32,000 bases of DNA from Faecalibaculum rodentium. Its GTDB lineage: Bacteria > Bacillota_I > Bacilli_A > Erysipelotrichales > Erysipelotrichaceae. Positions 1 to 32,000 of this stretch are shown piece after piece (position 1 is the stretch's first letter; every line of letters starts with the position of its first letter). The notes under the pieces are model-generated. The model did not search any database. It was given only the letters and a program-made list of their open reading frames with translations, and was not told the origin of the DNA. The stretch is from NCBI RefSeq assembly GCF_001564455.1, contig NZ_CP011391.1, forward strand, positions 2,160,001 through 2,192,000, written 5' to 3'. Made by a program: the position numbers and the translations under genes.

Positions 1-866
1 AATGCCGCCAGGGTGGGCAGCAGCACATCCCGGTATTCATTGTCCGGGGTATGGACATCAAAGCGGATCCCGTCTTCGGTCCGCTGCAGATTCGATGCCC
101 TGAAATCCCGGCCATATTCCAGCACGCGCACCCCGAGACTTTGGGCTCTGTCACGGAAGATTTTGCGCACCGCCTGATCCTGACGGGCCATGACCAGGGT
201 CCGGGTCCCTGGCTGAAGGATATGCGCCTTGTCCCGGGCGATGGCTTCCAGACTGCCCCCGAGTTCACGCAGGTGTTCCTTGAAAACCGGCGTCACCAGG
301 GCTGTCTCATGGGGGATGCTGCCCACATCATCGAACTGCACACCCTTGCCGCATTCAAAGACCTGGAACGCGGCATGGTTTTCCTCAAAATACAACCGGG
401 CAGTCATGGCCTGGCTGCCAATGGGGCTGATGAACTGCCCTGACGGGACAGCCACTGTATCCAGACAGGCTTTCGCTTCGCCCACCAGACGGCTGAAATC
501 CCTGCAGCCGATCATGGAGCCGCCCAGCCGGATACGTTCCCGGAAATCCAGAATGTGAGGACTGGTCAGCAGGCCGCAGGGACCCTGTTTTTCCAGAAGA
601 GCCGCCAGCATCCTGGCGGTGGAGCCTTTGCCCTTGGATCCGGTGACCAGGGCGGTCGGAACGGAAACAGGTTTCGAGAGCCAGGATGCCGTCAGTTCCG
701 GATGGCGCTTCCGGGAATCCGGCACATCCCACTGTCTGTCCGGATCGGCTTTCTGCCAGGAGGCGTAAATATAGTCCACCGCCTGTTCACAGGTCATATC
801 CGGCACCGGTTCCTGATTCCCCTGCATATCCACAGCCGGTCCCCGGTTTTCTTCCTGCCGTTTCAT
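1..866 (-). CDS. FolC/Mur-ligase-like ATP-dependent ligase, N-terminal part only (gene runs off the window start)
   Basis: My translation of the minus strand from ATG 866-864 gives MKRQEENRGPAVDMQGNQEPVPDMTCEQAVDYIYASWQKA...PTALVTGSKGKGSTARMLAALLEKQGPCGLLTSPHILDFRERI...FECGKGVQFDDV. It stays open to position 1. The GSKGKGST P-loop followed by TSPH is typical of FolC/Mur ligases. It shares an ATGA start/stop overlap with the upstream gene. It is absent from the ORF track because it has no stop inside the window. Confidence 0.7.
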   Translation of the reverse strand, partial: MKRQEENRGPAVDMQGNQEPVPDMTCEQAVDYIYASWQKADPDRQWDVPDSRKRHPELTASWLSKPVSVPTALVTGSKGKGSTARMLAALLEKQGPCGLLTSPHILDFRERIRLGGSMIGCRDFSRLVGEAKACLDTVAVPSGQFISPIGSQAMTARLYFEENHAAFQVFECGKGVQFDDVGSIPHETALVTPVFKEHLRELGGSLEAIARDKAHILQPGTRTLVMARQDQAVRKIFRDRAQSLGVRVLEYGRDFRASNLQRTEDGIRFDVHTPDNEYRDVLLPTLAA

Positions 867-2449
867 CACCGTACCTTTTCCCTTTCTTCCCGCAGCACAA
901 AGTACACCAGCACCGGCGCTGCCAGGGCGGAGACCGCCAGCGAGGTCCAGACATCCGGGAGCACCTCGGAAACCGCCAGCAGGGTACCCAGGATCGTCAT
1001 TGCCTGCACCTGGGAGTACTTGGACAGGATATGATTCATGTTTCTTCCGACCGTGACCACATCATTGACGGAATTCATGCCCAGTTTCAGCCTCGCGGGA
1101 GCCGGAAGACCGATCTGACCGGAATCCACGGTTTCGCAGTTCAGGACCCGCAGCGAAAGGCTGTCACGTCCGTACCGGATGATGATCTTGTCATTTTCCC
1201 CCACGCCCAGAAGGGTCATCATGTCCGGGTTCAGCCTGGCGATGCTGTTGCGGTCATCCGTGTCCTGCGTCCAGGTGACTTTCAGGTCGAATTCAGCAGT
1301 CCCGATCATGTGTTCCAGCAGCCGGTTCCAGAGCTTTGCCGGCAACGGCCGGCGGATCATTCGCCGGGGCCTGCGCAGGATCTCCGCGCGATGAAACAGA
1401 GGCGACTGTGTCTGCAAAACCGCCAGGTCCTGATACAGCCGGGATTCGGGATCCAGTGCCGCATCCAGGTCATAGAACATCTCCGATTCCACCGGATGAT
1501 AGGTCTGCGTCATCAAGTCCCGCTGTTCTGGGGTCATTTCCTCCAGCAGCCGGACATAGCTTTCCTTGCGGATCCGCGCCACAGGATAACTGGCCCAGCC
1601 CATCAGGATGCGGTAGTACCGGGGAACCATGACTTTCCGGGCGGATTTTCCGTTTTTCACCACCCGGCCATGGTCCTGATAGTCGCTGCCTTCAAATGGC
1701 AGGTACATCCGGGTATCTGTCAGTGGGTTGTACAGCCAGAAATCACTGTCCGCCGCTTCCGGTTCCAGATCCTGGTACAGCAAGGAGGAAAAATACACCC
1801 GGCTGATCTGATCGGCCTTGGGCAAGCCCAGGTCGTAGTTTTCTTCAAAATCCGCGCCCACCAGCAAAGGCGCTCCTTCCAGCCCCGGGGTTTCTTCCGT
1901 GCCTTCGATCCACTCCCTTCCATACAGCGTGCGGATCAGGCGGTTGGTCAGCAGGATCTCGCCTGTTTCCGGTTTTTCACTCCCTGCAGCCGGGTTGGTC
2001 CACAGTGTGGCCTGCGCTCCCTGGGGTCCCACAGCCTGCAGCCGGGAAAAAGGGGGAAAATCCGGCGTCACGACCCGGTCCTGCGGCTTGTGCCTGACTG
2101 CCCGGCCCAGGCGGCAGACCCGGTAGCGTGTATCGTAAGGTATGTTCTCCAGTGCTGTCAGGCACTCCCGGTCCATGGGATCCAGGATCACTCCCTGCCT
2201 TGTGGCTGTCACCTTCACGGGTTTCTTTTTCCAGTCACACCAGGCCTGCAGCCAGTCAGCCGCCAGAGCCGCTTCCGGTAAAACGTCCTCGTGAAACAGA
2301 GTTTCAGAGGAAGATCCGGATCCTTTGACAGCTTCGGCACCATTTGAAGCTTCGGTCTCCTGGCTTGCGTCTGCACCGGTCTCCATCTTTCCGTCTGCCG
2401 GCATCACAGGGACCATCACACCGTCAGCAAACCGCAGCATCTCAGGCAC
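866..2449 (-). CDS. Hypothetical 527-aa protein with a C-terminal membrane anchor; function unknown
   Basis: ORF track. It overlaps both neighbours (4 nt and 8 nt), which suggests translational coupling. The C-terminus is hydrophobic (ILGTLLAVSEVLPDVWTSLAVSALAAPVLVYFVL). By eye, the segment RLNPDMMTLLGVGENDKIIIRYGRDSLSLRV resembles a CDC48-N/AbrB-type beta-barrel motif, but this is weak. The ORF-track start at 2449 is GTG; an ATG at 2440 is the alternative. Confidence 0.7.
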   Translation of the reverse strand: MPEMLRFADGVMVPVMPADGKMETGADASQETEASNGAEAVKGSGSSSETLFHEDVLPEAALAADWLQAWCDWKKKPVKVTATRQGVILDPMDRECLTALENIPYDTRYRVCRLGRAVRHKPQDRVVTPDFPPFSRLQAVGPQGAQATLWTNPAAGSEKPETGEILLTNRLIRTLYGREWIEGTEETPGLEGAPLLVGADFEENYDLGLPKADQISRVYFSSLLYQDLEPEAADSDFWLYNPLTDTRMYLPFEGSDYQDHGRVVKNGKSARKVMVPRYYRILMGWASYPVARIRKESYVRLLEEMTPEQRDLMTQTYHPVESEMFYDLDAALDPESRLYQDLAVLQTQSPLFHRAEILRRPRRMIRRPLPAKLWNRLLEHMIGTAEFDLKVTWTQDTDDRNSIARLNPDMMTLLGVGENDKIIIRYGRDSLSLRVLNCETVDSGQIGLPAPARLKLGMNSVNDVVTVGRNMNHILSKYSQVQAMTILGTLLAVSEVLPDVWTSLAVSALAAPVLVYFVLREEREKVR

Positions 2450-3083
2450 AGGAAATCACCAGGTCTTTCAGGGCATTCAGCAGCATGGCCAGGTTTTCCG
2501 GGTTGTCCGGATCCCGGTATTTCCGGTTGATTTCCAGCTGCAGGGCCGGCACCTTCAGGTCCCGGATACAGAACCGGGTCACGGTTTCGGTTTTCGCCGC
2601 CGAAAACAGCCGGTCGCTCCAGATCTTCTCCGGGTTGAAACCCTGAGTCAGAAAACACAGACGGGCTTTCTGCACCAGCGGGCTTTTCCCTTCCCACCCC
2701 GGGCCGGTACCCAGTTCCACATCAAAGGGCTGCGAGGCTTTTGCGCCATGAAGATCCAGCACCACTTTCACCGGGTCATCCTGCAGGATCCGCGCGAGTT
2801 CCTGTTTGTAAGGGCTGATGGATGCCGGATCGTGGTTTCCGTCTGCATTGCGGGACTGTCCTGCCGCCAGTACGGCACATCCGGTTTGTGCATGCAGCCA
2901 CAAAGCCAGGGCCCCGGTGTACAGATCCGCGTTTTTTTCCCTGCCATCCCGCCAGTGTGTCACAGCGTGCGGCGCTGAGACCAGCACCGGAATGCTGCCC
3001 GGAAGAACCAGCAGCGGCGGCAGGTTTCCTGACTGAAATGCCTGTTCCAGATCCTGGATGTCATCAAAATTCATGCTTGTCAT
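2442..3083 (-). CDS. N-formylglutamate amidohydrolase (FGase)-like zinc hydrolase family protein (functional call tentative)
   Basis: ORF track, 213 aa. By eye it has FGase-like blocks: VSAPHAV...D, SRNADGNHDP, VVLDLHGAK...DVELGTG and ALQLEINRKY. An AAGGG RBS lies 8 nt upstream of ATG 3083. It overlaps the folC stop by 20 nt. Confidence 0.6.
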   Translation of the reverse strand: MTSMNFDDIQDLEQAFQSGNLPPLLVLPGSIPVLVSAPHAVTHWRDGREKNADLYTGALALWLHAQTGCAVLAAGQSRNADGNHDPASISPYKQELARILQDDPVKVVLDLHGAKASQPFDVELGTGPGWEGKSPLVQKARLCFLTQGFNPEKIWSDRLFSAAKTETVTRFCIRDLKVPALQLEINRKYRDPDNPENLAMLLNALKDLVISCA

Positions 3084-4191
3084 AGTGTTTCCCTTTTAAT
3101 ACAGCAGCAGCAAATTTCAGCGAACCGCAGTACAGTGCCGGTTTGTCTGATGACAGGGATTCCTCCAGGGAAACCAGGTCCAGGCCGAACTGCGCCGACA
3201 GTTCTTCCAGATCCGCCAGCCTCCGGGTGTCAAAACGGACCAGAGTCACGGCTTTTCCCGTCTCCAGCAGCCTTCTAATCATCTCCGGTGCCTGTTTGTC
3301 CGCCAGCACTGAGAAGAAAATCCGGTCCACCCCGGGCAGAGACCGGCAAAGAGCTTCGATGCCTTCGGGATTGTGGGCGCCGTCCACGACCTGGAGGGGA
3401 TCCTGGCTGACAACCTGCATCCGTCCTGGCCAGAAGAAGTTCTTTTCTGCCTGTTCCAGCGGTTTCACAGGAATGTTCGCTGCCGTCAGCAGCGCTGCTG
3501 CCAGTCCCAGGTTGGCTTCCTGGTACTTTGGAAAGTCCTCGGGCAGCGAAAGAGCCGGAACTTTGGTCAGAAGAGTTCCGGCCTGGGCCGCTTCGCGGGA
3601 AAGAATTTCAAAAAGTGCCGGATCCTGTTCTGCGGTGAGTGCGGGAATGCCGGGTTTGAAGATGCCGGCTTTGGCTTTTGCGATTTCTTCCAAAGTGTTG
3701 CCCAGATACTGCATATGGTCCCGGCCGATGTTGGTGATTCCCGTCGCCAGGTAGTCCAGTGCGGTCGTCGCATCCCGCTCACCGCCAAGACCTGTCTCCA
3801 TCAGCATGAGATCCACGCGGTTTTCCGCAAACCAGACCATGGCCATCCAGAGGTCGGCTTCGAACATTGTGAAGTCCTGTTCTTCAAACAGCGGCAGCCA
3901 GCGGTCGTAAATCTCTTCCCATTTGTCTGCCGGGATTGGCTGATGGTTGACAGCCATGCGTTCGAAATGACTGAACATATGGGGTGAGGTAAAGGTGCCG
4001 ATGACAGGTCTGTCCGCCAGCAGTGACATCCAGGTCACGGTGCTGCCTTTGCCGTTGGTGCCGGCGACCTGGATGGCGGGGATTTTCAGAGTTTCCGGAA
4101 TATGCTGCTCCATCAGCTTTCGCAGCTGTCCTGGAGGGCGGTTTATGCCGATGCGGGATTCCAGGGCTGCGATTTTTTCGCTCAGTGTCAT
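3064..4191 (-). CDS. folC: Bifunctional folylpolyglutamate synthase / dihydrofolate synthase
   Basis: Motifs VAGTNGKGST, TSPH, ETGLGGERDAT and ITNIGRDHMQYLG. The ORF-track start at 4323 would run antisense through ung. I place the start at the internal ATG 4191-4189 (MTLSEKIAALE...). Confidence 0.88.
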   Translation of the reverse strand: MTLSEKIAALESRIGINRPPGQLRKLMEQHIPETLKIPAIQVAGTNGKGSTVTWMSLLADRPVIGTFTSPHMFSHFERMAVNHQPIPADKWEEIYDRWLPLFEEQDFTMFEADLWMAMVWFAENRVDLMLMETGLGGERDATTALDYLATGITNIGRDHMQYLGNTLEEIAKAKAGIFKPGIPALTAEQDPALFEILSREAAQAGTLLTKVPALSLPEDFPKYQEANLGLAAALLTAANIPVKPLEQAEKNFFWPGRMQVVSQDPLQVVDGAHNPEGIEALCRSLPGVDRIFFSVLADKQAPEMIRRLLETGKAVTLVRFDTRRLADLEELSAQFGLDLVSLEESLSSDKPALYCGSLKFAAAVLKGKHYDKHEF

Positions 4192-4197
4192 GGTTCC

Positions 4198-4219
4198 ATT
4201 ATAGTCAGGTCCGTATAAT
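4198..4219. promoter_or_regulatory. Back-to-back perfect TATAAT boxes for divergent folC and ung, each 6 nt from its ATG (candidate leaderless starts)
   Basis: Plus strand: TATAAT 4214-4219, then ggggct, then ATG 4226. Minus strand: TATAAT 4203-4198, then ggaacc, then ATG 4191. Neither has a convincing -35 or SD. Confidence 0.4.
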
Positions 4220-4225
4220 GGGGCT

Positions 4226-4903
4226 ATGACGATCACAAACAACAGCTGGGATGCACTGATCCAGCGGGAGAAGGAAAAGGAGTATCTGAATGACCTGGAC
4301 TGGGCTTTGGCCCGGGAATACAAGACGAAGAAGATCTATCCGCCGAAGGAGCAGATTTTCGAGGCGCTCAAGAAGACCCCGAAGGAGAATGTGAAGGTGG
4401 TGATCCTTGGGCAGGATCCCTATCATGGTGAGGGCCAGGCGCATGGGATGGCGTTTTCGGTGAATCACGGGGTGAAGATCCCGCCTTCCCTGCGGAATAT
4501 GTACAAGGAGCTGGAGAATGAATACCAGGTGCCGTTCTCGAGAGACGGCAACCTGGAGGACTGGGCGAAGGACGGGGTGCTGCTTCTGAACCCGATCCTG
4601 ACGGTGGAGGAAGGCAGGCCGCTGTCCCATGAGAAGCTGGGATGGCAGCGGTTTACGGATGAAATCATTGATGAGCTGGAGAAGCAGGATCAGCCGATCG
4701 TGTATCTGTTGTGGGGCAGCCGGGCGAGGCAGAAAAAGGAGCGGATCCACAACCCGAATCATCTGGTGCTGGAGTCGCCGCATCCGAGTCCCCTGTCGGC
4801 AAGCCGTGGGTTTTTCGGGAACGGGCATTTCCGGAAGGCGAATGAGTTTCTGGAAGCGCATGGGGTGCAGCCGGTGAACTGGACGAGAAGCACGCTCAAG
4901 TAG
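4226..4903 (+). CDS. ung: Uracil-DNA glycosylase (family 1)
   Basis: 225 aa with GQDPYHGEGQAHGMAFSV, LLLNPILTV and ESPHPSPLSASRGFFG motifs. Confidence 0.95.
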   Translation: MTITNNSWDALIQREKEKEYLNDLDWALAREYKTKKIYPPKEQIFEALKKTPKENVKVVILGQDPYHGEGQAHGMAFSVNHGVKIPPSLRNMYKELENEYQVPFSRDGNLEDWAKDGVLLLNPILTVEEGRPLSHEKLGWQRFTDEIIDELEKQDQPIVYLLWGSRARQKKERIHNPNHLVLESPHPSPLSASRGFFGNGHFRKANEFLEAHGVQPVNWTRSTLK

Positions 4904-4920
4904 GAAGAGAATATGAAAAG

Positions 4921-4940
4921 GGCCTGTCAGATGGCAGGCT
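4921..4940. terminator. Hairpin between convergent genes (possible bidirectional terminator)
   Basis: ggcctgtc-agat-ggcaggct forms an imperfect 7-bp stem between the ung stop (4903) and the minus-gene stop (4949). There is no strong T-run. Confidence 0.3.
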
Positions 4941-4948
4941 CAGAAACG

Positions 4949-5551
4949 TCAGTTATGTTCATATAAGTGGATAGTTGAGGTGATTTCCTCCAGCTGCGCT
5001 GTGACGCTTTCGGCATCATGGTCCTGGGACTGATCATACTGCACCAGGAGCAGGAGCAGCCTGTCCAGCTGGTCCAGGACAGACTGGGATTCACGGATAT
5101 AGCCGCTGAATACGAGTTCCCTCTCTTTTGTGGGGGAATCACTGCCGAAGGCTGCCACAGCCCGCTGGCCCTGGTCCACATTGCCTGCAAGAACGGACAG
5201 AGCCGACTGCGCTGCACCGGAGAATCTGGCAGCGGTCAGGGAGCCGGCGCCAAAGAGAGTGTCCACAAGCTGGCGGATGCGGCTGAGCTTCTCCTGCCCG
5301 TCATGATTCAGCAGGACAAGCTGCTGAAGCTGTGGGGCATAGGGAGAATCCTGGGACTTTTCAGCCCCTGCCCGTGGTATGAGCAGCAGAATGATCATGA
5401 GGACCGAGGCCATCATGATGATTACGGAAGCCACCTGGACCCAGGTTCGCAGGGTGCTGGTGCAAGCCCAGCAGGCAAGCGCAAGACAAAGGGCAGAAAT
5501 CACAATGTAAAGGGCACGGGATTTCCCGGTCATATCCTTGATTTTTTGCAT
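4949..5551 (-). CDS. Membrane protein with two N-terminal TM helices and a helical C-terminal domain (possibly XpaC-like)
   Basis: This is the ORF-track ORF 4949..5815, trimmed to ATG 5551 (MQKIKDMTGKSRALYIVISALCLALACWA...VIIMMASVLMIILLLI...). The longer version would overlap the RBS and start of the divergent gene at 5580. The family assignment is by eye only. Confidence 0.6.
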   Translation of the reverse strand: MQKIKDMTGKSRALYIVISALCLALACWACTSTLRTWVQVASVIIMMASVLMIILLLIPRAGAEKSQDSPYAPQLQQLVLLNHDGQEKLSRIRQLVDTLFGAGSLTAARFSGAAQSALSVLAGNVDQGQRAVAAFGSDSPTKERELVFSGYIRESQSVLDQLDRLLLLLVQYDQSQDHDAESVTAQLEEITSTIHLYEHN

Positions 5552-5579
5552 ACCATTATTGTACAGCGGGGAGGATATC

Positions 5580-6251
5580 ATGAAGCAATTGCGGCCAGCA
5601 GTTATTTTGATTCCACTGCTTCTTGTCGCACTGGCACTGGCAGGGCTGACATGGAAAGACAGGCAGGCGCAGAAGGAACTGGCGGAACTATATACTCCTT
5701 CAGAGGTATGGCAAAGCGCAGATCCCAATGAGCTGTTCTCACCGGAAATCATCGGCGGATTCCAGAATGAGGATATGACTGTCATCACCATCAGGCAGAA
5801 AACAACCGTTCCCATGCAGACTGGCGCTCAGACGCTGTATCTGCGGGCAGGCAACACTGCCAGAAGCGCCGCCTATTTTCCGGCGACAAACAGCACTGAT
5901 ACGGTCTACAGCTACGCGGCTTTTGACGGCACATCTCTGGAAGATGCCCTGGCGGCGCAGATGGAGTATGGGACCGCTGAAGCGGGATATCTCAAGACTG
6001 ACGACAGGGTGCATGAATGGGAAGTGGACTTTACGCAGGACAACGATATAATCAGCGGGCGGCTTCCGACGGATGCGTTTATGGAGCAGCCACTGGCGCC
6101 TCAGTTCAATATCCTGTTCATGCAGGGTAAGCAGGTCGTGTTCGCGGATGTTCTGAACGAGGAGATCGAGGTGGGCAGCCCGGTTAGGTTTGAGTACAGG
6201 CTTCCGTTTGTGCTGCCGGAGTTTGACAGGATCATAGTGAGGACGATGTAG
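5580..6251 (+). CDS. Hypothetical secreted or membrane-anchored protein
   Basis: A GGGGAGG RBS lies 6 nt before ATG 5580. The N-terminal signal/anchor is MKQLRPAVILIPLLLVALALAGL. A strong terminator follows. Confidence 0.7.
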   Translation: MKQLRPAVILIPLLLVALALAGLTWKDRQAQKELAELYTPSEVWQSADPNELFSPEIIGGFQNEDMTVITIRQKTTVPMQTGAQTLYLRAGNTARSAAYFPATNSTDTVYSYAAFDGTSLEDALAAQMEYGTAEAGYLKTDDRVHEWEVDFTQDNDIISGRLPTDAFMEQPLAPQFNILFMQGKQVVFADVLNEEIEVGSPVRFEYRLPFVLPEFDRIIVRTM

Positions 6252-6274
6252 GCGGCCGGAAAGGCCGCTTTTTT
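6252..6274 (+). terminator. Rho-independent terminator
   Basis: GCGGCC-ggaaa-GGCCGC followed by TTTTTT, immediately after the stop codon at 6249-6251. Confidence 0.85.
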
Positions 6275-6321
6275 CAGATGAAATGTGAAACTCTCATAAA
6301 ATGAAAGCCACGATTAAAAGG

Positions 6322-6342
6322 CCTCCTCTCGGGAGGTTTTTT
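6322..6342. terminator. Hairpin with T-run downstream of the transposase gene (bidirectional)
   Basis: CCTCC-tctcg-GGAGG followed by TTTTTT on the plus strand. On the minus strand the same stem is followed by CCTTTT. Confidence 0.45.
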
Positions 6343-6368
6343 AAATTTTCTGAATGCTTACATATTGT

Positions 6369-7790
6369 CTAAATCGTTGATATCGCTCCAGTTTGATATT
6401 CACATTGAGCAATTCCTATCTGGGCCAGTAACTGCTCTATCTTGTGTTTCATCTCATCATCTGTATTCTGCAGCATCTCTACGATCTCTTTTGCGGTCCT
6501 GATAATTGCCGGAGCATCTGTTGCCTCTGCTGATGTCTCCATACTCTGTTCCCGCTCACTCTGTTCTTTTTCCAATACCGCCGGGATCTGTTTCTTTCTC
6601 TCTTGGAAATATTCACCTGTCTGGAACATATGATAGGCAAGAACCATCATCTTTCTCGCAATCGCAATCAATGCGCGTTTTTTACCGCGTCGGGCTGCGA
6701 TAGCCTCATACTTCCCCTTGAAATATGGGTGCTTCACTGCGTTCAGAGCACATTGAATCAACACAGGCTTTAGATAATATCCGCCTTTTCCAATTTTGAC
6801 CGATTTATGTTTGTTGTTGCTCTGATTGCTTTGAGGGCACAGTCCACACCAGCTTATGAAGTGCTTCTCGTTCTTGAACTGTCCCATGTCTGTTCCTGTT
6901 TCGCTTAGTATCTGCATCGCCGAAAGCCCGGAGATTCCCGGGATGGAATCAAGCAAATCAAGATAGGACTTGAATGGTTCGAGAATTTCCGTCATCATTT
7001 GTTCGTAGCGTTGGATTTGCGCAGTGAGTCGGTCAACTCTTTCATACGCATTTTCAAGCTCGAATTTCTGGACGGAGGAGAACTTTGCACCAGCGAATGC
7101 TTTGCGAAGTTCTTCTTCTTTTTCTTTGCGCTCTTTATGGGTGGAGAACCGCATGATCCGGCAGCTTTTCCGTATCCGCTTTTTCACTTCCTCCAAATCC
7201 GGTTCCTCTGTCGTGAGCAGGTATTCGATCACACTTCGGGCCGACTCTCCTTCGATCCCGGAAAAAACAAGATCCATACGGATATTCGCTTCTGTCAGAA
7301 TATTCCGGATCCTTCGGATCGTATCCCCTCTTTCCTGTACCAGTTTAGTTCTGGACCGTGAGAGCCTTCTGGATTCCCGAAGCTCCCGGACCGGGATATA
7401 TGACTCTCTCAACAGACCGTTGGCCCCAAGTTCAGCGATCCAGGCACAGTCTTTCTGGTCCGTTTTTTGTCCGGCTATGGTCCGGACATGCTTTGGGTTG
7501 ACGATATGGGGTTTCAATCCCATTTCCTCACAGACATCAAAAACAGGGGTGGAATACTTTCCGGTCGATTCCATATAAACATCTATCGCTCTGTCTTCCA
7601 GATCCGGAAGAGTTGTATAGATCCATTCACACATTGAGGCAAGATCTGTATGATTTGAGTCAAATTTTTTGGTGACGAACACAAGCCCGTCTTTCCCTTT
7701 GGCCGGATCTTTGAAGGTCACACAGGCCCAGACATTATTTCTATGGACATCCAAACCGACACAGACCGGTTTTCTGTTACGAACAGCCAT
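6369..7790 (-). CDS. IS110-family transposase (DEDD N-terminal domain plus Transposase_20 C-terminal domain)
   Basis: 473 aa. The N-terminus is KPVCVGLDVHRNNVWACV. The C-terminal block is IPGISGLSAMQILSETGTDMGQFKNEKHFISWCGLCPQSNQS. A GAGAGGA RBS lies upstream of ATG 7790. Confidence 0.93.
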   Translation of the reverse strand: MAVRNRKPVCVGLDVHRNNVWACVTFKDPAKGKDGLVFVTKKFDSNHTDLASMCEWIYTTLPDLEDRAIDVYMESTGKYSTPVFDVCEEMGLKPHIVNPKHVRTIAGQKTDQKDCAWIAELGANGLLRESYIPVRELRESRRLSRSRTKLVQERGDTIRRIRNILTEANIRMDLVFSGIEGESARSVIEYLLTTEEPDLEEVKKRIRKSCRIMRFSTHKERKEKEEELRKAFAGAKFSSVQKFELENAYERVDRLTAQIQRYEQMMTEILEPFKSYLDLLDSIPGISGLSAMQILSETGTDMGQFKNEKHFISWCGLCPQSNQSNNKHKSVKIGKGGYYLKPVLIQCALNAVKHPYFKGKYEAIAARRGKKRALIAIARKMMVLAYHMFQTGEYFQERKKQIPAVLEKEQSEREQSMETSAEATDAPAIIRTAKEIVEMLQNTDDEMKHKIEQLLAQIGIAQCEYQTGAISTI

Positions 7791-7811
7791 GGTCGAAAAC
7801 TCCTCTCAAAC

Positions 7812-7950
7812 AAAAAAATGCCGGAGTGGAAGTTGATCCATCCATTGAACTTGTCGAGAAAAAACCGACAGCCTATACAAAATGTTCAGAATATTCGTGA
7901 TGAATTTCTACCCAGGGATACTATTTAGATCAACGGCGACTTATAAAAAA
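7812..7950 (-). ncRNA. Candidate IS110 bridge-RNA-like ncRNA in the left-end non-coding region
   Basis: About 170 nt of non-coding left end lie upstream of the transposase. This region has a TATAAG -10-like box (7945-7940). A bulged 7-bp hairpin (GGATGGA...TCCACTCC, 7843-7823) followed by TTTTTTT (7818-7812) lies just before the transposase RBS. IS110 bridge RNAs are encoded at this position (known from IS621, from memory). I did not resolve the guide loops. Confidence 0.35.
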
Positions 7951-8104
7951 ACAATCTCATGAAGACTGTGTGAGAAGTCCGCATGGAATAAATGTGTATC
8001 GTGCTCTCACCAGCTCCGGCAAGATAAATATAACAGGGGCCGGAACGGCCCCATCTAAGTTTCACTGATCCAAGGGTGGACCTCGCATGCGAGGTCCATG
8101 AATG

Positions 8105-8128
8105 AAAAAAAGCCCCGCACGTGCGGGG
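8105..8128 (-). terminator. Intrinsic terminator formed by the degenerate terminal CRISPR repeat
   Basis: The minus strand reads CCCCGC-ACGT-GCGGGG C TTTTTTT. The repeat stem-loop is kept, but the GTGATCC handle is replaced by a 7-T run (plus-strand A-run 8105-8111). Confidence 0.6.
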
Positions 8129-17312: not shown

Positions 17313-17338
17313 AAAAAAAAGGAAGTTGCGAACTTCCT
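17313..17338 (-). terminator. Intrinsic terminator ending the cas3 / mini-CRISPR transcription unit
   Basis: The minus strand reads AGGAAGTT-CGC-AACTTCCT followed by a further seven T (an 8-T run counting the stem's last T; plus-strand A-run 17313-17320). Confidence 0.8.
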
Positions 17339-17411
17339 AAACCCTGCAAGTGCAGGGATAAGTGGCAACTTCCGTTATTTTACGGATCACCCCGGCTAGT
17401 GCTGGGATATA
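17335..17411 (-). ncRNA. Cre-like mini-CRISPR: degenerate repeat, 21-nt pseudo-spacer, degenerate repeat
   Basis: On the minus strand, psiR-A (17411-17384) is TATATCCCAGCACTAGCCGGGGTGATCC. It matches the array repeat at 22/28, and the last 10 nt are identical. The psi-spacer (17383-17363) is GTAAAATAACGGAAGTTGCCA. psiR-B (17362-17335) is CTTATCCCTGCACTTGCAGGGTTTAGGA. It matches at 17/28, with a perfect 6-bp stem kept by a compensatory C-to-T / G-to-A pair. Confidence 0.65.
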
Positions 17412-17443
17412 AGGGCTGCCTGCAGCCATTATATCCCAGCACT
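17398..17443. repeat. 15-bp perfect inverted repeat (AGTGCTGGGATATAA / TTATATCCCAGCACT) with a palindromic loop, overlapping psiR-A
   Basis: The arms are 17398-17412 and 17429-17443. The loop contains GGCTGC-ct-GCAGCC. It lies 18 nt downstream of the cas3 stop. Confidence 0.85.
17428..17433 (-). promoter_or_regulatory. Perfect TATAAT -10 box upstream of the mini-CRISPR (candidate promoter; weak -35)
   Basis: The minus strand reads GGGATATAATGG, 17 nt upstream of psiR-A. Only poor -35 candidates exist (TGAATT at 17-nt spacing, TTGCCG at 13-nt spacing). Confidence 0.3.
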
Positions 17444-17460
17444 GATCGGCAATTCAGTGA

Positions 17461-20223
17461 TTACCGAATCTTCCGGCTTTCCAGTCCAAACTCAGTTGAA
17501 TAATGAAGATTGAATCCAGCCAGTTCAGCGTCGCCTTTCTCATTTATAACCAGAATCAGTCTGTCTTTCATAATCGGGTTGTCCATCCATAGAGGAAATC
17601 TGTTCTTTGTTGTCTGTTCCAGTTCTGTTTCGGCAGCTTCGTAAGGAATTGATATCGGCAGTGAAATTACTTCCTTCAGCAGTGTCTGCACCTCCCGGAA
17701 GCTCAGCTTTTGATCTGATTTCAAAAGCATGTGTTCATCGTCTACAGGCCGGAATGCACCTGCCTTCTCTCCCTTTAGCAAAATACAACTGATGCTGGGT
17801 TTAATGTCCCTCACCGTTGCCAGTCCCCGTTCTTCCGATGTTTTTGCGTTTGAAATTTTCAGGCCATTGATTCCATGGTCCATACGCAGTTTCTTATATG
17901 GAGGAGCAAGAATGGCTATTTCTGCCTTATCTTCTTTTCCCTTCTCTTCATTCAGATAATTATGATATTTATCCTGTTCTTCCTGTAGCTGGTCAGACTC
18001 GTCTGCATCCTTATAGACAGCATTCACCAGTCTCGGAATATCCTCAGGAATATCAATACTCTGCGGCAGATGTTTTTCGGTCTGATACTGCAACCAGTCG
18101 CTATATACCGCAGAAACAGATCTGTCTGTTTTTTTATCTCCTGGGATAAGCACATGACAGACCGGCTCTTCCAGATTTTTAGGGCGAACCCTGTCTTTGT
18201 GTCGATGCAAACGTCCAATTCGCTGCAGCAGCAGGTCCATTGGAGAGAGTTCTGTGATCATCAGATCAAAGTCCACATCCAGAGACTGTTCAATGACCTG
18301 TGTTCCCACAATCACCAGCCTGTCCCTGATTTTTTGTCTGGATTCGGCTGTCCCCTTTCCTGCGAGAGACAGAACCTCCTTTTCTACTTTGGCTCTGCCT
18401 AGCGAAGTAAATCTGGAATGAAACGGGATGATCTGCCACCCAGGAAGTGCCTTCTGAAGGTAATGAGCCAGCTCCTGTGCTTTTTTAACAGTATTGACGA
18501 TGATACCTGCAACTCCTCCATCACCAAGTTGCTCCTCAAGAATGCTGTATACTTTCTGCTCTCCATCTTCTGTTGATAAGATTTTTTCTTTTATAATCGT
18601 GACCTTTTGCCCCTTTCCCTCCAGAATAAGGGACCTGCAGTCTATTTCTTTCCCATCTGTCCATGTAAAGAGTGGATAACCGGCAACTGTCGTCCATCCC
18701 GGATTCCCTTCCTCCTGATATTTCTTGCCGAAACGCCCTCTTTGGTAAGCCAGTATAAGATTTATCCGACGGGATTGAGGCAAAGTAGCTGACAGTAAAA
18801 TGACCGGGGCATGGTAGCTGCCCAGCCACTCCAGCATTCTTTCGAGATACATATTCATGTAGGCATCATAGGCATGAACTTCATCTATAATTACAGTCTT
18901 GCCGGCGATTCCGGCATGCCGTAACATCACATGTCGCTGGTTCAGGGCTGTCATTAATCCCTGATCCACTGTTCCGACCACAAAGTCCGACATCATCCCT
19001 ACTTTGCGGCCCTGCATCCAGTCGTGAACAATCAGCGAAGATTCATCATTTTTTTCATCTTCATTCAGTCTGGCTGTTCCATGGGGGATCTTTCTATACT
19101 TTTCATTGAATGCTGCCATTCCATGAGCCAGCTTCAAACTTTGCTTTCCACCTTGGGATACCTCTGCAGCCCATTCCTCAAATCGGGGAAACAGTCCATT
19201 GGAAGTAGCCTGAGTTGGAAGTCCAAAATAAATCCCTCCACTTCCTCTTTTGTCAGCATACACATCTGCAGCAGCAAGAGACGCTTCGGTCTTTCCGACA
19301 CCCATCTGGGCTTCGATCACAAGTATCCCGGGATCAGAGCAGCTGGTAACAATCTGAATCAGTTCTGCCTGTACAGGATTCGGAGAGAATCCAAACATCC
19401 CCTTAAAGACCTCGCAAGACATTTCTGCTCCATGCTTATGCCATGCATTGGTAAGAGCCAGATCATTCCATGCCTTCTCAATTCTGTCTGGATAGATATC
19501 TTCTCCTGGGTTTTCACTGACGGGGATCAGCGGAAAATAGTCTGTATTGGAACTGATCCAGTCTGCTTCCACCAGGATTCCGGACAGCAGCAGCCAGGCG
19601 TTCAGGCTCAAATCTGGTATCTCACTGCGACTGATCCCGCATACCCTGCAGACTGTTTCCACAATTTCCTTCCAGGCATCCTGCCAGAATTCCTTCTCCT
19701 GGAGGGATCCATACATAGCCACCGGGTATTGGCTGATTGTTTCTTTCGCCTTTTGAATGGGCTCTCCTGTAAGGGCATCCTGCGATCTTCCATGATGTCC
19801 GCCCAGGACAGATGCAAATGCTTCTGAAAATCCCAGACTGACAAGAATCAGCAAGCTGGATCGTGAATGATGAAGATAATCGGAGACACCAAATCTCTTG
19901 TATGGTAAGGTGTGCCCCTGAAAACCAGCATATCCTTTAAGCTTTTCCAGAAGCATGGACTGAAACACACAGGTTTCCTTTCCCAGATCATGCAGCATCC
20001 CGCATAAGGCGAAGAGTCTGTACAGTCTGCCACTGTCCACACCCTGCTGTATAAAAAACTCCTTTTCCTGGTCAGAAACCCGGTGTTCATAGAGTTTGAT
20101 CATAATCCCGGCTGTATCTGTCATATGCATCCACAATGGAAGATACTTGTTGCTTTCCTGATCAGCCTTTGCTATCGCTCCCTTGCATGCAGCCTTCAAT
20201 TGATTCAATAATTCCCATTCCAT
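17461..20223 (-). CDS. cas3: Cas3 HD nuclease / SF2 helicase (type I signature protein)
   Basis: HD motifs (MLHDLGK, HHSRSS, GGHHG), helicase Walker A (AQMGVGKTEA) and a DEVH box. The ORF-track GTG at 20232 lies inside the GAGGTG RBS. I place the start at ATG 20223 (MEWELLNQ...). Confidence 0.93.
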   Translation of the reverse strand: MEWELLNQLKAACKGAIAKADQESNKYLPLWMHMTDTAGIMIKLYEHRVSDQEKEFFIQQGVDSGRLYRLFALCGMLHDLGKETCVFQSMLLEKLKGYAGFQGHTLPYKRFGVSDYLHHSRSSLLILVSLGFSEAFASVLGGHHGRSQDALTGEPIQKAKETISQYPVAMYGSLQEKEFWQDAWKEIVETVCRVCGISRSEIPDLSLNAWLLLSGILVEADWISSNTDYFPLIPVSENPGEDIYPDRIEKAWNDLALTNAWHKHGAEMSCEVFKGMFGFSPNPVQAELIQIVTSCSDPGILVIEAQMGVGKTEASLAAADVYADKRGSGGIYFGLPTQATSNGLFPRFEEWAAEVSQGGKQSLKLAHGMAAFNEKYRKIPHGTARLNEDEKNDESSLIVHDWMQGRKVGMMSDFVVGTVDQGLMTALNQRHVMLRHAGIAGKTVIIDEVHAYDAYMNMYLERMLEWLGSYHAPVILLSATLPQSRRINLILAYQRGRFGKKYQEEGNPGWTTVAGYPLFTWTDGKEIDCRSLILEGKGQKVTIIKEKILSTEDGEQKVYSILEEQLGDGGVAGIIVNTVKKAQELAHYLQKALPGWQIIPFHSRFTSLGRAKVEKEVLSLAGKGTAESRQKIRDRLVIVGTQVIEQSLDVDFDLMITELSPMDLLLQRIGRLHRHKDRVRPKNLEEPVCHVLIPGDKKTDRSVSAVYSDWLQYQTEKHLPQSIDIPEDIPRLVNAVYKDADESDQLQEEQDKYHNYLNEEKGKEDKAEIAILAPPYKKLRMDHGINGLKISNAKTSEERGLATVRDIKPSISCILLKGEKAGAFRPVDDEHMLLKSDQKLSFREVQTLLKEVISLPISIPYEAAETELEQTTKNRFPLWMDNPIMKDRLILVINEKGDAELAGFNLHYSTEFGLESRKIR

Positions 20224-20439
20224 TCTGCTCACCTCGTTTACTCAGACTGTAACACCAAAAAGCGCACGTTTTATGTCAGTTACAAAACAAACATCTTTTA
20301 TCACTCATGTGAAGCCCAGGAATATGAACGCTCAGTATATAGGGCGAATATAGAAAATATCTATATCTGAACGTAAAATCGGCACAGAGTCCCCAATCCT
20401 TTCCTGGATGCAGTAGGTCTGCGCCGTTTTTCAGTTTCT

Positions 20440-21433
20440 TCAATTGCTCACGTTTAACGGAATATATCCATATTTCCGCATATCTGCATTATTACGGTTC
20501 TTAGCCTGGCTCAGCAGTAGTAGTCTCTCTTTCACCGTCAGTTCCGAATATCTCAATTTGATGAAGGCCAGCAGAATTACCTGGTTGTACCACATTTTGA
20601 TGGACTCAATTATGGCCTGCTTTCGAATTACCGACATATAGGGTGAGGCCTGAATGATCTGGAAAATCGCCGCCCGATCAATCCTGGGAACAATTTCCAG
20701 AATGGTTCGCTGCAAATCCGGAGTTGGTGCTTCAAAAAACCTGAAGGCTGTCCGCTTCCCGGTTTTCTCACCGTACAATGTTGTGTATATCTATGAATAT
20801 TCCTGTAACCCCCGGCTGACCAATCAGGCCGGCCAGCTCCTCATCACTTTCCAGCGCCAGCAAAGAGAAGCCACAATCATACACAGGTACCGGAAACCGG
20901 ACACCACGATCATCAAGGTCCTTACCCCAGTTCTCAAGATGACGGTCATAATTACCAATCAGATAATCTATAACAAACATATTCCAGTAGTGTTCAACAG
21001 CCTGATGAGTCAGAAATCCATCTCCCAAATCACGCATCATTTCATACAGAATGGAAACAGTCACTTTTGCGGTCTGCCGACTTGAAAAGGGATCTGCAGA
21101 ATGCAGGCACTTCATGGGGTACAGTTCCACCCCATCATTGGCGAAATCGTAACAGGCTGCCAGAGCAACTTCTCTATCTCCATATTGATACGGTGCCAGG
21201 AAGGTTCTCTGTACTGCAATTTCGATACTTTGATGAATATGACAGCCAGCCTATTCAGAAAACCGATTATTCATGTATGGCTGCTGATTCTTCAAATCTC
21301 TGACAGAATCCGGAAGCTCTACCATATACGCAGTCGTTCCAACTGTATATTTACGTTTTCTTTCTGAACCGGCACAATTTCCCCCAGTCCAGCCGACCTG
21401 CCGATAAATCAAGAATCTCGGCTTTGTCTTCAT
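20440..21433 (-). pseudogene. HipA-like Ser/Thr kinase toxin gene, disrupted by an in-frame TAG and at least one frameshift
   Basis: ORFs 21433-21251 and 21130-20768 are in the same frame. They are separated only by TAG at 21253-21251, and the 40 codons between are open. ORF 20778-20440 continues in another frame. The kinase core motif is VIDYLIGNYDRHLENWG...PVYDCGFSL. There is no hipB-like ORF upstream. Confidence 0.7.
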
Positions 21434-21580
21434 CCATGTCCTTCACCCTTTCCTTTCTACTGCTGCGCCAGCCCAGTCCTTTCCTAAAATGCAGCTCTGT
21501 TTCAGATAATTAACCATCTTCAGTTTCATTCACCAGGTCTTGGAAAAACCACCTGTCAGAAAGCAGTCGTATTCTTTTTA

Positions 21581-23344
21581 TCATTCTCTGATGCCCCCAT
21601 CGGCATCCCCGCCAGCATTCTCGAACTGGATCCGACAGTATCGGGCATAGATGCCATTTTTCTTCATAAGCTCTTTATGAGTGCCCCGCTCGGCGATGCC
21701 GCCATCATCAATCACCAGGATCTCATCGGCGTTCTGGATCGTCGACAGGCGATGGGCAATGGTCAGGCAGGTCCGGCCTTTGGCGAGGTCCCGCAGGGAG
21801 CGCTGGATCACGGCTTCGCTTTCGTTGTCGAGAGCCGAAGTCGCCTCGTCGAGGATCAGGATCTTCGGGTCTTTGAGGAAAAGACGGGCAATGGAAATCC
21901 GCTGCTTCTGTCCGCCGGAGAGCCGTGTGCCTTTTTCGCCCACCTGTGTTTCGAGACCATCAGCGAGGGAGTCGATCAGGTCCTGGAGGTTGGCCTTGCG
22001 GACGGCATCCATGATTTCCTCCTCTGTCGCATCCCATTTTCCGTACCGGATGTTGTCCGCAATGGTGCCATCGAAGAGATATACATCCTGCTGGACGACA
22101 CCGATTGCATCCCGCAGGGAATGCAGCTGCAGATCCTTCACATTCTGGCCATCCACCAGCACTTCCCCCGCGGTCGCGTCATAGAAACGGGGGATCAGGC
22201 TGCAGATCGTGGTCTTCCCCGAACCGCTGGGTCCAGCCAGGGCCACGTTGCGGCCGGCAGGGATATCAAAGGAAATGTTCTCGAGAACCGGCACGCCGTC
22301 TTCGTAGGCAAAGGACACGTCGTGGAATGAGACATCGCCTTTGACATCCCGGAGCTCTCCGGCATCCGGTGCGTCCTGGATATCCGGGACCTCCTTCATG
22401 ATTTCCTCAAAGCGGCGGAATCCCGAGAAACCCTTCTGGAACATTTCGGTAAGCTCGATCAGGATCTCCAGGGGTGAGACAAAGACATTGACGTAGAGGA
22501 CAAAGGTTGCGAGTTCGCCGATGGAAATCTCGCCGCGGGCTGCAAGCAGACCGCCTGCCAGGACGATCGTCACGTACAGGAGGCCCTGGAAGAAGTGGTT
22601 CCCGGTGTAGTAGGCACCCATGGCGCGGTAATTGGCTTCCTTGGATTTCAGGTAGTTCTCGTTGGCTTTCCCGAACTTCTGCAGCTCCAGGGGTTCATTT
22701 GCAAAGCTCTGCACGACGCGGATCCCTTCCAGGGAGTCCACCACCGAGGCATTGATACCCGCGACTTTTTTCCGGTTGTCCGCGAATGTGGCTTCCATGC
22801 GTTTGTTCTGGACGGCAGAGAACCATAGCATGACCAGGGTCACGGCCCCCAGGCACAGACCCAGCTGCCAGTTGATGCACAGCATGACGGCGAAGGAGCC
22901 GAGGATCTTGATCAGGGAAATGAACAGATTCTCCGGCCCATGGTGTGCCAGTTCGGAGATGTCGAAGAGGTCCGAGACAATGCGGCTCGTAAGCGTTCCT
23001 GTGTTGGTGCGGTCGTAGAATCCGAAGGACAGCCTCTGGAGCTGTTCAAAGAGATCCCGCCGCATGTCGGTTTCCATCTTCGCACCCATGATGTGGCCCT
23101 GGCAGGTTACGTAGTAGCGACAGGCGGCTTTTACGATGTACATGACGAGCATGGCGGGAATCAGCCAGGTCAGTCCATGGTAAATCGCATCGGGTCCTTC
23201 AAGAAAGAGCGTGCCGGTGCACCAGCCGAAGATCAGGGGAAAGGCGATGTCGACGGCGGAGATCACCGCAGCGCAGAAGAGGTCCAGGAAAAACATTCCT
23301 TTGTAGGGTTTGTAGAAAGAGACAAAATACTTGAATGTCTGCAT
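21581..23344 (-). CDS. ABC transporter, fused permease/ATPase (MsbA/multidrug-exporter type)
   Basis: 587 aa. N-terminal TM domain, Walker A GPSGSGKTT, signature LSGGQKQR, Walker B ILILDEATSALD. A GAGGTG RBS is present. Confidence 0.92.
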   Translation of the reverse strand: MQTFKYFVSFYKPYKGMFFLDLFCAAVISAVDIAFPLIFGWCTGTLFLEGPDAIYHGLTWLIPAMLVMYIVKAACRYYVTCQGHIMGAKMETDMRRDLFEQLQRLSFGFYDRTNTGTLTSRIVSDLFDISELAHHGPENLFISLIKILGSFAVMLCINWQLGLCLGAVTLVMLWFSAVQNKRMEATFADNRKKVAGINASVVDSLEGIRVVQSFANEPLELQKFGKANENYLKSKEANYRAMGAYYTGNHFFQGLLYVTIVLAGGLLAARGEISIGELATFVLYVNVFVSPLEILIELTEMFQKGFSGFRRFEEIMKEVPDIQDAPDAGELRDVKGDVSFHDVSFAYEDGVPVLENISFDIPAGRNVALAGPSGSGKTTICSLIPRFYDATAGEVLVDGQNVKDLQLHSLRDAIGVVQQDVYLFDGTIADNIRYGKWDATEEEIMDAVRKANLQDLIDSLADGLETQVGEKGTRLSGGQKQRISIARLFLKDPKILILDEATSALDNESEAVIQRSLRDLAKGRTCLTIAHRLSTIQNADEILVIDDGGIAERGTHKELMKKNGIYARYCRIQFENAGGDADGGIRE

Positions 23345-23607
23345 AAGTCACCTCGCATACTGATTATAGCCGCCGGAGAGAATCTGTCACGGGGTGTGGC
23401 GGGTGATAAGCGGATGCAGCTGGGCTGCAGGATGCAGAGGGTGAAAGAAAAAGGAGGGACCGGTGTGGATGGAAGGACAGAGTGCCGGTGATTCATGAAA
23501 TCTGTCTTTCCTTACATCGTAAATGTCGGTGGACTCATTATTATAGCGGCATCACAGCATCCAGATTTACAGTTATGGCTGATCGAACCTGAAATATCTC
23601 CTTGAGG

Positions 23608-24783
23608 CTAAACCAGAGTGGCAAGAAATTCTTTATTCATGCTATACCATTTTGCATGTCCCTCTCTTCGTACATTCAGTTTATCCCGATGCTTTTGTAA
23701 AGTCTTGTCAACCCATGACTGACTCATCTGTGTAATTTGTATCATCTGCTTTTTGGAAATCCCATATAGAGAGAAAAGGGAAGCTGCAAGCAGTGTTTCA
23801 AGAAACGTTTTTTCTGCAGGTTTCAAAGAGGCAGCATTCAATTTACTCAAATACTGTTCGTATTTCTCTAATTGTGACTCCAGCTTCACAATTTCATGTT
23901 TTAGTGCAGACTCTAATATTTCCAGAAACATCAGAATAAAAGGTGTAAGATCACCCTTATTCAGCGGATTCTCCGATGCTTCAAAGGCTTTATAGTATTG
24001 CCTTCGATTTTTTCTGAAGCTTAGAGACAACTGTAACGACGAAAGAATGCTTAGTTCTTCTGAAATGAGCATACTGGTTAAAAAACGATTCAGCCGGCCG
24101 TTTCCATCATAAAAGGGATGTATATAACCGAACATAAAGTGAAAAACTGCCGCTCTTACCAAAAATGGATAGTTTTCATTTCGGACAAGTTCCAACGCTT
24201 GTTCCATCATTGAAATGATCATACTCTCTGGCATAATTCCATTGTGAATTGTTCTGGTCCCATCAACCACTCCTACAGTATCTGCTCTGAACACACGTCC
24301 GTCTGGCCTATTCTCCGGATGTTCGCTGACCACATCCTGCAGCAGCATCTCATTATAAAGCTGTCTTACATCCAATGGATTGTCAGGGAACTTGACTTCT
24401 CCAGACAACAATCTGAAATACTGCTCCATCTGGCCAGCAAACCTTGTTCCTGGTTTAGCATTCAATGCATTCTCCAAGTCTCTTCGACTACTGTGCACCC
24501 CTTCTATTTCGTTGCTCTGTTCAATCTCCTGAAAAACTGAATCCATCAAGATTAATGGTTTACAGGGAATTGTTGCTTCCAGGCGTTCCAGCCTGATTTG
24601 CATTTTTCTAATAGAATCGCCCCTGATTATCATTTCCGGAGTAAGGACCGCAAACGCTGGTAATCCCTTGATATCAAAAGAAAACTTCAGTGTATTTTCT
24701 CCATTGAAACGTTCTGTATATTTCTGCTTGAATATACTCTCATTTTCATGAAACAGACTTTTCAGCGTTCTGTATTTGGCCAT
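23608..24783 (-). CDS. Fic family protein (AMPylase-type) with an internal inhibitory motif
   Basis: Fic motif HPFYDGNGRLNR, and an upstream SNEIEG that matches the (S/T)xxxE(G/N) inhibitory helix. The start is placed at ATG 24783, which has a GAGGAG RBS. The ORF-track start at 24804 is 7 codons longer. Confidence 0.88.
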   Translation of the reverse strand: MAKYRTLKSLFHENESIFKQKYTERFNGENTLKFSFDIKGLPAFAVLTPEMIIRGDSIRKMQIRLERLEATIPCKPLILMDSVFQEIEQSNEIEGVHSSRRDLENALNAKPGTRFAGQMEQYFRLLSGEVKFPDNPLDVRQLYNEMLLQDVVSEHPENRPDGRVFRADTVGVVDGTRTIHNGIMPESMIISMMEQALELVRNENYPFLVRAAVFHFMFGYIHPFYDGNGRLNRFLTSMLISEELSILSSLQLSLSFRKNRRQYYKAFEASENPLNKGDLTPFILMFLEILESALKHEIVKLESQLEKYEQYLSKLNAASLKPAEKTFLETLLAASLFSLYGISKKQMIQITQMSQSWVDKTLQKHRDKLNVRREGHAKWYSMNKEFLATLV

Positions 24784-25015
24784 ATCTTCTCCTCTGCATT
24801 CCATACTACCAAGATTGTAAAAAAGCGGATAAAATACAGTGTTTAATCACTAAAGATGTAATTTTAGGCGTTTTTTACAACCTTATTTCCTCTAGTATAT
24901 AAAAACCTTCCATTTTTGATAACTTTTATTGCAGCTTTGCGGACTGTTCCCCGGGCGTATCTCGCAGCGATTCTCCATCTTTTCCGGATAATAAACATGA
25001 AAGAAGGTAGGTCAC

Positions 25016-25666
25016 ATGATCAATATTGTGTTATGGGCAGATCTGCAGTGTCCATTCTGTTACGTCGGCGAAACCAACCTGCAGCATGCCATTGAAGAAC
25101 TGGGTCTCCAGGATCAGGTGCGTCTGGACATCAAGTCCAGGGAGATCCATCGGCCGGAGGATGGAGACGGCGATATGGAGATGTTCGAAATCTTCCAGCA
25201 GAAAGACGGCTTCACTCCCGATGGCGCCAGGGCGCAGATTGAGAAAATCAACACCATGGGCCGGGAAGAAGCCGGGCTGCACTTCGATTTCGGGAAGGTA
25301 CATGAATCCAATGACCACGATGCCCACCGGCTGTACAAACTCGGGCGGGACTGCAACCTGGGGCCTCAGGTTCGCAAAGCCCTGCACGATGCCTATTTCG
25401 TGAACTGCGAAAAACTCGCGGATCCCGAAGTGCTGGTAAAAGCCGGCAAAGCCGCAGGCCTGGAGGAAGACCTCATCCGCCGTATGCTCAAAGAGGGCTG
25501 GTATGAGAATGAAGTTGCCAATGATGAAATGGAATATGACGCGCTCGCCATTGAATCCGTGCCGTATTTCATCGTGGATCAGGAAGTGATTCCGGAACAC
25601 CTGACGAAGGATGAATTCATCAAGGTTCTCCAGAATCATCTGCCTGTCGGACAGACACAGAACTGA
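25016..25666 (+). CDS. DsbA/FrnE-like thiol:disulfide oxidoreductase
   Basis: 216 aa with an N-terminal CPFC active site (WADLQCPFCYVG) and the typical ...VPYFIVD... block. Confidence 0.85.
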   Translation: MINIVLWADLQCPFCYVGETNLQHAIEELGLQDQVRLDIKSREIHRPEDGDGDMEMFEIFQQKDGFTPDGARAQIEKINTMGREEAGLHFDFGKVHESNDHDAHRLYKLGRDCNLGPQVRKALHDAYFVNCEKLADPEVLVKAGKAAGLEEDLIRRMLKEGWYENEVANDEMEYDALAIESVPYFIVDQEVIPEHLTKDEFIKVLQNHLPVGQTQN

Positions 25667-25681
25667 CTGCCGCATGCAGTC

Positions 25682-25714
25682 AAAGGGATGCATCGATCCG
25701 GTGCATCCCTTTTT
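25682..25714 (+). terminator. Rho-independent terminator between convergent genes
   Basis: AAAGGGATGCA-tcgatccgg-TGCATCCCTTT followed by TT. Confidence 0.8.

Positions 25715-32000: not shown

Follow-up and report, generated by a model that had tools for sequence, protein, structure and literature searches.

[quoted passage not shown]

Regulatory mini-arrays located between cas3 and cas8e are a class that has already been described and experimentally tested for type I-E systems (Shmakov et al., 2023; Liu et al., 2023). In Salmonella enterica, the I-E RNA CreR represses the promoter P_casA approximately 8.6-fold and responds to the crRNA load and to AcrIE8 (Liu et al., 2023, 10.1101/2023.03.10.532045). 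Mini-arrays were reported for approximately 19% of bacterial I-E loci by Shmakov et al. (2023, 10.1101/2023.03.03.530964). Shortened pseudo-spacers are known too: those of I-F systems were given as 23–27 nt in bacteria and 17–21 nt in viruses, and a 24-nt pseudo-spacer was also documented for one viral type I-E example (Shmakov et al., 2023; 10.1101/2024.10.29.618823).

The stretch of DNA analyzed here (32,000 nt of the F. rodentium genome, hereafter the window) carries on its minus strand a complete type I-E locus consisting of cas3, cas8e, cse2, cas7, cas5, cas6e, cas1, cas2-dnaQ, and the array. The features of the locus required for the following comparison are listed below.

17461..20232, minus strand: cas3, 923 aa, upstream of the cas3-cas8e gap; NCBIfam Cas3 core and HD domain models, ORF list
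15520..17169, minus strand: cas8e (cse1), TTG start with AGGAGG before it; TIGR02547, 1263 homologues
12513..13154, minus strand: cas6e, the presumed processing enzyme; TIGR01907, start approximate and set by analogy with the 213-aa gene call of locus L088
10650-11552, minus strand: cas2-dnaQ fusion
8167..10635, minus strand: canonical CRISPR array, 41 repeats and 40 spacers of 33 nt

The array repeat is 28 nt long (CATGTCCCCGCACCCGCGGGGGTGATCC), and the nearest Cas8e homologues belong to Faecalibaculum, Allobaculum, and Ileibacterium. The cas3 stop (17461) and the TTG start of cas8e (17169) are separated by a gap of 291 bp. This gap contains a mini-array, in which two degenerate repeats and one spacer-like sequence stand in the orientation of the canonical array, together with signals that may serve its expression.

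17411-17384, minus strand: psiR1, degenerate repeat TATATCCCAGCACTAGCCGGGGTGATCC, 22/28 identical to the array repeat, with the last 10 nt identical
17363..17383, minus strand: psi-spacer GTAAAATAACGGAAGTTGCCA, 21 nt; nt 2-21 are the guide proper in the E. coli-type 8-nt-handle frame
17362-17335, minus strand: psiR2, degenerate repeat CTTATCCCTGCACTTGCAGGGTTTAGGA, 17/28 identical to the array repeat, handle part lost
17342..17390, minus strand: predicted mature CreR, 49 nt (7-nt handle, 21 nt, and 21-nt 3' hairpin), deduced from the Cas6e geometry of 28/33 I-E systems (PMC6859484) and the fold
17428..17433, minus strand: TATAAT, a -10-like box and candidate creR promoter, without a convincing -35
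17398..17443, minus strand: inverted repeat or hairpin of 15 bp plus 5 bp, from the RNA fold
17313..17338, minus strand: terminator-like hairpin AGGAAGTT-CGC-AACTTCCT (17338-17320) and eight Ts; the DNA target strand coincides with its 3' arm and T tract

All of the elements named in the initial annotation, namely psiR1, the psi-spacer, psiR2, the TATAAT box, and the terminator, were recovered at the positions it gave. The last seven nucleotides of psiR1, GTGATCC (17390-17384), are the counterpart of the crRNA 5' handle. The identity of the last 10 nt of psiR1 to the repeat, claimed previously, was confirmed, and its 5' part proved degenerate, but less so than had been claimed (12/18 identical). 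In psiR2, a perfect 6-bp/4-nt Cas6e-type hairpin is kept (CCCTGC-ACTT-GCAGGG, 17357-17342); the proposal that its stem is maintained by a compensatory double change, C9>T with G18>A, held both in the sequence and in the fold. Outside the array, psiR1 was the only sequence on either strand of the window with five or fewer mismatches to the 25-nt core of the repeat, and the repeat search in shuffled sequence gave no matches at three or fewer mismatches. The Rfam covariance models returned no matches at the gathering threshold in the whole window.

The mini-array differs from a canonical array in its degenerate repeats, in a spacer of 21 nt as against 33 nt, and in the conservation of that spacer between species. 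In addition, the conserved leader motif that stands upstream of the real array was not found at the mini-array. The two pseudo-repeats kept different parts in five loci, in which each was compared with the repeat of its own locus. The last 10 nt of psiR1 were 94% identical and the first 18 nt 32%, while the first 21 nt of psiR2 were 68% identical and the last 7 nt 31%. The handle and the stem-loop are thus preferentially retained in these loci, the pattern that the initial annotation had proposed to look for in related gaps. Folded alone, psiR1 formed a weakened hairpin with an A.C mismatch; a central mismatch occurred in the psiR1 stem of every close relative (A.C, T.T, or G.A), and in distant relatives psiR1 bore no sequence resemblance to the repeat, so cutting by Cas6e at this site cannot be taken for granted.

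The sequence ATAATG around the TATAAT box was invariant in 4/4 relatives in alignment A2, and a consensus promoter scan called no full promoter at the box. The box lies within the 5' arm of the 17443-17398 inverted repeat, whose 3' arm includes the 5' half of psiR1. The inverted repeat shows a compensatory change in alignment A2 (CTGGGA/TCCCAG in the window versus CAGGGA/TCCCTG in L081), and analogous inverted repeats around a TATAAT occur in L003, L091, and L089. RNA folded from a start near 17421 formed separate psiR1, psiR2, and terminator hairpins. Transcription of creR could start at the TATAAT box or proceed by read-through from cas3. Since the box lacks a good -35 and is enclosed by a strong inverted repeat, it is only plausible that the mini-array forms a small-RNA gene of its own.

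A candidate DNA target of the predicted RNA was located next to a predicted promoter of cas8e.

17309..17331, plus strand: predicted CreR target, PAM AAT at 17309-17311 and protospacer TAAAAAAAAGGAAGTTGCGA at 17312-17331
17270..17298, minus strand: predicted cas8e promoter TTGTCA-17-TATGAT, 10/12 in the consensus scan; both hexamers conserved in alignment A2

The guide was read in the E. coli-type frame, in which the first nucleotide of a 33-nt spacer is counted into an 8-nt handle, and is then UAAAAUAACGGAAGUUGCCA. It is identical to the target at 17/20 positions, or at 15/17 of the pairing positions, with mismatches at 6, 9, and 19. Position 6 of a guide is flipped out in Cascade and remains unpaired. 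Position 9 is a true mismatch of the window guide and is absent from its relatives. The target lies on the opposite strand, 32 nt downstream of the guide, and was the best non-self match by total identity (17/20) among the seed-anchored matches in the 32-kb window. Of 100,000 shuffled guides, none reached 15/17 in the 291-bp gap beside an AA PAM (p<1e-5), and six did so when no PAM was required. The PAM is situated 10 bp upstream of the predicted -35 of cas8e. On the minus strand of the gap, TTGTCA-17-TATGAT was the sole good match to a promoter; it would drive cas8e. On the plus strand, a promoter-like match, TTTAAA-16-TACAAT (17284-17311), ends at the PAM and scores 9/12, with approximately 0.9 such matches expected by chance. 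The target, which the initial annotation did not include, overlaps the terminator of the element itself, whose 3' arm and T tract serve at once as the target strand.

The PAM of the system was deduced from the first-nucleotide bias of the spacers and from the I-E literature, not from protospacers. In all arrays of the subgroup, the first spacer nucleotide was T or C in 85–93% of cases, which fits the carrying of the last PAM position into the spacer and agrees with an AAY PAM. When the entire array was compared by BLAST with collections of phages and plasmids, only other CRISPR arrays and no protospacers were matched, and no exact match of the two leader-proximal spacers was found in viral contigs.

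A scan of genome contigs provided 80 loci for comparison, with a best Cas8e identity of 45%. Most of them were from Clostridia, where cas3 and cas8e are 2–12 nt apart, which leaves no room for a mini-array. Gaps of 240–520 nt were found only in Erysipelotrichaceae-type loci, and only these loci were informative. A mini-array was present in the same place and orientation in 11/11 Erysipelotrichaceae-type loci examined; in the 200-nt gap of L072, no handle-like sequence was found.

The 11 related loci carry nine unrelated pseudo-spacers, and the best match of each was on the opposite strand, beside the predicted cas8e promoter of its own locus. Where the whole fetched locus was scanned, the promoter-side site was the best non-self match too. 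In all 11 loci, the site had an AA[T/C] PAM and guide positions 1-5 and 7-8 were intact. Eight of the nine lineages had their first mismatches at position 6, position 12, or both; the match in L001/L002 was contiguous to position 15. Complementarity ended at positions 15-23 across the loci. In a cross-locus matrix, the guides scored 12–14/14 on their own locus and 8.6 on average, with a maximum of 10, on the others. In eight lineages, 8–10 bp separate the PAM from the -35, compared with 1 bp in L081/L085. The target of L007 lies approximately 330 bp downstream of the mini-array, yet 8 bp from the -35, which indicates that the complementarity tracks the cas8e promoter and not the mini-array or its own terminator. 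The lengths of the A-run of the guide and the T-run of the target change together as well (7/7 in L081, 8/8 in the window and L085). Comparison of the sequences thus demonstrated the covariation of pseudo-spacer and target in nine independent lineages, and the PAM-flanked, seed-intact target of the window abuts the predicted cas8e promoter; both observations bear out the assignment to the CreA/CreR class made in the initial annotation.

Compared with L081 and L085, the segments of the mini-array were 81–95% identical, whereas the four-fold degenerate sites of cas8e were 40% identical and the region from the target to cas8e (promoter region and 5' UTR) 51–61%. Although synonymous sites are saturated between them, the window, L081, and L085 have one guide in common, with 2–4 substitutions. 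At the sequence level, these values demonstrate purifying selection on the mini-array, and the pseudo-spacer appears fixed, without turnover by adaptation.

The distance between the handle and the hairpin was 26, 26, and 27 in the window clade (the window, L081, and L085), compared with 38 in the array; one other lineage had 29 and the others 37–40. The earlier statement that the pseudo-spacer is exactly 33 minus 12 nt therefore applies to the window and L081, but not to the relatives with distances of 27, 29, and 37–40. A strict 6-nt quantization of pseudo-spacer length is not supported by the series 26, 26, 27, 29, and 37–40; the steps are approximate. All nine natural guide-target duplexes were 23 bp or shorter, which is under the locking threshold, and the L085 guide pairs at 19/20 positions. 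The R-loop would be limited by mismatches in the relatives with 33-nt pseudo-spacers and by guide length in the window clade.

In S. thermophilus Cascade (StCascade), the -12 complex with a 21-nt spacer assembles with two Cas7 and one Cse2 fewer, and the -6 and -18 complexes are defective; the shortened complexes never lock the R-loop, and locking, hence Cas3 action, takes at least 28 bp (PMC6859484). The -12 crRNA of E. coli is processed, and its footprint is short and weak. Cells are not protected by it from phage or transformation, but weak plasmid loss and weak Cas3 cleavage persist (PMC5159557). The proposal of the initial annotation that a short guide binds without licensing Cas3 is consistent with the S. 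thermophilus -12 data (PMC6859484) but not fully with E. coli, where the -12 crRNA keeps weak Cas3 cleavage (PMC5159557). Because of this weak activity, complete safety from self-cleavage at the target is only assumed here.

Taken together, the element is very probably a CreR-type crRNA-like mini-array through which Cascade represses its own operon. From the analysis, we infer the transcription and processing of creR, the stoichiometry of the complex, the repression, and the absence of Cas3 cleavage as follows. A transcript starting at the TATAAT box or reading through from cas3 would extend across psiR1, the psi-spacer, and psiR2. Cas6e would cut it at the base of both repeat-like hairpins, releasing an RNA of approximately 49 nt that would have a normal 5' handle (GUGAUCC+G), a 20-nt guide, and a normal 3' hairpin. 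A short Cascade, probably missing two Cas7 subunits and one Cse2 subunit, would take up this RNA. The complex would read the AAT PAM (plus strand, 17309-17311) and pair with the minus strand at 17331-17312, and the resulting R-loop of at most 20 bp would be too short for locking, so that Cas3 would not be licensed. Bound 10 bp upstream of the cas8e -35, the complex would occlude the promoter and block read-through from cas3/creR. The outcome would be negative feedback on Cascade synthesis. By analogy with the published CreR, abundant array crRNAs or Cas-sequestering anti-CRISPR proteins would relieve the repression, and the canonical array would be the source of the competing crRNAs.

As a tentative addition, which we regard as possible rather than probable, the window clade may have switched from an ancestral full-length 33-nt, mismatch-limited pseudo-spacer to a guide approximately 12 nt shorter that pairs over nearly its whole length. 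It would then use a natural mini-Cascade with four Cas7 and one Cse2, which would escape Cas3 solely through an R-loop unable to attain the 28 bp that locking requires. The strand targeted also forms the 3' arm and U tract in the element's own terminator. If such a switch took place, one binding event could block P_cas8e, the read-through from cas3, and possibly the termination of creR.

Other explanations of the mini-array were also considered. The element might be what is left of a former array in decay, or a repeat inserted ectopically, without function and drifting neutrally; repeat-like sequences are described by Shmakov et al. (2023) as arising sporadically in I-E loci, and both psiR1 and psiR2 are degenerate. 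However, decay has not been even: the handle and the hairpin were spared. Neutral decay, which the initial annotation had named as evidence against its reading, is contradicted by the conservation of the mini-array (81–95% versus 40% at synonymous sites) and by the guide-target covariation in nine lineages; the synonymous-site identity of 40% also excludes that the loci are recent horizontal copies. We consider a remnant of this kind extremely unlikely. No more credit can be given to a decoy or sponge, in which the hairpins, like Racr-type solitary repeats, would do no more than sequester Cas6e or subunits of Cascade, with no guiding to DNA. The perfect Cas6e-type hairpin of psiR2 would suit such a role, and repeat-mimicking RNA anti-CRISPRs are known (PMC10651486), but the element is located within the host cas operon and not on a mobile element, and a decoy predicts neither a conserved 5' handle nor a guide that co-varies with a PAM-flanked site.

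A cis-acting RNA (a terminator/antiterminator or an element of the cas3 mRNA 3' end), in which the pseudo-spacer would pair with the downstream terminator of the same transcript, at its 3' arm and U tract, with no part for Cascade, draws on the folding of RNA starting within cas3. The minimum free energy structure of that RNA (-71.7 kcal/mol, z = -6.8) has the pseudo-spacer base-paired to the 3' arm of the terminator. The guide and the target are only 32 nt apart in the window clade, and the target of L094 overlaps the terminator too. From the predicted start site, on the other hand, the three separate hairpins form instead. Moreover, the complementary site of L007 is approximately 330 nt away, beside the cas8e -35; an AA[T/C] trinucleotide occupies exactly the PAM position of every complementary site; and the clustering of mismatches at positions 6 and 12 is a property of Cascade, not of an RNA helix. 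On the last three grounds, a terminator/antiterminator acting as RNA alone was rejected, and a cis-acting RNA is overall improbable. An addiction module of the CreTA type appears unlikely as well, if marginally less so. In such a module, CreA would mainly repress a small toxin gene beside the target, and loss of the cas operon would be lethal. CreA elements have the same anatomy, toxin-antitoxin genes are reported as enriched beside mini-arrays (10.1101/2023.03.10.532045; 10.1101/2023.03.03.530964), and small ORFs of 20–45 codons are present in the gap. The search for a CreT-like toxin in the gap, which covered protein toxins, found only small ORFs that lack a ribosome-binding site, none of them conserved in alignment A2; a toxin acting as RNA might still be encoded. 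The sole minus-strand promoter-like site beside the target would drive cas8e, the plus-strand promoter-like match (9/12) has the quality of which approximately 0.9 instances are expected by chance, and the region from the target to cas8e drifts (51–61% identical to close relatives).

A CreR-type element would extend this kind of autoregulation to gut Erysipelotrichaceae, in the I-E subgroup of S. thermophilus type that has Cas2-DnaQ. Neither Erysipelotrichaceae nor Firmicutes nor Cas2-DnaQ loci were found mentioned in the main text of Shmakov et al. (2023), nor was this subgroup found by name in the other papers cited here on such mini-arrays. The natural series, with its nine co-varying guides, mismatches at positions 6 and 12, and a nearly fixed spacing between the PAM and the -35, could be used to calibrate the computational detection of crRNA-like regulators. 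The 21-nt guide would be a natural counterpart of the engineered StCascade -12 crRNA, so that the idea of short guides giving binding but no cleavage could be put directly to the test in its natural context. None of this alters how CRISPR regulation is presently understood.

Among the described systems, CreA of Haloarcula hispanica (CreTA; Li et al., 2021) is reported to be processed by Cas6 and, through a partial match, to let Cascade repress a promoter without cleavage; it also represses P_cas8. It differs from the window element in being archaeal, of type I-B, and coupled to the toxin RNA CreT, whereas no toxin is evident in the window. The I-F elements, including the I-F1 mini-array of P. 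aeruginosa and those named CreA, CreR, or Cracr (Shmakov et al., 2023; 10.1101/2024.10.29.618823), are described with a short pseudo-spacer, mismatches at positions 6 and 12, and a target upstream of cas8, as in the window. They act, however, with the Csy complex and a CC PAM, and the length of their pseudo-spacer is reported to matter for discrimination by AcrIF24; the window system is I-E. The I-E mini-arrays of E. coli and other bacteria, as presented by Shmakov et al. (2023), resemble the window element: they occupy long cas3-cas8 gaps (>200 bp), their upstream repeat is the better conserved, and their target is in the cas8 promoter, with the cognate PAM and an intact seed. The engineered -12 crRNA of S. 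thermophilus Cascade (Songailiene et al., 2019, PMC6859484) has the same geometry as the window element, with a 21-nt spacer, and binds DNA without locking, but it is a laboratory construct, whereas the mini-array is a natural element known here from its sequence. The array of the window also shares the geometry of the S. thermophilus I-E system, i.e., a 7-nt 5' handle, a 33-nt spacer, and a 21-nt 3' handle (PMC6859484).

A close likeness exists to CreR of Salmonella, which is also a degenerate mini-CRISPR between cas3 and casA/cas8e, with the 5' handle kept in psiR1 and the 3'-handle hairpin in psiR2. Its guide has a partial, 15-nt match to a PAM-flanked site at the casA promoter, and its autorepression was shown with a reporter. 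The two systems differ in that Salmonella has an E. coli-type 29/32 repeat-spacer arrangement, an AAG PAM, and no Cas2-DnaQ, whereas the window has the S. thermophilus-type 28/33 arrangement and an AA[T/C] PAM. The Salmonella target lies approximately 140 bp upstream of casA, while that of the window overlaps the terminator of creR itself. In addition, the window guide has been cut down to 21 nt and, unlike that of Salmonella CreR, matches its target along nearly all of them. With all the features of CreR/crlRNA elements that can be assessed in sequence, the mini-array of the window is a further example of these regulators and not a new kind of element.

The TATAAT box upstream of psiR1, the first repeat copy of the CreR-type mini-array (creR) between cas3 and cas8e, was found to lie inside a strong inverted repeat, which also covers the 5' half of psiR1. 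A compensatory change was observed in this inverted repeat between the window and the close relative L081, and a similar layout, with a TATAAT box inside a hairpin but in unrelated sequence, was present in the related I-E loci of other lineages (L003, L091, and L089):

Window 17398-17443, minus strand, strong inverted repeat with the TATAAT box inside
L003 ~3922-3953, TATAAT-in-hairpin counterpart
L091 ~2757-2783, TATAAT-in-hairpin counterpart
L089 ~2771-2786, TATAAT-in-hairpin counterpart

The inverted repeat could be a structure of the cas3 3' end or a terminator; alternatively, it could serve as a processing site or control the transcription of creR.

The intergenic cas3-cas8e sequence was recoverable from only a few relatives; several short-read Logan contigs of close relatives (L082-L084, L087, and L088) stopped inside the gap, 75-130 nt upstream of cas8e, which may reflect an assembly break near a palindromic or low-complexity region. 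Alignment of the window gap with those of close relatives (columns ~195-203) revealed that, compared with L081 and L085, the window carries nine extra nucleotides (GTATTTTCT; region 17299-17308) between the PAM and the -35 element. They shift the predicted Cascade site from 1 bp upstream of the cas8e promoter in L081 and L085 to 10 bp upstream in the window, and the latter spacing is the same as that in more distant lineages.

In Allobaculum mucilyticum (L007), the mini-array terminator and the mini-array's target at the promoter of cas8e are ~330 bp apart, and the insert could encode a small RNA or carry a cargo gene. In the Anaerovoracaceae locus L027, where cas3 and cas8e abut, one repeat-like unit, TTCCTGCACATGCGGGGGGTGATCC, was identified upstream of cas3; this unit may be either a solitary repeat or a mini-array at the operon promoter.

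L007 9650-9905, insert between the mini-array terminator and the target
L027 6995-7035, single repeat-like unit, with the cas3 start (7253) ~220 nt downstream

On the leader side of the array, very little space is left between the cas2-dnaQ stop codon and repeat 1 (only 14 nt for the window array), and this space contains a conserved motif, CCTTTAyATAAAGGG(G)TTATTTAG, immediately 5' of the repeat. The arrangement was seen in the following regions:

Window 10636-10700, minus strand
L085 16470-16569
L086, a related I-E locus, 16470-16581
L003 ~10590-10660

The window's cas2-dnaQ reading frame enters the motif; the promoter and the integration signals of the array must therefore overlap with the end of this gene.

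The oldest repeats, at the trailer end of the window array (8167-8375), are variants with CATCC in the loop where the others have CACCC; this stretch also holds a single CACCT variant and, at 8229-8256, a unit that is badly degraded. The relative L088 is 99% identical and has the CATCC variant in its first, leader-proximal repeat (6655-6693), and thus the repeat sequences of the two strains differ at the leader end.

Among the 33-nt spacers of the window array (8167-10635) and of the arrays in loci L001-L080, 85-93% begin with T or C and almost none with A (pooled counts: T, 492; C, 462; G, 51; A, 19). The bias suggests that the last position of the PAM (Y) becomes part of the spacer, as the G of AAG does in E. 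coli.
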